Shown in pieces: positions 1 through 64,000 of a stretch of DNA of 64,000 nucleotides (positions are counted from its first letter, which is position 1; each line of letters opens with the position of its first letter). The notes under the pieces were generated by a model. It ran no database searches, was not told the origin of the DNA, and saw only the letters and a list, made by a program, of their open reading frames with translations. The position numbers and the translations under genes were made by a program. The stretch covers positions 9,823 through 73,822 of the forward strand of contig JAHFKW010000001.1 in NCBI GenBank assembly GCA_023245145.1. Direction: 5' to 3'. Source of the stretch: Candidatus Staskawiczbacteria bacterium. GTDB lineage: Bacteria > Patescibacteriota > Minisyncoccia > Minisyncoccales > Staskawiczbacteraceae.

Positions 1-580
<580 letters not shown>

Positions 581-615
581 CTACCCGCACCCACCTTTTT
601 TGGAGAAACCCGCAA

Positions 616-1167
616 ATGACTCCGACCAAAACGTATGTGGAACCTGGCTGGAAACGCCCTCCGTCGAAAGATGCGATACTCGACGAGGAAACGTATCGCA
701 AAGTCTTGCCCATCTGGGTCAAGGCTTGCGTGGATGTGATTCTCTACCTTCGAGCAGCAGACGCCTCATGGAGAATGGTGATTGCCAAACGTAAAATCCA
801 ACCCATGATGGATTGGTGGATCTTCGGTGGCCGCATCTTCGCGACTGATGAAAGCCTGCAACACGCTTTGGTGCGCAAGCTCAAAGAAGAAATCGGGCTC
901 GCCGACATCAATCCCGACAGAATCCCCAACGAACCGTTACGGATTCAGATGTACAAGTGTGCGCCCGATAACTCTGTCATTCTGGCGCCGGCATTCTGCC
1001 TGGAAATCACTCCGGCAGAGTACCAACAAATGCAGGCTAATCTGGCTGACAGTCCCGAGTATTCTGATCTGAATGCCCTGGCACCATGGGCGATTGCCGG
1101 TAATAACGGCTTCCACGAAGCCCTACGCGACTACGCAAGTTCCCTGGCAAGGCACCTCGGAATCTAA
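616..1167 (+). CDS. gmm: Nudix hydrolase, GDP-mannose mannosyl hydrolase-like (WcaH/NudD family)
   Basis: Nudix box FGGRIFATDESLQHALVRKLKEEIGL. The block KRKIQPMMDWWIFGGR aligns with WcaH GKRTNRPAQGYWFVPGGR. The gene lies between fcl and gmd. Its G+C is visibly higher than its neighbours. Confidence 0.6.
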   Translation: MTPTKTYVEPGWKRPPSKDAILDEETYRKVLPIWVKACVDVILYLRAADASWRMVIAKRKIQPMMDWWIFGGRIFATDESLQHALVRKLKEEIGLADINPDRIPNEPLRIQMYKCAPDNSVILAPAFCLEITPAEYQQMQANLADSPEYSDLNALAPWAIAGNNGFHEALRDYASSLARHLGI

Positions 1168-1177
1168 CCAACACAAA

Positions 1178-1209
1178 GGGCGCGATACCCCAGTATCGCG
1201 CCCTTTTTT
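1178..1209 (+). terminator. Rho-independent terminator between convergent gmm and gmd
   Basis: Stem GGGCGCGATAC / GTATCGCGCCC with loop CCCA, followed by TTTTTT. Confidence 0.6.
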
Positions 1210-1221
1210 ATTTTAAAAATT

Positions 1222-2295
1222 TTAATCATTCCTCCACCATTTGTTGGTAAACTTTTCTTGGATAACCCTATCTCCACCTCCCGGTGCCTGCAAATTCATC
1301 TGCCTGACCACTTGCCTGGCATCGGAGTCCACCATGATTTTACACAAATCCGTAAATTTTACCTTCGCCTCCCATCCCAATTTTCCTTTAGCTTTATTGG
1401 CATCACCAATGAGCGATTCCACTTCTGCTGGCCTAAAATATCTTGGATCAATTTCCACATAGTTTTTATAATCCCCCAGACCCGCATACCTAAATGTTTC
1501 TTCCAAAAATTCTTTAACTGAATGGGTTTCTCCTGTAGCTATTACATAATCATCTGGTGTTTCTTGCTGAAGCATTAAATACATCGCTTCCACGTATTCG
1601 GGCGCAAAGCCCCAATCGCGCCGCGCATCCAAATTTCCTAAATATATCTTTTTATCCAAACCGGCTTTTATTCTGGCAATGCCTCGCGTAATTTTACGAG
1701 TCACAAAAGCCTCTCCCCGACGCGGACTTTCGTGATTAAACAAAATACCATTGCAGGCAAACATGCCATAGGCCTCGCGATACAATCGAGTCATATCAAA
1801 AGAAAAAACTTTGGCCACGGCATAGGGACTTCGCGGATGAAACGGCGTTACTTCATTTTGTGGTGGTGGGGTTGAGCCAAACATTTCGGAACTGGCTGCA
1901 TTATAAAACTTAATCGGCAAACCTGAATTTCTAATAGCTTCCAGTACACGCAAAGTTCCTAGAGCATCGGTGTTAGCTGTATATTCTGGCATATCAAAAC
2001 TCACCCTAACATGCGATTGCGCACCCAAGTGATAAATTTCATCGGGCTTAATTTCGCTAATAATTCTTTGAACATTTCCCATGTCCGTCAGATCCCCCAA
2101 ATGTAAAAACAACCTTGCCCCACTGGTATGCAAATCTTGATAAATATGATCTATACGGGAAGTGTTAAACGTACTGGATCGGCGAATAATTCCATGCACT
2201 TCGTATCCCTTGGACAACAAAAGCTCGGCCAAGTACGAACCGTCTTGCCCCGTGATTCCCGTGATCAACGCTTTTTTTATTTTTGTGTTTTCCAT
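1222..2295 (-). CDS. gmd: GDP-mannose 4,6-dehydratase
   Basis: Sequence [34 protein letters not shown], with the Gmd-specific NHESPRRG block and YAVAK. Confidence 0.9.
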
Positions 2296-2675
2296 AATTT
2301 TTCAAGTGGCACCTCTAGGCGATAGGTATCTTTTTCATAATTTTTTCCACCCCTTAGTCCGTCGGCAAAAGCAAAAAATACGGTGTCTTTATTGGCGATA
2401 ATAGCATGGCACTCTAAGGGTTGATGGATTATCAAATCATTGGGTTTTAAAATAGTGCGGCTTACTTTTTTCTTACCAAATTGCTGGGTTAACACCGTCA
2501 ATTGTCCACTGACAACAAAGGTATACTGCATAGAATTTTTATGATAGTGATTCCCGCGTACTGCTCCCTTTTTTGAAAAAATGATCGTAGCATGATCTTT
2601 GGGAGCGTCGGTGAAAATATCGGTGATAGTGCCGCGCGCATCTTTAAAATTGACTTTTTTGTGTTGTATTTTCAT
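2277..2675 (-). CDS. Cupin-fold sugar ketoisomerase-like protein (WxcM C-terminal/FdtA-like)
   Basis: About 130 aa cupin with conserved His residues (GNHYH...H) in a nucleotide-sugar modification cluster. Confidence 0.4.
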
Positions 2676-2687
2676 AATTGTAATACA

Positions 2688-3935
2688 TTAATCTTTGTTT
2701 GAATACTTTTTTGCTTGGGGGACAATAAATGTTAAATTCAAATGTCCCAATTTCTTTTTTAAAAATTCTACGATATTCCATGATAATACCAAAGCGAATG
2801 TAATATCTTTGTTAATATCCTTATCGCTTTTTATCGGTATATGCGAACCGGGAGTAAATTTTCCAATCTTCAAAGCTGAACTATCGGTAATAAAATCTAT
2901 CAGACTATTATCTATTTTAAAATAATTAAGCAGTGTATTGCCTTTGGTGGCAGCACCAACAGCAATGACCTTTTTTCCCGACGCCTTAATTTGGAACAAT
3001 TGCCGGTATAAATTATATCTTAGCGCATTAACCTCTTTCATAAAAGATTCGTAGGTTTTTGTACTAAACAAATTGGCTTTATTTTCTGCATTAATAAAAT
3101 CTTTCACCACCTTTTTATCTGTTTTTTCTCTTGAAACATATACTCGGATAGAACCTCCCATATAATCATTCTTTTCTAAGTACTGAATATAAAATCCAAA
3201 TCTTTTAAAAAACTTCTGAAGCGGCTTTATAGCAAAATAAGAAACGTGCTCTAGGTAGATGGTATCAAAAGAAATATTCTCTACCAAGTCAAGCAAATAA
3301 GGCGTTTCAAAAATAAAATAACCGTCTTTGGTCAATAGCCGATCAATATTCTCCATGCATTCACGTACATTATTGACGTGATTAAACACATTTGTGCAAA
3401 CAATTACTTTTGCATTTCCATATTTTTTTACCATTTTCAAAACCGTTTCTTTGGAAAAAAAATTTTGAAGAGTTGGAACATGCTCTTTTCTTGCCAACCT
3501 GGCAATATTGGCAGAGGGTTCTACCCCCAAAATACGGCAGTGAATTATTTGCTCAAAACTCTTTAAAAGAGTCCCCACATTACTACCGATATCAATCACC
3601 AAATCTTTTGGCGCTATCTTAACTAATCTAACGGCCTGATCGGCCATTTCCTTAAAGTGAGCAGTGGCGATGGGTGAATTTGACGAAGTGTAGCTATAGT
3701 CCGTTTTTTGATAACGCACAGGAGCGGAGACAATATGCGAAAGTCCCGCATAGCCACATGATTTACACAAAAAAACCTGTAAAGGATAGTATTCTTCTTT
3801 CTGTTCAAGGTCCTTAAGAAAGGTATCGGCCAACGGATGCTGCCCAAGGTCAATCACTAAAGTGATATTTTTAGAATCGCAAAGTTGACACTGTTTGATC
3901 TTCATTTTTTTGTTTTTGTTCAATAAATCTTTCAA
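2688..3935 (-). CDS. NDP-sugar C-methyltransferase-like SAM methyltransferase (Zn-ribbon N-terminus + MTase + C-methyltransferase C-domain)
   Basis: N-terminal CxxC...CxxC ribbon (CQLCDS...CKSCGY), SAM motif LVIDIGSNVG, and TylCIII-like architecture. The true start is probably the internal Met near 3905. Confidence 0.55.
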   Translation of the reverse strand: MKDLLNKNKKMKIKQCQLCDSKNITLVIDLGQHPLADTFLKDLEQKEEYYPLQVFLCKSCGYAGLSHIVSAPVRYQKTDYSYTSSNSPIATAHFKEMADQAVRLVKIAPKDLVIDIGSNVGTLLKSFEQIIHCRILGVEPSANIARLARKEHVPTLQNFFSKETVLKMVKKYGNAKVIVCTNVFNHVNNVRECMENIDRLLTKDGYFIFETPYLLDLVENISFDTIYLEHVSYFAIKPLQKFFKRFGFYIQYLEKNDYMGGSIRVYVSREKTDKKVVKDFINAENKANLFSTKTYESFMKEVNALRYNLYRQLFQIKASGKKVIAVGAATKGNTLLNYFKIDNSLIDFITDSSALKIGKFTPGSHIPIKSDKDINKDITFALVLSWNIVEFLKKKLGHLNLTFIVPQAKKYSNKD

Positions 3936-4869
3936 AACAAGTATTAAAATCCGTCTTAGATTCCCACCCCAACACTTTTTTTATTTTTTCCGTACTTGGA
4001 ACATGCATCTTTACCTCTACACCAAAAAAAGTGTCGCCAAAAATTACGCCTGGGTTGTAATTTGGCGCCAGTAAATTCTTTTCCTTGCCAATCTTGACAA
4101 GAGTTTCTAGTAATTCAATTAATGTTTTTTGCTGACTACCTCCAATATTAAAAATCTGATTATTGGTTCTTACATCGGTTAAAAAATCTATCACGCCTTC
4201 CGCTAAATCCTCAACCCATGTAAAACACCTGACCTGTTGGCCCGTCCCATATATCTGCATACTTGGCGTTTTTTCAATAAACAGTTTCCGGTAAAAATCA
4301 ACGTGCACATGGGCACCTTCTTTTTTATAACTTTCCATCGGAGAGACAACATTAAATGGACGCCAAATGGTATAGGGCGTGCCATACTGTTGATGCAAAA
4401 AAGCTACTGCTTTTTCTCCAAAAAATTTAGCCAGGCCATATGAAGATTTAGGGGGGTAAATACTTTCAGTCATCTCTTCAGTAAAAGGAGCTGTTTTACT
4501 ATTTTCATAAACTATAGCAGAAGACAAATAGACAAACTTTTTAATTCTACTGCAGTTATTTATCACATTCAAGAGACAAGCTATATCGCTACTAAGAACT
4601 CCATAGGCGTCATCCTTGAACCCATCTGATGAATACTGCCTCGCTGCCGCATGAATCACATAATCAATTGTGTTTTCTTGGAAAATTTTTTCGACGAATG
4701 AAGCGTCGCCTAAGTCTCCAATGTAGACACAATCGCTATCCACGGAATTTTGCTCTATCGCTTTGATGTTAACCCTAATAATCTTAGTTTCCGGATGCGT
4801 TTTTTTTAGATGCCCAACCAAATACGTACCAATATTGCCCTCGCTTCCCGTAATTAAAACTGTATTCAT
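3871..4869 (-). CDS. NAD-dependent epimerase/dehydratase (SDR, UDP-sugar 4-epimerase-like)
   Basis: Motifs LITGSEGNIG (GxxGxxG), YxxxK (YGLAK) and a catalytic Ser region. Confidence 0.7.
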   Translation of the reverse strand: MNTVLITGSEGNIGTYLVGHLKKTHPETKIIRVNIKAIEQNSVDSDCVYIGDLGDASFVEKIFQENTIDYVIHAAARQYSSDGFKDDAYGVLSSDIACLLNVINNCSRIKKFVYLSSAIVYENSKTAPFTEEMTESIYPPKSSYGLAKFFGEKAVAFLHQQYGTPYTIWRPFNVVSPMESYKKEGAHVHVDFYRKLFIEKTPSMQIYGTGQQVRCFTWVEDLAEGVIDFLTDVRTNNQIFNIGGSQQKTLIELLETLVKIGKEKNLLAPNYNPGVIFGDTFFGVEVKMHVPSTEKIKKVLGWESKTDFNTCFERFIEQKQKNEDQTVSTLRF

Positions 4870-4931
4870 TCAATTACTATCTTCAGATTATTACTATACA
4901 ATCTATCACAAAGCTTGTCATTTTGCAAAAG

Positions 4932-5960
4932 TTATATCAGTTTAATGTAGCTACGATATATCACGTCCGCCATCTTATTCCACGTAAATTGCTTGGCTCT
5001 AGCTCTTCCTTTTTCAATAAGCTTTGTCACAAAAACTTTGTCGGCCAGTATCATTTCAATTTTTTGAGCCAAATCATCGGCATTATTTGGGTCAAACAAA
5101 AGTCCCGAATCACCGACCGATTCCGGCACTGCTGAGGCGCTTGAAGCCACCACTGGGCAACCAGATGCCATAGCTTCCAGTGGAGGTATTCCAAAGCCCT
5201 CATACAGCGATGGATAAATAAAAACTGTGGCATTTGAGTAGAGTTTTGCTAAACGCTCATCATCGCAAAACTCTTGCCTAATCCAAGCTACTCCGTTTTT
5301 AGTATTTTGTATTTTATTTTTTTGAGCGTCAGTTAAATCTTTCTCACCACCCACCAATACCAAGTCAAAATTCAGAAAATATTGCCTATGAATAAAGGTA
5401 TCCAATAGCAGATTAAAATTTTTATACTTATAACTTCGTGGGCCAACATACAACATGTAAGGGCGCGAATTATTTTGGAAAGTAGTTTTAATTTTAAAAA
5501 ATATTTCGTTAACACCTGGATAAGCAACTACTATTTTTTGGGGGGTTATTGTTGGATATAACCTGCAGATATCTTTTTTAGTGTGTTCTGAAGAAGAAAT
5601 AATCACGTCTGATTTCAGAAGGGCATGTTTTTTAAATGCTATGATTTTTTGGTTGCTACCAAATAGCTCATGAATCATATCATAAGCATTAATCACCACC
5701 GGACCTTTGGGATACTTGGGGATGCGATAATACAAAGAATGAAAAATAGTCTTTTTATTGGCATACATTCCATACCAAATGTTCATGAAAACAATATCCA
5801 AAAAACTGCCAATTCGGCCTAACAAAAATCCAGGTTTTCTGTAATAGAACCTTTGAACATCTTTAAATCTATCCAGAGATTTTATCAATTCAAAACTTAA
5901 GCGGCTGATACCGCCCGGCTTTTGACGCGTAAAAACATTGCCATCAAAAAAAACTTTCAT
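4932..5960 (-). CDS. Glycosyltransferase family 1 (GT4-type)
   Basis: C-terminal EGFGIPPLEAMASGCPVVAS signature. Confidence 0.8.
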   Translation of the reverse strand: MKVFFDGNVFTRQKPGGISRLSFELIKSLDRFKDVQRFYYRKPGFLLGRIGSFLDIVFMNIWYGMYANKKTIFHSLYYRIPKYPKGPVVINAYDMIHELFGSNQKIIAFKKHALLKSDVIISSSEHTKKDICRLYPTITPQKIVVAYPGVNEIFFKIKTTFQNNSRPYMLYVGPRSYKYKNFNLLLDTFIHRQYFLNFDLVLVGGEKDLTDAQKNKIQNTKNGVAWIRQEFCDDERLAKLYSNATVFIYPSLYEGFGIPPLEAMASGCPVVASSASAVPESVGDSGLLFDPNNADDLAQKIEMILADKVFVTKLIEKGRARAKQFTWNKMADVIYRSYIKLI

Positions 5961-6733
5961 TTTATTCTATTTTTAATACTTCTCAATATATTATAAAAAA
6001 AATACTCTAATCTAGCAAAATTAATCTTACTTAAAAGTTTACTTTTAAAAAATATATGCGATGTAATATTGGGAAAAAAGACATATCCGTAGCCATATTT
6101 TTTAGCCAATAAATACAAAGCCCTTGAAGAATACATCGCGGTGTGACCACCATCCGCGTGCAAATATTCCCAGTCGGGTAATTGACTATCACCAATCATA
6201 TCAACTAAGCAGGTGGTAAACATAAAAATATCCGGACGTAGTTGTTTTAAAAAATTCCATTCTTTAATATCAACTACATGCTCAACCAACTCCACGGCGC
6301 ACAACACATCCGTTTTTACGGGTTCATCCAATACCGTGTAGTCACCCAAAAAAGTCGGTTTTTCATACTTGTCGTAATAAAAAATCTTATATTTTCTATT
6401 CATAAGAGAAGCAAGATAACCATTCCCGCCACCATAATCTAATATACTAACTCTTTTTTTAAACGTAAGTGCGTGATATATAAATAAAATACCATTAATC
6501 ACTTTCAGATATCCATCCGCGCGCCCCTGCCAACCAGTGTCAACATTTAAAAAATAATCTTCTCCATACAATTTACTAACCTTCTCCTGTAATTTTTTGC
6601 TGCCCAATGCCAAATCTTTTTCAAACAAAAAACGACAGGATTCGCAAATAGCGTATTCATATTGATTACCAAGCCTATCCTTTTTAGCGGTTAAAATATG
6701 GCAAGTGCCACCACAAATGGGACAGGCAATCAT
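5957..6733 (-). CDS. Class I SAM-dependent methyltransferase with N-terminal Zn ribbon
   Basis: CPICGG...CESC ribbon and the glycine-rich motif ILDYGGGNGY. Confidence 0.5.
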   Translation of the reverse strand: MIACPICGGTCHILTAKKDRLGNQYEYAICESCRFLFEKDLALGSKKLQEKVSKLYGEDYFLNVDTGWQGRADGYLKVINGILFIYHALTFKKRVSILDYGGGNGYLASLMNRKYKIFYYDKYEKPTFLGDYTVLDEPVKTDVLCAVELVEHVVDIKEWNFLKQLRPDIFMFTTCLVDMIGDSQLPDWEYLHADGGHTAMYSSRALYLLAKKYGYGYVFFPNITSHIFFKSKLLSKINFARLEYFFYNILRSIKNRIK

Positions 6734-8214
6734 GCAATTAAAAGATTCATAGTTTCTTGTATTAATGATATCATACTATTTTTAAATAATTTATCTGTGA
6801 CATAAGTAAGTGCGCCGTAAACCATGACCCCCACAATAATGTACAAAAAGAAACTCCAAAAATTCAACACTATCGCGCTCTTGAACCCATAGACTACGCC
6901 CATCATAATGATGGTATTGGAAAACGGCGCGACAGTACTTTTAAAAAAACTGCCAGCCCCCAGCTCAAGCATTCTCATCGCCTGCACGCTAAAGCCAATG
7001 GCCGATACGAGTGCGCCTATTAGCACTACTAAAGCAGCGCCCAATATCCCCCACCACTCCATAAAGGGATACATCAATATAATGATTACTAAAAATCTAA
7101 CAAAAATCCATTTCGTCCCTACTCTTGGCCTACCCAATGCTAAAAACATATAGTTAGATAATATCGCAATGGTCAATACAAGTACCGCTAAAGACAAAAT
7201 TCTCATGGGCCACAAAGATAGCATCCATTTTTCACCTAAAAATAATGTAATAAATTCAGCGGCCATTATAAATATTCCCCCAGCTATTGGCATGAGTATA
7301 AAAGAAAAAAGCTTGAGTATCTTTAGATATACTTCTTTAACTTTGACAATATCATGTTGAATCTTTGAATAAGCCGGAAAAATGGCACCCGCTAGCGCCT
7401 CTGACCCCAAAACACTTGGAACCTTATAAGCAACTTGATAAAAACCCAAAGAAGTGATGCCAGCTATTTTCGCAACCAAGAGACTATCAGCTTGAGTGAT
7501 AAAAAAACCGATAACATTTGAACTAAAAATCCATTTTCCGTAGCTAAAAAGTTCTTTGGCTTTTGAAAAACTAAAATTAAAACGGGGAAGATAGGGGTGT
7601 ACCACATAAGAAGCAACAAATCTTACAATCGTACCTGCTAGCAATCCAAATACCAAAGCCCATACGCTATGGAAAACCAACGCTAGTGTTACTGATACCA
7701 AAAAATCAGCTACCGTACCGCTGATTTGATATAAAAAGAATTTATGAAATTGAAGCTCTTTTGAAAAATATACCACCGCGATATTAGTTAGACCACCGAT
7801 GAAAACTGTCAAACTTACACATTTTAAAATTTGCTCTGATTCTGGTGATCTAAAAAATAACGCAATGAAAGGTGCTAATAAAAATAAAATCGAAGCAAGA
7901 ATAGTTCCACGCGCTACTTGAACTATCCAGCCAGTATCAAGATATGGGGCGATATCTTCTTTTTTTTGAATTAATGCATCTTGAAAGCCGCTTTGGGAAA
8001 AAGTTTCTAACAGTGAAACGGATAACACCGTAATTCCAAAAAGACCAAAATCATTGGGTGCCAATAGGCGAGCTAAAAAAATTGTTTTAGCTAATCCCAA
8101 CAGTTGACTTACAATACGAAGAGCAAAAAGCCAAACCGTCCCCTGCGCGGTTTTTTTTGATAAACTTTCACCGGGGGTAAATAGTTTTTTAATGCTCTGA
8201 AGACTTATTTTCAT
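6730..8214 (-). CDS. wzx: Polysaccharide flippase (Wzx / MOP superfamily)
   Basis: About 490 aa polytopic membrane protein with PST-family composition, in a glycan cluster and overlapping its neighbours by 4 nt. Confidence 0.7.
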   Translation of the reverse strand: MKISLQSIKKLFTPGESLSKKTAQGTVWLFALRIVSQLLGLAKTIFLARLLAPNDFGLFGITVLSVSLLETFSQSGFQDALIQKKEDIAPYLDTGWIVQVARGTILASILFLLAPFIALFFRSPESEQILKCVSLTVFIGGLTNIAVVYFSKELQFHKFFLYQISGTVADFLVSVTLALVFHSVWALVFGLLAGTIVRFVASYVVHPYLPRFNFSFSKAKELFSYGKWIFSSNVIGFFITQADSLLVAKIAGITSLGFYQVAYKVPSVLGSEALAGAIFPAYSKIQHDIVKVKEVYLKILKLFSFILMPIAGGIFIMAAEFITLFLGEKWMLSLWPMRILSLAVLVLTIAILSNYMFLALGRPRVGTKWIFVRFLVIIILMYPFMEWWGILGAALVVLIGALVSAIGFSVQAMRMLELGAGSFFKSTVAPFSNTIIMMGVVYGFKSAIVLNFWSFFLYIIVGVMVYGALTYVTDKLFKNSMISLIQETMNLLIA

Positions 8215-9068
8215 TTTTTAATATATTGATAAGGCGGCGTGCCAAATAGTAGTTTTCTTATCCAAAAGATAATTGGCCACAACTGTTTTCGAAAAGGAAT
8301 AAAAGAATACGCATAGCTTGCCAAAGAAAGCATCAGGGCCTTTTTACTTCCGGCATAATACGGCTTGTATTTATTGTGCAGATTAAACTTTGCCAGCAAT
8401 TTACGCCTTATCTCATAATCCCGAGCACTGGCGCCCAGGCTTAACTCTTGATCGAGATAGTTTACAAAAAATTCCTGGAAGTTATGAAACTTTCCCATTT
8501 TTCCAAGCTCAAGCCACAAAGCCCAATCCGAAAAAAAACCAAACTGCTCATCGTATCCGCCAGATGCCACAAAGTGCTCTTTCTTAAAAAGAACCGCACT
8601 ATGGGAGAATACATTATCAACCAAAATAACTTTTCTGATTTCCTGGTCAGCTTGAGGCAATAAATATCTTACCACTTCCTGACCACTGCTATTAACCCTA
8701 ACTACTCCGCCGCCCACCAAGGTATATTCAGGATTTTTTTCCATAAAATTAACTTGCTTTTCCAATTTTTTTTCATCAATCCAAACATCATCATCATCTA
8801 ATCTGGTAATATACTTGCCTTTAGCAGCTGCCACGGCTTTATTCAATGTTTTTACAAAACCCAAATTGACTTCATTGTAAAGTAAACTAATCCGTGCATC
8901 TTGCCTGGCTAAATCCAATACCACCTCTGATGTTTTATCGTTTGAGGCATCATCTATCACAATAACCTCTATATTTTTAAAGCTTTGCGCCAAAGCACTC
9001 TTAATTGCCTGGCCAACTAAGTCTTGCCGGTTATACGTGGGAATAATAACTGAAACTAATGGATTCAT
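8211..9068 (-). CDS. Glycosyltransferase family 2
   Basis: N-terminal VSVIIPTYNRQDLVGQAIKSALAQSF...VIVIDDASND DxD region. Confidence 0.85.
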   Translation of the reverse strand: MNPLVSVIIPTYNRQDLVGQAIKSALAQSFKNIEVIVIDDASNDKTSEVVLDLARQDARISLLYNEVNLGFVKTLNKAVAAAKGKYITRLDDDDVWIDEKKLEKQVNFMEKNPEYTLVGGGVVRVNSSGQEVVRYLLPQADQEIRKVILVDNVFSHSAVLFKKEHFVASGGYDEQFGFFSDWALWLELGKMGKFHNFQEFFVNYLDQELSLGASARDYEIRRKLLAKFNLHNKYKPYYAGSKKALMLSLASYAYSFIPFRKQLWPIIFWIRKLLFGTPPYQYIKK

Positions 9069-9071
9069 TTG

Positions 9072-9866
9072 TTACCGCTTATTCTTTATTTCTTCCAAAA
9101 TTTCACAAACTTTTTCAATATTATCCATGTGTGGAATTAACTTTTCACGGATAATTTCTTCTGGTAAATCCCACCACCTATAACGCAAAAGCTTTTCGAT
9201 AACTTGCTCGCTAAACCGATACTTTTTAATAACTGCCGGATTGCCCGCCACTACTGCATAAGGAGGCACCGATTTGGTCACCACCGACTGGCCAGCTATT
9301 ACCGCGCCATCTCCGATATTCACTCCGGAATAAATAACCACATTGCTACCAATCCAAACATCGTTGCCAACCACTGGATTTTCTTTGCCCCAATTACTCA
9401 ACGGATACTCTTTCCAGCCAAGCATTTCTCGAAAAGGAAAACTGCTAAAATGATTCGCATAATGATTCCCATCAATCACAAAAGAGATATTCGTAGCCAT
9501 GGAGCAATACTTTCCTATGGTAACCACAGCATCTTTGCGATTCCACACCCTCACCCAAGGCTCGCCGTAACTATGCAGACCTTTAATTACCTTACCCTCG
9601 CCTACCCACCTATCTTTATTAATAAAACCAATAACAAAATATATCGTACCCAACACCAAAAAAGTATTACTTAAACCCGCCACATCCAATGGAATAAATA
9701 AAGAACCTAGCAGTAACACCATGCCCAGTAAAAAGAGCTTTTGATAGTTTGTCTTAATATCTTGCTTTTTGACAAAATACCAAAACGCCACCAAAAGAAG
9801 GAAGAACACGTAATATATATCATTTAGCCAAGTCATGGAATACATAGTATTTTTTGAGTATATCAC
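9072..9866 (-). CDS. Membrane-anchored hexapeptide-repeat O-acetyltransferase (CatB/Vat-like)
   Basis: N-terminal TM helices followed by a left-handed beta-helix hexapeptide region ([26 protein letters not shown]) and [10 protein letters not shown]. Confidence 0.75.
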
Positions 9867-9943
9867 CGAAAGCCCCCTATTGCCATTTTAATCCTCCATG
9901 ACAACCTGCCGGCAACGATTATGCGTTGGAATGATGACTGAAA

Positions 9944-10621
9944 CTAACGGTTCTTCCATGTTGTGGTGCTTTTAAATCTTTCCGCAATTTGGCAGATTTT
10001 TTCGACATCCATTCTATGAGGCATTAATTCTCTACGAATAATCTCTTCCGGCAAGTCCCACCATTTGCTCGCCAATAATCTTTTGATGACATCTTCGCTG
10101 AACCGATACTTTTTAATAACTGCGGGATTACCGGCCACCAAAGCATAGGGAGGCACGGACTTAGTCACCACTGACTGTCCTGCCACCACCGCCCCATCGC
10201 CAATATGAACACCTGAGTGAATAGTTACATCGCTACCAATCCACACATCATTGCCCACCGTAGGATCTCCCTTCCCCCAACCATCGGACTCATACTCTTT
10301 CCAACCAAAAAATTCTCTAAAACAAAATGTACTGAACGCCTTCATATTATGGTTGCCATCGATGATAAACTTCACATTATCTGCAATAGAACAATATTTA
10401 CCAATGACAACCACTGCGTCTTTTTTAACCCAAACTCTAGCCAAGGGATTACCATAACTATGCAGTCCCATTTTTACTTTACCTCGCTTGAACCACTGAT
10501 TTTTATATGCCAGGCCCACGGCAATACAAATTGAGGCAAAAACAGTTATTACAAAGTTATTCGCAATGATTCCAATGAAAAAGAGTAAAACACCAAAGAA
10601 AAATATTGTACGATAATACAT
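9944..10621 (-). CDS. Membrane-anchored hexapeptide-repeat O-acetyltransferase, tandem paralog of 9072..9866
   Basis: Near-collinear sequence with the upstream paralog (KGLHSYG...VGNDVWIGS...[10 protein letters not shown]...[14 protein letters not shown]...[10 protein letters not shown]). Confidence 0.75.
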   Translation of the reverse strand: MYYRTIFFFGVLLFFIGIIANNFVITVFASICIAVGLAYKNQWFKRGKVKMGLHSYGNPLARVWVKKDAVVVIGKYCSIADNVKFIIDGNHNMKAFSTFCFREFFGWKEYESDGWGKGDPTVGNDVWIGSDVTIHSGVHIGDGAVVAGQSVVTKSVPPYALVAGNPAVIKKYRFSEDVIKRLLASKWWDLPEEIIRRELMPHRMDVEKICQIAERFKSTTTWKNR

Positions 10622-10624
10622 AAA

Positions 10625-12082
10625 TTATAGAAAATAAGAAATAATGTTATACTTTTTAGCCAATAAATAACCTGCACAGAGCGGCGTAATGTATGTTAGT
10701 ACTCCGATTAAAACTAAATAATAAATAGGTAAACTTCGAGTAAAGGACAGATTGATTACCGCATACATTATCAAGCTAGAAGTCCCCGCCAAAAACGCAC
10801 TTTTTAAAAAATTTATATTGTAAAGAGAAATGGAAGTCATATATGCCGCAATGACAATAGTTAACAAAAGAATGATTAAAAAAGAGATGGCGGTGGACAT
10901 AATCACTCCGTAAAAACCATATCTTCCGATAAAAAGAATGCTTAGTATGATATTTACAAAAACTCCCACAATAATAAGGGTGAAATTCTTTTTTTGCTGA
11001 TCAAAAACAACTAGAATTACACTGAAGGGGTAAATAATAAAACTAATACCAATCACCATCATTAAAAGCTGGAAAGCAAAAGCCGATGGGGCAAAATCAG
11101 ATCCGTAAAAGAAGTATATAACTTTTGAAGCTAACGCAATGCCTCCCGTAACCAGCGGAATGGTTAAAAAAATCATCATTTCCATTAAATAATCCCAGCT
11201 TCTTTGGAGCTTTTCCCTTGAAGTAATAAAAAAATCACTAAGAACGGGGTAAAAACTTCTAACAATAATATCGGCAGGAATAGCGGCGACCAGTGCAATT
11301 TTAGAAGCAGCACTATACCAACCATTTTGCGCGATTAAGCCGAAATAACCCAGTATTACAGAATTGATGAATATGAAAATCCAACTGTTAATAAAGCCAA
11401 AGGTAAGCGGCCAAGATAACTTTAGCACACCAAGCATTTTTCTATCAAAACTCAGCTTTATTGGATGAAAGTAGGCATAAAAAACGGATACCAAAAGACA
11501 CAAAGAGATGGTATTGGAAATTAAATAACCATAACTTAAATTAATAACTGATGGAATATAAAAAATAACAAAAAAAGCCAGCACCGTCATGATACCCGAC
11601 TGAATCATTTTAAAGATTGCTTCATATTCCATTTTTTGGCGACTACGCAAGAAAGCGTAAAAAATCCCAAAAAAGTTGGTGATTAATATAAAAACCCCCA
11701 ACACCCAAATCATACTGCGGATCACCGCATCGTTAGTAATAAAAAAAGACCCAATAACCATTAGTAATAGAGAAGCAAAACTCAACATTCCATGGAGCGT
11801 AACAACAATTGAAAAGTCCCTTTCCTTGGACCTGTCGCGAGAGAATTCTCGGGTTATGACATCAACTAATCCAAGATCGGCAAAAATGACCATGACCGAT
11901 ACGAATGAAAGAGCAAAAGTAAATTTACCGTATTCTAAGGCACCGAAAGTCCTAGCCACGAAAATAATTAAAATCAATCCCAGCAGCCTAGATACAGCCT
12001 CTGCCAAAACCAACCAAAAAGTGTTTTTAAAAATGGTTTGCCGGGTATTCGTGTTTCTTAAAAAAAAACTTTTTGTGCTCAT
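10625..12082 (-). CDS. wzx: Polysaccharide flippase (Wzx / MOP superfamily), second copy
   Basis: About 485 aa polytopic membrane protein of PST family type. Start set at the internal Met (MSTKSFF); the track ORF extends to 12157 using an upstream alternative start. Confidence 0.65.
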   Translation of the reverse strand: MSTKSFFLRNTNTRQTIFKNTFWLVLAEAVSRLLGLILIIFVARTFGALEYGKFTFALSFVSVMVIFADLGLVDVITREFSRDRSKERDFSIVVTLHGMLSFASLLLMVIGSFFITNDAVIRSMIWVLGVFILITNFFGIFYAFLRSRQKMEYEAIFKMIQSGIMTVLAFFVIFYIPSVINLSYGYLISNTISLCLLVSVFYAYFHPIKLSFDRKMLGVLKLSWPLTFGFINSWIFIFINSVILGYFGLIAQNGWYSAASKIALVAAIPADIIVRSFYPVLSDFFITSREKLQRSWDYLMEMMIFLTIPLVTGGIALASKVIYFFYGSDFAPSAFAFQLLMMVIGISFIIYPFSVILVVFDQQKKNFTLIIVGVFVNIILSILFIGRYGFYGVIMSTAISFLIILLLTIVIAAYMTSISLYNINFLKSAFLAGTSSLIMYAVINLSFTRSLPIYYLVLIGVLTYITPLCAGYLLAKKYNIISYFL

Positions 12083-12095
12083 TAAATCTATAGAC

Positions 12096-12530
12096 TTATT
12101 TTTTAAATGTATTGTCCAGTAACCACGACGAGCTCTGCACCTTCCCGCCACCCACATTATTAATGACTGTTATATTAAAATCTTTGCACACATTCTTTTC
12201 TGATTCTGGAAGGTTATCAAAATTTCGATCCCCGCCTTTGGCAAAAATGAGCTGGCCCTTATACTGCTTGGCAATAGATTTTAAGCTTTCGGGAACATAG
12301 CCGTCCTTATCAGTAGCCAAAAAAACCGCGTCCACATGTTTAATGTCTTTAACAATGGCTAGTCGCTCTTTTTCGGGCATAAACGGCACGCTACCCTTCA
12401 CCTTAACTTGTGCGTCATTATTAACAATTACTACCAAAAAATCGCCCAATTTCTTAGCTTCGCGCATTAAATTCATATGCCCCACGTGAAGTGGATTAAA
12501 AAATCCGGAGGTAATAACTATCTTTTTCAT
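12096..12530 (-). CDS. Cytidylyltransferase-like nucleotidyltransferase (TagD/RfaE domain II-like)
   Basis: HxGH motif in ITSGFFNPLHVGHMNL. The protein is about 140 aa. Confidence 0.7.
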   Translation of the reverse strand: MKKIVITSGFFNPLHVGHMNLMREAKKLGDFLVVIVNNDAQVKVKGSVPFMPEKERLAIVKDIKHVDAVFLATDKDGYVPESLKSIAKQYKGQLIFAKGGDRNFDNLPESEKNVCKDFNITVINNVGGGKVQSSSWLLDNTFKK

Positions 12531-12566
12531 TGCTTTTTATGTTGTTTACTTATATCATAAACTAAC

Positions 12567-14759
12567 ATGAAAAACAACCTGATTTCAAAGATCATTTCTT
12601 GGATATATTTGGCAGGCTTTGTCATTATTTTGACCCTACCAGCACTTAATCTTCCCCCTTACTTTTTCCCGCCCGATTTTGCCAAAACCATTATTTTCAG
12701 ATCTATTTTAGCAGTATTGCTAACACTATTTATTTATCAACTTTTATACCAACAACCGTCACCGAACCTGCACTCCATCAAGAAAAATCCGCTTACTTGG
12801 GCATTGGCAGCCGTTTTCATTACTTTTTTACTATCAACTATTTTTGCTGTTGACCCCTACTTAAGTCTTTGGGGTAACCCCATCCGCGGTGGTGGCTTTA
12901 TCACATTTGCCAGTTATATTATCTTTGGCGTATTGGCTTTTTTGTTACTTACAAAAGATGACTGGGAAAGGATTTGGAATCTTTCTATTGGCGTTGGCGG
13001 ACTAGTCTCTCTCATTGCCATTATGCAATACTTCCATATTTTTAGGTCCATTTTCTTACCGGTGGAAGGTCGACCTGCTTCAACTATGGGCAACCCCATT
13101 TTGCTGGCCATTTATCTTTTGCTATTATGCTTTATCACTCTTTCCAAAGGAATTGAAGAAAAAGAGCGGTGGAAAAAAAACTATTATTTTGGTGCTTTAG
13201 CGCTCTTTTCGGTCGCTATATTTATTACTGAATCTCGGGCCGCCTATCTTGGCATCTTGGTTGGATTGATATACTTTTTAATTTGGTATCCATCCCAAAA
13301 ATTACACCTAGCCAAAATAGTTTCATTCGGACTAATAATCCTAGCCCTTGCTTCAGTAATATGCATGGCACTTTTTACCTCTCTTCTACCAAGGTTCTCC
13401 ATTAAAAACCTTACAACCGATTCTCGCTTTGACGCTTTCCCGATTGAATTTTCCATGGTAAAAGCACACCCACTCACAGGATATGGCATGGAAAACTTTT
13501 CGGTTGGATTTGATAAGTACTATAATCCCACCAATTCTTCGCTTATCGGCATCATCGCTTGGTGGGACCGGGCGCACAACATAGTTTTCCAAATACTTTC
13601 TGACGCAGGCGTCTTGGGACTTTTGGCATATATTTTCTTATTTGGTACACTTTTTTGGCAACTTTACAAAATGAAAAATCCGACTTCTCACGCTATTATT
13701 GCCAGCTTTATTGCTTACATTATTGCCAATCTTTTCAGCTTCGATGCATTTGGCAGTTATCTTATATTATTTTTATTAATCGGCTACTCACTTCACTTAG
13801 CCGCTCCGGACAAAAGCATTGCAAGGTCCGACCTTACGATATCTCATGGTGGTACGGGAAAATTAATAATCATGATACTACTATCAGGTGGCATCATCTT
13901 TTTTTGCTGGCAATATAACGTAAGACCTTTTTTCATCAACGCTCAAATTAATAAAAATGCCATTTTGGTTGCCAACAAATATTGCGGCGAAGTATTGTAT
14001 GATATGGACAATCTTTTAAAAAAACAGAGTTTTTTGGATGCCTATGCAAGACTTAAATATGTTGAGTTTACAAAAGTTTGCAACGAGTTTTTCCCCGAAA
14101 ATAACACCGCCTATCTTATTAAAGATTTACAGGTTATTGGTGAGGCAACAAAAATTCAGCCCCTATATGTTCGCTATTGGATCGGCATGGCCACATTTGG
14201 AAATGATTTGGCTAAGAAAGAAAAGGATGTAAAAATAAAAAATGATCTGCTTGAAAATGTAAATAAACATCTTGACGAAGCCTTAAAACTGGCCCCAAAA
14301 CACCCGGAAATTCTCATACAGCAGGCAAGAAATCAGATGATGGCAGGCAACTACCAAGTCATGAAAGATTATTCTGAAAAGTGTATTGCCTTCAATCAAG
14401 ACCTTGGTGACTGTTATTTTTATTTATCCATTGCAAAAATATACTTAAAAGATACGGATGGAGCAAAAGAGGATTTTATCCTGGCAAATAAAAAAACAGC
14501 TATCACTCACAGCGAAGAAGGGCTTAACACACTGGCCGATGCTTATGCATCCATTCCAGACTATCAAAACCTATCTATCATTTTTAGAGAACTAGTTTCT
14601 ATCAAGCCAAACAGCGCCCAATACCATTCATCGCTGGCATTCTTTTACAGTAAGTTGGAAAAGTATAAAGAAGCAAGACAAGAAGCACTTGAAGTTCTAA
14701 AACTCTCCCCGGAATCCAAACCCAACGTGGACGCGTTTTTAAAGACGCTCCCCAATTAA
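12567..14759 (+). CDS. O-antigen ligase-like (Wzy_C) membrane protein with C-terminal TPR repeats
   Basis: About 10 TM segments with an O-antigen-ligase style periplasmic loop, then a soluble TPR-like C-terminal half. Confidence 0.6.
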   Translation: MKNNLISKIISWIYLAGFVIILTLPALNLPPYFFPPDFAKTIIFRSILAVLLTLFIYQLLYQQPSPNLHSIKKNPLTWALAAVFITFLLSTIFAVDPYLSLWGNPIRGGGFITFASYIIFGVLAFLLLTKDDWERIWNLSIGVGGLVSLIAIMQYFHIFRSIFLPVEGRPASTMGNPILLAIYLLLLCFITLSKGIEEKERWKKNYYFGALALFSVAIFITESRAAYLGILVGLIYFLIWYPSQKLHLAKIVSFGLIILALASVICMALFTSLLPRFSIKNLTTDSRFDAFPIEFSMVKAHPLTGYGMENFSVGFDKYYNPTNSSLIGIIAWWDRAHNIVFQILSDAGVLGLLAYIFLFGTLFWQLYKMKNPTSHAIIASFIAYIIANLFSFDAFGSYLILFLLIGYSLHLAAPDKSIARSDLTISHGGTGKLIIMILLSGGIIFFCWQYNVRPFFINAQINKNAILVANKYCGEVLYDMDNLLKKQSFLDAYARLKYVEFTKVCNEFFPENNTAYLIKDLQVIGEATKIQPLYVRYWIGMATFGNDLAKKEKDVKIKNDLLENVNKHLDEALKLAPKHPEILIQQARNQMMAGNYQVMKDYSEKCIAFNQDLGDCYFYLSIAKIYLKDTDGAKEDFILANKKTAITHSEEGLNTLADAYASIPDYQNLSIIFRELVSIKPNSAQYHSSLAFFYSKLEKYKEARQEALEVLKLSPESKPNVDAFLKTLPN

Positions 14760-14760
14760 C

Positions 14761-15816
14761 CTATTTGTAATTACCGTAGTTTTGATACACTAAAGAAGAA
14801 ATGTTTTTAATGACTTTTTTCAGTTCATCAAGATTGTTACCCTTGGTCATCACGCACAAAAAGTAGGGGTTAACCGGATAATAGACAATTCCGCAATCAT
14901 GCAGTTCCACATCTTGGACACTATCATTAGAGCCTGCCAGGTATTCTCCAAATTTGTGGGACACCACCAAATTGGTTGGCAAGCCAGCCACGATACCGTC
15001 ATCAAATGTGGTCCTAGAAAGAATACCCAGTGCCTTTTCCGATAACTCTCGGTCAAGATAAGTGGCTGAATAAATAATCCTGAAAAAGAGCGAATAGGTG
15101 CGTGGAGAAATAGAAAAACCAGACTGGGCGCCATCAGGATTTTCAATATTGAGGGCACTGTAAACAGTATCCAATTCTTTTTTATCAATAGAATTTGACA
15201 ATAATATTTGAGCACCATTGTCAGATTTAGTAATAACTTTTTCAATTAAACTTTCTACAGTGTATCTGGTATTAATGTGTAATTCTGAAAGAGCATAGAA
15301 TGAACCTGTTTTAAGAAGGGCATCCATTTCTTTGGTGTACGTCAATTTTTTGCTTAACGTGCTGGGCTTCATCTCGGCTTTTTTAAAGTAGGCAATCATA
15401 GTAACCACCTTGAGCATACTGGCGGGATTGTATTTTTGCTTTTCGTTAACACCTATCCATCGCCCCCGATTCATATCATAAAAGAACACAGAGGCATCGG
15501 CTAGTCCTCCGATCTTTTTCTCTGAGGCAATAACATCAGTAATAGTGCTTTTTAGGGCAACCAAGGTTTTCTCCTGCTGGGCGCTCGGAATAATATACGC
15601 CAATAAAGGAGAAATAAATTTATAGGAGGAAGAATGATCTCTTATGGGATGGATCGCATTTAAAGCTTTATCTAACGCTTTTTGTTCAATCGAAAAACCC
15701 CAATAGTAGCCACCGGCAATTCCTAAGATCAGAAATACAAAACACAGAATGATAATTTTAACTCTTTTAAACATTAATAAATAGTATATTTTTTGCCAAA
15801 AGTTTGCAACAACCAA
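14761..15816 (-). CDS. Class A beta-lactamase-like / PBP-like serine hydrolase, membrane anchored
   Basis: SxxK (SMLK), SDN (KSDNGA) and a KxG variant. N-terminal TM. The likely start is the internal Met near 15774. Confidence 0.5.
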   Translation of the reverse strand: MVVANFWQKIYYLLMFKRVKIIILCFVFLILGIAGGYYWGFSIEQKALDKALNAIHPIRDHSSSYKFISPLLAYIIPSAQQEKTLVALKSTITDVIASEKKIGGLADASVFFYDMNRGRWIGVNEKQKYNPASMLKVVTMIAYFKKAEMKPSTLSKKLTYTKEMDALLKTGSFYALSELHINTRYTVESLIEKVITKSDNGAQILLSNSIDKKELDTVYSALNIENPDGAQSGFSISPRTYSLFFRIIYSATYLDRELSEKALGILSRTTFDDGIVAGLPTNLVVSHKFGEYLAGSNDSVQDVELHDCGIVYYPVNPYFLCVMTKGNNLDELKKVIKNISSLVYQNYGNYK

Positions 15817-15846
15817 AAACCGCCCGAAGGCGGTTTTTGGTTTCCT
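15817..15846 (-). terminator. Rho-independent terminator after giant surface-protein gene
   Basis: Reverse-strand hairpin AAAAACCGCC-TTCG-GGCGGTTTTT followed by a T-run. Confidence 0.65.
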
Positions 15847-15870
15847 AACGCAGACTAGACTCGATTCACC

Positions 15871-18800
15871 TTATTGATGAATGGTGTAGCTGTTGGTTGG
15901 GAAGTTGTAGATGCTTGCACCTGTCTGGTTAGTTCCAGCAGTAGTGGTAGCAACTGATCCATCTGCGTTAAATACAGCAGATGCGGTGTCGTCCCAGTTA
16001 AAGCCTGCGGCCACTAAGGCGCTTGAAATCGTTGCGACTCCAGTGCCAGTATTAGCAGCACTCACTGTAGCATATAAGCTGAATGTCTTAGATGTTCCAG
16101 CGGCGATTTGATAACCATCGTAGTCAGTGTTGATTTCAACATCTGCCACGCCTGTGGTGGTAGTAAAGGTATTACCTGAGGTACCAAATTCACAGAAGAT
16201 GGTTTGAGAAGCTGCGGCTGCAGTTCCCTGTCCGCAACCTGAACCAGTAACAGTTGTATTACCATCGGCAATACGAGCTCCGGTAAAGGTAGGAACAGTT
16301 GAGAAGTTGCTAGATGCAACGGTAAACTTCAAGTCGTTTAACTTAATGTTTCCTTTAGCATCAGCAGTTACTGTAACTTCTCCGATCTTATTTTCTGCAC
16401 CCATGTTAAGTCCAGAGTTTGAGCTGTTGGTTACAACAACCGTAGGCTTTGAACCAACCAAGGTCATAGAAGGAGCAGCTACACCGCCCACTGAAAGGGT
16501 TGTGTCGCAAGAAGCCCCAATAGTTGCAGTACATACTACAGCAGTTCCAATAGTAGCAGTGGTTCCACCTGATGTGTATTTAGCATAGGTCAGAGCCACA
16601 ACTGAAGTACTAGCTGAAGCAACTCCATTAGTACCAATTGAAGAATATGATACCAATACTGGCTGAGTCAATCCTCCGCCACCATTAGGCACCGTCAGAT
16701 TAAGACCAGTTAAGTATGCATTGTTAGAAACTGGAGCGGCGCACACAGATCCCACACAAACGTTGGTAACGGTTTGTGAGTTAACTGCGTCTGAACCAGT
16801 CACCGTGAACTTCAATTCAGTAATAGTTGAAACTCCACTAGTTGAAACGAAGCTAAAGGTTGCCTGAGTGGCACCAGTTGCTCCACCAGCTGCAGCAATA
16901 AACTGAGCAGGAGTGGTTGAAGCAGTAACAACAGTAGGAGAGGCAATCGTACCGGTTCCCAAAGTTAGCGTCTGACCAGTTGTTGCACCACTAGTAGTTG
17001 AAATATTATCAACCATACCAGTGTATGAAACGTTCAAAGTAGTAACGATGGTTCCACTTGTAGCAGATCCAGTGTTAACAAAAATATCAATTACCTTTGA
17101 AGATCCTGGAGCCAAAGTGTCATTAACCGAGAATACATCAGTTGAAGTGGTTCCGGATGAAGTTCCTGATAATTGCACAGGAGTTGATCCAGCGCCAGTG
17201 GTGTTTGAAGTCTTCAATGCAGAGAAGTTGCTAACCGTTGTTGTAGTAATGGTTGAAGCAATGCTCAATGAAGTTAACCTCAATGACTGTGAAGTGCTTT
17301 GATTTTGTACAGTGTATGAACCAATTTTCACGCCAGTTGTATTAGGAGTGATGTTTTGATTTTGGTACGCTGTGCTCTTGGCCACTACTAAGCCAGAGGT
17401 TGAAATTGTCAAACCATTGGTAGCAACCGCAGCGGTTGGGACAGCCAATGATGCTTGAGAATTCATACCTTGTCCGTAGTTAACAGAGTCAGCAGGCAAA
17501 CCTACTTTCACGGTTCCGCCAGTGTAAGCCACTGAAGCAGTTGTCTGTAGGTCGGCTCTAACTTCAATCCAGCTATCAACTCCAGCTGGCACAATTACTT
17601 GTGAACCAAGCGTGTAGGTAATAGCAGTACCTGAAGTTACTGTTCCCATGGTGTAGGTTCCAGATGAATAGGTCACCTGAGTACCAACTTGTGAACCATT
17701 AAAGTACAATGTTACATTATTCAATCCGCAAGTTCCTGTAGCAACTCCAGTAGTAGCATGTGTTGTACATGTAGCTCCGGTTGAGGTTGCTGAAAGAATA
17801 GAAGGAATAACTTTCAAAGTATTAATTTTCACATCTTCACCATAAGCATGCAATTTGAATTTACCAATAACGGTGTTAGCTCCACCTCCAGAAACAGTTG
17901 TCATGGCGGTGAAGGTTGGGTCAACCACTACGGTTACCGAACCGGTAAGAATAGTGATAGTACCTGCGTTGTTGGCGCTAAATGATCCGGCTGATGTGCT
18001 GCTGACTGCAACATTAACACCAACTTGTGGATCAAGAATCATCAAATCAGCAGCTTGCTGAACAGAGATTTGCACTGTCCTGTTAGTGCCTTTTTGAATG
18101 TCAGCTCTAACGTCAACAGTGTGTGAACCAGTTGCCAAGCTGATAGGAGCACCCATCAAATCAAACGTAATGTAGTTTGATCCGTTGATCATGCTTACCA
18201 TACCAGTTTTGCCAGTATCTACGCCATCAACGAACAATTTAATGTTTGAGAGGGCGTCAGATGGAGCAGAACCAATCATGCGGAAATTAGCCACTTTCAG
18301 CCAGACGGTTCGGGTATTAACCTGAACTGGAGCAGACCAGAAAGTATAAGCAGTTGTTCCGGCATTAACACTAGCAGTTGGAACAGCGGTGCTAGCTGCG
18401 GCAGTAATAGTTACTGATGCAAGTGAAGAACCGTTAGCCAAAAACATAGTGTTACCACCAATGCTAGATGTCATAGCAGAACCTCCTGATACAGTAAAGC
18501 TGGTTAGCCATACTGCAATAGTTTGTCCGGCTTTAGTGGTGTCGGTTGAAACATCACCTCTTACGGAAAGGGTTTTTGAACCATTTACCATAAGACCAAT
18601 GTTATTGATGGTGATTTCACCACTGTTGTTGAAAGAATATCCATCGGTAATTCTAACAGCGCCATCATAAAGATAGATGCTAGATAAAGTGTTTTGATCT
18701 GAAATTCCCGACCTCTTCAGTGTTACTGAGTTTAAGGTGCCGTTTCCAGTTAAGGTAACGTGCAATAAATCAGCAGTAGCCTGTCCAGTCACGATAGATC

Positions 18801-19335
18801 CTGACATAGGATTATCAGTTGAAAGCATAGCACTTAATGGGCCATTGCTTACTGGGGGATTAGTTGGGTTTGTTGGGTTTGTTGAAGGAAGTGTTACCAC
18901 TGATCCACCAGCTAACCAAGCATTCAACTTTGCTCTTGTCATAGGACCAACCTGGCTTGCAGGTGTAATCCCATTTGCTGCCTGATACGCTTGTACGGCT
19001 GCTAAGGTTTTTGGACCAAAGTAACCAGACATTGGAGAAACATTCAAAATCGCTTGTACACATTTTACCTGTGCATTATTCATACCAGGCTTCAAGTTCA
19101 TATTGAGTGTAACGCCAACGCAAGCTGCAGGTACAGAGCTAGATCCTTGCAAAGTGCCCAATTGAGCCGTTAATGCATTGATTTGAGCTTGTAAATCTGC
19201 GGCAGTGATAGCGCCAACAGCGGCAGGAGCAACTAAGGCAACCATAGTCAAAGCGACTGTAGTTGAAATAATTGTTTTTCTTATATTCATTTTTTTTTGT
19301 GTTTTTTGTATTAATTTTTTATTTTTATTTACCAT
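15871..19335 (-). CDS. Giant secreted Thr/Gly/Ala/Ser-rich surface protein with N-terminal peptidoglycan-binding (PG_binding_1) domain
   Basis: Signal peptide/TM at the N-terminus. A PGMNNAQVKCVQAIL...GYFGPKTLAAVQAYQAANGI PG-binding-like domain. About 1000 aa of low-complexity T/S/G/A/V-rich beta-rich sequence. Confidence 0.7.
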   Translation of the reverse strand: MVNKNKKLIQKTQKKMNIRKTIISTTVALTMVALVAPAAVGAITAADLQAQINALTAQLGTLQGSSSVPAACVGVTLNMNLKPGMNNAQVKCVQAILNVSPMSGYFGPKTLAAVQAYQAANGITPASQVGPMTRAKLNAWLAGGSVVTLPSTNPTNPTNPPVSNGPLSAMLSTDNPMSGSIVTGQATADLLHVTLTGNGTLNSVTLKRSGISDQNTLSSIYLYDGAVRITDGYSFNNSGEITINNIGLMVNGSKTLSVRGDVSTDTTKAGQTIAVWLTSFTVSGGSAMTSSIGGNTMFLANGSSLASVTITAAASTAVPTASVNAGTTAYTFWSAPVQVNTRTVWLKVANFRMIGSAPSDALSNIKLFVDGVDTGKTGMVSMINGSNYITFDLMGAPISLATGSHTVDVRADIQKGTNRTVQISVQQAADLMILDPQVGVNVAVSSTSAGSFSANNAGTITILTGSVTVVVDPTFTAMTTVSGGGANTVIGKFKLHAYGEDVKINTLKVIPSILSATSTGATCTTHATTGVATGTCGLNNVTLYFNGSQVGTQVTYSSGTYTMGTVTSGTAITYTLGSQVIVPAGVDSWIEVRADLQTTASVAYTGGTVKVGLPADSVNYGQGMNSQASLAVPTAAVATNGLTISTSGLVVAKSTAYQNQNITPNTTGVKIGSYTVQNQSTSQSLRLTSLSIASTITTTTVSNFSALKTSNTTGAGSTPVQLSGTSSGTTSTDVFSVNDTLAPGSSKVIDIFVNTGSATSGTIVTTLNVSYTGMVDNISTTSGATTGQTLTLGTGTIASPTVVTASTTPAQFIAAAGGATGATQATFSFVSTSGVSTITELKFTVTGSDAVNSQTVTNVCVGSVCAAPVSNNAYLTGLNLTVPNGGGGLTQPVLVSYSSIGTNGVASASTSVVALTYAKYTSGGTTATIGTAVVCTATIGASCDTTLSVGGVAAPSMTLVGSKPTVVVTNSSNSGLNMGAENKIGEVTVTADAKGNIKLNDLKFTVASSNFSTVPTFTGARIADGNTTVTGSGCGQGTAAAASQTIFCEFGTSGNTFTTTTGVADVEINTDYDGYQIAAGTSKTFSLYATVSAANTGTGVATISSALVAAGFNWDDTASAVFNADGSVATTTAGTNQTGASIYNFPTNSYTIHQ

Positions 19336-19492
19336 CGATCGACCTATTTGTCCTGTTAACCCAGACTCGCAAAGCGAGCTTTAAGTATTACCTTCGCGGT
19401 TTTACGTATTAACAACGAATGTTATATCGTTAAACCTCACCCGCGAACTATTAACTGGACTTTTACGACTTATCAAATATTAAAGGAATAAA

Positions 19493-20113
19493 CTACTCAT
19501 TGATTTTCAGGAATATCTCCAAAGCCATCACATATTCTCCCTTATCAAATAACTTCTGGCCAATCTCAAAAGCAATAATTTGATCCTGCGTCAAGGTGGT
19601 ATTTTTTAAATCTTTAATAATCTGTTCATCAATGATTTTGTATAACGTATCCGAAGTTTGCCTTACATCAGCTCCTCCTTCAATCATGGCCAAAGCTTTA
19701 TCCCCTTTTAATTCCAAGGCCACTTCTTTTGCCATCCTAGGATCTTTAGTAATCGCATCAGTTAATACCTTAACTACATCCTGTAACTCCTTGGCGGAAG
19801 CTGTTTTATTTTGAGAAGTTATTTTGAAAGCCGCTACGCTGTTTTTAATACTCGTTTCTCCCAAAATAGCTGCTGGCTGTAAGGGTTGATTAGTATATTC
19901 AACTAAGCCAAAAGCTCCCACAAACAGTAAGAGTAAAACTGAAAAGGCATACACAAACTTTTTTTGGAAAAATAAACTTGAAAAACTCATCAATTGAGCT
20001 CCCAATATTTGAGTTTTAGTCAAAGCCACCCAATCAGTATTTGGTTTAATTTGTCTTAAGCCTTGGAGTTTAGCAATAAGTTCTTGGTCGGTCATTACAG
20101 TTATGACGCACAT
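19493..20113 (-). CDS. Putative anti-sigma factor (single-pass membrane protein downstream of ECF sigma)
   Basis: Gene order sigma->this protein with a 19-nt gap. Central TM helix (FVYAFSVLLLLFVGAFGLV). No recognisable enzyme domain. Confidence 0.4.
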   Translation of the reverse strand: MCVITVMTDQELIAKLQGLRQIKPNTDWVALTKTQILGAQLMSFSSLFFQKKFVYAFSVLLLLFVGAFGLVEYTNQPLQPAAILGETSIKNSVAAFKITSQNKTASAKELQDVVKVLTDAITKDPRMAKEVALELKGDKALAMIEGGADVRQTSDTLYKIIDEQIIKDLKNTTLTQDQIIAFEIGQKLFDKGEYVMALEIFLKINE

Positions 20114-20131
20114 TACTGATATTTGTTACAA

Positions 20132-20650
20132 TTACGATTCTTGCACCAACTTTTCCTTGAGCGCCGTAAGTCCTCGATGAATCATCACTCGCACGGTTCC
20201 AGCAGGCCTGTCCATAATAAGAGCGATATCCTCGGTTGGCATGTCTTCCAAATAATGTAAGATCAGCACATCCTGATAGTCCTTGCTCAAATCCTGAATG
20301 GCATTTTTTACCATCGCAATATCCGCACTTAAAATCGCTTTTTCAAATAACCCCGGCCGGCTATCAGCCAACTCGGGTAGATCTTCGGGCGAAACCATTT
20401 GTGTCCTACCCTTCTGGCGATAATAATCCACCACCATATTACGGGCAATCTGGTATAAGAAGGCACCTATATTGTCAATCTTCGTCCCTTTTTGATACGT
20501 TTCCCACCCCTTAGTAAACACCCTGGAAGTTATATCCTGGGCTATTGCTTCAACATTGACCTTAACATAGACAAATCGATATATTTTCTCTATGTATTGG
20601 TCGTAAATAAGGCTAAATTGTTGGTTTAGATTATCCATAGATATTAGCAC
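20132..20650 (-). CDS. RNA polymerase sigma-70 family ECF sigma factor
   Basis: Region 2 (LIYDQYIEKIYRFVY...) and region 4 HTH (MPTEDIALIMDRPAGTVRVMIHRGL). The likely start is ATG at 20638. Confidence 0.8.
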   Translation of the reverse strand: MLISMDNLNQQFSLIYDQYIEKIYRFVYVKVNVEAIAQDITSRVFTKGWETYQKGTKIDNIGAFLYQIARNMVVDYYRQKGRTQMVSPEDLPELADSRPGLFEKAILSADIAMVKNAIQDLSKDYQDVLILHYLEDMPTEDIALIMDRPAGTVRVMIHRGLTALKEKLVQES

Positions 20651-20655
20651 ATTGA

Positions 20656-20695
20656 TAGGACATTTTCAAGCTTTATTAGGACATTACGATGTCCT
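20656..20695. promoter_or_regulatory. Repeat array TAGGACAT(T) x2 direct plus one inverted copy (TAGGACATtacgATGTCCTA) just upstream of ECF sigma start
   Basis: Exact 8-9 bp repeats at 20656-64 and 20677-85, with the inverted copy at 20688-95 forming a perfect 8-bp stem with a 4-nt loop. Confidence 0.35.
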
Positions 20696-21145
20696 ATCAA
20701 CTTTTTGGTAAAAAACTTGATTAAATTCACCGATTCTGGTAATGATCTTCATTTTCAACAATTCATCTAAATCCCGTCGAACAGTACGCTTGGTAATATT
20801 AGGTAATTGTTTTATTAAATCAGAAACTTGGGCTTTTTCTTTGTTCTCCAATATCTTGAGTATCTTACTTTGTCTATCTGTATAAGACGTATTCATGGGT
20901 ATTTTCTTACCTTTTAACCCTGCATATTCTTTTTTAAGAATTAACACATTGATAGCACTGATCCATCCCTGCCCAGCCGCCACATCTAAATATTTTTCCA
21001 AAACTGCAATCCCCCCTAAATCACCTTCCAAAACCGCCAGAGCCTTTTCCTTGGTTTTGTTTTTAAGCGGATCCTGATCGGGCAACGCCTCCAATAATTT
21101 ATACAGAGCGCCCGTAATTTTGACTATATCGTTTTCCATATACAA
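20684..21145 (-). CDS. HTH-domain protein (DeoR-like winged helix at C-terminus)
   Basis: C-terminal ITKRTVRRDLDELLKMKII resembles the DeoR HTH. Confidence 0.4.
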   Translation of the reverse strand: MYMENDIVKITGALYKLLEALPDQDPLKNKTKEKALAVLEGDLGGIAVLEKYLDVAAGQGWISAINVLILKKEYAGLKGKKIPMNTSYTDRQSKILKILENKEKAQVSDLIKQLPNITKRTVRRDLDELLKMKIITRIGEFNQVFYQKVDRTS

Positions 21146-21201
21146 AAAAAGCCATTAAAATGGAATTAGTTATTCTACCACAGATTAGAAAATAAAAAAA
21201 G

Positions 21202-23004
21202 TTATAACTTTGTATTCCCGCCAGGAGCAGTACTGCTTTGCCAACCACCACCAACTCTTTGCATAGTTTGCTTGGTAATATTATCACCAGCCGGCCAACC
21301 GGTCACGGCATTGACTTGATCAATTACTTTTCCAGAAGCATCACTTAAAGAAAAATTTTCTCCCCCATTACCAAGAGCCCCAGTATAAATTTGATCAGCC
21401 GTAACATCGGGCACTGAAGTATCATCAGTTCTTTCCAGTAAATAAAATCCACCTGCTCCAATATTTCCAGACAGTGTAATATTGGGTGTTCCATCGGTTG
21501 CCACCAATTTCCAACCCGTCAAATCAACCGCTTCAATTCCCGAATTAAATAATTCTATCCATTCATTATTAGGAGAAATCAAGGTTCCCATCCAGGCAAT
21601 TTCATTAATAATCACTGAAGTAAAAACTGGAGGCGTAGTGGTAAGGACTGGTGGCGTAGGGGTAGGGACTGCAACAGGAGATTTAACGGGAGATTCAACG
21701 GGAAGCGCGACCGGTTCAACCACTAACAGCTCATGCAATAAGCGATTTTCATTGTCGTAAAGTAATACCGTATTAGTAAAAGCAATGGAAAATGTTTTTC
21801 CAGAATAACGTAAATCAGGCGCAATAGTGCCCGTATAATTTTCCGTGCCATCTTCATTGGCCTGTGGAGCAATTAAAAAATAACTGTGCGATGCAATGCT
21901 TCCTAAAAAAGCTCCTTTGCCTACCAAATTACTTTCCGTACCACTGGCAGTTTTCTTTTTTAGGGTAAATCCGGTCAAATCTACAACCTTATCCCCCGCA
22001 TTATAGAGCTTTACAAATTCATCTTTAACCGTTTGTCCTTCGGCCTGAACTTCACTAATGGTAATTTGGGCAAGCTCGGGTGAAGGCGCCGAGCCTCCTC
22101 CACCACCGTTGACTGTTTCCACCGATACTAATGGAGCCACATATATTCTGTTTTTTTCATGCGGTGTTAAAAAATCTAATACAAAATCTGTGGCATTATT
22201 ATCACTATCCATTTCATTCTCACTTCTGCCAATACTTTGACCAGGGATCGGATTTGGCGCTGGCAAACCATCTTTATCTTCAGCCAATCCCCATCCCAAT
22301 TTATCCGAAATTTCCCCCGCCGGATTTTTTAAAACTAGTGTGTTGTCATCGGTCAGGGGTTTGTCAACAAAAATGTCAACCATCCCGGCACCAAAACCTT
22401 GACGAGCAATCACAATATATCCATGAGCATAAATGATTTTTCCCAAAAATAGCGTACTAGCCGCAAAAGTTGAAAAACTAGCAGATGTTTTTGTCTTACG
22501 TTGTACATACCAACCGGATAAATCGACTGGTTGTTCGCCTGGGTTATACAGTTCCACAAATTCCTGTTGTTCATCATTAATGCCACCAATTTCAACTTCG
22601 GAAATTAACAATCTTGGATAAGTACTACTGTTTGAAACTTCAACAGGCAAAGGCTCGGGCGCTTTTTGCGGTGCCGGATTTTCCAAGGCTAGTTGAGTAG
22701 CCAATTCAGCTTGGAGTGCATCAATCTTGACAATCAAATCATTGGTTTGATCCACTTTTGATGGGACATTTTCAGGTACGGTAGTTACGACAACGAGATT
22801 ATTTTCGGGTTCTGATTCAGTTTTAAGTTCTGCTTTAAGTTTAGAAACTTCTTTAACAGCCAACTCATTTGTAGTGATCAAACCCGGCACCCATGCCCTA
22901 GGATACGATATGGCACCAAACAAAAATTCCTTTTTAAAAAAGAAGATAACCAAAAACGCAAAAAGTATCACAAAAAGAATAACTATTTTTCTCGTAGAAA
23001 ACAT
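21202..23004 (-). CDS. Lamin-tail-domain (LTD) repeat protein, membrane anchored
   Basis: N-terminal TM. Three LTD-like units (ISEVEIGG...EFVELYNPGEQPVDLSGW; ISEVQAEG...EFVKLYNAGDKVVDLTGF; IINEIAWMG...EWIELFNSGIEAVDLTGW). Confidence 0.55.
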   Translation of the reverse strand: MFSTRKIVILFVILFAFLVIFFFKKEFLFGAISYPRAWVPGLITTNELAVKEVSKLKAELKTESEPENNLVVVTTVPENVPSKVDQTNDLIVKIDALQAELATQLALENPAPQKAPEPLPVEVSNSSTYPRLLISEVEIGGINDEQQEFVELYNPGEQPVDLSGWYVQRKTKTSASFSTFAASTLFLGKIIYAHGYIVIARQGFGAGMVDIFVDKPLTDDNTLVLKNPAGEISDKLGWGLAEDKDGLPAPNPIPGQSIGRSENEMDSDNNATDFVLDFLTPHEKNRIYVAPLVSVETVNGGGGGSAPSPELAQITISEVQAEGQTVKDEFVKLYNAGDKVVDLTGFTLKKKTASGTESNLVGKGAFLGSIASHSYFLIAPQANEDGTENYTGTIAPDLRYSGKTFSIAFTNTVLLYDNENRLLHELLVVEPVALPVESPVKSPVAVPTPTPPVLTTTPPVFTSVIINEIAWMGTLISPNNEWIELFNSGIEAVDLTGWKLVATDGTPNITLSGNIGAGGFYLLERTDDTSVPDVTADQIYTGALGNGGENFSLSDASGKVIDQVNAVTGWPAGDNITKQTMQRVGGGWQSSTAPGGNTKL

Positions 23005-23023
23005 ACTAGTAATAGTGAACCTA

Positions 23024-25684
23024 TCACTTCTTTGAACTCACTTTTTCTTGAATTGTCATCCTGGGCAATAACCTGGGTATCTCAAAAGTGATACTGCCAT
23101 CTTGAACCTGAATCAATACACGCGAACCCTCTATGATTTCACCTGTTACAATCTTAATGGAAAGCGGGTCTAAGATTAACCTTTGAATTATGCGCTTAAG
23201 TGGCCTTGCTCCCAAATTTGCATCAAATCCTTCTTTGATTAAAAATTCTTTGGCTTTTTCAGAAATATTAATACTAATAAACTTGGTAGCCAGTCGCTTG
23301 GCCACTTTTGACATTTCCAAATCCACAATTGTTTTAATTTGATCGATTTTCAAATAATTGAATATAACAATTTCATCGATTCTATTCAAAAACTCTGGTC
23401 GAAATTGGTTTTTAAGCGACTCTTCCGCCTTGTCTTTCATGGATTCCCTTTGAGAATTATCTGGACTGTTGCCAAATCCAATGGCGGACATTTTGTTGAT
23501 AAAATCGCTGCCCACATTGCTGGTCATAACAATAATAGTGTTTTTAAAACTGACCAACCGGCCTTTTGAATCGGTCAATCTGCCATCTTCAAAAATCTGC
23601 AACAAAATATTAAACACTTCGGGGTGAGCTTTTTCAATTTCATCCAGCAAAATTACCGAATATGGTCTTCGTCTGACCTTTTCAGTTAACTGTCCAGCTT
23701 CTTCATAGCCCACATAGCCGGGCGGACTGCCAATAATTTTTGATACGGTATGGCGTTCCATATACTCAGACATGTCCAGCCGAATCATGGCTTTTTCATC
23801 ATCAAATAAAAACTCAGCCAAGGCTCTTGCCGTCTCTGTTTTACCCACTCCCGTCGGCCCCAAAAACAAGAAGCTTCCCAAAGGCTTGTTTTCTTCAGAA
23901 ATGCCAGCACGAGCTCTAAGTATTGCGCGGGATATGGCACTGATGGCCTCTTCTTGGCCAATAACCCGCCTATTAAGCGTTTTTTCCATCAACTCAAGCT
24001 TTTTTGCCTCTTCGGTAATTAAACGCATGACCGGGATTCCAGTCCATCGGGAAACAACCCTAGCCACGTCCTCTTCAGTGACTTCTTCTTTCAAAAAGTG
24101 ATGGCTTTTTTGCAATTTTATCAATTTTTGTTCAATGGACTTTTGTTCTTTCAAAAGCATTGGAATCTTACCATATTTTATTTCAGCTACTTTTTCCAAA
24201 TCAGCTTCGCGCTGAGCAATTTCAGTCTGATTGTATAATCCGTCAATTTTCTGCCTGATAACTTTAATTTTATTAATCAATTCTTTTTCGGCAGACCATT
24301 TTGCCCGCAATTCTTTAGTTTTTTCTTTTATTTCGGCCAACTCTTTAGCAATGACCCTTAATCGTTTTTCAGAATCTTTTTCCTTTTTTAGAGCCTGTTT
24401 TTCAATCTCTAGTTTAGTAATTTCTTCATCGTATTTTTCTAATTCCTGCGGTTCGGATTCAATTTCCAACCTTAAAGCACTACCAGCTTCGTCCATTAAA
24501 TCTACGGCTTTATCGGGCAAAAAGCGGTCTGAAATATAGCGTGAACTCAATTCAACCGCGGCCTTAATAGCCGAGTCTTTGATTCTCACACCATGGTGCA
24601 CTTCGTATTTTTCTTTAATACCGCGTAAAATAGCCGTCGCATCTTCAAGTGTAGGCTCTTGCACATAAATCGGCTGAAATCTTCGTTCGAGAGCGAGATC
24701 TTTTTCAATATATTTTTGGTACTCTTTTAAAGTGGTGGCTCCAATGGCCCGAAGTTCTCCGCGAGCTAGAGCCGGCTTTAATAAATTAGATGCATCAATA
24801 GCTCCCTCGGCCGCTCCCGCACCAACCAGCGTATGTAATTCATCAATAAACAAAATATATTTATCCGGAGTTCGGCTGATTTCTTTTAACAAAGCTTTTA
24901 TTCTTGTTTCAAATTCTCCGCGGTATTTGGTGCCAGCAATAATTGAGCCCAAATCTAAAGAAATAACTTCTTTATTGCGTAAAAATTCCGGCACATTGCC
25001 ACGAGCCACTCGTTGGGCAAAACCCTCAACAATGGCGGTTTTTCCTACGCCGGCTTCCCCAATTAACACCGGATTATTTTTAGTCCTGCGGGAAATAATT
25101 TGCATTAATCTGCGAATTTCGTTATCTCTGCCAATAATCGGGTCAATTTTTCCGGCAGCGGCCATGTCGGTTAAGTTTCTGGTATATTTTTCAATAACTT
25201 GGTATTTGGATTCTGGTTCGGGGTCCGTTACACGTTGACCACCGCGAAGTTGCGCCAACATTTTCAGAACTTCTTGATAATCCAGTCTTTCCAACACCTC
25301 TTTGGCCAAGGATTTAACTTCTAAGAGCGCGAGGAATAAATGTTCAACGGAAATAAACTCATCCTGCATATTCATAGATTCTTGACGAGCCCGATCAAGT
25401 ACTTTGGCCATGTCTTGGGTTAAATAAAATTGGCCAAACGAGGTAGGTGCAGTCATGGCGGGAATTCTGGAAAGTTGCGCCTCCGCCTTCTTTTTTAATA
25501 CATCAACATCGGCGCCCAATTTTTGCATAATAGTCAAAACCACCGAACCCTCTTGGTTAAGCAATGAAAAAAGCAAATGCAGGGCATCAATTTGCTGTTG
25601 GCCTTTTTCTTGTGCCAAAGCTTGAGCCGACATAATGGCATCCTGTGCTTTGTTGGTAAAATTAGCTCCGCCCGGTTGCATCAT
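23024..25684 (-). CDS. clpB: ATP-dependent chaperone ClpB
   Basis: Clp N-domain, two AAA+ modules (GEAGVGKT; GPTGVGKT) and a long coiled-coil M-domain. 886 aa. Confidence 0.9.
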
Positions 25685-25712
25685 ATTTTTATTATATCAC
25701 TTATTTGATTTT

Positions 25713-25750
25713 ATTATAGCAAAAAACTAGCAGAGTGCAATAGCGAGTGC
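25713..25750 (-). promoter_or_regulatory. Candidate clpB promoter with overlapping direct repeats
   Basis: Minus strand: -35 TTGCAC (25735-40), 16-nt spacer, -10 TATAAT (25713-18). Direct repeats TAGCAGAGTGC (25728-38) and TAGCGAGTGC (25741-50) overlap the -35. No CIRCE inverted repeat. Confidence 0.3.
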
Positions 25751-25826
25751 TAAGTATTGACATTATAGCTATAATATTATAGCATTTTAACAACGGTAAA
25801 TAACTCTTACGCTAAAGAGGTGAAAA

Positions 25827-26234
25827 ATGCAGACTGGAGATATTTGTTTTTTGGTGTCGTTAACCATTACAATCGTCTTTGCCACGGCTATGGGGCTCTG
25901 CTGGAGAGAAGGTGGAGTTATGCCAATCTTCATGTTCATTATTACCCTCCTCTTTTTTGGGCTAACGACATCGGTTTGGTACCTGGAACTACATGGAGAA
26001 GAAGGGTATCACCCTGATGCTAGACTTAAAAAAGGCATATCTTATGAGGTGTTATTCTCTTTCCGGGACAAAAATGGCAAGCTAAAAGGGCTCGTCAGAA
26101 ACCTTAAAGATGGAAGTGACCACCTTGTACTGTTCGCAAAAGAGAGGCCCAAGCGATTTATAGTTATCGGTGTTTCTGGACAAATAGGGTGGCGAAAAAT
26201 TGAAGTCAGGGAACTGACAGAAAAAGAAAAGTGA
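25827..26234 (+). CDS. Small membrane protein, hypothetical
   Basis: Strong SD AAAGAGGTG 5 nt before ATG. Two TM helices. Followed by tandem hairpins and a T-run. Confidence 0.5.
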   Translation: MQTGDICFLVSLTITIVFATAMGLCWREGGVMPIFMFIITLLFFGLTTSVWYLELHGEEGYHPDARLKKGISYEVLFSFRDKNGKLKGLVRNLKDGSDHLVLFAKERPKRFIVIGVSGQIGWRKIEVRELTEKEK

Positions 26235-26242
26235 CTACGAAA

Positions 26243-26292
26243 GAAGCTGAGAAAATCAGCTTCAAGCGAGCATCCCAGTGCTCGCTTTTTTT
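26243..26292 (+). terminator. Tandem hairpins and T-run terminating the 25827 gene
   Basis: GAAGCTGA-gaaaa-TCAGCTTC, then AGCGAGCA-tccca-TGCTCGCT, then TTTTTTT. Confidence 0.6.
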
Positions 26293-26294
26293 GC

Positions 26295-26323
26295 AAAAAA
26301 AATCCCGCCTCTCTGGAGGCGGG
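26295..26323 (-). terminator. Rho-independent terminator (minus strand) downstream of htrA/small ORF
   Basis: Reverse strand GAGGCGGG...CCCGCCTC hairpin followed by TTTTTTTT. Confidence 0.55.
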
Positions 26324-26330
26324 CCTACAA

Positions 26331-26540
26331 TTATTCAGACATAATATTTGCTCTGGCTTCAGCAATCCTAAGGAGTGTCATATCAAGCACTGACTGCAAA
26401 GTCAGTTCAGCATCGGTCAGAGCGGTCAACTGTTCAGAAAGAGGAAGATCTGACCTCCCACTCATGATTTGCATCAATTTTGACGCTTGACGATAAGACA
26501 TTGCACCGCTTAGGAATCTACTCAACAATGAGTCGTCCAC
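26331..26540 (-). CDS. Small hypothetical protein (69 aa, GTG start)
   Basis: ORF with an AAAGGGG SD-like sequence 5 nt before GTG. It sits between htrA and a terminator. No recognisable domain. Confidence 0.25.
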   Translation of the reverse strand: MDDSLLSRFLSGAMSYRQASKLMQIMSGRSDLPLSEQLTALTDAELTLQSVLDMTLLRIAEARANIMSE

Positions 26541-26611
26541 AAAAACCCCTTTCTTTTGAGTATTGGATTAACTGAATTATATTCTATCTAAATCCCCCAA
26601 AAAGTCAATTT

Positions 26612-27916
26612 TTAACTCCTCTCTGTTAGCACCACTTCAATGTCCATTTCTTTTTCACCTCGTAATACCTTTAACCTAACCTTGTCATCCGGTCTGTATT
26701 TTTGAATTATTTTAGCCAAAGAATTAGCTGAAGTTACCCTCTCCCCATTTAATTCCAATACAATATCTTTTTCTCTGATATCCGCTTTTTGAGCCGGACT
26801 ATCTTTGGTGGTCGCCGATTCACCATTATCGCCTTTCATCACCAATGCACCATAATCCACCTTCAAATTATATTTTTCTTTGACTTTTTCATCTATGAGC
26901 ACGTATCTGACCCCCAAAAACGGATAGACAATTTTGTTAGTGGCAGCCACTTGGTTGATGTCGCGCTTGGCAATATTAATGGGAATTGTAAAACCAATTG
27001 ACTGACTGCCCTGCGCCATAGCCGTATTGACCCCAATCACTTCGCCTTTTAAATTTAAGAGTGGCCCGCCGGAGTTTCCCGGATTAATGGCGGCATCGGT
27101 TTGAATAATACCTTCCAAGGTTTCAGAAAAACTGCCAGCTTGATCGGAAGCGTTCACCGTTCTACCTAATCCCGACACCACACCCACTGAAACTGTGTTA
27201 GAAAACTGCCCTAATGCGTTGCCAATCGCAATCGCTCCCTGACCAATCTGAACCCCATTTGAATCGCCCAACAATATGGCGGGGAATTTTTCGGCCTGCC
27301 CTGAGTCTGTCGAATGGGTGATTTTTATAATCGCCAAATCTTGTACCGGGTCTAGCGCCAACACCTTAGCTTTATACTTTTTACCATCCGACGTAAAAAC
27401 CGTATAATCTGCTTTTTTGTCCGACACCACGTGTTTATTGGTTAAAACCAATCCATCTTCCGATACAATAAACCCCGACCCCGCACCCACTTCCTGATAT
27501 TTACTGCCCTTTTGCACCTGCTGTGGAACTAAAATGTCAAAGGGTGAATTTTCGCCAAACGGATTAATTAATTGCTGTTCGTAGACCGGCAAATATTTGG
27601 AAATAACAATGCTGACCACCGATGGACTAGCCGATTTAACAGCATTAATAACAGCTTGTTCATACGAAATTTGTGAAACATACTTTTCGGCCGGTTTTGG
27701 AGCCAGCGTGAATTGATACTCTACACTGTTTTTCACCCCCTCCATAAAAGTATGATAGCGACTCTTAATATCTTCCAGAGACAAACGACCCATGGCAAAC
27801 TGTGATGCTACAAAAATAATCAGTACCAGCAAAAAAACCTGCAAAACCTTATGACGCAAGATTTTTGAAAACTTTTTCTGGAATTCATCGCTATTAAAGT
27901 CGGGTAAGTTATACAT
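26612..27916 (-). CDS. htrA: HtrA/DegP-family serine protease with PDZ domain
   Basis: Catalytic-triad context (VLTNKHVV, D, GNSGGPL) plus a C-terminal PDZ. N-terminal TM. Confidence 0.85.
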   Translation of the reverse strand: MYNLPDFNSDEFQKKFSKILRHKVLQVFLLVLIIFVASQFAMGRLSLEDIKSRYHTFMEGVKNSVEYQFTLAPKPAEKYVSQISYEQAVINAVKSASPSVVSIVISKYLPVYEQQLINPFGENSPFDILVPQQVQKGSKYQEVGAGSGFIVSEDGLVLTNKHVVSDKKADYTVFTSDGKKYKAKVLALDPVQDLAIIKITHSTDSGQAEKFPAILLGDSNGVQIGQGAIAIGNALGQFSNTVSVGVVSGLGRTVNASDQAGSFSETLEGIIQTDAAINPGNSGGPLLNLKGEVIGVNTAMAQGSQSIGFTIPINIAKRDINQVAATNKIVYPFLGVRYVLIDEKVKEKYNLKVDYGALVMKGDNGESATTKDSPAQKADIREKDIVLELNGERVTSANSLAKIIQKYRPDDKVRLKVLRGEKEMDIEVVLTERS

Positions 27917-27930
27917 ACACTTATTTTATA

Positions 27931-28350
27931 TCATCTAAAATAAAATATCAAAAGAGTCATTCCAAAACCCAAGAAGGCTCCGCATATCACATCCACAAGG
28001 TAATGTTTTTTCAAAAATATTCTAGAATAACCTACTAGCCATACAAAAATAGTACCAGATACCATAAGCATAAAAGACGGATAAAGCAAAATGGCACATG
28101 TTGCTAGAACAGAAGCTCGGGCAGTGTGGATACTAGGAAAACTATTGGCATTAATTTTTTGGTAAAAATAATTACGAGGAAAAGGTACGGGTCTTTCTTT
28201 GTGGTAGAAAAACTTAATACCCCAACAGAATATTTCAACCACTAACATTATGATAAAAAAATACGGGTAAAAAATCAAAGCAATATAGCAAATTGGCGTA
28301 CCAAAAAAAGTTACGGCCATCCAAAACAACTTAGCTATTTTTATTTTCAT
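27931..28350 (-). CDS. PAP2-family lipid phosphatase
   Basis: PAP2 motifs KERPVPFP, PSIHT and KHYLVDV on a polytopic 139-aa membrane protein. Confidence 0.65.
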   Translation of the reverse strand: MKIKIAKLFWMAVTFFGTPICYIALIFYPYFFIIMLVVEIFCWGIKFFYHKERPVPFPRNYFYQKINANSFPSIHTARASVLATCAILLYPSFMLMVSGTIFVWLVGYSRIFLKKHYLVDVICGAFLGFGMTLLIFYFR

Positions 28351-29047
28351 TATAATGGTTAAACTTATACTTGAAGATATCGGATTTTACGGGTCCAATA
28401 AAAATCATGTGTAATTCACAGAGCAAATATTTGGCACCAGTTTTTACCCAACCATCTTGACGCCATCTCCTATCTGAGACTAAAATTTCTGTTGATCGTA
28501 TTATCCCCCCTTCCCCATCTTTTTTCATCGCCCGCCGGGCCAAATCATGGTCTTCGGCCAACTGAATGGTTTCATCATAGCCATTTAATTTCTCAAAAAG
28601 GTTTTTCTTGACTAAAATTCCCACTGCCGAATGAGGCAACACGGCCTCTAGGGCCACTATCATTTTATTATAAAAAGTATTCATCAAAAAATAAGACAGC
28701 TTTTTTTCCGGAAAAGGACGTAAACAAAAACTGGCGATATCTATATTTCTTGCATAAAATTCTTCTAAAGATTTTTTAAAAAAATCATCAGGTAGTATGG
28801 TGTCAGCATCAATAAAAAAGAGTAAATCGCCTTTGGCAACTTTAGCGCCATTATTTCTGCCCTTAGCCGGCAAACCACCCTTGGTAACCACACAACCATA
28901 TTGATTTGCAATGGCAACCGTTGTATCTTTGGAACCGGCATCTGCCACAATTATCTCGTAGTCAACCAAATCTTGCTTTTTAATAGATTCCAATAAAAAG
29001 GGTAAAAATTCTTCTTCGTTAAGCGTGGGAATAATAATACTTAGCAT
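28331..29047 (-). CDS. Glycosyltransferase family 2 (polyprenyl-phosphate sugar transferase-like)
   Basis: LSIIIPTLNEEEFL...IIVADAGSKDTT. Start taken at the internal Met. Confidence 0.75.
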   Translation of the reverse strand: MLSIIIPTLNEEEFLPFLLESIKKQDLVDYEIIVADAGSKDTTVAIANQYGCVVTKGGLPAKGRNNGAKVAKGDLLFFIDADTILPDDFFKKSLEEFYARNIDIASFCLRPFPEKKLSYFLMNTFYNKMIVALEAVLPHSAVGILVKKNLFEKLNGYDETIQLAEDHDLARRAMKKDGEGGIIRSTEILVSDRRWRQDGWVKTGAKYLLCELHMIFIGPVKSDIFKYKFNHYNENKNS

Positions 29048-29064
29048 AATAGTAAATTTAAGGT

Positions 29065-29985
29065 TTATTTTATCACCAAAATAGCTAATCCCAAAATAAT
29101 CGCCAACACAGAGCATGTTTTCTGGATAATTACTTTCTTAGAAATTTCCTCTTTTAATATACTTGGGGAAAAAAGGGTAAAAAATATGGTAATGACGAAT
29201 AAAAATATATATTGTATTCCCCTTAAGGAATTAGCAATCGCTAAATACGAGATGGGTACCAAGTAAATCGCCAAACTCTGTAAAATATTGGCGATACCGC
29301 CGGCAGTTTGTGTAAAAATAAAAAGTATAGCAGTTTTTTTGTTGACTGTCGCTTTTTTTGAAAAAACCTGAGAGCGCAACGCTGTATCAGTAAGAAATAT
29401 CAAAGAAAATAAAAAAGTGGATAGTCCGATCCAGAACAATCCCTGCAAAAATGTTTGGTGCAAAAATACAAATTTAGAAAAGAGATATCCCAAAGAAAAC
29501 AGAAAAGAAGCAGTGATATTTAAGACCAAGAATTCACCGGTTATTTTTGATGTTTTCTCAATGGAAATAATAATACTTCCAAAAAGCAACAACGTAAATG
29601 CCAATAAAATCCGCCCACTAATCACTTGACCACCCCAAACCAAACAACTTAATAGTAACACAAAAATTGGTTGCAGGGCTCCTATGGTGGGCATAACACG
29701 TGAAACTTCAAACTTTTGAAGAGCGCAAAACATTGCCCAAAGACCCAGCGTCGATACCAGTGAGGTGGCTATAATCCACACCATGGTCATTACGCTTGGC
29801 AAACTAAGCGTGGTGAACGGGAGCAAAAAAATAACTAATATATTCATTACCCCTATCCAAAATGTATAGAACTTAGGATTCAAAGCAGCCGAGGCTGATT
29901 TGGCAGACAAAATAAGCTTATCTCCAAAAAAAGAAAAACTAAAAAATAGATACGATAGGATAATAATGAAAAGCCAAGATAACAT
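29065..29985 (-). CDS. Polytopic membrane protein (DMT/EamA-like or GtrA-like flippase candidate)
   Basis: About 10 TM helices. Sits inside the GT2/PAP2 module. Confidence 0.35.
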   Translation of the reverse strand: MLSWLFIIILSYLFFSFSFFGDKLILSAKSASAALNPKFYTFWIGVMNILVIFLLPFTTLSLPSVMTMVWIIATSLVSTLGLWAMFCALQKFEVSRVMPTIGALQPIFVLLLSCLVWGGQVISGRILLAFTLLLFGSIIISIEKTSKITGEFLVLNITASFLFSLGYLFSKFVFLHQTFLQGLFWIGLSTFLFSLIFLTDTALRSQVFSKKATVNKKTAILFIFTQTAGGIANILQSLAIYLVPISYLAIANSLRGIQYIFLFVITIFFTLFSPSILKEEISKKVIIQKTCSVLAIILGLAILVIK

Positions 29986-29993
29986 AATTATAA

Positions 29994-30998
29994 TTACATA
30001 AATAACTTTTTAGCCTCATCCCAAATTTCCGGATTTTGTTTGCTTTCTTTTAACCAGTACATCCATTCCGCGCCCCAAAGGTAAAAAGTATCCAAGCCTG
30101 TAGCCCTGGCATATTGGATATTATTTTTAAACTTTAACAAATTCATAGTTTTTTCTTGTTCAAACAAAGGCACTTCGTGAAAAGATCCGTTTATCCAAGG
30201 CTCTGCCTGGAGCTCAACTCCAATTACCTTTTTTGAGAAAAAACTTTGCACTAATTTGGCTTTATACCAATACACAATAGGGGGAATGGGGAAATTAATA
30301 TAGAAACCAATTTTGTTATTAATATGAAACCATGCCCTTCTATAAGTAGTAAACCCCACAATATCACCCAACTTGGCTGCCTTAAGCCACATTGATTGTT
30401 CTCCCGAATCAGAAATAACCACCGGCCTTGTGTTATCAATAGATTTTATCAATGCCACCTCTTTTTTTAAAAAATCTGCATCGTACCAAGGACAAATACC
30501 AAAGTTAAAGAACGGTTCATTTTCAGCTTGCCAAGCAACAATAGCACCATTATTCTTATATCTTATAACCACTTCTTTCAAATAATGCAAGATACTGTCT
30601 TGTTGTTCTTTTTTTGAAAGCTTCTTGGCCCAGCTTGGCACATGGCACTCCGGCCACCTACCCGTTTTCATTCCTACGACATAAATAATATCAACATTAT
30701 GTTTTTTGGCCTGTTCTAACTGCCAGTCAATATCATTAAAGTAGTAATCGCCAGATGTCGTTCCTTCAACAAAATCCCATTGAGTGTGTAACTTAATATG
30801 TTGAGTGCCTAAATCTTCCAAGATAGCCAGATAGACTTTCTTCCATTCCAGTTTTAAGGCTTCAGTTTGCATTTGAGAAAAATTAACTCCCCAAGTAATA
30901 TTTTTTTGCTCTGATGGTTTAACTATAAACAGTGCGTATAAAAAAAGCATAAAAAATACAACTAACACTATCAATGTTGTTTTAAAAAATTTAGACAT
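29994..30998 (-). CDS. Membrane-anchored glycoside hydrolase (GH5/GH113-like, conserved NEP motif)
   Basis: N-terminal TM. Conserved W..ENEP acid/base region (VAWQAENEPFF). Confidence 0.4.
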   Translation of the reverse strand: MSKFFKTTLIVLVVFFMLFLYALFIVKPSEQKNITWGVNFSQMQTEALKLEWKKVYLAILEDLGTQHIKLHTQWDFVEGTTSGDYYFNDIDWQLEQAKKHNVDIIYVVGMKTGRWPECHVPSWAKKLSKKEQQDSILHYLKEVVIRYKNNGAIVAWQAENEPFFNFGICPWYDADFLKKEVALIKSIDNTRPVVISDSGEQSMWLKAAKLGDIVGFTTYRRAWFHINNKIGFYINFPIPPIVYWYKAKLVQSFFSKKVIGVELQAEPWINGSFHEVPLFEQEKTMNLLKFKNNIQYARATGLDTFYLWGAEWMYWLKESKQNPEIWDEAKKLFM

Positions 30999-32274
30999 TA
31001 TGAATGATATTTTCTATATTATACGTTCCCATTTTTTCTATTTCCACAAAACCTTGCATCGCCATTTCCGCTAAATCTCCCGTCTCCAACAAATCATAGA
31101 GCCACTCCTGTGTATATCTTGGGTTCTCCTGATCAACCCCGGCACCAACGTGTAAAAGCCAACGCCGGTTAAAATCCTCTTGCGATCCAATCGGTGGTTG
31201 AATAATAATGGGAATACCTAAGCCAGCATAAAAAGACAATTCGGAAGGCTTGGTCATCAAAATATCCGTAGTCCGCAACGTTTCATTAAATGCGTCAAAA
31301 TACTCCTGAATATTTTTCCCTGACAAGACCTTGACGCCATCGTCCAGTCCAAGTTTATGGATCTGATTCAAAAAATATGTTTTTAATTCTTGCCTTACAC
31401 CAATCGCAACAATAAAACGAACCTGCCTTAATTTAATTTTTTCACGCAAACTGTGGATAATGGCTAACGCAATCTCTTTTTGAGCACCCGCTCCACCTAT
31501 GGAAAACATCAAAGTCAAAGGGTGATCTGATAAACTAGGCACATGCCCTAAATAACTTTTTATCAAAGGGGAATATAAATTTCGGTACTTACCCATTGGA
31601 TCAAGATTTACAATACGTCGGCTCAAATCTTTTTTGACAATCTCTTTTTGGTGACCAACATTTTCTTTCGGCAGAGGGTAGCCGGTCAATATGATATTTT
31701 CAGTTTTTACGCCATATAACTTTAACCGATCGCGCGTCCACGTATTTGGTACTAAATATGTTATTCTGGTTTTTTTGGCATCTATGGGCACCCAAACCCG
31801 AGCAATATCGGCATCGCAAATAACGCAATAAATATCATTTGGATAGTTAAAGTATTCCGCCATAAAAGCGGGCGTAAAAAAAGTACTAATCAATGGCAGA
31901 GGGTTTTTAGCCAACCTTTCTATTATGTTTCTGCCCCAACCCTTTTTTATAGAAGAAAAAATAATTTTACCGGAAATATTAGCCTTAGATAAATCTCTTT
32001 TGGGATAATAACCCAATATCTTTTGAAATCTATCCAAAAATAAAAAAAGGAATATACCGACCAAAGGAATGCTTCTGAAGCGTGAAATAAATTCATAAGA
32101 CACTCTGGTGGTATGCCAAAATCTACTATCTTTAGTGGGAATACCGGGATAATTATTGGCATTAATCACACTACCGCCAAAAGCTACACTTCTTAGTGGG
32201 TAGGCAGTCCGTTGATGACCATAGCCCATATCAGCGGCAATCACCCACGCTTTTTTATTTACGTTATTTTCCAT
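30991..32274 (-). CDS. GT-B glycosyltransferase, MGDG-synthase/UgtP/MurG-like (GT28-like)
   Basis: N-terminal GYGHQRTA glycine loop. C-terminal TKPSELSFYAGLGIPII resembling the GT28 donor-binding motif. Confidence 0.4.
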   Translation of the reverse strand: MENNVNKKAWVIAADMGYGHQRTAYPLRSVAFGGSVINANNYPGIPTKDSRFWHTTRVSYEFISRFRSIPLVGIFLFLFLDRFQKILGYYPKRDLSKANISGKIIFSSIKKGWGRNIIERLAKNPLPLISTFFTPAFMAEYFNYPNDIYCVICDADIARVWVPIDAKKTRITYLVPNTWTRDRLKLYGVKTENIILTGYPLPKENVGHQKEIVKKDLSRRIVNLDPMGKYRNLYSPLIKSYLGHVPSLSDHPLTLMFSIGGAGAQKEIALAIIHSLREKIKLRQVRFIVAIGVRQELKTYFLNQIHKLGLDDGVKVLSGKNIQEYFDAFNETLRTTDILMTKPSELSFYAGLGIPIIIQPPIGSQEDFNRRWLLHVGAGVDQENPRYTQEWLYDLLETGDLAEMAMQGFVEIEKMGTYNIENIIHNV

Positions 32275-32281
32275 ATACCCA

Positions 32282-33238
32282 TTATAACCTATTTTTAATC
32301 TTTTCAGTATTCCCATGTTTTAACAACCCCAAATAGGAACTTATTGTTTGCAAAGAGTTACTTTTCTTTAATCTTTTTAACATCCTTTGCTTAGTTTTAG
32401 TGCGAATAACTTTGTGGTCGTTAAAATTCACCCACCCTAAAAAATCTACACCTGAAGAAAAGGTTTTAATGAACAGTTTATCAGGATGCAAAGATAATTT
32501 TAATCTACTTTGTAAAAATTCATTGATTAATGGAATTAAGCTTTCTAAATACTGCCTATCTTCTGATAAAAACACAAAATCGTCCGCGTATCTTACATAA
32601 TGTTTTATGCGTAAAGTATGTTTTACAAACTGATCAAACTCATTCATATAAATGTTGCAAAAAAGCTGGCTGGTGAGATTACCCAGCGGCAGGCCGGTGC
32701 ACGGCCTGCCGCTGTCAAAACTGCCGATAATGTTAGCCAGCAGGTTTATGATATTGCTATCCGGAATATATTTTTCCAATATTTCCAACAATATACGCTG
32801 ATCAATAGAATGAAAAAACTTTTTGATGTCGCACTTGAGTACCCAACAGGCATGGGTATGGTTTTTTGAGACTATTCGGGCAAAAGAGTTAAACTGCGAA
32901 ATGGCTCGGTGAGTACCTTTATTATTCCGACAGGAATATGAATCAAATATAAAACGCTCGTCAAAATAGTCATACAGCACCCGATACACCGCGTGGTGCA
33001 ACAATCGGTCACGCACGGTGGCTTTATGGATAGTGCGGGGTTTAGGGTCATTGATTTTAAACTCTTGGTAGCCACCGTGTTTATATATTCCGCTTGCTAA
33101 ATCTTGATGAAGTGCTAGTATGTTATCCATTAGGTTGAATTGAAATTCTTGGACGTCTTTTTTCATTTTCTTTCCAATCAAAAAATCCTGCCAAGCTAGC
33201 AATAAATTTTCAATACTAATTAAATATTCATAATTCAT
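32282..33238 (-). CDS. Diversity-generating retroelement reverse transcriptase
   Basis: RT motifs PKPRTIHKATVRDRLLHHAV, GLPLGNLTSQLFCNIYMNEFD (the DGR-specific [ILV]GxxxSQ replacing QG), YVRYADDFVFL (YADD) and SGVDFLGW. Start set at Met17 by alignment to DGR RT N-termini (NLxxAW). Confidence 0.85.
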   Translation of the reverse strand: MNYEYLISIENLLLAWQDFLIGKKMKKDVQEFQFNLMDNILALHQDLASGIYKHGGYQEFKINDPKPRTIHKATVRDRLLHHAVYRVLYDYFDERFIFDSYSCRNNKGTHRAISQFNSFARIVSKNHTHACWVLKCDIKKFFHSIDQRILLEILEKYIPDSNIINLLANIIGSFDSGRPCTGLPLGNLTSQLFCNIYMNEFDQFVKHTLRIKHYVRYADDFVFLSEDRQYLESLIPLINEFLQSRLKLSLHPDKLFIKTFSSGVDFLGWVNFNDHKVIRTKTKQRMLKRLKKSNSLQTISSYLGLLKHGNTEKIKNRL

Positions 33239-33631
33239 ATGACAAATTCCTTTAACCCCCCCCCATCCCTTTTGCCTATTTTGCAAAAAGCCAAAGAGGC
33301 TTATTTAGTTTGGTATCAATATTACCTGATTGTGCCAAAAACACATAGACATACTTTGGCACAGAAAATTGATGAATTGTTTACCCACTGTATAGAAGCC
33401 ATAGTGACTGCCAGTTTTCTATCCAAAGAAGAAAAGTTACCCTACGTACGCCAAGCTATTAGAAAAACTGACACCATTAAAATCTTTTTAATGATTCTCT
33501 GGGAAACAAAATCTCTCAACGACAAAAAATATATTTATATTTCTTTAAAAGTAAATGAGATTGGTAAGATGCTGGGTGGCTGGCAGGGACAATTAATAAA
33601 AAACTCTCCCAAATTAGGAGAGAAAAAATAA
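33239..33631 (+). CDS. avd: Avd-like accessory variability determinant (four-helix-bundle, TIGR02436-like)
   Basis: 130 aa helical protein ending EIGKMLGGWQGQLIK, which is the EIGKML[GS]GW signature of Avd/four-helix-bundle proteins. Central LIVPKTHRHTLAQKIDELF resembles bAvd IAQSIPRKHGVAREMF. Immediately followed by the TR. Confidence 0.55.
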   Translation: MTNSFNPPPSLLPILQKAKEAYLVWYQYYLIVPKTHRHTLAQKIDELFTHCIEAIVTASFLSKEEKLPYVRQAIRKTDTIKIFLMILWETKSLNDKKYIYISLKVNEIGKMLGGWQGQLIKNSPKLGEKK

Positions 33632-33636
33632 GAGAG

Positions 33637-33763
33637 TTGCGGGGACGGCAAAGGCGAAACCGTTGTTCGCATTCCAGTTGTCATCCGGCCTGTCATAGTA
33701 GGCATTGAGCCTCGGACCATCATTGCGGTTCGTGCCAAGCAAGTTAGGGTTGCCGTCGGAATT
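33637..33763 (-). repeat. DGR template repeat (TR), adenine-bearing sense on minus strand
   Basis: 127-bp near-identical copy of 34129-34255. At all 11 mismatches TR has A (minus strand), within AAC/AAT Asn codons when read in the target frame. Non-coding, 6 nt after the avd stop. Confidence 0.85.
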
Positions 33764-34021
33764 GTGCAAAATATCACCCATACCACTACCCCTTAAGCGC
33801 TTGTGCTTTCAGGGCTGTATCTAATTCGGTAGCTAAACTACCATAATATTTTGCACCAAGTATCTTTATTTTTAGAATCGTCGTATATCCAAATTCGTAA
33901 AGCGAATTTTTCTCTACTTTCAACCTTAGTCAAAAGTATTCTCAATATACAAAAATTAGCTTCGGCAGCCTGAAATCGTAATTTCGAGCGTATTCGCCTA
34001 ACCGAAATTACTATATCATAT

Positions 34022-34059
34022 TTTTTACAAAAAAACTGCCCTCATCTGCTGATGAGGGC
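34022..34059 (-). terminator. Stem-loop with T-run about 70 nt downstream of VR (terminator / DGR-associated hairpin)
   Basis: Minus strand: GCCCTCATC-agca-GATGAGGGC followed by AGTTTTTTTGTAAAAAA. Confidence 0.55.
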
Positions 34060-34120
34060 CGAACTAAGTTCAAGAAGATCAAGGGCCGACGAGGCCAAAG
34101 TCTCAAGAACAAAGTTCTTA

Positions 34121-34792
34121 TTAGATACTTGCGGGGACGGCAAAGGCGAAACCGTAGTACGCATGCCAGTAGTCATCCGGCCTGTCATAGTAGGCATAGA
34201 GCCTCGGACCATCATAGCGGTCCGTGCCAAGCAAGCCAGGGCTGCCGTCGGAATCTTCGATGGGCTCATGCATCGTAATGATCCATGTCAAGCCCATCTT
34301 GGCAATCTCCTCGTCCGTGAACAGATCGCGGATGAGACAGCCAACTTCGGCTTCTGGCTTTTGCCACTTGCGCGTTTCTTCGGCCTCCTTGCGGATGGCT
34401 TTGGTACGACGCTCATCGTTGGTATCCCAGAACTTTCCTGGGATAACGGCGATGTTGTAAACAACACCGCTCGTCGCCCTGAACTTTTTTGAGCGAAGGA
34501 CACTCTTGGCGTAGCTGGACAGATAGATACCCTTCGCTTCAAAGTGAGCAATCCATTGCTCACCCGTTCTGCCGTTAGACGTGACGGTGAAACGGATGGT
34601 ACCGTCGGCATCCAGGTGCCACAAGCAAGTCGGCTCTTCTGGAATCTTGCAAAGGCCCAGCAAGAACCTTTGCCGATCTTCTGGATGCTCGATCCACCAC
34701 TGCAAAACGTTGACCGGGATTTTCGTCACGATCACGTTCAGCGTCTGGATCAAAACCGCGAGAAATTGAAGGATCTGCTCAATCTTAGCCAT
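34121..34792 (-). CDS. DGR target protein with C-terminal variable region (C-type-lectin/FGE-like ending), no signal peptide
   Basis: ORF ends ...DSDGSPGLLGTDRYDGPRLYAYYDRPDDYWHAYYGFAFAVPASI. The VR covers the last 45 codons. Start at ATG 34790-92, with an AAAGGAA SD 8 nt upstream (the track ORF uses an upstream TTG at 34855). Visibly G+C-rich. Confidence 0.75.
   Translation of the reverse strand: MAKIEQILQFLAVLIQTLNVIVTKIPVNVLQWWIEHPEDRQRFLLGLCKIPEEPTCLWHLDADGTIRFTVTSNGRTGEQWIAHFEAKGIYLSSYAKSVLRSKKFRATSGVVYNIAVIPGKFWDTNDERRTKAIRKEAEETRKWQKPEAEVGCLIRDLFTDEEIAKMGLTWIITMHEPIEDSDGSPGLLGTDRYDGPRLYAYYDRPDDYWHAYYGFAFAVPASI
34129..34255 (-). repeat. DGR variable region (VR) at 3' end of target gene
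   Basis: Pairs with the TR. Differences from the TR are T/T/G/T/T/T/G/G/G/G/C on the coding strand opposite TR adenines. Invariant GC-rich 3' end (GGTTTCGCCTTTGCCGTCCCCGCAA) shared with the TR, as an IMH-like element. Confidence 0.85.
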
Positions 34793-34911
34793 GGCGTTTT
34801 TTCCTTTCGTAGGTGTTCGCCAACTATTGCTTATAATCACGCCAACATGACGCAATCACAGCATACCTTAATCATACACCCTGCAAGCAGGCTTGTCAAG
34901 GCCACCCTCTT

Positions 34912-36420
34912 TTAATACCCAATAAACTGAGATTTTACCTTTTTATTAAAAAGCCAAATAATGATTGCCAGCGTCACATAATATATAAAAATCCATACCC
35001 ACGATATGCCGTTAATCGATTTGACCGCCCAAGGCTCTCCAAAAATATCCACCACTTTCATAAAATAGAGCATGATAAAGTATGTCGGCAGAGAAAAAAT
35101 AAACCCCAAACCGAACGAAAAAATCCCCAAAAAAGCGGCTAAGAATCCAAAGATCATCACGGCATCAATAATGGGAATAATCAGTAAATTGGTAATGGGC
35201 GCCACCAGCGAAATAGTTTTAAAATAATACATAATTATCGGCAAGGTAAAGAGTTGAGCAGCCAGGGTCACGGAAAGAATACTTAAGAAAAATGAGGCTG
35301 TTTGATTATTCCAAAATACCAACAGATAGTCTATGGCCGGCTTACCATAAATAATTCCCAGTGAAGCTAAAAAGGAAAGTTGAAAGCCTACATCGTAAGC
35401 TAAAAGCATGGGGTTTTGCAAAAGCATGAGCGTTGCAGTTAACACAATAACACGGGCCGTGGCGTTTTGTCGGCCAAACTTTTGAGCCAATAAGAAAACA
35501 CTGGCCATAATGGCCGACCGAATGCCTGAAGCAGGAAAAGCAGCGATAACGATATAAAGCCAGATGAAAACAATTGAGATATAAAAAGCCTGACCGCGCC
35601 ACAATCCAAGCGCCAGCAATGCTGTCATTAAAATAGAACTTAAAATCACCACATTGGAGCCGGAAATAGCGGTAATATGTGTCAGGCCAGTGGCGCGAAA
35701 CTTTTCTTTTACTTCCTCTGCCATATTGGCTGTCCCACCCAACATAATGCCTTCTATAATAGCACTGTGAGGCGCAGAAAATTGAGTCCAAATGGATTTT
35801 TTCAATGTTGTTTTAAAGCTTAGTAATTTTTGGTACAAAGATTCTGACAGCGAAAGTACTTTAGCGTTTGACATTAATTCTATTTTAGGAAAATCCATCA
35901 CAGAATATATGCCATTTTTCATTAAATAATTTTTGTAATTAAAATCCGCAGTGACAAAAGGAGTTTTTAGTTTGCCAGTTATTTTTATTTGATCCAAGTA
36001 TTTATATTCGGGATATAGACTCGTTGTTACCAAAACCACACTTTGGGTATTATCAATTTTGACTGATAACTTTTGAGAAGTCTCTCTAATATCCGGCGCG
36101 TCAATAATTTTGCCCGTCAAAGTGATCTTATCAGAGTTATCATTTAATATGCTCATTGAATCATTCAAAACGGCAAATTCAGAAACTTGCAGACGCGTGA
36201 CGGCTAGGATTAAAAATAATAGGCAAAAGCCGATAATCGCCGCTTCTTTTTTTGCCTGCCCCAAGTGAAATCGAAGGGTGAAAAAAGAAGCGGCGATACA
36301 AACCACCCCCAGCAACAAAAAAGCCCAAATAAACATTGGGGGGATTTTTAGTAGCGACTGCAAAGCGATGCCGATAATAAATGAAATGCAAAAACAAAAA
36401 AGAATTTTTGAAGGCGTCAT
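34912..36420 (-). CDS. comEC: ComEC/Rec2-family competence channel protein (DUF4131 + competence domain, no metallo-beta-lactamase domain)
   Basis: About 10 TM. Conserved ...THITAISGSNVVIL... competence-domain block. Start overlaps the ftsZ stop (ATGA). Confidence 0.7.
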   Translation of the reverse strand: MTPSKILFCFCISFIIGIALQSLLKIPPMFIWAFLLLGVVCIAASFFTLRFHLGQAKKEAAIIGFCLLFLILAVTRLQVSEFAVLNDSMSILNDNSDKITLTGKIIDAPDIRETSQKLSVKIDNTQSVVLVTTSLYPEYKYLDQIKITGKLKTPFVTADFNYKNYLMKNGIYSVMDFPKIELMSNAKVLSLSESLYQKLLSFKTTLKKSIWTQFSAPHSAIIEGIMLGGTANMAEEVKEKFRATGLTHITAISGSNVVILSSILMTALLALGLWRGQAFYISIVFIWLYIVIAAFPASGIRSAIMASVFLLAQKFGRQNATARVIVLTATLMLLQNPMLLAYDVGFQLSFLASLGIIYGKPAIDYLLVFWNNQTASFFLSILSVTLAAQLFTLPIIMYYFKTISLVAPITNLLIIPIIDAVMIFGFLAAFLGIFSFGLGFIFSLPTYFIMLYFMKVVDIFGEPWAVKSINGISWVWIFIYYVTLAIIIWLFNKKVKSQFIGY

Positions 36421-37340
36421 TACGATTTGGTTGCAATCACCGTTATCTTAATTTCTCCTTTCTTAAGTTCAGTATTCTTAACGGCGCCAAAAATAATCTG
36501 GGCTTTGGCTTCTACATGTTGAGTAATAACTTTGGCGGCATCTTGAATTTCCTGCAATGTTACATCAGAACCCGAAGCATTAAATAAGATACCTTTTGAG
36601 CCTTTAATAGAAAAATCCAGCAAAGGTGAATTAATAGCCTTGGTGGCGGCTTCAATCGCCCGATGTGGTCCCCTGGCTACCCCCGTGCCAAATAATGCTT
36701 GACCGGAATTCTTCATAATAGAAATAACCGATGCAAAATCAATATTAATAATACCGGGAGACAGAATTAAATCCGTAATCCCCTGGACAGCTTCGCGCAG
36801 TATATCGTCACAAATTTCAAAAGCGTTGGAAACAGTGGTTTTCTCATCAATAATTTTAAGTAATTTATCATTTGAAATAACCAGTAAAGAGTCTACGTTA
36901 CTCCGTAATTGTTCCAGACCCTTTTTGGCTACTTCTGCTCGCTGCTGACCCTCAAAAGAAAAAGGCGTAGTTACTACCGCCACCGTCAAAATTCCCAAGC
37001 TTTTAGCTATTTGAGCTATCACCGGCGCGGCTCCTGTCCCTGTTCCTCCGCCCAAACCACAAGTAACAAACACCATATCCGAGCCTTTAATAATTTCCGT
37101 TATTTCTTTCTTGTTCTCTTCTACAGCCGCCCGACCCTGGGTTATGTCCATACCTGCCCCCAAGCCACGAGTGATATGTTGACCAATCAAGATTTTATGA
37201 GGCACTTTGCAAAAATGTAACGCCTGAACATCGGTATTGACAGCTATTAATTCAATGCCTCGTACATCACATCTGGCAATTCTAGCAATTGTATTAGAAC
37301 CAGATCCACCCACCCCTAGCACTTTTATTTTCGGTGACAT
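36420..37340 (-). CDS. ftsZ: Cell division GTPase FtsZ (short form)
   Basis: Tubulin signature GGGTGTG, plus KVLGVGGSGSN and NTD. Confidence 0.9.
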   Translation of the reverse strand: MSPKIKVLGVGGSGSNTIARIARCDVRGIELIAVNTDVQALHFCKVPHKILIGQHITRGLGAGMDITQGRAAVEENKKEITEIIKGSDMVFVTCGLGGGTGTGAAPVIAQIAKSLGILTVAVVTTPFSFEGQQRAEVAKKGLEQLRSNVDSLLVISNDKLLKIIDEKTTVSNAFEICDDILREAVQGITDLILSPGIINIDFASVISIMKNSGQALFGTGVARGPHRAIEAATKAINSPLLDFSIKGSKGILFNASGSDVTLQEIQDAAKVITQHVEAKAQIIFGAVKNTELKKGEIKITVIATKS

Positions 37341-37350
37341 TGTTTTGTTT

Positions 37351-38601
37351 TTACGGTATGAATACTCTAAACATCCTCTTCAATTTCAGGTTCAAATCTT
37401 TTAAAAATCCTGTAGAAAACCCCAACATAGCCCCAGTATCAGGACTGTCATAATCTGCACTGCCTAAAATAAGTCCTACCACCGTTGCCAAAGCCGAGTC
37501 TTGCTCCAGACCATTAATCCCCTTGGGTACGCCCACTTCTACGGAAAGCTTTAAAACATGCTTAGCTAATTCTTTTATCTTAGGCAATTTGGCACCACCG
37601 CCAGTCAAAACTACGCCACCGGGCAGTAATTCGTGCCGGCCGATTTTTTTTAATTCTTTTTGTACCAAATCCATAATTTCAGAAACGCGAGGCTCTATGA
37701 TATCCACTAAATTCTTTTTAGTAAACGCTATTTCTTCAGAAGCTTCAAATACTTCAATTTTTTGTTTATCTTTTTTATCAACCATCTTTCTTCTTTTTTC
37801 ACTGCTGGAAACCATACAAGTACCATATTCTTTTTTGATGTTTTCGGCTGTTGCTACATCCGTTTTAAGTCCAATGGCTATATCGTTAGTAATATTAGCC
37901 GATCCCAAAGGGAAAATAGCCAAGTGAATCAAGTCTCCTTCGTCAAAAACGGCTAAACTGGTGGTGGAGTGACCAATGTCAATCAGGGCCGCTCCGATTT
38001 CTTTTTGCTGACGGGTTAAACAAGCTTGGGCAGCGGCAATCGGCGAAGGAATAACATCATCAATTTGCAATTTGGCATTGAGCACAGCTTGGGTCAAATT
38101 AATAAAATATAACTGAAAATAGCACAATAAAACCACCTTGGCTTCAAGCCTTACGCCAGTTAGGCCCAACGGTTGCTTAATACCTTTTTGCTCATCAATA
38201 ATAAACTCTTTGGGAAAGACATCTAATATTTCTTCGTTGAGAGGAATGTTAATGGATTTGGTAGCTTCCAAAACTCGGTCTATATCTTCCTGGGAAATAA
38301 TTTTATCGGCGCGCGAAACAGAGATCAATCCGTCCGATGGGGCTACATACAAATGACTTCCGCCAATATTGACGAATACAGCACTAATTTTACGACCGAT
38401 ATCTTTTTGAACACCATCAATTAACAATTGGATATTTTTGGCGGTTTCTTCGGCGTTAACCACTGCTCCACGACGCAATCCAAACGAAGGAATTTGAGCG
38501 TACGATAAAACCTGCCATTCATTACCATTTTTTTCAGCTACCAATATCTTAATAGTGCTGGTACCAATATCCAGCCCTGTAACAATTTGATTTTTGGCCA
38601 T
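37351..38601 (-). CDS. ftsA: Cell division protein FtsA
   Basis: Actin-fold ATPase: GLDIGTSTIKILV, DIGHSTTSLAV and the SHS2 insert. Confidence 0.85.
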   Translation of the reverse strand: MAKNQIVTGLDIGTSTIKILVAEKNGNEWQVLSYAQIPSFGLRRGAVVNAEETAKNIQLLIDGVQKDIGRKISAVFVNIGGSHLYVAPSDGLISVSRADKIISQEDIDRVLEATKSINIPLNEEILDVFPKEFIIDEQKGIKQPLGLTGVRLEAKVVLLCYFQLYFINLTQAVLNAKLQIDDVIPSPIAAAQACLTRQQKEIGAALIDIGHSTTSLAVFDEGDLIHLAIFPLGSANITNDIAIGLKTDVATAENIKKEYGTCMVSSSEKRRKMVDKKDKQKIEVFEASEEIAFTKKNLVDIIEPRVSEIMDLVQKELKKIGRHELLPGGVVLTGGGAKLPKIKELAKHVLKLSVEVGVPKGINGLEQDSALATVVGLILGSADYDSPDTGAMLGFSTGFLKDLNLKLKRMFRVFIP

Positions 38602-39021
38602 TTATTTTTTAACTACTTTTAAAAAATATGCTTCCTGTTTGACAAACATTTTTTCCTCATCTATTTTTGAAATTTCGTGGTCATAACCCAGCACATGTAA
38701 TAATCCGTGAATGAGCATGTATGCCATTTCTTTTTTTAAACTCCGGTTTGAATCTTGCGTTTTTTCTTTGATGTATTCCGGGCACAAAATCACTTCCGAA
38801 CACTCATCTTTAAAATCAGATATTTTCTCAAAACTCAATACATCGGTGGGTTGGTCTTTGTGACGATACTGTTTATTGAGTTTTTGAATTTCAGCAGAAT
38901 TAACAAAAGCCACAGACACATTTTCCTTTAATCTATTTTCGCCTTTTAAAACTTTTTTTGCAACCCCCAAAAAGAAGGCTTTATCCACAGCGAAATTGGT
39001 TAGGTTGTTGATTTCAATCAT
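38602..39021 (-). CDS. ybeY: rRNA maturation endoribonuclease YbeY
   Basis: HGLLHVLGYDH metal-binding motif. Confidence 0.9.
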   Translation of the reverse strand: MIEINNLTNFAVDKAFFLGVAKKVLKGENRLKENVSVAFVNSAEIQKLNKQYRHKDQPTDVLSFEKISDFKDECSEVILCPEYIKEKTQDSNRSLKKEMAYMLIHGLLHVLGYDHEISKIDEEKMFVKQEAYFLKVVKK

Positions 39022-39058
39022 GATGCTCTATTTTACAACATATTTCAAAATTAAACAA

Positions 39059-39092
39059 AATCGGCGCTCCGATGTACATCGGAGCGCCGATT
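39059..39092 (-). terminator. Perfect 16-bp inverted repeat hairpin (AATCGGCGCTCCGATG-ta-CATCGGAGCGCCGATT), terminator candidate
   Basis: Seen directly in the sequence, flanked by A/T-rich runs on both sides. Confidence 0.5.
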
Positions 39093-39104
39093 AAAAAATA
39101 CTTT

Positions 39105-39281
39105 CTAGAGTCCCAATTGGCTGGTATACACACGGAAAATATACGGCAACGCGACCAAGGCTATCAGCAGTGGCGCCACAAACGTCACCAGTGTCACAAT
39201 CAGCGTCCACAAAAAATACTTTCGGGTTTTTTCCACCGATTTATAAATCGCATCTAACTTTTTCTGCAAATCTTCTTCCAT
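39105..39281 (-). CDS. Small membrane protein (58 aa), translationally coupled to yqeY (TAATG)
   Basis: Reverse-strand ORF MEEDLQKKLDAIYKSVEKTRKYFLWTLIVTLVTFVAPLLIALVALPYIFRVYTSQLGL. Below the 60-aa track cutoff. One TM. Confidence 0.35.
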   Translation of the reverse strand: MEEDLQKKLDAIYKSVEKTRKYFLWTLIVTLVTFVAPLLIALVALPYIFRVYTSQLGL

Positions 39282-39799
39282 TATTTTAATAATTCTTTGA
39301 CCATCTCGCTTACCACCTTTCCATCCGCCTTGCCTTTTATTTTTGGATTTAATTCGGCCATCACTTTGCCCATGCTTTGCCCCGCGGAGCCAGCAGGCGA
39401 AGTGGGGTCCTTCATTACTTTATCAATAGCTTCTGTAACTAGTACTTTAATCTCCTCAACCGACAACTGCTCGGGCAAATATTTTTGCAAAATGGCAATC
39501 TCATTTTTTTCAGACTCGGCTAATTCTGGTCGGCCACCTTGCAAATACAACGCAATCGCATCCCTCCTTTTTTTAATTTCACTGCTTAATACGCTGATTA
39601 TTTCATCATCACCTAATTCAGATTCAGCCAACAAAGCTTCCTCCGTTTTGGCCGGATCATCTTTTGAAATTTTGTAGCGCTTTTCCGTTTGCTTAGCCTG
39701 AACCGACGCCATTACCCCACGCAAAACCGTAGAAGTAAGCTGATCCTTAGCCTTCATCGCCACCACCACATCACTTTTGATTTGTTGTTTTAAAGACAT
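39281..39799 (-). CDS. yqeY: GatB/YqeY domain protein
   Basis: Lys/Glu-rich helical protein with a C-terminal GatB_YqeY-like region (SAGQSMGKVMAEL...GKADGKVVSEMVKELL). Confidence 0.7.
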   Translation of the reverse strand: MSLKQQIKSDVVVAMKAKDQLTSTVLRGVMASVQAKQTEKRYKISKDDPAKTEEALLAESELGDDEIISVLSSEIKKRRDAIALYLQGGRPELAESEKNEIAILQKYLPEQLSVEEIKVLVTEAIDKVMKDPTSPAGSAGQSMGKVMAELNPKIKGKADGKVVSEMVKELLK

Positions 39800-39845
39800 T
39801 TTATCTAATTTCTAATGATTGAAAATTTAATGAAAATTGAAAATT

Positions 39846-40079
39846 TTAATAACGCCCCATTTTTACCTTCGGCTTATCTAATTTATCTTGCTTGATTTTT
39901 TCGGCCTTCAAAATAACCCTCCGCACGGCTGATCTCTTCTTGGCTAACTCTGACTTCGCTTTTTTGTAAAACTGTTTTCCGCGTACTTCCATCAAAATAC
40001 CACTGCCCCTGACCGTTTTGGTAAAACGATGCACTAAATTTTGCGAACTCTCTTTTTCTTTTTTATTTACCTGAAGCAT
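39846..40079 (-). CDS. rpsU: 30S ribosomal protein S21
   Basis: NLVHRFTKTVRGSGILMEVRGKQFYKKAKSELAKKRSAVRR aligns to the S21 core ([23 protein letters not shown]). Confidence 0.7.
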   Translation of the reverse strand: MLQVNKKEKESSQNLVHRFTKTVRGSGILMEVRGKQFYKKAKSELAKKRSAVRRVILKAEKIKQDKLDKPKVKMGRY

Positions 40080-40098
40080 AATTGTAATTTGTGATTTT

Positions 40099-41388
40099 TT
40101 ATTTGTTTATTTTCGACTTCATCTCTTCCACGACCTTGTCTAATTTAATTTCTTTTTGAACACCGCTATCCATATCACGAAGTGTAATAAAATCTTCCAG
40201 TGCTTCTTTTTGTCCAAAAATTAACACCCACCGAATCCCCATTTTATTGGCCATACCCAATTGACTACGCAATGAATCCTTGGAAAAAGATTCGGCCACC
40301 GGAATTTTCGCTGATCTGAATTCTTCAAACAATTTTAAACTTTTTCTTTTGGCCAATTGACCCAATTGCGCCAAAAATATTTGTGCTCCTCCTTCTTTTT
40401 TCTTGTCCACCTTCACTTCTTTTTCCGCCATCAACTCCATAATCCTGGAAATCCCAATCCCCACCCCACAGGCCGGGGTATCTTTACCCCCCAATAATTT
40501 AACCAAACCATCGTATCTTCCCCCCGAAGCCAAGGCACCATACTGCATCCCCACCTCACTTTTTTCTGAAATTTCAAAAACGGTTTTAGTGTAATAATCC
40601 AACCCACGAACCAAATAAGGATTTATGGTGTAAGGTAATTCCAATTCATCCAAAAATTCCAGTACTTGCTTAAAATGGGCGTGACACTGTTCACATAAAT
40701 GATCTACAATTTGCGGTGCGCCGGCTTTAACTTGCTGACATTTTTCTTCTTTACAATCCAAGAGACGCAGCGGATTTTCTTTTAATCTTCGCTGACAATC
40801 AGAGCATAAAGAAGATCTTCGGGTTTTGAAATATCCGGTTAAAATCTTTTTAAAATACGGACGGCATTCAGAATCTCCGATACTATTTACCTCAATGCTG
40901 ATATTTTTAAAACTCAAATCTTTCAAAATATCATAACTCATCTGAATAATCTGTCCGTCCACCGAAGCATTTTTCTCTCCCAACACCTCAATACTGGCCT
41001 GCCAAAACTGTCGGTATCTGCCTTTTTGTGGCCGATCGTGCCTAAAACACGGTCCCGAGGCCCATAATTTTACGGGTTGTGGCAAAGTAAACATGCCGTG
41101 CTCGATATAGCTTCTGACAATTCCGGGAGTGTGTTCAGGACGCAAAGCCACCAAATCCTGACCCTTGGTTCTAAAAGCGTACATTTCTTTTTCTACGACA
41201 TCGGAAGTTAATCCAGCACTTTTGGAAAACACTTCTGCCGTTTCCAAAATTGGCGTTTCAATTTTTTGGAAGCTGTAATAATTAGCAATGCCTTCCACCG
41301 ATTTTTGCACCTTCTTAAAATAGGCCTGATTTTCGGGCAAAATATCGTGCATGCCAGCTAATGTTTGTAATTTTAATTTTTGAGTCAT
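40099..41388 (-). CDS. hisS: Histidyl-tRNA synthetase
   Basis: Class II motifs: GMHDILPE, motif 2 FRHDRPQKGRYRQFWQ, and an anticodon-binding C-terminus. Confidence 0.9.
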   Translation of the reverse strand: MTQKLKLQTLAGMHDILPENQAYFKKVQKSVEGIANYYSFQKIETPILETAEVFSKSAGLTSDVVEKEMYAFRTKGQDLVALRPEHTPGIVRSYIEHGMFTLPQPVKLWASGPCFRHDRPQKGRYRQFWQASIEVLGEKNASVDGQIIQMSYDILKDLSFKNISIEVNSIGDSECRPYFKKILTGYFKTRRSSLCSDCQRRLKENPLRLLDCKEEKCQQVKAGAPQIVDHLCEQCHAHFKQVLEFLDELELPYTINPYLVRGLDYYTKTVFEISEKSEVGMQYGALASGGRYDGLVKLLGGKDTPACGVGIGISRIMELMAEKEVKVDKKKEGGAQIFLAQLGQLAKRKSLKLFEEFRSAKIPVAESFSKDSLRSQLGMANKMGIRWVLIFGQKEALEDFITLRDMDSGVQKEIKLDKVVEEMKSKINK

Positions 41389-41393
41389 ATATA

Positions 41394-41981
41394 TTAGTAA
41401 GCTGGATCAAGGATTAAAGAAACATGTGAAACGGGAAAAAGTCTGAAAACGGCTCGGCCAATAATGTCATTTTTGGGCAAAATTCCCCAGCGACGTGAAT
41501 CGTAAGAATATGGTCGATTGTCTCCCATTACAAAATAATCATCTTTGGCTAAGGTCAAATGCACACTACCGTCAGTAAAAAACCCGGGTAAATACTTTTT
41601 TTCATCCAGCACTATATTTTTTCCATCTTTGGAAACGGTAATTTTCCCATCGGTAATATCCAATGTTTCTCCGGGCAGACCAATCACCCTTTTAATAAAT
41701 CGCTGGGTTACATCCAAAGGATATTTAAAAACCACCACATCTCCCCTGGCAGGACTGGAAAATCGGTAAGAAAATTCGTCAACAATTAGGTAGTCCCCGG
41801 AGTGAAAATTGGGCACCATGCTGTCACCCTTGACAATAAACGGCTGAAACAAGAAATACCGAATAGGCAGTACAATTACCGCTGCAACAATAAGGATTTT
41901 TAGAATTTCCCAAACCAAAAGAGCATACTTTTTAAATACGCTTTGGTTTTTTGGGACTATTACGGGAGTATTTTCATCCAT
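41394..41981 (-). CDS. lepB: Signal peptidase I
   Basis: GDSMVPNF Ser box, KRVIGLPGE Lys box and GDNRPYSYDSRRWG. Confidence 0.9.
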   Translation of the reverse strand: MDENTPVIVPKNQSVFKKYALLVWEILKILIVAAVIVLPIRYFLFQPFIVKGDSMVPNFHSGDYLIVDEFSYRFSSPARGDVVVFKYPLDVTQRFIKRVIGLPGETLDITDGKITVSKDGKNIVLDEKKYLPGFFTDGSVHLTLAKDDYFVMGDNRPYSYDSRRWGILPKNDIIGRAVFRLFPVSHVSLILDPAY

Positions 41982-42024
41982 AATAGCTTATTTCTAGCAT
42001 ACTTTTTAGATAAATGCAAGAGGT

Positions 42025-42065
42025 AAAAAATAAGAAAGGGTCGCGCCATAGCCGTGACGCGACCC
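42025..42065 (-). terminator. Rho-independent terminator after the G+C-rich small ORF
   Basis: Minus strand GGGTCGCG-tcacggctatg-GCGCGACCC followed by TTTCTTATTTTTT. Confidence 0.6.
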
Positions 42066-42102
42066 TTATTTGGTGGGCCGTTGAAATGAATGAAGAGATG
42101 TG

Positions 42103-42348
42103 TTAAGCGACCAAGGATTCATCGCGCCGTAGCTGCGGGCGACTTGTCCGGCGACGGTGACCCTTTCTCAATAGATTCAGAACCACATGGTCGTGGGTTG
42201 CCAGGCCAGTAAAGGCTTTTTGGAAAGCCAAACGGACTGGCTTGGCCTTGTGGACCAAAGGACAATTCTTTTTCGCCGCCTCCTTTCTGATGAAATCTGC
42301 CTCGTGTGGCTTGAAATCTTCCACCTTCGAAATGACCCTTCTCGACAT
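42103..42348 (-). CDS. Small basic hypothetical protein (81 aa) on a G+C-rich island
   Basis: Strong SD GGGAGTGAG 4-5 nt before ATG, with its own terminator. MSRRVISKVEDFKPHEADFIRKEAAKK...RKGHRRRTSRPQLRR. G+C visibly above the backbone. The overlapping ORFs in other frames are judged spurious. Confidence 0.45.
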   Translation of the reverse strand: MSRRVISKVEDFKPHEADFIRKEAAKKNCPLVHKAKPVRLAFQKAFTGLATHDHVVLNLLRKGHRRRTSRPQLRRDESLVA

Positions 42349-42605
42349 GTCTCACTCCCGAAAATCCTTGTTTGAGAAATGCGGAAAGAACACAATGCCT
42401 CTTCTCTGTTCTAAATTTCAAAGATCAGTAATACGCCACCTTGGCTAGAGAAGGTCAACTTACTGCTGACCTAGATAGTGGGACTAAGCCCTAATCACCT
42501 TTTCCTTTCTGCGTTGGGATTAACCAATGTACCCACCAACGCTTGGCGAACTTTTTCAATTATATCTCTTTCAAAATCCGTGTCAATAGTTTAGAATGTG
42601 GATAT

Positions 42606-43136
42606 ATGATAATTATTGTCGGCCTGGGCAACCCGGGCGAAAAATTCAACCACACCCCTCACAATGCCGGTTTTGAAGCTTTGGATTTTTTCATGCAAAA
42701 AAATAATTTCCCGAACTTTGAATTTTCAAAAAAGTATAATTCTCTTATTTCTGAAAGTAACGATGTGATATTGGTAAAACCACAAACATTTATGAATGAA
42801 AGCGGACAGGCAGTTTCAAGTTTCAAAATTTCCCGCTCAGCGGGACAAGTTTCAAGTTTAATCGTTGTTCACGATGACATTGATGTAGCCTTGGGAAAAC
42901 TAAAAATTTCAAAGGACAGTGGCGCGGGTGGCCACAAAGGAGTCCAATCAATTATTGATCATTTGGGAACCAAAGATTTTACCAGAATAAAAATTGGCGT
43001 TGAGACTGACCCAACCCAAAAAGCCGAAGATGTAGTTTTAAAAAAGTTTTCCGCCCAAGAATATGAAATCTTACAAAGCACATTTCCATCTATCGCAGAA
43101 GCCCTAGAAAAAACCATGGATGAATCAACCCCATAA
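42606..43136 (+). CDS. pth: Peptidyl-tRNA hydrolase
   Basis: MIIIVGLGNPGEKFNHTPHNAGF and VVHDDIDVALGKLKIS. Start at the internal Met of the track ORF. Confidence 0.9.
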   Translation: MIIIVGLGNPGEKFNHTPHNAGFEALDFFMQKNNFPNFEFSKKYNSLISESNDVILVKPQTFMNESGQAVSSFKISRSAGQVSSLIVVHDDIDVALGKLKISKDSGAGGHKGVQSIIDHLGTKDFTRIKIGVETDPTQKAEDVVLKKFSAQEYEILQSTFPSIAEALEKTMDESTP

Positions 43137-45099
43137 TATCAACCAATTGTTAATTGTCTCCGTCACCCCCTACTTTTTGGAGAAGCAGGTTTTTTGGTTT
43201 CAGGAACATCTGCAAGAAATTTTAGACTCAACCAAAACCCAGCAGTTTTTTCAAGACAATGTCATATTTTTAAAAGCAGGGCAAAAGGTAGAATTTATGC
43301 AAATCTTAAGAAAATTGGATGAAATGGGCTACGAAAAGGTGTTTAAGGTTGAAAATCCAGGCGAATTTTCGCAAAAAGGCGGGGTATTGGAAATATTCCC
43401 CATTAATATGTTCAACGCCGTGCGCTTGGATTTTTTGGGAAACACCTTGGAAGTAATTCAGTCGCTAGATATTAAAATAGAAGATGAAAAGAAATCTCGC
43501 GAACTATTAACCAAAAAACTAAAATCCCAAAAACTATTTTCTGATTTAAAAAATTTAAAACCCGGCGATTATTTGGTTCATTTAGACCATGGCGTAGCAA
43601 AGTTCACCGGCATAGAAAAAGTTGTAATCGCCAACGAGAAAACAAATATAAAAACAGAAGAAGAATACTATGTGCTTGAATATGCCCAAAATGACAAACT
43701 GTTTGTACCGTTTGGCTTAGAGAGAAAACTATCGCGCTATGTTGGTTTTGCTGACCCTGCCATTTCACGCTTAGCTTCAGCTATCTGGCAAATTACTAAA
43801 CGAAAAATCAGAGAGGACGTTGAAAAACTAGCTAAAGAACTTTTAGCATTATACAGCCAAAAAGAAATGGTCATCCGAGCGCCATATGCAAATGACACAG
43901 AGCTAGAAAAACAAATACTTGCGGGGTTTGCATATCAAGAAACCCCCGATCAACTACAGGCCATGGAAGACATAAAAAAAGATTTGGCCTTAGAAAAACC
44001 CATGGACCGCATTATTTGCGGAGATGTGGGATTTGGTAAAACTGAAATTGCCATCCGCACAGCATTTTTGGCACTTATTAGCGGACGCCAGTGTGCCGTT
44101 ATTTGCCCTACCACTATTTTAGCCTCACAACACTACGAAAACTTTAAAAAGCGTTTTGAAAAACTCCCATGCAAAGTGGCTTTGCTTTCTCGATTACAAA
44201 CCGTCACCGAACAAAAAAAGATACTGCAAGAAATAAAAGAAGGAAAGATTGATATTATTATCGGAACGCACCGCGTTTTATCAAACGATATTGAATTTAA
44301 AAACTTACAATTACTTATTATTGATGATGAACAACGGTTTGGCGTCAAACAAAAAGAAAAATTGCGCCAAAAAAATCCCTCGCTGGACTTATTAAGCTTG
44401 TCAGCCACTCCCATTCCCCGCACTATTTACTTGGCACTTTCCAGTTTTAAGAATATTAGTTTAATGCAAACAGCCCCACAGGGCAGAAGTGCTATTCATA
44501 CAAACATTCAACCCTATAATAAAAACCGCATTAAGGAAGCGATAGAAACCGAACTGGCGCGCAAAGGCCAAGTATATTTTTTACATAACAGGATTGAAAC
44601 CATAGAAAAAACAAAAACTGGTTTGGCAAAACTAATACCTGACGTTACTATTGGTGCCATTCATGGCCGAATGAATGAAAAAGAAGTCATGAAAATAATG
44701 GCAGACTTTACCGCCGGTAACATTAACATACTTGTTGCCACTACTATTATTGAAAACGGCATAGACTTACCCAATGTAAACACGATTATTATAGAAGACG
44801 CCAGTCGCCTTGGACTTTCACAAGCTTATCAAATTCGTGGACGTGTAGGCAGAAGCCATATCAAAAGTTTCGCCTATTTGTTTTACCCTAAAAAGTTAAC
44901 GCCTATTGCGCGCGAACGACTAAATGCCCTTAGCCAAGCCAAAGAACTTGGTGCAGGCTACCAAATTGCATTACGTGATATGGAAATTCGTGGCGCCGGA
45001 AATATTTTGGGACGGGAACAATCGGGCAGTATCAATAAAATTGGTTTGAATTTGTATTGCCAAATGCTGGCCGAGTCGGTTGAGAAAATGAGAGGATAG
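43120..45099 (+). CDS. mfd: Transcription-repair coupling factor Mfd, short form lacking the UvrB-homology N-terminal domains
   Basis: CarD/TRCF RNAP-interaction domain (GDYLVHLDHGVAKFTG). SF2 helicase motifs GDVGFGKTEIA, DEQRFGV and SATPIPRT. TRG motif. Only 659 aa. Confidence 0.75.
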   Translation: MNQPHNINQLLIVSVTPYFLEKQVFWFQEHLQEILDSTKTQQFFQDNVIFLKAGQKVEFMQILRKLDEMGYEKVFKVENPGEFSQKGGVLEIFPINMFNAVRLDFLGNTLEVIQSLDIKIEDEKKSRELLTKKLKSQKLFSDLKNLKPGDYLVHLDHGVAKFTGIEKVVIANEKTNIKTEEEYYVLEYAQNDKLFVPFGLERKLSRYVGFADPAISRLASAIWQITKRKIREDVEKLAKELLALYSQKEMVIRAPYANDTELEKQILAGFAYQETPDQLQAMEDIKKDLALEKPMDRIICGDVGFGKTEIAIRTAFLALISGRQCAVICPTTILASQHYENFKKRFEKLPCKVALLSRLQTVTEQKKILQEIKEGKIDIIIGTHRVLSNDIEFKNLQLLIIDDEQRFGVKQKEKLRQKNPSLDLLSLSATPIPRTIYLALSSFKNISLMQTAPQGRSAIHTNIQPYNKNRIKEAIETELARKGQVYFLHNRIETIEKTKTGLAKLIPDVTIGAIHGRMNEKEVMKIMADFTAGNINILVATTIIENGIDLPNVNTIIIEDASRLGLSQAYQIRGRVGRSHIKSFAYLFYPKKLTPIARERLNALSQAKELGAGYQIALRDMEIRGAGNILGREQSGSINKIGLNLYCQMLAESVEKMRG

Positions 45100-45115
45100 A
45101 AGATTTGTGATATAA

Positions 45116-45991
45116 TTGAGAATGGAAAGCGAAATTAAAACCGTAAAAATAACCGACAAACAGTACCCGGCGTTACTCAAAAAGATTACCGGTGCGCCGA
45201 AATTATTATATTATCGTGGAGTCTTACCCACCAACAAAGAGAAATGTTTTGCGGTAGTAGGAACCCGCCGGCCATCAGATTACGGACAACAAGCTACTCT
45301 GCAAATTACCAAAGAATTATTAGACGCACGCGTAATTATTGTTTCAGGTATGGCACCGGGCATTGATACCTTTGCCCATCAAGCCTGTGTGGAGCGCGGC
45401 TCACGCACCATTGCCGTTTTGGGCACAGGTTTAGATGAAAAGAGCATCTATCCAAAAACAAATTTGGAACTGTCACGACAAATCATCAAACACGGCGGTT
45501 GCTTAATTTCAGAATATCCGCCCGGTACCCGCGCCACCAAATTTACCTTTCCGGCCAGAAACAGAATTGTTTCGGCTTTATCCCTTGGAGTATTAGTCAT
45601 TGAAGCCAAAGAAAAGTCGGGTTCGCTTATTACCGCCAACCTCGCCATTCAACAAAAAAAGAAGCTGTTTGCCGTTCCTGGCTCCATTTACACTTTAAAT
45701 TCCAAAGGCCCCAACCAATTAATTAAAGCCGGTGCCACGCTGGTAGAAAGCGCTCAAGACATTTTTGACGTGCTAGATATTGATCCAAAAAAAGTTTTGC
45801 TAAAAGCACCTGCCGCGGAAAATGCACAAGAAGAACTCATTTTTGACGCTCTGCAAGAAGAAAGTTTATACATTGATGCCATCATCAAAAAAACCAACTT
45901 GTCAGCACCCATTGTCGGCTCCACCCTTGCCTTAATGGAAATTTCAGGTAAGATACGAAACTTAGGAGGGAATACGTATTCACTAAATTAA
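45116..45991 (+). CDS. dprA: DNA processing protein DprA (Smf)
   Basis: Rossmann-like DprA core: VVGTRRPS...IVSGMAPGIDTFAHQ...GTGLD...VIEAKEKSGSLITA. Confidence 0.85.
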   Translation: MRMESEIKTVKITDKQYPALLKKITGAPKLLYYRGVLPTNKEKCFAVVGTRRPSDYGQQATLQITKELLDARVIIVSGMAPGIDTFAHQACVERGSRTIAVLGTGLDEKSIYPKTNLELSRQIIKHGGCLISEYPPGTRATKFTFPARNRIVSALSLGVLVIEAKEKSGSLITANLAIQQKKKLFAVPGSIYTLNSKGPNQLIKAGATLVESAQDIFDVLDIDPKKVLLKAPAAENAQEELIFDALQEESLYIDAIIKKTNLSAPIVGSTLALMEISGKIRNLGGNTYSLN

Positions 45992-46003
45992 AGTCATAAA
46001 GCC

Positions 46004-46588
46004 ATGATTGAAGTTGAGAAAAAATTCGTTCTAACTGCAGAGCAAGAAAAAGCACTTATTGAAGGCGCCGAGTTTTTGGGTGAAAAAAAGTTCACCGATA
46101 TCTACTATGATGATGCAAAGTTTTCTTTAACAACCAATGATATTTGGCTACGAGCAAGAGATGATCGATTTGAACTAAAGATACCAACGGATAGGTTGGC
46201 CGAAAAAAGAATTACAGATCAGTATAGAGAATTGAATACAGATAGTGATATATTAGAATACTTTAAAGCAGGACCCGATGAAGTTCTAGTGGATTTTTTA
46301 CACAAGAAGGGATATGAACCGTTTTGCAAGTTAATAACAACGAGAAGAAAGTATAAAAAGGATGGATTTTCCATAGATTTAGACAGTGTTGATTTTGGTT
46401 ATACTATTGCCGAAGTAGAGTATATAGTAGAAAACGAAGAAAAACTAAAAGAAGTTGAAGATAGCATCATGATGTTTGCAAAGAAATATAATATAATTTC
46501 AGCAGGTGTTCGTTATGGAAAATTGATTGAGTATCTAAAAAGAAACAATCCAAAACATTTTCAAGCAATCGTGCAATCGTGGAAGTAA
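46004..46588 (+). CDS. CYTH-domain (triphosphate tunnel metalloenzyme) protein
   Basis: N-terminal EVEKKF (ExExK) motif and the beta-barrel-like pattern of CyaB/ThTPase family proteins. 194 aa. Confidence 0.5.
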   Translation: MIEVEKKFVLTAEQEKALIEGAEFLGEKKFTDIYYDDAKFSLTTNDIWLRARDDRFELKIPTDRLAEKRITDQYRELNTDSDILEYFKAGPDEVLVDFLHKKGYEPFCKLITTRRKYKKDGFSIDLDSVDFGYTIAEVEYIVENEEKLKEVEDSIMMFAKKYNIISAGVRYGKLIEYLKRNNPKHFQAIVQSWK

Positions 46589-46809
46589 AAATAACTTAAA
46601 AAATCCATCAATAAAGATGAATTTCTTAATGCAAAGGCCGGTGGAGTTGCACATAACGAAAATAACACCTCCATTGCTGAAGATGTTATTTTCGGTCCCT
46701 TGCGGGATGTGATTCACTAGCTGATACCTGCTTCCATTATAGCAAATCAAAAGCCCTTGTCAATAGCGCGCATTAATAGCATAATTAGCAATTAATTAGC
46801 TTAAAAACT

Positions 46810-47541
46810 ATGGCAGAAACACCATTACAACAACCAGACAATTTGAAAGCTCCCGAAACAGAAATTGTGCCAACAAAGTTAGTTACTGCAGAAAATGAAA
46901 AGGGAGAAAAGTCTGTCCTAGAATCCATTCTTGCTCGAACTCCATCAAAAGAAGAAACCCACCACATAGACGCTCTTATAGAAAATACTAAATTTTTACA
47001 CTTTGATACTGCATACAGTACTTTTTGGACAAAAAGAAATCTCGATCCCATTAAGGAAAAACTCAATAATAGTTTACTCTTGGATCTGGGAGGAGGCAGT
47101 GGTGAATTAAGAAAAACGCTTGAGAACATGGAAATTAACGCGAAGCACTATATAAATGTTGATAACTTTCGCGGTTATTTTAAATCAGCAACAGACCAAT
47201 TAGTTATAAACAAAAAAACTTTTCGCATACAAAAAGTACCCACAGAAAGGTGCGACGCCATTAATGTTGATGCAGATATGTTAGAATTTTTACTTTATAC
47301 CCAAAGTGAATCCATTGATAACATATCAATTAATGGTATCGATGAAGACATTGTCGATAATCACGAGTATCTTGAAGAGGTGACTAAGCAAGTATTAAGA
47401 GTTTTAAAACCTGGAGGTATTGTGTTTGGCATACAGGGAAGTCCTCTAAATATAATAACGTTAAAACACAGCAAAGAGATTAATACTATATTAGATAGTG
47501 TCTATGGGAGTATGATTTTCCAAAAGAAAGTAAAAGAATAA
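46810..47541 (+). CDS. Class I SAM-dependent methyltransferase-like protein with disordered N-terminal extension
   Basis: Motif I LLLDLGGGSGE, post-I INVD and LKPGGIVFG. Confidence 0.45.
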   Translation: MAETPLQQPDNLKAPETEIVPTKLVTAENEKGEKSVLESILARTPSKEETHHIDALIENTKFLHFDTAYSTFWTKRNLDPIKEKLNNSLLLDLGGGSGELRKTLENMEINAKHYINVDNFRGYFKSATDQLVINKKTFRIQKVPTERCDAINVDADMLEFLLYTQSESIDNISINGIDEDIVDNHEYLEEVTKQVLRVLKPGGIVFGIQGSPLNIITLKHSKEINTILDSVYGSMIFQKKVKE

Positions 47542-47547
47542 AAAACT

Positions 47548-49635
47548 ATGACCGATTTAGTAATCGTAGAAAGCCCGACCAAGGCTAAAACTATTCAAAA
47601 GTTTTTGGGTGGCAAAAAGTATAAAATTTTGTCGTCTTTTGGACACGTGCGAGATTTGCCAAAGTCCAAATTGGGCGTGGATGTGGACAAAGATTTTGAG
47701 CCGCAATATGTCATTCCCACCAAGGCAAAAAAGGTTATTGCTGAATTAAAAAAGGCTTCCAAAGCCGCCGAAAACACTATTTTAGCCACTGACCAAGACC
47801 GCGAAGGAGAAAGTATTTCTTGGCACTTAATGGAGGCCCTGAAGCTGGAAAATCCACAGCGAATTGTGTTTCACGAAATTACCAAAACGGCTATTGATGA
47901 AGCGCTGGCCCACCCCGGAAAAATTGATATGAATTTGGTCAACGCCCAGCAGGCGCGCCGAGTTTTGGATAGATTGGTGGGCTATAAATTATCTCCGTTT
48001 TTGTGGAAGAAAGTGTCCAAAGGGCTTTCGGCTGGACGAGTACAATCAGTGGCCGTAAAACTGGTGGTTGAAAAAGAAGAAGAAATTAAAAAGTTTGTGG
48101 CAGTTGAATATTGGGAAGTGTTGGCTACGTTAAGGAAATCCGCCTCCGCCAAAGGCTCTGGCGAGACAAAGGAATTTACCGCTCAATTAAAACAAGAGAT
48201 AAAAACCAAACAAGAAAGTGACGATATTTTAAAAAATTTAGAGGGCGCAGAATACGTGGTAACCAAAGTTGAAAAAAAGGAAACTAAAAAAAATCCCCTT
48301 CCCCCATTTACTACCAGCACTCTTCAGCAAGCTTCTGCCAACAAATTTGGTTATTCGGCTAAAATGACTATGGCGCTGGCACAAAAACTCTATGAAGAAG
48401 GACATATCACCTACCACCGCACTGACTCACTAAATTTATCGCAATCATCTTTGGATGCTGCCAAAAAGTTTATTGCTGAATCTTTTGGAGAAAAATACTC
48501 TAATACAAAAATCTACAAAGCCGGAAAAGGCGCCCAAGAAGCTCACGAAGCCATTAGGCCAACCCATGCCGAACATACACCAGAATCACTAAAAGCTGAA
48601 TTAGATGGGCCACGATGGAAAGTCTATAATTTAATTTGGCAACGGTTTCTGGCCAGCCAAATGATGCCGGCACTCTTTGATTCTACTGCTGTAGACATTA
48701 ATGCTTCAAGCTCCAAGCTTCAAGCTTCAAGTTACACCTTCGGCGCCAACGGGCAAATTTTAAAGTTTGATGGTTTTTTAAAAGTCTACCCGATGAAGTT
48801 TTCTGAAACCGAAATGCCAGAATTAATTGAAAAAGAAAATGTAGACTTGGTAAAAATTGAACCAAGCCAGCACTTTACCGAACCACCAGCTCGCTACAAC
48901 GAAGCCGGTTTAATTAAAGCGTTAGAAAAACATGGCATTGGCCGGCCATCAACTTATGCTCCAACCCTAAGCACTGTGCAAGCCAGAAATTACATTGCCA
49001 AAAATGAGCAAAAACGATTCTACCCAACTGAAATGGGGCTAATTGTAAATAAAGTCTTGGTGGAAAACTTTCCGCAAATTGTGGACATTGATTTTACCGC
49101 TAAGATGGAAAAAGAATTGGACGAAATTGCCGAAGGCAAGGATACCTGGCGCAAAACCATCAAAGATTTTTATGGTCCATTTGAAAAAAATCTGAAAGAA
49201 AAATATGAAGAAGTAAAAAAAGCTAACACCGATATTGCCACCGATAAAATTTGCCCCAAGTGCCAAAAACCCATGATTGAAAAATTAGGCAGGTTCGGCC
49301 GGTTTTACGCTTGTACCGGTTTTCCGGAATGTAAACACACCGAATCTTTGGTAAAAGTTGAGGGTAGCGCCAAACCTATTACTTTAGACATTATCTGCCC
49401 GAAATGTAACAAGGGCCACATGGCGGCCAAGCGAACCAAGCGTGGTAAAATCTTTTACGGCTGTGACCAATATCCCGCTTGCGACATGGCCACCTGGGAA
49501 AAACCGATCAACGAATTCTGCCCCAAATGTCTGTCTACGCCAGATGTCTCGAAGGGACACAAATCTATTTTAACGCAAAACTTCAAAGGGTTAATTAAGT
49601 GTTCAAACAAGGAGTGTGGGTTTAAGAAGGAATAA
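47548..49635 (+). CDS. topA: DNA topoisomerase I with C-terminal zinc ribbons
   Basis: Toprim (LVIVESPTKAKTI...ATDQDREGE), catalytic Tyr region (ITYHRTDS) and three C4 zinc ribbons. Confidence 0.9.
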   Translation: MTDLVIVESPTKAKTIQKFLGGKKYKILSSFGHVRDLPKSKLGVDVDKDFEPQYVIPTKAKKVIAELKKASKAAENTILATDQDREGESISWHLMEALKLENPQRIVFHEITKTAIDEALAHPGKIDMNLVNAQQARRVLDRLVGYKLSPFLWKKVSKGLSAGRVQSVAVKLVVEKEEEIKKFVAVEYWEVLATLRKSASAKGSGETKEFTAQLKQEIKTKQESDDILKNLEGAEYVVTKVEKKETKKNPLPPFTTSTLQQASANKFGYSAKMTMALAQKLYEEGHITYHRTDSLNLSQSSLDAAKKFIAESFGEKYSNTKIYKAGKGAQEAHEAIRPTHAEHTPESLKAELDGPRWKVYNLIWQRFLASQMMPALFDSTAVDINASSSKLQASSYTFGANGQILKFDGFLKVYPMKFSETEMPELIEKENVDLVKIEPSQHFTEPPARYNEAGLIKALEKHGIGRPSTYAPTLSTVQARNYIAKNEQKRFYPTEMGLIVNKVLVENFPQIVDIDFTAKMEKELDEIAEGKDTWRKTIKDFYGPFEKNLKEKYEEVKKANTDIATDKICPKCQKPMIEKLGRFGRFYACTGFPECKHTESLVKVEGSAKPITLDIICPKCNKGHMAAKRTKRGKIFYGCDQYPACDMATWEKPINEFCPKCLSTPDVSKGHKSILTQNFKGLIKCSNKECGFKKE

Positions 49636-49663
49636 AAAAGTCCCGAGCACGATTGCCCGAGAC
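49634..49663 (-). terminator. Hairpin terminator after the XRE gene (also usable for topA)
   Basis: GTCTCGGGC-aatcgt-GCTCGGGAC followed by TTTT on the minus strand, with an A-run on the plus side. Confidence 0.4.
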
Positions 49664-49672
49664 TCTAAAAAA

Positions 49673-49945
49673 TCATTTACCGAAAAGTATTTGTCGAAAC
49701 CTTTCCTTTTCAGCTTCGGTCATCTCATATGCCTTTTCAATCTTCTCCATTGTAAACTTTGCTTTAACGATAGCAGGAAGAAGAGCATGACCCCTTTCTA
49801 TTTTAGAAATAACTTCTTGGATAAGACCCGATGCCTTTGACACATCTTGCTGTGTTTGATTTCTCCCTTGTCTTAGTTCCACCAAGAAATCCCCCAACTC
49901 TACAACTGTCGCAATGTAATCCGAAGTCTTCAGGCGCACTTTCAT
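49673..49945 (-). CDS. XRE-family HTH transcriptional regulator
   Basis: HTH_3: QQDVSKASGLIQEVISKIERG. Start at the internal Met (MKVRLK). Confidence 0.7.
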   Translation of the reverse strand: MKVRLKTSDYIATVVELGDFLVELRQGRNQTQQDVSKASGLIQEVISKIERGHALLPAIVKAKFTMEKIEKAYEMTEAEKERFRQILFGK

Positions 49946-50199
49946 TTTTATACCCCAGAACAAGAACTGTTGACTATTTCACGAAGTAAAGAAACCCTAC
50001 CATTTTTACACAAAAAAGTCCAGTGCCAATTGAAAAATAGGGCAAAATATGGCAGAATGAAAAAGTCCAGCCTGGGTGGCGTAACAGCAGCCGCGATGGA
50101 CTCAAAATCCATTGTCTTTACAGACGTGTGGGTGCAATTCCCACCCCAGGCACCGGTGTAGACACAATACGTTCTTTTTCAAGGAAAGTGAGATTTCTG

Positions 50200-50700
50200 A
50201 TGATGTACGGACTGAAAGACATCGAACAATTCTTTTTCGATGCAATGAGAATTGGCTATGCGGCCAACCCCAAAGAAACGACCCTGATAGACCTGCCAGG
50301 GTCGAAGGTCATCATCATCCAGGACAGAGGCTTCAAAATGGTTGACCTCTGGTTCGTCGGCGGTAACGACAAAAGCGCTGGCAGTACAATGATTTTCGCA
50401 GACAACAGGCTCGTTTGGAAAATGGATTACCGTGGGCAATACCAAAAGGAGGAAATCGATTTTCTGAAGTCAGCCCTGCGCGCAGAATACAACAAAGACT
50501 ATGTTCAAAGCGCGGCACCGGAATTCTTCCGAGGCTGTCGCGGACCTCTGTTATTTCTGGGAAGCAACGGATTGGCCTACACCAACAATGTCAAGCAAGG
50601 AAGCACCTTTTACCAATTCGAGGGCCGTGAAGAGATTGTCTCCAGAACAGCCGGTCTGGTGGTGGGGCATCACGATTACGAGGGCATTCTACTACAATAG
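50200..50700 (+). CDS. Hypothetical protein on a G+C-rich insert, divergent from the XRE regulator
   Basis: SD AAGGAAAGTGAG before ATGATG. MMYGLKDIEQFFFDAMRIGYAANPKETTLIDLPGSKVIIIQD... No recognisable domain. Hairpin and T-run terminator at 50723-50749. Confidence 0.45.
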   Translation: MMYGLKDIEQFFFDAMRIGYAANPKETTLIDLPGSKVIIIQDRGFKMVDLWFVGGNDKSAGSTMIFADNRLVWKMDYRGQYQKEEIDFLKSALRAEYNKDYVQSAAPEFFRGCRGPLLFLGSNGLAYTNNVKQGSTFYQFEGREEIVSRTAGLVVGHHDYEGILLQ

Positions 50701-50722
50701 AGTGGATCGCACAGGATCAGGA

Positions 50723-50749
50723 GCCGCGTCGCAAGACACGGCTTTTTTT
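50723..50749 (+). terminator. Rho-independent terminator
   Basis: GCCGCGTC-gcaa-GACACGGC followed by TTTTTTT. Confidence 0.5.
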
Positions 50750-52013
50750 ATTTCGGCAACGGGAACTTCTTGCAAAGTTTTTTCACTTCTTGAGCTATTT
50801 TGGGTGCGACACTATGATTTGAAATTACCTCATTAATCCAGCCTGCAATCTGGCGCATTTGCGGCTCCTTCATACCACGAGTGGTAATCGCCGCCGTTCC
50901 CATTCTTAACCCCGAAGGTTTAAATGGCCCAGCCGGATCAAACGGAATACTGTTTTTATTGATAGAAATTCCCGCACTTTCCAGCAAGTCTTGGGCTTCT
51001 GCCCCAGTAATACTTTTGCCTGCCTGCCGATGAGGCAGATTGCGTAAATCAATAACCATCAAATGATTTTCCGTCCCTCCGCTCACCAAATTAAAACCAT
51101 ACTTTTTTAATTCTTCCGCCAACGTTTTGGCATTTTTTACAATTTGTTTAGCGTATTTTTTAAACGCTGGCGTGCTAGCTTCTTTCAAACAAACGGCAAT
51201 GGCAGCGATAGCATTTTCATGGGGTCCGCCCTGTAATCCCGGAAACACCGCCTTATCAATTTTCTTGGGCAATTCAGCATCTTTTTTTAATCCTTTAGCT
51301 GTCACCATAATCATTGCTCCTCGTGGTCCGCGTAAAGTTTTGTGAGTAGTAGTGGTAACAATATGTACAAACGGCACTGGACTTGGGTGCGCCCCACCCG
51401 CCACCAAACCAGCAATGTGCGCAATATCGGCAACCAAATATGCTCCTACGGAATCGGCTATTTCACCCAATTTTTCCCAGTCAAAAATTCTGGGATAGGC
51501 CGTCGCCCCTACCCACATAAGCTTTGGTTTATGCTCGCGAGCCATTTTTTCAACGGCATCATAGTTGAGCAAATGCGTTTTTTCATCCACACCATATTGC
51601 ACCGCATTAAAAAACTTTCCGCCAAAACTGACTTTGGTTCCGTGCGTCAAATGCCCGCCCATGGGCAACGCCAAGCCCATGACAGGATCGCCCGGAGCAC
51701 AGGTTGCCACATACACCGCGGCGTTAGCGGGGCTACCCGAATGTGGCTGTACATTAACGTGTTCAACCCCAAAAAGCTTTTTTGCCCGATCAATGCAAAG
51801 TTGCTCCACCTTATCAATAAACTGGTTTCCACCGTAGTAGCGTTTCCCAGGATACCCCTCGGCATATTTATCAGTTAGATGAGAACCCAAAGCCTCGCGC
51901 ACTGCCGGCGAGCAATGATTTTCAGAGGCAATCATTTGTAGTGTTGTTTTCTGGCGATTCGTTTCCAAGTCTATTAACTTTGCAATTTGCACGTCTTGTT
52001 TTTGTAATTTCAT
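50748..52013 (-). CDS. glyA: Serine hydroxymethyltransferase
   Basis: LIASENHCSPAVREALGS and the PLP-Lys block TTTTHKTLRGPRG. Confidence 0.95.
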   Translation of the reverse strand: MKLQKQDVQIAKLIDLETNRQKTTLQMIASENHCSPAVREALGSHLTDKYAEGYPGKRYYGGNQFIDKVEQLCIDRAKKLFGVEHVNVQPHSGSPANAAVYVATCAPGDPVMGLALPMGGHLTHGTKVSFGGKFFNAVQYGVDEKTHLLNYDAVEKMAREHKPKLMWVGATAYPRIFDWEKLGEIADSVGAYLVADIAHIAGLVAGGAHPSPVPFVHIVTTTTHKTLRGPRGAMIMVTAKGLKKDAELPKKIDKAVFPGLQGGPHENAIAAIAVCLKEASTPAFKKYAKQIVKNAKTLAEELKKYGFNLVSGGTENHLMVIDLRNLPHRQAGKSITGAEAQDLLESAGISINKNSIPFDPAGPFKPSGLRMGTAAITTRGMKEPQMRQIAGWINEVISNHSVAPKIAQEVKKLCKKFPLPK

Positions 52014-52019
52014 AGATTT

Positions 52020-52757
52020 TTACTCCTTATTTTTTAAAAAGTCAGAGAATTTTTGGATATCAGAAGGATTGCCAAAATCCATCCAGTAGTTTTTTGTTGT
52101 TACTATTTTCACTTTTTTATCCTTGGCAAGCAGTGAAAGCACGTCGGTAATTTCATATTCACCACGCACCGACTTGCCAATCAAGGGTAATTTCTCAAAC
52201 ACTTCCGGCGTAAATTTATACAAACTAGTATTGACCAAATTTCCCACAAACATTTTTGGCTTTTCAATAATTTCTTTTAAAAATTCTTTGTCTTCCAGCA
52301 ACACCCCAAACTTTTCTGGATGTTCTTCTACTCGCCCGGCCACATAACAAAAACCATCATCTTTATTCATGGCTTTTAAATCCTCCACCGTATAAAAATT
52401 GTCCCCCACCAAAGAGATAAAGTTTTCGCCCTTCACCTGTTCTTTAACGCATTTGAGCGGGCAAGCGGTGCCATAGTCTCCCTGCTCTTTTGGCCCCAAT
52501 AGTTCAAATTGACTAACCAGAGAAATGTTCTGCGACGTACCACCAAAAGTGTAGCTGGCCACAAATGTTTGCATGGCTTCTTGCTTGTATCCCACCACTA
52601 AAATAACCTCCTGATATCCAGCGGTAAAAATATTATCCAACAAATACGCCAAAAACGGCTTATGTTCTACCTCGATAAGATGTTTTGGCTTGTCTTTTGA
52701 AAGTTCCAGCATACGAGTGCCATGCCCCGCCGCCGAAACCACCACTTTTTTGATCAT
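52020..52757 (-). CDS. Sugar-phosphate nucleotidyltransferase (NTP_transferase family)
   Basis: Glycine-rich loop VVVSAAGHGTRM...KPKHLIEV. Confidence 0.7.
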   Translation of the reverse strand: MIKKVVVSAAGHGTRMLELSKDKPKHLIEVEHKPFLAYLLDNIFTAGYQEVILVVGYKQEAMQTFVASYTFGGTSQNISLVSQFELLGPKEQGDYGTACPLKCVKEQVKGENFISLVGDNFYTVEDLKAMNKDDGFCYVAGRVEEHPEKFGVLLEDKEFLKEIIEKPKMFVGNLVNTSLYKFTPEVFEKLPLIGKSVRGEYEITDVLSLLAKDKKVKIVTTKNYWMDFGNPSDIQKFSDFLKNKE

Positions 52758-52812
52758 ACAATTAAACTAATTTGTTTATCTTTGGCAACCATTTTCAAAG
52801 CGTGATATTTTG

Positions 52813-53049
52813 TCACGGTTTCATTTCCGCCTTCATTTTCAACTGTCCGATTTTTTCGGACACTTCAAAACCTTCTTGTTTTAGTTTCCTTTTTAGATCA
52901 TCCCAATATTTGCGCGGACGTTCATTTTGAGCCAAAATACTAACCACATCAATAATCGAGAAAAACCATTTCTCTTTTTTTGCATCCCAAACTCTGCGCA
53001 CCGGCACATCCTCAAAGTTAACGATTAAACTTTCTGAATTTTTGGTCAT
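52813..53049 (-). CDS. Bro-N/KilA-N-like domain fragment (phage antirepressor-type N-terminal domain)
   Basis: VRRVWDAKKEKWFFSIIDVVSIL resembles the Bro-N core (V..DENGEPWFVAKDVA..LG). Only 78 aa. Confidence 0.35.
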   Translation of the reverse strand: MTKNSESLIVNFEDVPVRRVWDAKKEKWFFSIIDVVSILAQNERPRKYWDDLKRKLKQEGFEVSEKIGQLKMKAEMKP

Positions 53050-55457
53050 ACCACAATATTAATTAATTTATCCTTCACGAAAATGATTTTGCGAACTTGC
53101 TTTCCCTCCAGCCACAGTTTTATTTTTGGCGCATGCAAAACGAGGCCTTCCACTTGGCTTTGATCCAATCCTGCCTTCATTTCCATTTTATCGCGCACTT
53201 TACCGTTGACCGAAACTATCATCATCACCGTTGTTTCCTTTACTTCTTCATACTCTGGCCATGTTTTTTCTTTGAGCCCCAATTCGGCTGTCAAGTGCGG
53301 TGCAAAAGGCGAAAGAATCGCTAAAAACTTCTGCAAATCTTTTTTATCTAAGCCAATTTCGGACGCCTGCCACTCATTAACAAAACTCATCATGGCACTT
53401 ATTGCCGTATTAAACTTCATGGCCTCAATATCTTCGCTAACTTTCTTAATCGTTTTGTTTAATTCATTCACTAATTTGGGATTTGTTTCGGATTTCGGAT
53501 TTCGTGCTTCGGGTTTTAGAGAAAGTGTATATACTTTTTCCAAGAATCTTCTTGCGCCAACAATTCCCTTGGCATCCCATGGAATCATCTGCTCAAACGG
53601 CCCCATAAACATTTCATACACACGAAGCGTATCGGCGCCGTATTCTTTGACGATATCATCTGGATTTATAACATTACCCTTACTTTTTGACATTTTCACT
53701 CCGCCTTCGGCTAAAATAATGCCATGTGAAGTTCTTTTTTTGTATGGTTCGTTCCCAATTTCTTTTGGCACCGCGTCAATATCCCACAAAAACTTAAAGA
53801 TAAATCGCGAATAAAGTAAATGCAGCGTAGTGTGCTCCATGCCACCATTATACCAATCCACCGGCATCCAGTATTTCAGATTTTTTTCGCTGGAAAATTC
53901 TTTATTATTCTTTGGATCTGCATAGCGCATAAAATACCAGTTGGAACCCGCCCAGTTTGGCATAGTGTCAGTTTCACGTTTGGCCACGCCGTCGCATTTT
54001 GGACATTTTGTGTTTACAAACTTTTCAATGGCACTCAAAGGTGACTCGCCATCATCTGTTGGCTGGTATTTGGCAACTTTTGGCAATTCAACTGGTAAAT
54101 CTTTTTCAGGCACCGTTTGCCAACCACATTTTGGACAGTCAATCATCGGAATTGGCTCGCCCCAATAATGCTGGCGTGAAAAAATCCAGTCGCGCAGTTT
54201 ATAATTTACCACTTTTGTACCCCAGCCTTTTTCAACTATATGATCCATGATAATTTTTGTCGCTTCATGAATATCTTTGCCATCTAAGAATCCACTGTTG
54301 ATCATAGCTCCCTTTTCTTCCTGAACCTGTCTTACATCGGTAATTTCTGAAGTATCTCCATCTGGACCCACTACCACTCTGATAATTTCCAGTCCCATGG
54401 CTTTGGCAAATTCAAAGTCACGGAGATCATGACCGGGTACACCAACCACGCAGCCAGTTCCGAATTGACCCAGTACAAAATCTCCCACGTAAATGGGCAT
54501 TTTTTTACCGTTTAAATTGTTGATGGCACTCCACCCCGTTGGTACACCGGTTTTTTTCTTCCCCTCGGCAGTTCTGTCGATTTCAGGCTTTGCTAGAGAT
54601 TCTTTCACATACGCTTTTACTTTTTCTTTTTCGGGAAACAACTCTACATTTTCTTTGACAAATTTACTGTCTGGAGCAACCACTAGAAATGTGGCACCAA
54701 AATTAGTATCAGGCCTTGTTGTAAAAACAGAAATAAATTTTTTGCTATTTTCAATTTGATAATCAATGTTAATGCCTTCAGATCGGCCTATCCAATTAAT
54801 CTGTTGGTCTTTGACGCGAGCCGGATAATCCACATTTTTTAAATCTTCAATCAACCTGTCGGCATATTTGGTAATCTTTATTAACCATTGTGATTTTTCT
54901 TTTTTTTCAACTTTGGTGCCGCACCGCTCGCAATTTCCATTTATCACTTCTTCGTTGGCCAAGCCAGTTTTACAGCTTGGACACCAATTAATAGCCATTT
55001 TTTCTTTGTAGGCCAGGCCATTTTCAAATAATTTTATAAAAATCCATTGCGTCCATTTGTAGTATTTTGGATCAGTGGTATTTATTTCTCTTGACCAATC
55101 AAAAGAAAGTCCCAGCAAATTCATCTGCCTTTTAAAATTTTTGGTGTTTTTGGCCGTAGCCACCGTTGGATGGACACCGGTTTTAATGGCATAGTTTTCC
55201 GTAGGTAAACCAAATGCGTCCCAGCCCATAGGATAAAGCACATTAAAGCCCTCCATTCGCCTTTTTCGCGCAATAATATCCAAACCAATATATGGCCGGC
55301 AATGACCCACGTGAAGCCCGTCTCCAGAAGGATATGGAAATTCATCCAACAGGTAAAATTTTGGCTTCTTAGAAGTATTTTTAGCAACAAAATCGCCTGA
55401 AGAGTACCACTCCTTCTGCCACTTCTTTTCAATTTTTTGAGGATTATACTTTTGCAT
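53046..55457 (-). CDS. leuS: Leucyl-tRNA synthetase
   Basis: HVGHCRPY (HIGH), KMSKS, the CP1 editing domain, and 803 aa. Confidence 0.95.
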   Translation of the reverse strand: MQKYNPQKIEKKWQKEWYSSGDFVAKNTSKKPKFYLLDEFPYPSGDGLHVGHCRPYIGLDIIARKRRMEGFNVLYPMGWDAFGLPTENYAIKTGVHPTVATAKNTKNFKRQMNLLGLSFDWSREINTTDPKYYKWTQWIFIKLFENGLAYKEKMAINWCPSCKTGLANEEVINGNCERCGTKVEKKEKSQWLIKITKYADRLIEDLKNVDYPARVKDQQINWIGRSEGINIDYQIENSKKFISVFTTRPDTNFGATFLVVAPDSKFVKENVELFPEKEKVKAYVKESLAKPEIDRTAEGKKKTGVPTGWSAINNLNGKKMPIYVGDFVLGQFGTGCVVGVPGHDLRDFEFAKAMGLEIIRVVVGPDGDTSEITDVRQVQEEKGAMINSGFLDGKDIHEATKIIMDHIVEKGWGTKVVNYKLRDWIFSRQHYWGEPIPMIDCPKCGWQTVPEKDLPVELPKVAKYQPTDDGESPLSAIEKFVNTKCPKCDGVAKRETDTMPNWAGSNWYFMRYADPKNNKEFSSEKNLKYWMPVDWYNGGMEHTTLHLLYSRFIFKFLWDIDAVPKEIGNEPYKKRTSHGIILAEGGVKMSKSKGNVINPDDIVKEYGADTLRVYEMFMGPFEQMIPWDAKGIVGARRFLEKVYTLSLKPEARNPKSETNPKLVNELNKTIKKVSEDIEAMKFNTAISAMMSFVNEWQASEIGLDKKDLQKFLAILSPFAPHLTAELGLKEKTWPEYEEVKETTVMMIVSVNGKVRDKMEMKAGLDQSQVEGLVLHAPKIKLWLEGKQVRKIIFVKDKLINIVV
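53471..53510. repeat. Heptanucleotide tandem repeat (TCGGATT-like x4) inside leuS
   Basis: tttcggatttcggatttcgtgcttcgggttt. The frame is preserved (encodes KPEARNPKSETNPK). Confidence 0.5.
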
Positions 55458-55475
55458 AATAGTTGAGTAATTCTA

Positions 55476-56266
55476 TCATATTTTAAACAAATTTCTAGCG
55501 TTTTCAGTGGTTTTTTGAGCGACTTCTTGGGCGCTGATACTTTTTAACTTGGCGATTTTTTCAATAGTATATTTCATAAATATTGGCTCGTTTCTTGGGC
55601 CGTAGGACCCAGCCTTCGCTAAAGCTACGGCGGGCAAGGGTGTTAAAAACGGACAATCGGTTTCCAGTAGCAACTTTTCCAAAGGTGCGTTTTTTATTAC
55701 CTCATCTATATTAAATTTAAAAATAATTCCATTAATGCCTAAATAAAAGCCCATATCCATATACTTTTGAGCCTGCTCCCATGTACCCGTAAAACAATGC
55801 ACCACGCCACGTAAATTTGAATTTTGAAATTTGAAATTTGAAATAATTTGTATCACTTCATCGTGTGCCATACGACAATGCAAAATAACTGGTAAGTCTA
55901 ATTCTTGCGCCAAATCAAGCTGTTGAATAAAAACCTGTTTTTGTTTTACCGGATCAAACGGTTTACGGAAAAAATCCAAGCCGATTTCACCAACAGCTAT
56001 TACTTTCTTTGATTTAGCTAATTCCCTGTATTGCTGTACGTCAAACGGCTCATCGGCGTCCGTGGGATGCAAACCAATCGCTGCGAAAAAACCTGCCTGT
56101 TTTTCTGCCAGCTCAACCGCCTTTTTTGATGAATCCAAAGAACAGCCCACATTAATACACTGAATATTTTCAGCTAGTGTCCTTTTGATGACTTCATCGC
56201 GATCATCATCAAATGCATCAAATTGTAAGTGACTGTGAGTATCAATAATCATAGAATTATCGTACA
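55476..56266 (-). CDS. tatD: TatD-family metal-dependent hydrolase (DNase)
   Basis: IIDTHSHL, GLHP and GVVHCFTG. Start at an internal Met. The track ORF extends upstream across the csrA terminator. Confidence 0.85.
55826..55860. repeat. Heptanucleotide tandem repeat (AATTTGA x4) inside tatD
   Basis: aatttgaattttgaaatttgaaatttgaaataatttg (encodes the ISNFKFQNSNL insertion). Confidence 0.5.
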
Positions 56267-56303
56267 TGAAAAGAGCCGGGGAATCAATGAGATTCCTCGG
56301 CTC
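56266..56303 (-). terminator. Hairpin terminator after csrA
   Basis: Minus strand GAGCCGAGGAATC-tcatt-GATTCCCCGGCTC followed by TTTTC. Confidence 0.5.
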
Positions 56304-56325
56304 GGTTTGTATTTGATTGCCTCGT

Positions 56326-56544
56326 CTATTTGACGGGCTTGGGCACAGCGCTGTTGGGGGCGGGTTCTGTTCCAGCAGGGGGTTTGCCATGGATGGCCTC
56401 GTACACCTCTTGACGGTGTACCGGCACCTCTTTGGGTGCCACGATGCCGAGGCGAATCTTGTCGCCCCTGATCTCAACGACGGTTACGGTGATGTCGTTG
56501 TTGATCACAATGCTTTCGTTCTTTTTACGAGACAATACCAACAT
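56326..56544 (-). CDS. csrA: Carbon storage regulator CsrA homolog on a G+C-rich insert
   Basis: MLVLSRKKNESIVINNDITVTVVEIRGDKIRLGIVAPKEVPVHRQEVY matches the CsrA pattern M-L-x-L-x-R-K...GxxVRxGIxAPxxVxVxRxEI. The C-terminal tail is extended. Confidence 0.75.
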   Translation of the reverse strand: MLVLSRKKNESIVINNDITVTVVEIRGDKIRLGIVAPKEVPVHRQEVYEAIHGKPPAGTEPAPNSAVPKPVK

Positions 56545-56634
56545 GGCAGAATCCTCCAAAAGGTGGGTGTTGCCAAGCCATCCCCTGGTTTGGCGAAGTG
56601 AAAGAACGGGCGAATTGCTTATCTTATAGCATTT

Positions 56635-58113
56635 CTATTTCCCTACGTCAAGACGCGGGAACAATTGTGCTGATTTTTCTTGTCTCGCCGAAGCCTTGGC
56701 GAAGGTGGATGGTTCAACCGCCACTTTTATCTTTTCTGCAGTTTCGGGCATAAAAGGCATTAGCAACCCATAAATTTCTTCCAGTGCAAAAAGTATGTCA
56801 GAAATTACTTGTGGCGCCGCGGGCGTTCCCGACCATGGCTTTTCTTCGTTAATATATTTGTCGCAAAAAGAAATCAATTCCCAAATGGATTTGAGTGACT
56901 CATTAAATTTAAATTCTTCTAAGTATTTTTGGCACTCTTTTTGTGTTTCCTTGATTTTCGCCTTCAGATTTTTATTTACAACTTGATAACTTGATAACTT
57001 GATAACTTTCAACTTCATCGCCAACGTGACAGTTCTAGCTAGCAAGTTCCCTATCCCTCCGGCTAAGTCAGCATTATATCGCTGTTCAAACTTTTCTATA
57101 GTAAAATCACCGTCTTCCGTGGGAGTAATTTCACGCAGTAAAAAATACCTGACTGCGTCGGCTCCGTATTTCTTTACCAATTCAAAAGGATCTACCACAT
57201 TGCCCAAAGATTTGGACATTTTCTGTCCGCCCACAGTTATAAAACCATGAATAAAAATCTGGGTTGAATTAGGCAAACCGGCTGACATAAGCATCGCTTG
57301 CCACATGCTGGATTGTTGGCGTAAATTATCTTTGCCAGCCATTTGCATGCCCGGCCAGAATGCTTTAAACTGCTTGGCATTTTCCGGCCAACCCAGAGCA
57401 GAAATATAGCTCACCAATGCGTCTGTCCAAACATACATAACGTGCCTTTCATCTCCCGGCACATCAATTCCCCAGGGCATTTTTTCTTTTAAACGAGAAA
57501 TGCTAAAATCTTGCAGACCTCTTTTGGTAAATTCTTTTATTTCATTCAATCTTCCTTCGGGTACAACAAAGCTTGGATTTTTTTCATAAAAGTCTAAAAG
57601 TAGTTTTTGATACTTTGAATATCTGAAAAAATAATTTTCTTCTTCAATTAATTCTATTTCTAAATTCGGGTGAATCGGACATATTCCATTTTCCAATTCC
57701 GAATCCATTTTTTCCAACTCGCAACCCACGCAGTATTTTACTTTGTAATTTTTTTTGTAAATATCCCCATTTTTTTCGCAAAGCTTCCAAAATTCCTGCG
57801 CCGCTTTTTTATGATTATCGTCGGTTGTACGAATAAAATTACTGTAGCTTAAATTCAGCGCTGACTTTAAATCATTAAATTTAGGGGCATACATATCACA
57901 GTAAACTTTTGGATCCATTTTCGCCTCCAGAGCCTTACGATAAATTTTAATACCATGCTCATCACTTCCCGTGTTAAAAAATACTTCAAATCCCTGCTGG
58001 CGTTTGACTCTAGCAATTACATCCGCCTGTATAAGTTCCATGGCAAAACCAATATGCGGATCAGCATTTACATAGGGCAACGTAGTGGTGATATAAAAAC
58101 TTTTAGCTTTCAT
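56635..58113 (-). CDS. metG: Methionyl-tRNA synthetase
   Basis: PYVNADPHIGF (HIGH), KMSKSLGN, the Zn knuckle CPIH and an anticodon-binding domain. Start at the internal Met MKAKSFYITT. Confidence 0.9.
   Translation of the reverse strand: MKAKSFYITTTLPYVNADPHIGFAMELIQADVIARVKRQQGFEVFFNTGSDEHGIKIYRKALEAKMDPKVYCDMYAPKFNDLKSALNLSYSNFIRTTDDNHKKAAQEFWKLCEKNGDIYKKNYKVKYCVGCELEKMDSELENGICPIHPNLEIELIEEENYFFRYSKYQKLLLDFYEKNPSFVVPEGRLNEIKEFTKRGLQDFSISRLKEKMPWGIDVPGDERHVMYVWTDALVSYISALGWPENAKQFKAFWPGMQMAGKDNLRQQSSMWQAMLMSAGLPNSTQIFIHGFITVGGQKMSKSLGNVVDPFELVKKYGADAVRYFLLREITPTEDGDFTIEKFEQRYNADLAGGIGNLLARTVTLAMKLKVIKLSSYQVVNKNLKAKIKETQKECQKYLEEFKFNESLKSIWELISFCDKYINEEKPWSGTPAAPQVISDILFALEEIYGLLMPFMPETAEKIKVAVEPSTFAKASARQEKSAQLFPRLDVGK
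56971..57010. repeat. Octanucleotide tandem repeat (AACTTGAT x3-4) inside metG
   Basis: caacttgataacttgataacttgataactttcaactt. Confidence 0.5.
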
Positions 58114-59137
58114 ACGTAACCTCTTCTTGCTTCTTTTTCTCCAAAAATTCGCGGGAAAATTCATAGATAATGCCAAACACTGGCACCGCAAAAATCATAC
58201 CCAAAAAGCCAAACACATGTTCACCCACCAAAAGGGCGATTAACACCAGTACCGCCGGTAAAGCAATAACTTTTTTCATCAATATGGGTGTAAAAATTTT
58301 AATTTCAATTTCGTGGATAATAAATAAAACAACTACGACATACACTGCCGTCAGCCAAGAATCCGACGCCCCCACAAAAACTCCCGACAAAATTACTGTA
58401 ATCAACGGCCCAATATATGGGACAAAATTTAATACTCCGGCAATCAAAGCTAAAATGAAAGCATATTTTACCCCTAACAAAAACAGCATCGCAAAAGAAA
58501 CCACTCCCACCAAAAAACAGGCAACAATTCTGGCTCCAAACCAGCCCGCCACCTTGCTTTGAGCCCGACCAAAAAGCACCAGGGCCTGATTTTCGTATCT
58601 TTTGGGTAACAGTAATTTTAAGACGGTTTCAGTTCCCCGTTTCTCCAAAGAAATGTAAAAAGCCAAAGTTAAAATCATGAAGGTTGAATACACTCCTCCA
58701 AAAAAAGTTACCACAGCCTTAAAAATACTACCCGAACTATCTTTTAAACCGGCTGCCAAGCCCGCCGTGAAATCTTCAAAGTTTTTTGCCACCTCAAAAC
58801 CAAATTCTTTCAAAATGGGATTGAACTTTTCAAAATACCCAGGGATGTTTTGAGCTAGCTGGTTGAGTTCAAATAGAAACGTTGGCGCGGCAAGATATAA
58901 CAAGAGCCCCAAAGCTCCGAAAATAGATAAGTATACCAATGAGGTAGCCAAAATCTTAGGCAATCTTAATCGCGTTAAAAAAACAATTCCCGGTTCAAAT
59001 AAAATAGAAATAATTAATGCAAAAAAGAACCAAATAACAATTTCTCGAGATAAATACAAAAGCACTAATAAAAAACTTACGGCCAAAACTTTGCCAATCG
59101 CCTCCCAGGAAATGTCCAATGTTTGTTTATCTATCAT
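58103..59137 (-). CDS. AI-2E family transporter (PerM/YhhT-like)
   Basis: 344 aa, about 8 TM, with AI-2E family topology and C-terminal conserved Gly-rich helices. Confidence 0.6.
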   Translation of the reverse strand: MIDKQTLDISWEAIGKVLAVSFLLVLLYLSREIVIWFFFALIISILFEPGIVFLTRLRLPKILATSLVYLSIFGALGLLLYLAAPTFLFELNQLAQNIPGYFEKFNPILKEFGFEVAKNFEDFTAGLAAGLKDSSGSIFKAVVTFFGGVYSTFMILTLAFYISLEKRGTETVLKLLLPKRYENQALVLFGRAQSKVAGWFGARIVACFLVGVVSFAMLFLLGVKYAFILALIAGVLNFVPYIGPLITVILSGVFVGASDSWLTAVYVVVVLFIIHEIEIKIFTPILMKKVIALPAVLVLIALLVGEHVFGFLGMIFAVPVFGIIYEFSREFLEKKKQEEVTYES

Positions 59138-59139
59138 GT

Positions 59140-60411
59140 TTAAAAAGTTAACAATTTTTCAAATACCTCTTTCTCTTTATCTAAAAATGGACCAATGACC
59201 GAAAGATTTAACTTTTCATTCTTAAAAATATCTTGGGCTACCTTCTTTATATCAGAAGCTGTAACTTTATCAATCATGTCTAGCTTTTGCTCCGGCGTCA
59301 TCACCTCTTGGCGCATTACTTCTTGGGTGGCATAGAAAGAAGCTTGAGTGTCAGTGCCGTCCAGCGAAAGCGAAGTCGAACCACGCACATAGTCTTTGGC
59401 TTTTTGTAATTCTTCAGCCGAAACCTCGTTGTTGCACAAATCTTTGTATTCAGCTAGCACTAAACCAATAGCTTTTTCCAAGCTGTCATTTTTAATGCCT
59501 GATTGCGTCACCAAATATCCCGTGTCGGTAGCACTATCAACGCTGGTATGAATGTAATAACCCAGCCCATTTCTTTCTCTGACAGAAATAAACAAGCGCG
59601 AACTCATGTTACCCCCAAGCATGATTGCAATTAACTGTAATGCGTAACGACGCGGATCGTACATGTCATACGCCCTCGCGCCCAGGCAAAAATGGGTTTG
59701 GTCAGTTTTTTTGTAGTGTAAAAAGACGCCTGGCCTTGACTGCGATTCTTTTACCGGCAATTTTTCAGGAGCTTTTCTCACTTGAATATTAGCAAAATAT
59801 TCGCCCATCTTTTTTTCAATGTCTTTTTCATCAATATCCCCCGCCACGCACAAAACCGTGTTGTCGTTGGAATAATGGCTGTGAAAATAATCCATTAATT
59901 TTTGGCGATTGTAAGCGGCAATAGTTTCTTTTTCTCCCACAATCCTCCAACCGGCAGGCGTATCGCCATACAAAAGCTCTTCAAACAATTCCGAAACATA
60001 ACTGGTGGGCGTATCTAAATACATATTCAATTCTTCCGTCACTACGCCTTTTTCCCTTTCTAATTCTTCAGCATCAAATTTAGAATTTAAAAAAATATCC
60101 GAAATCCAATCTAAGGCCGTGTCAGCATGCTTTTTATCTACTTTCGCCCAGTAACCCGTCACTTCTTTTGAGGTGAAAGCATTGTACTGTCCACCAATTT
60201 TATCTAAAGTTTCAGAAATTGCCAAAGTGTTGGGCCTTTTTTGGGTACCCTTAAAAAACATGTGCTCTAAAAAGTGCGAAATGCCGTTAATATCTTTGGT
60301 TTCGTATTTTGAGCCCGTGCCTACGAGCAGCAAAACCGTCACGCTATTGGCATTTTTCATCGGCACGGTTAAGATGCGCAAGCCATTTGATAAGGTAGAT
60401 TTTTTAAACAT
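59140..60411 (-). CDS. M16-family zinc peptidase (insulinase-like)
   Basis: Inverted zinc motif HFLEHMFFKGT (HxxEH), then the downstream E. Confidence 0.8.
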   Translation of the reverse strand: MFKKSTLSNGLRILTVPMKNANSVTVLLLVGTGSKYETKDINGISHFLEHMFFKGTQKRPNTLAISETLDKIGGQYNAFTSKEVTGYWAKVDKKHADTALDWISDIFLNSKFDAEELEREKGVVTEELNMYLDTPTSYVSELFEELLYGDTPAGWRIVGEKETIAAYNRQKLMDYFHSHYSNDNTVLCVAGDIDEKDIEKKMGEYFANIQVRKAPEKLPVKESQSRPGVFLHYKKTDQTHFCLGARAYDMYDPRRYALQLIAIMLGGNMSSRLFISVRERNGLGYYIHTSVDSATDTGYLVTQSGIKNDSLEKAIGLVLAEYKDLCNNEVSAEELQKAKDYVRGSTSLSLDGTDTQASFYATQEVMRQEVMTPEQKLDMIDKVTASDIKKVAQDIFKNEKLNLSVIGPFLDKEKEVFEKLLTF

Positions 60412-61687
60412 GATCTTTTAAAAATTGTATTAAATCTTTTATTTTTATTCTTTCCTGTTTCATGGTGTCGCGATCGCGCACCGTTACGCTATCGTCTTTC
60501 TCTAACGTATCGAAATCCACTGTCACGCAGTACGGCGTGCCGATTTCATCTTGGCTAAAATATCTTTTGCCAATGTTACCGCGGTCATCCCAAGCTACCA
60601 TCATGTCTTTTTTCAAATCATCATAAATTTCACGGGCTTTGGCCACCAATTCCGGCTTGTTTTTAAGTAACGGAAACACTGCCACTTTGTAGGGCGCCAG
60701 CTGAGGTTTTAGCTTCAAAACCACCCTTTCTGCCTCTTCTTGATAGGAATCGCACAAAACGGCTAAAACAGACCTGTCCACCCCAAAGGTTGGCTCAATA
60801 ACATGTGGGTAAAAAGCTTCACCGCCTTCTTCTTTATATGGTGCGCCATCCTTGTAGTGATTCTTTAAATCAAAGTCAGTTCTGTATGCTAGACCATATA
60901 ATTCTTTTTTACCAAAGGGAAATTCATATTCAAAATCAATGGTTCGCTTTGAATAGTGTGCCAATTCATCTTTGGCAACTTCTAATTCGTGCACTTCTTT
61001 TAATCCCAAAACCTCTTTCATCCAAATTTGCATTTCGCTTCTCCAATACTCAAAAGAAGTTTCCCAATTTTTTTCTTCAATAAAATACTCAATCTCCATT
61101 TGCTCAAATTCGCGCGTGCGGAAAATAAAATTTCCCGGGGTAATTTCATTTCTAAACGCTTTTCCAATTTGCGCAATACCAAATGGAACTTTTTTACGCG
61201 AAGTTTCAAGGACATTTTTAAAATCCACAAACATAGCTTGGGCTGTTTCGGGGCGGAAATAAACAATAGAATCTTTATCTTCAACTGGGCCTAAAAACGT
61301 TTTTAGCATTAGGTTGAATTGTTTTGCTTCAGTAAAATCCTTTTCGCCACATTTTATGCATCTTTTTCCTGGTATCAAGTCATCCCTGTACCTAGTGTTA
61401 CACTTTTTACATTCAATCACTAGATCAGTAAATTCATTTAAATGCCCACTTGCTTCCCATACTTTTGGGTTCATAATTAAAGCCGCGTCAATGCCAACCA
61501 TATCGTCTCGCTGTTGGACAAAACGCTTCCACCAAAGATTTTTGATGTTATTTTTTAACTCAACTCCTAATGGGCCATAGTCCCATGAATTAGCCAAGCC
61601 GCCATAAATTTCGCTGCCCGGAAACACAAAACCCCGCCTTTTGCATAGCGAAATAATTTTTTCCATTAGATCGTTTTCTTTTTTCAT
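60404..61687 (-). CDS. glyQS: Glycyl-tRNA synthetase (alpha2 dimeric type)
   Basis: RRGFVFPGSEIYGGLANSWDYGPLG, class II motifs and an anticodon-binding C-terminus. Confidence 0.9.
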   Translation of the reverse strand: MKKENDLMEKIISLCKRRGFVFPGSEIYGGLANSWDYGPLGVELKNNIKNLWWKRFVQQRDDMVGIDAALIMNPKVWEASGHLNEFTDLVIECKKCNTRYRDDLIPGKRCIKCGEKDFTEAKQFNLMLKTFLGPVEDKDSIVYFRPETAQAMFVDFKNVLETSRKKVPFGIAQIGKAFRNEITPGNFIFRTREFEQMEIEYFIEEKNWETSFEYWRSEMQIWMKEVLGLKEVHELEVAKDELAHYSKRTIDFEYEFPFGKKELYGLAYRTDFDLKNHYKDGAPYKEEGGEAFYPHVIEPTFGVDRSVLAVLCDSYQEEAERVVLKLKPQLAPYKVAVFPLLKNKPELVAKAREIYDDLKKDMMVAWDDRGNIGKRYFSQDEIGTPYCVTVDFDTLEKDDSVTVRDRDTMKQERIKIKDLIQFLKDHV

Positions 61688-61696
61688 TGCCTTATC

Positions 61697-62539
61697 TTAC
61701 TGTAAAATCGGTAAAATATCCACTGGCGAAGTTTCAATGGGCGCTGGCGGCTCAACAACAAACACATCATCAACAGTTTCCTTAATCACCACGAATGTAC
61801 CGTCAACCCATTTCCCTAAGCGTGCTACAAAATGCAGATTATCCGGAGCGTCAGAATTAATAATTCCCATAATATTTATTTTTCCACCTTGACCCAACAT
61901 AAGTGTCGGCAATTTATACTCATTACTATCCAACGAAGCTGGATTTGAAGACTTAAAGGTAAATCCTTCTATTTTATCCAGTTTAATACTTATATTTTCC
62001 AATGGATAATCCACGCTTGAAGCGTATTGGAGTGAGTACGTCATTGTTTGACCTTTAATAGGCGTAAGTGGCATATCATACACCAGCGCCGTGGCAACCG
62101 CATTAATGGTAGTCTTAATATCGGCATCGCTTTCATACCTAACTGACAAATTATGGGGATTATATGTCAAACTAGCTTTAGCTGTTTTTACGTCGCCCTC
62201 CTTACCCAAAAGCCTTACTTTGAAACTCAAAGCATTTTCTTCTCCCGGACTGATATCTTTCACTTTTTGGGTAAAGCGTAATGTATTATCTTCCGTCAGA
62301 GAATTATCAGGCAACGTAAATACCAACTTGGGATTTTCCATTACAAAATTTCCGATGTTTTTATACGTCACCGTGTATTCAATTTCATCTCCCATACCAG
62401 CTTGAATCGGACCAGTAATTTTTATGCTTAACGCGTCAGTTGAAAACATCGTATTTTTATAAATAAAAAGTGCGGCGACGGTAATCAGCAGTATTACCAA
62501 TAGCACAGTAGCCATAATTAAATTTTTATTTATTTTCAT
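61697..62539 (-). CDS. Membrane-anchored hypothetical protein with beta-rich (DUF11/CARDB-like) extracellular region
   Basis: N-terminal TM, then a beta-strand-rich sequence with an Ig-like repeat pattern. Confidence 0.35.
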   Translation of the reverse strand: MKINKNLIMATVLLVILLITVAALFIYKNTMFSTDALSIKITGPIQAGMGDEIEYTVTYKNIGNFVMENPKLVFTLPDNSLTEDNTLRFTQKVKDISPGEENALSFKVRLLGKEGDVKTAKASLTYNPHNLSVRYESDADIKTTINAVATALVYDMPLTPIKGQTMTYSLQYASSVDYPLENISIKLDKIEGFTFKSSNPASLDSNEYKLPTLMLGQGGKINIMGIINSDAPDNLHFVARLGKWVDGTFVVIKETVDDVFVVEPPAPIETSPVDILPILQ

Positions 62540-63144
62540 GTGATGTGTTCCAATAAATAGCGACGATAATTTTCTGAAACAGTTACCAAAGACTTTTGTG
62601 CTTCTTTTTTAAATGACAAAGTTATTAAATCTTCCCACTCTTTTTTTATAATCATGGTAATAATATGAGCTGTTTTTGAGGGCATATTTGAAAATTCCGG
62701 AGCGTATCCTAACAGTGCAACAAAATTCCAAAAAAAATAGTAATACATTAATTGACGAGGCTCCAACCTGTCTAACTTTTCAAAAGTTTCGATGATAAGT
62801 TGCAATATTTTTTCATCCCTTTCTTCACCTTTGATAAAATCGTCCAGTAAATTACTAATCTGGCCAGCCATGACAGATTTTTCAGGTGAATCTGTAATAC
62901 TGTTAAATTTTTGAGTAATCACTGCGTCCGTTAACGTTTTTTTATTCTTGCCTTGAATAAATTCAATGTCGGAAATATGAAAAAGATCTATTCCACCGCG
63001 CAATTTTGAATTGATTTTTCTGATTGCCTTACCAAAAACTTCCAGGCGACCAAACTCTCTTGTAAAAATAGAAAAAAACCGGTCCGCCTCCGCCCTATCT
63101 TCTTTTTTAAAAATAAACCCGCGAGTTTTATAATGAACGGCCAT
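62536..63144 (-). CDS. recO: DNA repair protein RecO (short form)
   Basis: N-terminal OB-fold pattern KTRGFIFKKEDRAEADRFFSIFTREFGRLEVFGKAIRKINSKLRGG. Confidence 0.55.
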   Translation of the reverse strand: MAVHYKTRGFIFKKEDRAEADRFFSIFTREFGRLEVFGKAIRKINSKLRGGIDLFHISDIEFIQGKNKKTLTDAVITQKFNSITDSPEKSVMAGQISNLLDDFIKGEERDEKILQLIIETFEKLDRLEPRQLMYYYFFWNFVALLGYAPEFSNMPSKTAHIITMIIKKEWEDLITLSFKKEAQKSLVTVSENYRRYLLEHIT

Positions 63145-63590
63145 TAATACTTCATTCTTTTTAGCTTTTCCACAAGTTTCTGTTTTTGCTCCTCTTCTAT
63201 TCTAACCTCTTTGCCTTTCTTTTCTTTTCTCTCTGAATTTTTAAACCACTTTTTCACATTTTCACCCCATACCCTCTTTTTCCCTTCTTTGGGCAACTCT
63301 TCTATAACTTCCACACGCTGGCCTTGATTAAGATGGATGTGTGAATCATAGGCCTTTTTAGCTAATCTCCTTAATTCAGTCAGCTTCACCCCCTCTTTTT
63401 TATCAAATAAACTCTTCTCCTCATTTACTACTTCAACCTCAACTTTTGGATTCGGCTCGGCTTCCGTTTTTTTATGTCCAATTAGTAATTCGTGCAGAAA
63501 ACTTCTCGCTTCTGGCCGTGGCGTTTGACCGGGCATATCAGTTTTAAACTTTTCGGGTAATGAATGATTTGGATTTTTAAACTGGTCCAT
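63144..63590 (-). CDS. Hypothetical Lys/Glu-rich protein
   Basis: ORF with a 1-nt stop/start overlap to recO. No recognisable domain. Confidence 0.35.
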   Translation of the reverse strand: MDQFKNPNHSLPEKFKTDMPGQTPRPEARSFLHELLIGHKKTEAEPNPKVEVEVVNEEKSLFDKKEGVKLTELRRLAKKAYDSHIHLNQGQRVEVIEELPKEGKKRVWGENVKKWFKNSERKEKKGKEVRIEEEQKQKLVEKLKRMKY

Positions 63591-63594
63591 AGTA

Positions 63595-63918
63595 TTACGT
63601 TATATTATTTTTATAACTCTCCAAAATAGCAATTTTATCTTCCAAAACTGACCGTTCATACATATCGCGATGACCACTACGTTCTAAAAGTTTTTTTTCG
63701 TACGTAAGTGTTTTTAGTTTTTTATCAAGATAGGCCAAAGAAGGGCTAGTACTGCCAAATTCACGCTCAACTTCATAGATAAAATCTCGTCTGTCTCGCA
63801 ATGTCTCAACATGTTTTCTTATCCCAAACCCGCCTCGACTAGTATCGTGCCAGCGCATAACATGATCCCTAAAATTAACCTTGGTCGGTTTTGATTTACT
63901 CCATCCAAATATTCCCAT
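63595..63918 (-). CDS. Hypothetical protein
   Basis: ORF in operon-like spacing. No recognisable domain. Confidence 0.3.
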   Translation of the reverse strand: MGIFGWSKSKPTKVNFRDHVMRWHDTSRGGFGIRKHVETLRDRRDFIYEVEREFGSTSPSLAYLDKKLKTLTYEKKLLERSGHRDMYERSVLEDKIAILESYKNNIT

Positions 63919-64000
63919 AAGACATTACACTTTTTTAATAATAATATTTTTTTCACCCATACTAATATTCATTTCTATCGCCCGCATTTCGCGAAGCAAC

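Follow-up and report, generated by a model that had tools for sequence, protein, structure and literature searches.

The locus at 32282-34792 of the window (the whole 64,000-nt stretch of DNA that was analysed) is very probably, to judge from its sequence, a complete and recently active diversity-generating retroelement (DGR) of the type specific to Patescibacteria. In addition, its template repeat (TR) is not bare; the 5′ flank appears to hold a covarying RNA domain of ~240 nt, a feature that looks new and is well supported. Every component named in the original prediction, that is a reverse transcriptase (RT), Avd, a TR and a target bearing the variable repeat (VR), was tested for and found at the locus. 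The coordinates give the order target-TR-(avd)-RT, in which avd is reversed and the target is upstream, and all related cassettes keep it; this is architecture B3, TR-(avd)-RT, to which 90% of the CPR set of Wu et al. (2018, NAR 46:11) belongs, and it bears out the earlier view that the element class is not new. As a DGR, the element is a member of a type already common in ultra-small Patescibacteria and is ordinary for its clade.

The 127-nt repeat pair lies exactly where it was predicted, with the TR at 33637-33763 and the VR at 34129-34255, both on the minus strand, at an offset of 492 nt. The two copies differ at 11 of 127 positions and, as had been proposed for a non-coding copy carrying A on the minus strand and a coding copy carrying T, C or G, the TR base is A at 11/11 whereas the VR has T (5), G (5) or C (1). 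With A at 32 of the 127 TR positions, 11 mismatches placed at random would all hit an A with a probability of 5.8e-8. Read in the target frame, the TR contains ten AAY codons (180, 184, 186, 191, 193, 199, 208, 210, 212 and 213), all of which are recoded in the VR, in order to D, S, G, D, Y, Y, Y, H, Y and Y, which is the predicted change of AAC/AAT Asn codons to D, S, G, Y or H; no stop codon can be reached by A-substitution in the TR. The VR is C-terminal in the target, as expected, but spans codons 180-222 of 223, or ~43 codons, rather than the last 45.

Both copies share an identical, G+C-rich stretch over the final 27 nt of the repeat, beyond which they diverge at non-A positions; the 127-nt core is extended by 9 nt of weak similarity that includes three non-A mismatches (33630, 33634 and 33636). 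The divergence past the core fits the pattern expected at TR/VR ends (IMH*/IMH). On the 3′ side of the VR lies only a short AT-rich inverted repeat (about 34119-34105), followed by the target's putative intrinsic terminator (34059-34038, minus strand), a 9-bp stem and then a T-run, with a terminator at the same place across the family alignment. Searches of the 64-kb window with the TR (blastn) and with the target (tblastn) gave no third repeat copy, second target or remote VR.

The RT gene (32282-33238, minus strand) encodes 318 residues and most likely begins at ATG 33238 rather than at TTG 33286. Its translation contains both YADD and LGNLTSQ, the DGR-specific motif that had been noted in place of QG, and the Pfam search proposed at that stage returned RVT_1 (E 3e-25). 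Of the solved structures, the one that matches best is the Bordetella phage DGR RT (8ub7, E 8e-42); group II intron RTs reach 2e-17 at best and retron RTs no better than 1e-5. The catalytic D215/D216, together with I181/G182/Q187, agree with the residues named for the Bordetella phage bRT (Handa et al. 2024 preprint, 10.1101/2023.10.23.563531). By sequence, then, the RT groups with DGR RTs and not with retron RTs. It has at least 8000 homologues at E<1e-20, of which those bearing names are Patescibacteria, as are all of the named close homologues of the RT and target.

The avd gene (33272-33631) encodes 119 residues from a TTG at 33272, a start also called on a sister contig; the upstream ATG at 33239 is less likely. 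An Avd-like gene next to the TR had been correctly recognised, but its strand had been missed: it lies on the plus strand, opposite to the target, TR and RT, and its stop codon (33629-33631) is 5 nt from the TR 3′ end. The family search gave a divided answer, with a Pfam bAvd match (4e-11, 43.7 bits) above the gathering score of 40 and an NCBIfam DivGenRetAVD match (3.9e-18, 65.7 bits), aligned from residue 1 of the 119-aa form, under the curated cut-off of 80. The inverted orientation of avd is kept in every related cassette.

The target gene (34121-34792, minus strand) encodes 223 residues, N-terminal helices being followed by a C-type-lectin-like domain, and is preceded by a promoter-like site (34871-34899, minus strand; TTGACA-17-TATGAT) that agrees with the consensus at 11 of 12 positions and is identified by consensus match only. 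The target matched no family in Pfam or NCBIfam; the structure model gives the VR-bearing domain the C-type-lectin (CLec/FGE) fold that had been forecast for this protein. Most members of the target family are without a transmembrane segment or recognisable domain, and Roux et al. (2021) report that CPR DGRs typically have small, soluble targets in which no domain can be recognised. About 30 orphan target copies occur among the relatives; when those in the same genomes were tried as remote VRs, they showed 78-82% identity to the TR and a partial bias, with mismatches at adenines in 13/24, 17/22 and 16/29 cases. There are signs of target exchange between closely related RT/Avd/RNA cores. As a separate observation, the GC3 of target genes is far above that of their own RT and of the host genome; adenine depletion was ruled out as the source of the high GC of the target, as T3 is depleted along with A3, and C3 is almost twice as high. 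Two GC-rich ORFs considered as hidden DGR targets, at 616-1167 and 50203-50700, proved to be NUDIX-like and DUF5680, respectively, and were discarded.

For comparative purposes, 80 loci were examined, drawn from 181 target relatives in GTDB species genomes; about 45 of the 80 are related cassettes with an inverted avd, and in these, too, the TR/VR mismatches are adenine-biased. Among the relatives there are also collapsed or decayed cassettes: two (L017 and L066) have a VR fused to the TR tail, another (L062) is truncated, and a fourth (L068) keeps the leader and TR without RT or Avd.

The spacer between VR and TR, 365 nt long and taken as empty in the original prediction, holds the target terminator, a predicted extended -10 promoter and the leader of ~240 nt. 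The promoter box, TGATATAGT (34010-34018, minus strand), has a predicted start near 34003, and a TGnTAnAnT or TATAAT-like box is found at the same alignment position in the related cassettes, 225-240 nt upstream of the TR, from which we infer a promoter role. The structured leader itself (33764-34003, minus strand) shows covariation in a 42-cassette alignment and comprises ten covarying helices, the last of which closes one base short of the TR. The helices given by the leader alignment, all on the minus strand, include P1 (34003-33995/33967-33958), P2 (33988-33981/33976-33969), P3 (33951-33944 with 33889-33876), P4 (33938-33928/33925-33915), P5 (33856-33845/33775-33764), P5a (33842-33837/33833-33828) and P5b (33815-33805/33798-33788); 10 of the 12 pairs of P5 covary, and the TR begins 1 nt past its 3′ strand. 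RNAalifold predicted 55 pairs on the 42 cassettes, 42 of them with compensatory changes. The leader pairs were formed in 96.3% of cells, compared with 84.0% after shuffling (0/500 shuffles) and 35-49% when the partners were slid, and double-change cells numbered 349 vs 97. The leader also contains a candidate cis-primer strand (33856-33873, minus strand), consisting of the purine-rich AAAAATAAAGA (33873-33863), one U (33862) and ACTTGG (33861-33856), the last being invariant in the 42 sequences.

The leader is always found with a TR and moves together with the RT/Avd core. A covariance model built on its 3′ half scored 48-101 bits at untrained loci and found no leader in the ~30 orphan-target loci. 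A search with the leader motif alone retrieved at least 120 metagenome contigs. Of these, 80 were examined, and in 60 the motif is followed by a TR after ~100 nt and preceded by a VR of at least 90 nt; there, 895 of 976 mismatches are at TR adenines. At least four unrelated target families share this leader. The motif had no match in IMG/VR viral contigs. The leader and 3′ module matched no Rfam family, a permissive scan of 33550-34150 giving chance-level scores only (E >= 0.2), and the single gathering-level Rfam match in the window is a tRNA. The accessible CPR DGR literature makes no mention of a structured RNA between target and TR; Paul et al. 2017 lies outside that scope and may note it.

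Directly 3′ of the TR is a second module (33595-33636, minus strand), antisense within the last ~12 codons of avd, which is present in all ~45 related cassettes. It is made up of a pyrimidine linker, CTCTCTTATTTTTT (33636-33623), a terminator-like hairpin, CTCTCC-TAATTT-GGGAGAG (33622-33604), and a T-run (33603-33595) that ends the module. The hairpin stem is 7-10 bp long; its helix is paired in 92.7% of cells compared with 80.8% after shuffling (0/500), with double changes in 7 of 8 pairs. In all cassettes the stem is G+C-rich and is followed directly by TTTTGTTTT, the form of an intrinsic terminator, and the hairpin also has the form of the 'Avd-binding stem-loop' described just 3′ of the TR (Handa et al. 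2024). The purine strand AAAAATAAAGA is complementary to the linker in a conserved register. Covariation in this primer:linker duplex is weak (91.8% of cells paired vs 89.8% shuffled, with 5 double-change cells only), and a sub-group of four loci (L012, L037, L038 and L065) needs another register.

According to the established DGR mechanism, the RT and pentameric Avd would copy TR RNA into cDNA, misincorporating opposite template adenines, and the cDNA would replace the VR. Up to ~20 codons could thereby be rewritten at the C-terminal face of a small protein of C-type-lectin fold, making roughly 1e18 variants possible. We propose that the TR is the middle of a stand-alone non-coding RNA of ~410 nt, running on the minus strand from about 34003 to 33595, with its own extended -10 promoter and with termination at the U-run; promoter and both ends are predictions from sequence features. 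By analogy with the phage system, the 3′ hairpin would serve at once as Avd-binding stem-loop and terminator, helix P5 would act as the stop duplex at which cDNA synthesis ends, and the priming nucleotide would come from the purine strand just 5′ of P5, base-paired to the post-TR linker, this strand's role being modelled on Sp47-56 of the phage DGR RNA. The analogy suggests that RNA elements lying 3′ of the TR in Bordetella phage would here sit 5′ of it. The template RNA of the clade may be a circular permutation of the Bordetella phage DGR RNA, in which the 5′ side of the template would hold the priming strand, the stop-duplex strand, the RT-binding stem-loop and a short stem-loop with the adenosines after it, leaving only the Avd-binding stem-loop/terminator on the 3′ side, a rearrangement that would be tied to the inversion of avd. 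This proposal is tentative, and our confidence in it is rather less than even.

The view that the target is actively hypermutated is strengthened by comparison of the window with the sister contig (L001). Over 12,672 aligned bases the two differ by 11 substitutions and one indel in a C-run, and all 11 substitutions fall inside the VR, at 34155-34198, each at a TR-adenine position, with none elsewhere. Because the sister contig differs by substitution only at these positions over 12.7 kb, diversification has probably been recent, and mutagenic homing may be ongoing, the comparison being one of two consensus assemblies. We consider it very improbable indeed that the element is a fossil, in which repeats and genes persist, mutagenic homing has ceased and the TR/VR differences are old. 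Such a history would agree with the collapsed and decayed cassettes in relatives (L017, L066, L062 and L068) and with the presence of the VR, exactly as in the window, in three assemblies. It is difficult to reconcile with the 11 VR differences, all at TR adenines, between contigs otherwise identical over 12.7 kb, with a full-length RT that keeps its catalytic motifs or with a TR that retains all ten AAY codons.

The part assigned to the leader can be questioned in a similar way. It might be real but stand outside the reverse-transcription machinery, as a regulatory or stability element such as a sensor of TR-RNA level or an element of the target 3′ UTR; contact of RT or Avd with the leader is conjectural, and the first half of the leader (P1-P4) is without a counterpart in phage DGR RNA. 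We think this improbable, given that the leader is always with the TR and is missing from the ~30 orphan target copies, comes after the target terminator and the promoter box, stops with its final helix one base ahead of the TR, and is kept across four target families while moving with the RT/Avd core. More serious, though still unlikely in our judgement, is the possibility that the TR RNA passes the U-run. TR and RT would then share one transcript that runs through antisense avd, the elements for priming and RT binding would be downstream of the TR as in Bordetella phage, and the hairpin would only bind Avd. A survey by Handa et al. lists 207/278 DGRs, CPR included, with downstream Avd-binding stem-loops and stop duplexes; the authors assume Sp-like elements in antisense avd for the CPR elements, but the survey covered just 40 nt upstream. 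The 33-nt gap between avd and RT leaves scant room for an RT promoter, and the promoter-like sites ahead of the RT are weak. The U-run also encodes conserved Avd residues, and the RNA could therefore continue through antisense avd, with Sp-like elements there. Against this, the hairpin and TTTTGTTTT have the intrinsic-terminator form in all cassettes, and the sequence just 5′ of the TR is engaged in P5, where 10 of 12 pairs covary with an upstream and not a downstream partner. Partial read-through is compatible with both the terminator and the read-through views.

Among natural diversifiers of proteins, DGRs are the most extreme, and their density in CPR bacteria is high, yet to our knowledge all that is understood of the DGR mechanism comes from one phage element, with a gene order unlike the CPR one. 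The present analysis draws evidence of recent DGR activity in the wild from public assemblies alone. It also attaches to the TR an RNA domain of ~240 nt that occurs, whichever protein is diversified, in at least 120 metagenome contigs as well as in ~45 species genomes, and that provides a sequence handle with which template repeats and their targets can be located. The stand-alone RNA proposed above offers a specific model, open to experiment, of how B3-type elements would prime cDNA synthesis; if the permutation is true, the RNA would be a new family and would explain cDNA priming in most CPR DGRs. The signs of swapping between related cores, and the high GC3 of targets, bear on how the targets evolve.

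Compared with the CPR B3 DGRs (Wu et al. 2018; DGR clade 2 of Roux et al. 2021), the element has the same order, target-TR-(avd)-RT, with avd reversed; both are chromosomal, cellular and in Patescibacteria, with a small target mostly without a transmembrane segment or recognisable domain, and there is no essential difference in the DGR itself. The Bordetella phage BPP-1 DGR (mtd-avd-TR-brt) has a homologous RT (E 8e-42) with the same catalytic and template-contact residues, an Avd, adenine-specific mutagenesis and a target of CLec fold, and common to both are a stem-loop directly 3′ of the TR (stem 7-10 bp) and a duplex at the TR 5′ edge. In BPP-1, however, avd is upstream on the same strand, whereas here it is inverted, and the phage has a 140-nt spacer 3′ of the TR that contains the primer (Sp A56), stop strand, thumb ring and RT-binding stem-loop (Handa et al. 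2018; 2024 preprint 10.1101/2023.10.23.563531), whereas here the 3′ flank measures ~55 nt to the U-run and the large structured domain is 5′ of the TR. The TR-adjacent duplex here has both strands upstream, and the host is a cell rather than a phage. The retron ncRNA (msr-msd) carries its priming nucleotide and its protein-binding stem-loops on the 5′ side of the template, and one of its 5′ strands is base-paired to sequence 3′ of the template. The topology would be the same here if the primer model is right, a likeness in topology only; retron cDNA is not known to undergo adenine mutagenesis or to replace a gene segment. The target, finally, falls into the same fold class as the CLec-fold DGR variable proteins (Mtd, TvpA, archaeal AvpA and the Legionella LdtA/Lcl-type domains), with its variable residues in the last ~45.

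The template repeat (TR; 33763-33637, minus strand) is a 127-nt direct repeat, at an offset of 492 nt, of the variable repeat (VR; 34255-34129, minus strand), which lies at the 3′ end of the 223-aa target ORF (34792-34121, minus strand). The two copies differ at 11 of the 127 positions, and at all 11 the TR base is A, replaced in the VR by T (five), G (five) or C (one); with 32 adenines in the TR, the probability of such an outcome by random placement is 5.8e-8, confirming the original prediction of adenine-only differences. The expected recoding of Asn codons was likewise found, all ten AAY codons of the TR (in the target frame) being changed in the VR. Adenine substitution in the TR could in theory yield about 1e18 proteins and cannot reach a stop codon. 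Beyond the 127-nt core the similarity decays across 9 nt, with three non-adenine mismatches, and searches with the TR and the target across all 64 kb gave no third copy of the repeat. A 55-aa ORF (33614-33781, minus strand) spans the TR and, because this Asn-rich, degenerate sequence matches the target C-terminus (66% identity to residues 174-223), the TR looks like a relic duplication of the target 3′ end; in some relatives, similarity to the target on the TR side reaches further upstream.

The reverse transcriptase (RT; 33238-32282, minus strand) matches RVT_1 (3e-25), and among solved structures it is closest to chain 8ub7_A (E 8e-42; 2e-17 for the best-matching group II intron RT). We identify this chain as the Bordetella phage bRT, because its D215/D216, I181/G182 and Q187 coincide with those that the cryo-EM paper names, and the assignment as a DGR-type RT is upheld. 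The accessory variability determinant gene (avd; 33272-33631, plus strand) was also correctly recognized, with matches to Pfam bAvd (4e-11) and to NCBIfam DivGenRetAVD (4e-18, under the curated cut-off); unmentioned at that stage was its orientation, opposite to that of the TR, target and RT. The repeat, RT and Avd tests together support the interpretation as a diversity-generating retroelement (DGR). The layout is architecture B3, TR-(avd)-RT, of Wu et al. 2018, which made up 90% of their CPR set, in agreement with the earlier view that the element class is not new, and Roux et al. 2021 report a DGR clade restricted to Patescibacteria, with targets typically lacking transmembrane or other recognizable domains. 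The DGR itself is a typical CPR element, active and of a kind already known.

The claim of active hypermutation could be assessed from an independent assembly (L001; ENA ERZ27297344), which, over 12,672 aligned bases, differs from the window by 11 substitutions and one indel. All 11 substitutions lie within the VR (34155-34198), each at a TR-adenine position. The VR is identical to that of the window in three other assemblies. The substitutions in L001 argue strongly, if indirectly, for recent mutagenic homing at this DGR; that the element is a fossil is scarcely credible. The indel is one additional C, in L001, in a run of nine (33256-33264). This run lies in the 33-nt gap that separates the divergent starts of the RT (ATG 33238) and avd (TTG 33272), and the extra base could reflect either true length variation in a promoter region or an assembly error at the homopolymer.

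In GTDB species genomes we found 181 relatives of the target, of which we fetched 80 loci. About 45 of these hold the same cassette, with inverted avd and adenine-biased TR/VR mismatches, the avd stop lying 0-25 nt from the TR and the avd start 50-90 nt from the RT. Orphan target copies, for which TR, leader, Avd and RT are all missing within 8 kb, were seen in L002, L004, L021, L023, L026, L030, L033, L040, L044 and about 20 further loci. In three cassette-bearing genomes the C-terminal region of the orphan is 78-82% identical to the TR, with a partial bias of mismatches to adenines (13/24, 17/22 and 16/29), and, from these sequences, orphans may be remote or former targets. In three collapsed cassettes (L017:1050-1141, L066:8582-8648 and L062:900-1007) the target 3′ end abuts a TR-type linker and hairpin, with no terminator, promoter or leader, and L062 retains only a 60-nt TR stub; this is the product that would be expected from recombination between VR and TR. 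One 21-kb contig (L092; ENA ERZ27280176 k141_10257482) ends 271 nt past the target stop codon, within the VR-TR interval, where assembly would be expected to break at a near-identical repeat; it cautions that cassettes of this kind may be under-reported in short-read assemblies.

The interval between target stop and TR, of 290-440 nt, is conserved base by base in an alignment of 42 cassettes. In TR-strand order it contains small hairpins with the intrinsic terminator of the target gene (34059-34038, minus strand), a box of TGnTAnAnT or TATAAT-like sequence, 225-240 nt upstream of the TR (TGATATAGT in the window; 34018-34010, minus strand) and, beginning about 8 nt past the box, a leader of about 240 nt on the same strand. 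RNAalifold, applied to the MAFFT alignment, gave 55 pairs in ten helices, with compensatory changes in 42 pairs. In the same alignment, 96.3% of cells were paired, compared with 84.0% when shuffled (0/500 reaching the observed value) and 35-49% when pairing partners were slid; 43 pairs were changed on both sides (28.0 shuffled, 17-22 slid), as were 349 cells (97 shuffled, 42-66 slid). The last helix, P5 (33856-33845 with 33775-33764 in the window), has 12 pairs, ten of them covarying, stops one base short of the TR and is preceded by an invariant ACTTGG. Rfam holds nothing similar to the leader. Covariation thus lends good support to a widespread, structured template RNA around the TR, of which we found no description as far as our literature search reached; the survey of Handa et al. 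(10.1101/2023.10.23.563531) took in only 40 nt upstream of the TR.

Past the end of TR/VR homology (...CGCAA), all cassettes carry a conserved pyrimidine linker (consensus CTCTCTTCATTT), a hairpin with a G+C-rich stem of 7-10 bp and then TTTTGTTTT. In the stem, 92.7% of cells are paired (80.8% shuffled, 37-63% slid), with double changes in seven of eight pairs. This module lies antisense within the last 12 or so codons of avd, so that one set of bases encodes both the Avd tail (K-x-N-S-P-x-x-G-E-K) and the hairpin. The hairpin has the same form as the Avd-binding stem-loop that Handa et al. place immediately downstream of the TR; in the phage this stem-loop has 11 bp and a tetraloop, and in their survey 9 bp was the commonest stem length. 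In the window (33622-33604, minus strand) it is followed by a T-run (33603-33595) and appeared terminator-like in our scan. We read the TR as lying within a stand-alone RNA of about 410 nt, with an inferred start near 34003 and an inferred end near 33595; that the RNA instead reads through into antisense avd and RT seems unlikely.

The leader might alternatively be a regulatory element, which we consider distinctly improbable. R1, a covariance model built on the 3′ half of the leader, scored 80-119 bits in every cassette and 48-101 bits in loci outside the training set, and had no match in about 30 orphan target copies. A leader-only DNA motif (GATACTTGG N12-13 GGCATT N3-5 ATGCC) matched at least 120 metagenome stretches and no viral contigs. 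Of 80 loci fetched from these matches, 60 combine a TR, about 100 nt further on, with a VR, 90 nt or longer, that begins 305-570 nt upstream, and 895 of their 976 mismatches (92%) are at TR adenines (A being only 24% of TR bases). Contig ends truncate 12 of the 80, and three lack a VR. At least four target families are represented (C, 21; A, the family of the window, 18; B, 3; D, 3). The RTs nearest to that of the window (66-72% identity) are those of L087-L090, in which leader, 3′ module and adenine-biased TR/VR pairs are all present, and whose targets, of families B and C, are unrelated in sequence to that of the window. On these sequence comparisons, the structured RNA is part of the RT/Avd core rather than of the target.

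Among 39 RTs in a neighbour-joining tree, that of the window groups with those of L087-L090 (98% bootstrap), nested among RTs serving family A, which are only 56-65% identical to it. Closely related cores therefore serve different targets and, because the nearest RTs serve unrelated families, the tree implies that target and TR would have been exchanged between related cores. The L090 neighbourhood is that of the window (HisRS, YqeY, YbeY, FtsA, FtsZ and ComEC), with the DGR between YqeY/UPF0259 and YbeY in L090 and after ComEC in the window (32282-41400 compared), so that the cassette occupies different sites in related genomes.

The target also differs in composition, with a GC3 of 0.67 (0.66 outside the VR) against 0.39 for the RT, 0.33 for avd and 0.35-0.40 for neighbouring genes. 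Target GC3 exceeds that of flanking genes in 70 of 76 loci (L002-L086; mean +0.25, Wilcoxon p 1.7e-13) and that of the RT in 34 of 35 cassettes, RT GC3 being host-like (mean difference -0.02); it is high in families B and C too. We rejected adenine mutagenesis as the cause, because T is depleted at third positions as well as A, and C is nearly doubled. The only other GC3 outliers among the 59 ORFs of the window, at 616-1167 (plus strand; 0.61) and 50128-50700 (plus strand; 0.57), with C3 of about 0.35, encode a NUDIX-like protein and a DUF5680 protein, which rules them out as DGR targets; they are probably acquired genes, and the second abuts a tRNA-Leu (50070-50154). Target residues 7-25 (34718-34774) form a hydrophobic N-terminal helix (ILQFLAVLIQTLNVIVTKI; Kyte-Doolittle mean 1.82), found only in the window lineage (the window, P0001 and P0002; other family members below 1.5), which may be a membrane anchor gained there.

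In DGRs generally, RT-Avd copies the TR RNA, misincorporating at adenines, and the cDNA replaces the VR. The window RNA runs P1-P4, a purine strand (AAAUGAAGA; 33873-33863), UACUUGG, the 5′ strand of P5, 2 nt, the short stem-loop P5a, a single-stranded A-containing segment, the stem-loop P5b, a single strand, the 3′ strand of P5, the TR, the linker UCUUCAUUU, a stem-loop and a U-run. Complementarity between the purine strand and the post-TR linker falls in a single conserved register in most loci and in another in one sub-group; pairing is seen in 91.8% of cells, compared with 89.8% shuffled (1/500) and 49-62% slid, with five double-change cells. We propose that the two may pair and that cDNA would then be extended from the last A of the purine strand, starting 3-4 nt past the end of TR/VR homology.

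In the phage ribonucleoprotein of Handa et al. the order is stopA (the end of avd), TR, Avd-binding stem-loop, primer strand (Sp47-56, priming A56), 2 nt, stopB (Sp59-70), a short stem-loop, adenosines, a single-stranded thumb ring and an RT-binding stem-loop. Both RNAs have a primer-like strand a few bases from a strand that pairs with sequence just 5′ of the TR, a short stem-loop immediately after that pairing strand and a stem-loop immediately 3′ of the TR. By this analogy it is possible, and we suggest it tentatively, that the window template RNA is a permutation of the phage DGR RNA, with the same neighbour relations but the chain opened at a different place.

Follow-up and report, generated by a model that had tools for sequence, protein, structure and literature searches.

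A B3-type DGR cassette in a Candidatus Staskawiczbacteria genome, with a predicted folded RNA domain before its template repeat and a candidate phase switch in avd

Introduction

Much of the known diversity of DGRs is found in CPR/Patescibacteria, yet the mechanistic model for these elements comes from a single Bordetella phage with a different gene order. The DGR RNA of that phage, BPP-1, comprises the 3' end of avd, the template repeat (TR) and a 140-nt spacer, Sp (Handa et al. 2018, PMC6182149; preprint 10.1101/2023.10.23.563531). Handa et al. also predicted Avd-binding stem-loops just downstream of the TR in 207 of 278 DGRs, and CPR are among the taxa that they list with such RNA elements. 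In a catalogue of DGR architectures (Wu et al. 2018, NAR, PMC5758913) the order TR-(avd)-RT is designated B3 and is reported to account for 90% of the CPR DGR set.

Comparison with the locus described here extends to two kinds of system other than DGRs. The retron ncRNA (msr-msd) is short and consists of a structured 5' part followed by the template for reverse transcription; a separate gene nearby encodes the RT. Bacterial contingency loci include the poly-G/C tracts of Campylobacter and Neisseria genes, the poly-C promoters of Bordetella fim and the (TA)n repeat between the divergent promoters of Haemophilus hifA and hifB.

Here we analyse a 64,000-nt stretch of a Candidatus Staskawiczbacteria genome (contig JAHFKW010000001.1), referred to below as the window. 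It contains an ordinary, active DGR cassette of the CPR type, in the order target/VR, TR, inverted avd and RT. The explanation that we favour for the locus as a whole, and consider fairly probable from its sequence and that of its relatives, combines this B3 cassette with a self-contained TR RNA, whose promoter, terminator and transcript ends are predicted, and a switch acting on avd. We found no prior description either of a large folded RNA before the TR or of a slippery repeat in avd, though one may exist; the searchable text of Wu et al. (PMC5758913) mentions neither a 5' structured RNA, nor a hairpin and U tract after the TR, nor a homopolymer or other repeat at the junction.

Results and discussion

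A DGR cassette with divergent avd and RT

The main features of the cassette are as follows.

34121..34855, minus strand: target gene, ORF of 244 aa with the VR at its 3' end
34254..34123, minus strand: VR, at the 3' end of the target gene
33762..33631, minus strand: TR, whose adenine-bearing sense is on this strand
33239..33631, plus strand: avd, 130 aa from ATG 33239 (Pfam bAvd, NCBIfam DivGenRetAVD)
33247..33253, minus strand: Shine-Dalgarno-like AAAGGAA of the RT
32282..33238, minus strand: DGR reverse transcriptase (RT), 318 aa from Met17 (RVT_1)

The two genes avd (33239-33631, plus strand) and RT (33238-32282, minus strand) are divergent, and their start codons abut within a CATATG at 33236-33241, the RT ATG occupying 33238..33236 and that of avd 33239-33241. 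An earlier note on this DNA had described this anatomy correctly, including the position of avd antisense to the TR, and both coordinates and HMM matches agree with it. The same note regarded the layout as unusual, which proves mistaken. Comparison with the catalogued DGR architectures, as the note had suggested, places the window DGR in B3, the class given for 90% of CPR DGRs in that catalogue: the core order of TR, reverse-strand avd and RT is present with no other accessory gene. The order and orientation of target/VR, TR, opposite-strand avd and RT are those of B3 in Wu, Gingery et al. (PMC5758913), and the host group, CPR/Patescibacteria, is also shared. The divergent avd layout is found in 77/77 genome relatives (those with upstream DNA), and the arrangement is thus no anomaly in CPR genomes. 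Nor is the abutment a coincidence of the window. Nearly all relatives have a conserved His codon (CAT) in the RT whose reverse complement forms the avd ATG, and a viral relative (L170) has the identical CATATG. It is reasonable to suppose that the avd and RT promoters both lie inside coding sequence; promoter prediction for the two genes gave weak consensus matches at most.

The RT ORF matches RVT_1 (E 3.7e-25) and falls far below the cut-offs of the group II intron, retron and DRT models. Its motif LGNLTSQ we take to be an instance of the DGR-typical (I/L/V)GxxxSQ; judged by this motif and by RVT_1, which is a general RT model rather than a DGR-specific one, a DGR-type RT lies beside the TR. 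It has at least 581 relatives, almost all of them MAGs labelled as CPR/Patescibacteria or as unclassified bacteria. An RT start at Met17 is well supported, because the AAAGGAA, read from the sequence, lies 9 nt before ATG 33238, homologues align from residue 2-3 of the 318-aa form, the public gene call is also of 318 aa, and an in-frame start codon is present downstream of a G run (see below) in 56/70 homologues. An AAGGA-like motif after the G run is seen in related loci too. The G run itself was considered as the ribosome-binding site of the RT and rejected, being too distant from the ATG and followed by this separate motif.

The avd ORF is a real gene. In a profile HMM search, another check that the earlier note had proposed, the 130-aa ORF matched the curated family bAvd (Pfam PF22296) with 43.7 bits, above the gathering score of 40, over profile positions 5-104 of 107. 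The match to NCBIfam DivGenRetAVD (NF033474; E 4.7e-18) reached 65 bits against a curated cut-off of 80, so membership at the equivalog level is not attained. Similarity to Avd proteins extends to E 1e-55, with a divergent homologue in 77/77 relatives. These results bear on the suggestion that the ORF is a structured spacer rather than a gene, or that the RT starts at an upstream TTG (33286) and overlaps avd. The RT ORF is indeed open for 334 aa from that TTG, and the NCBIfam score does lie under its cut-off, but the suggestion is refuted by the bAvd match, by the retention of Avd in every relative and by the evidence on the RT start, namely the public call, the AAGGA before Met17 and the start codons after the G run; we give it hardly any probability. 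The layout, the gene calls and the RT start can be held with high confidence.

Over 132 nt, TR and VR are 90.9% identical. Of their 12 mismatches, ten coincide with TR adenines and the remaining two lie in a non-homologous 3' tail, so that within the homologous part the differences are confined to TR adenines; among relatives the corresponding figure is 1675/1782 TR-VR mismatches. This adenine-specific transfer from TR to VR is common to the window DGR and BPP-1, as is the Avd partner. The VR at 34254..34123 is the only one in the window. Comparison with a sister contig (L081, 99.8% identical) reveals 12 differences over 6957 nt, of which 11 are substitutions, all in the VR (34155-34198), and the twelfth is a single-base indel in the repeat described below. 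It is the VR-confined substitutions that indicate ongoing mutagenic homing.

A probably self-contained template RNA

On the minus strand, the region around the TR contains the following elements.

34010..34018, minus strand: predicted extended -10 promoter of the TR RNA (TGATATAGT), with the motif TAnnnT / TGnTAnnnT
33764..34003, minus strand: conserved structured 5' domain of the TR RNA, about 240 nt (RNAalifold, covariation, covariance model)
33989-33968, minus strand: hairpin A of the 5' domain
33938-33915, minus strand: hairpin B, extended by 33951-33944 / 33910-33903
33856-33845 / 33775-33764 (P1), 33842-33828 (P2), 33817-33784 (P3), minus strand: three-way junction
33596..33622, minus strand: stem-loop (CTCTCCTA-ATT-TGGGAGAG) and U tract, directly after the TR and overlapping the last avd codons

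The 5' domain is conserved and covaries strongly. RNAalifold predicts 23 pairs, 21 of them with compensatory changes, and 97.3% of cells are paired, whereas shuffled controls give 74.3% and slid ones 31-52%. None of 500 shuffles attained the observed covariation score of 0.794 (control value 0.320), and double-change cells number 467 as against 127±17. A covariance model of the domain has a single match in the window, of 97.7 bits, and recovers loci held out of training and viral B3 loci, but no distant DGRs. An Rfam search of 33100-34300 on both strands produced no family match at E<=1. Upstream, a TAnnnT motif ends 6-7 nt before the conserved GGTAGTAGGCGAAT start in 78/79 loci, 59/79 having the extended TGnTAnnnT form, and transcription is predicted to start at about 34003. 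At the other end of the domain, in 78/87 loci, the end of P1 and the beginning of TR-VR homology are -3 to +8 nt apart. A 45-aa ORF at 33786-33923, inside the domain, is not conserved as a protein and was discarded.

On the 3' side of the TR, the stem-loop has a conserved 8-bp stem with compensated changes and in relatives is most often 11-12 nt away from where TR-VR homology ends. When this hairpin was aligned with MAFFT, RNAalifold returned no structure, its variable stem and loop lengths being misaligned, and it was scored instead by a hairpin count controlled for strand and region. Under a strict definition, a hairpin followed by a T run comes after the TR on the TR strand in 92/125 loci; the controls gave 0/125 for the opposite strand, 0/125 for RT coding sequence and 1/125 for shuffled sequence. 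Stem-loop and U tract together are likely to be an intrinsic terminator, a counterpart of the Avd-binding stem-loop, or both.

Since it would have its own extended -10 promoter, a structured 5' domain and a terminal stem-loop with U tract, the TR RNA is probably a self-contained unit of about 410 nt (34003-33597), and the antisense strand of avd is probably not part of it. The competing possibility is that the DGR RNA reads through from the TR into antisense avd, and on towards or into the RT, with the elements for priming and RT binding within antisense avd. By geometry antisense avd does sit where the spacer lies in Bordetella; some transcription may pass an intrinsic terminator, a promoter belonging to the RT itself is hypothetical, and after the U tract comes the antisense of the Avd motif GKMLGGW, which is strongly conserved. 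Conservation within avd is, on the other hand, explained by the protein, kept in 77/77 loci, and the hairpin and U tract right after the TR are strand-specific. Beyond the first ~35 nt of antisense avd, conserved hairpins of the terminator-like kind are absent (5/125 loci), the covarying structure sits 5' of the TR, and Rfam has no match here. Read-through therefore appears unlikely. The earlier note had raised the idea of a different DGR RNA or priming architecture and proposed a search for conserved RNA structure in antisense avd. In spirit the idea is supported, but the conserved structured RNA is 5' of the TR and not where the note had looked.

In the self-contained reading, the extended -10 promoter at about 34018-34010 would start a transcript at about 34003, as conservation suggests. 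The transcript would open with the ~240-nt domain, two hairpins and then the three-way junction, whose 12-bp P1 would abut the 5' edge of the TR; it would then pass through the TR and end at the conserved stem-loop and U tract (33622-33596). If the template RNA ends there, antisense avd would not be a priming spacer.

Two elements of such an RNA have positional counterparts in BPP-1. The stem-loop directly 3' of the TR occupies the position of the Avd-binding stem-loop of the phage, Avd binding being putative here, and a stable duplex abuts the 5' edge of the TR in both, P1 in the window and the cPRT Stop duplex in BPP-1. The duplexes differ in that P1 is formed by two upstream strands and that of BPP-1 by one upstream and one downstream strand. 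Unlike BPP-1, moreover, the window DGR has its avd inverted and placed between TR and RT, has a conserved structured RNA of ~240 nt 5' of the TR, and lacks a long non-coding spacer 3' of the TR: in place of a Bordetella-type structured spacer of ~140 nt between TR and RT there are ~35 nt of stem-loop and U tract, followed by antisense avd. We hypothesize that the TR RNA and the DGR RNA of Bordetella are permutations of each other, such that in the TR RNA the RT-binding and stop-duplex part (P1-P2-P3) would lie 5' of the TR and only the Avd-binding stem-loop 3' of it.

The TR RNA resembles the retron msr-msd in that a structured 5' part precedes the template and the RT is separate and nearby. 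It differs in that its RT is of the DGR type and its cDNA serves to home into the VR. A further difference from retrons is that no a1/a2-like pairing was found between the 5' end of the RNA and either the TR 3' region or the tail; in these tests matched and permuted locus pairs folded equally well (z = 0.1 and 1.4). When the 5' domain was searched for long-range covarying pairs with the TR 3' flank or the U tail, trivial purine/U-run matches alone came up, and nothing that covaries with the TR 3' flank would allow primer positioning as in BPP-1 (spacer adenosine 2'-OH, TR:Sp duplex). Two individual candidates were rejected: the P3 loop GAGAGU is complementary to ACUCUC in the TR flank but shows no covariation in loci where either side differs, and pairing of the G run with the C-rich TR end finds no matching change in loci with (GA)n or (GT)n.

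A simple-sequence repeat at the start of avd

The junction of avd and RT contains two further features.

33256..33264: simple-sequence repeat, C9 on the avd strand and G9 on the RT strand
33272 and 33281, plus strand: alternative TTG starts of avd, giving a protein of about 119 aa

The C9 lies between the avd ATG, six codons away, and the Avd core, and with respect to the RT it is upstream of the Shine-Dalgarno sequence. No other G/C run in the window reaches a length of 8. A repeat occupies the same position in 137/145 relatives, whereas the background is eight runs of 8 or more in 829 kb; a repeat in or near a coding region, far above background, is what is expected of a phase-variable locus. 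The repeats are G runs of 6-14, (GA)n, (GT)n, (CT)n and (CTGG)9, none with period 3. The three prolines encoded in the window are accordingly not a conserved poly-proline N-terminus of Avd: loci with dinucleotide repeats have SLSLSL or RERERE at the same position.

Repeat length also varies between close relatives. The window has G9 and three other assemblies of the same species have G10, run lengths that come from short-read assemblies, in which homopolymer length is error-prone, with the G9 allele of the window seen in the window alone. Because the C run is 9 long, ATG 33239 is in frame with avd; with the 10-long run of the other three assemblies its equivalent is out of frame, and Avd is called there from the TTG equivalent to 33272, with 119 aa. 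In a second species 12 contigs are identical over 0.8-3.4 kb except at the run, which is G9 in three and G10 in eight, with one T-to-G change at its edge. There G9 restores a continuous frame from the ATG to Avd and G10 leads to a stop after 49 codons. Variation of the repeat may be neutral in this species, whose avd has an additional internal frameshift and whose VR is static. In the two species the repeat is the only indel between otherwise near-identical contigs. Indels also separate two further pairs, one of 10 nt within the (GT)n region in L005/L088 and one of 2 nt at the run in L114/L124. Length thus varies among otherwise identical genomes and alters the frame, again as in phase-variable loci.

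Whether these changes would reach the protein depends on where Avd starts. A start at 33239 is plausible, not secure, and the protein could start after the run, placing the repeat in the 5' UTR; a 119-aa Avd would still cover the whole Avd HMM. We consider it most likely, if only by a little better than an even chance, that the repeat acts as a phase switch on avd. A lesser but substantial probability attaches to the view that it is not a translational switch at all. Avd would then start at TTG 33272, and the run, in the avd 5' UTR and the region upstream of the RT, would tune transcription, for example through promoter spacing, or be a tolerated slippage hotspot. This is favoured by the upstream avd ATG being in frame in just 22/70 repeat-bearing loci, the third expected if frame were irrelevant, by a TTG, GTG or ATG within 21 nt after the run in 47/70, and by gene callers reporting a 119-aa Avd with a bAvd Pfam match in G10 alleles. 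In 12/124 loci, too, a G run is followed by TAnnnT, 7 nt and the RT ATG, so that the run would fall in a -35/-10 spacer. Against it, a TTG among the Leu codons of the L-L-P-V-L motif is often expected by chance, and 13 repeat-bearing loci have no other usable avd start. In 7/7 relatives that lack the repeat, the upstream ATG is in frame and either abuts or overlaps that of the RT. That nearly all loci keep a repeat at one spot, when the background is ~1 per 100 kb, points to selection, and the substitution of unrelated di- and tetranucleotide repeats for the G run, none having period 3, agrees better with frame-shifting than with a role of sequence or structure.

Under the phase-switch reading, avd and RT would be transcribed divergently from a compact junction, with avd starting at the ATG complementary to the conserved RT His codon and crossing the hypermutable repeat, C9 in the window, six codons on. 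Slippage by one base would move the Avd core out of frame, as with C10 in the three sister assemblies, or back in. The supply of Avd would thereby be switched stochastically, and mutagenic retrohoming with it.

Such an arrangement resembles bacterial contingency loci in that the repeats have period 1, 2 or 4, lie a few codons after the start and between divergent genes, differ in length between otherwise identical genomes and toggle the frame as they do so. Unlike those loci, it is found in an uncultured CPR bacterium, where switching and its effect on expression are putative, and concerns an accessory factor of targeted hypermutation rather than a surface antigen or restriction-modification gene.

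A broader proposition, which we put forward tentatively and hold to be somewhat doubtful, is that most DGRs of Patescibacteria have both an avd whose first codons contain a hypermutable repeat, a contingency switch on the diversity generator, and a DGR RNA with an RT-recognition and stop domain 5' of the template. If true, such an RNA would amount to a circular permutation of the Bordetella paradigm and imply different primer positioning. The covarying 5' domain and the predicted ends provide a ~410-nt substrate (34003-33597) for work on B3 cDNA synthesis and the priming site. Were the switch genuine, it would be a simple genetic answer to the restraint of a mutator aimed at the cell's own genes; the presence of a DGR in a metagenome would not equate to its activity, and run length in sequencing reads could serve as an activity marker.

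The target gene and its 3' flank

The target gene matches no Pfam or NCBIfam model, and its public call in the sister contig is of 223 aa. One further feature lies between it and the TR RNA.

34030..34059, minus strand: terminator-like hairpin (9 bp, 6 GC) and T run after the target gene

A run of five or more T upstream of the TR-RNA promoter is likewise present in 65/79 relatives.

Avd identity and cassette layout

In the window, the diversity-generating retroelement (DGR) reads along the minus strand from target gene to reverse transcriptase (RT), with avd on the other strand.

Features of the DGR cassette
34855..34121, minus strand: target gene, with the variable repeat (VR) inside at 34254..34123
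34059..34038, minus strand: strong terminator-like hairpin between the target gene and the non-coding spacer
~270 nt between that hairpin and the TR, minus strand: non-coding DNA
34018..34010, minus strand: predicted extended promoter motif TGATATAGT, predicted transcript start ~34003
33856-33845 with 33775-33764, minus strand: P1, 12 bp, of a three-way junction adjoining the TR
33842-33828, minus strand: P2 of the junction
33817-33784, minus strand: P3 of the junction
33762..33631, minus strand: template repeat (TR), paired with VR 34254..34123
33622..33604 plus T run, minus strand: post-TR stem-loop, overlapping the last avd codons
33239-33631, plus strand: avd ORF, between TR and RT
33238..32282, minus strand: RT, last in minus-strand order

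Over 132 nt the TR matches the VR at 90.9% identity; of the 12 mismatches, ten lie at TR adenines and two in the 3' non-homologous tail. No second VR was found within the 64-kb window. The target protein (34121-34855, minus strand) has no Pfam or NCBIfam match, and the start of its gene is ambiguous between a TTG-initiated ORF of 244 aa and the public call of 223 aa.

The divergent avd/RT pair with its CATATG was confirmed at 33236-33241. An earlier note had called this layout unusual, and had asked whether the gene call might be wrong or the RNA architecture different. The plus-strand ORF scores 43.7 bits against Pfam bAvd (gathering score 40) and 65 bits (E 4.7e-18) against NCBIfam DivGenRetAVD, under that model's equivalog cut-off of 80. 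Relatives were gathered by an RT scan, one genome per species (at least 581); among the 80 listed, nearly all are titled CPR/Patescibacteria or unclassified-bacterium MAGs. All 77 fetched loci having upstream DNA encode an Avd homologue on the opposite strand, directly upstream of the RT. Together with the RT start evidence below, these results refute a wrong gene call; judged by profile matches and conservation, the ORF is a real Avd gene. Wu et al. (2018; PMC5758913) catalogue the arrangement as class B3, TR-(avd)-RT, the parentheses denoting the reverse strand. Since the layout is both catalogued and the norm in the lineage, it is unusual solely relative to the Bordetella prototype, and the earlier note describes a known architecture correctly.

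Two features go beyond the catalogue: a 5' RNA domain supported by covariation, for which transcript boundaries can be predicted, and a conserved, polymorphic repeat at the avd 5' end. A full-text literature search (Paul et al. 2017 lying outside its coverage) returned nothing that links DGRs and Avd to homopolymers or slipped-strand mispairing, or that describes the 5' domain.

Start codons of RT and avd

Three observations support an RT start at Met17: alignments with RT homologues begin at residue 2-3 of the protein read from there, AAGGA precedes it by 9 nt, and the public annotation gives an RT of 318 aa. Reading from the alternative TTG at 33286 would run through the G run described below, downstream of which 56 of 70 homologues have an in-frame RT start. 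Most RT homologues have the N-terminus MKIQLxH, seven residues earlier, and the window has GTT at their ATG. About 24 nt encoding MKIQLx in relatives are apparently missing from the window (33239-33262, compared with related locus L003); such a loss would have left a new ATG directly behind the conserved His codon, giving the CATATG. The two ATGs abut because that of avd is the reverse complement of this His codon.

Putative viral contigs from IMG/VR (L162-L168, L170) carry B3-type DGRs with divergent avd, and in most of them the 5' three-way junction is retained. All lack a repeat at the avd-RT junction, and the avd and RT starts abut (CATATG in L170) or overlap by 15 nt (ATG...CAT; L164, L168).

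A polymorphic repeat at the avd-RT junction

A 'PPP' recurring in the translated avd frame of relatives corresponds in the DNA to a run of 6-14 G (most often 10) on the RT strand. The junction was surveyed in 145 non-redundant loci.

Repeats at the avd-RT junction
G run of 6 or more: 124/145 loci
Dinucleotide repeat, (GA)n, (GT)n or (CT)n: 12/145 loci
Tetranucleotide repeat, (CTGG)9: 1/145 loci (L153, in place of the G run)
No repeat: 8/145 loci

No repeat of period 3 was present among the 145. As background, only 8 G/C runs of at least 8 occur outside the junction in 829 kb, and C9 at 33256-33264 is the sole such run in the 64 kb of the window. As far as these sequences go, slippage-prone repetition is the one property that the repeats have in common.

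Between the window (G9) and its sister contig of 6957 nt, the differences are 11 substitutions, all in the VR, and a tenth G in the sister's run; G10 also appears in two further assemblies of the species. In a second Staskawiczbacteria species, 12 contigs (NCBI, JGI, ENA, Logan) show no difference over 0.8-3.4 kb other than at the run, which is G10 in eight, G9 in three and altered by a T-to-G change at its edge in one. Elsewhere, loci L005 and L088 are set apart by an indel of 10 nt in their (GT)n region, and L114 and L124 (96.7% identical) by one of 2 nt at the G run. An ORF read from the upstream avd ATG has to cross the run to reach the Avd core; with G9 it stays open throughout, whereas G10 brings in a stop (in the second species after 49 codons).

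Phase variation of avd through this repeat has, in our estimate, an even chance or slightly better. The main rival is that the repeat has a UTR or promoter-spacing role, or reflects neutral slippage. This would suit the fact that the upstream ATG is in frame in only 22 of 70 loci, exactly the chance expectation, as well as the 47 of 70 in which a TTG, GTG or ATG closely follows the run; an Avd of 119 aa begun there would still be a whole protein. It sits less well with the 13 loci that offer no alternative avd start, with repeat periods of 1, 2 and 4 only, and with the repeat-free viral relatives, where the upstream ATG shares the frame of the Avd core in 7 of 7. These features favour phase variation, as do the conservation of repetition rather than of a particular sequence and the length polymorphism between otherwise identical genomes; against it, homopolymer length calls are prone to error, and the best-sampled polymorphic species combines an extra avd frameshift with a static VR.

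All 12 contigs of the second species (L215-L221, L225-L229; e.g. L226:916-1221) have an internal avd frameshift near 'LLWET', with the C-terminal 'GKIVGGW' in another frame, and those that cover the VR show no difference in it. This DGR may be decaying or switched off, or may contain a second programmed shift. One contig, L216, has a 6-nt TR deletion (AACGCC, ~765-770) relative to L215, and is otherwise identical apart from a gap and N run near 2820.

Nine loci (L012, L022, L023, L024, L032, L041, L045, L046, L056) have no in-frame ATG, GTG or TTG for RT before or after the G run, and five (L049, L060, L063, L074, L076) have one only upstream of or within it; in these loci the RT frame, too, could depend on the repeat.

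A structured RNA before the TR

In relatives the VR lies upstream at a strikingly constant distance, 240-480 nt, and this constancy led us to examine the spacer itself, which, on covariation evidence, is a conserved structured RNA. In an unguided MAFFT alignment of 87 loci, RNAalifold gave 23 junction pairs, with compensatory changes in 21. Paired cells reached 97.3%, against 74.3% in column shuffles and 31-52% with partners slid; double-change cells numbered 467 against 127±17 in shuffles; and the covariation score, 0.794 versus 0.320, was equalled in 0 of 500 shuffles. Folding the whole spacer (79 loci) revealed two more covarying hairpins, 33989-33968 and 33938-33915 (the latter with extensions), both ~98% canonical with at most six pair types per position. 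In 78 of 79 loci a TAnnnT motif stops 6-7 nt short of GGTAGTAGGCGAAT, the conserved 5' sequence; in 59 it has the extended form TGnTAnnnT, and the target gene's terminator is located ahead of this predicted promoter motif.

A covariance model of the junction has a single match in the window (97.7 bits) and also matches CPR loci left out of the model and viral B3 loci (28-90 bits); it found none in DGRs with RTs only ~30% identical. Rfam gave no match to the 5' domain.

TR-VR homology starts -3 to +8 nt from the P1 end in 78 of 87 loci, so that P1 occupies the position of the 'cPRT Stop' duplex of the Bordetella phage DGR RNA; unlike that duplex, P1 has both strands upstream of the TR. On the most economical reading, the TR RNA would be a self-contained unit of ~410 nt whose large structured part is 5' of the template, not 3'. 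As a hypothesis only, it may represent a permuted form of the Bordetella RNA. A search for a covarying pairing that places the primer at the TR 3' end found none. The suggestion of a different RNA architecture is supported, although the supporting elements fall outside the interval that had been flagged.

Just 5' of P1 is a small hairpin with an A-rich loop (33870-33893), followed by conserved ATACTTGG; it is CTTCA-AAAAA-TGAAG in most loci, with compensated variants elsewhere, and weak in the window. A 45-aa ORF within the 5' domain (33786-33923, minus strand) is not conserved as protein in relatives and is probably spurious.

A stem-loop after the TR

Immediately beyond the TR-VR homology comes a conserved linker with the consensus CGCAACTCTCTTCATTT; a 7-11-bp stem-loop follows, and then TTTTGTTTT. 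The inner pairs of the stem vary among loci yet remain complementary. Under a strict terminator-like definition (a stem of 7 bp or more with 3 or more GC pairs, and 6 or more T among the 9 nt that follow), 92 of 125 loci have a hairpin at the TR-avd junction on the TR strand and 0 on the opposite strand, compared with 5 in the avd body (antisense), 0 in RT coding sequence and 1 in shuffled sequence. The 170 nt preceding the hairpin are a TR with a same-strand VR in 101 of 111 loci, and TR adenines account for 1675 of 1782 TR-VR mismatches in the relatives. Handa et al. predicted an 'Avd-binding stem-loop just downstream of TR' in 207 of 278 DGRs and name CPR as one of the groups that have RNA elements of this kind. 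The element described here is a candidate for both roles, intrinsic terminator and Avd-binding stem-loop. Between L114 and L124 the loop of this hairpin also varies, by an indel of 4 nt.
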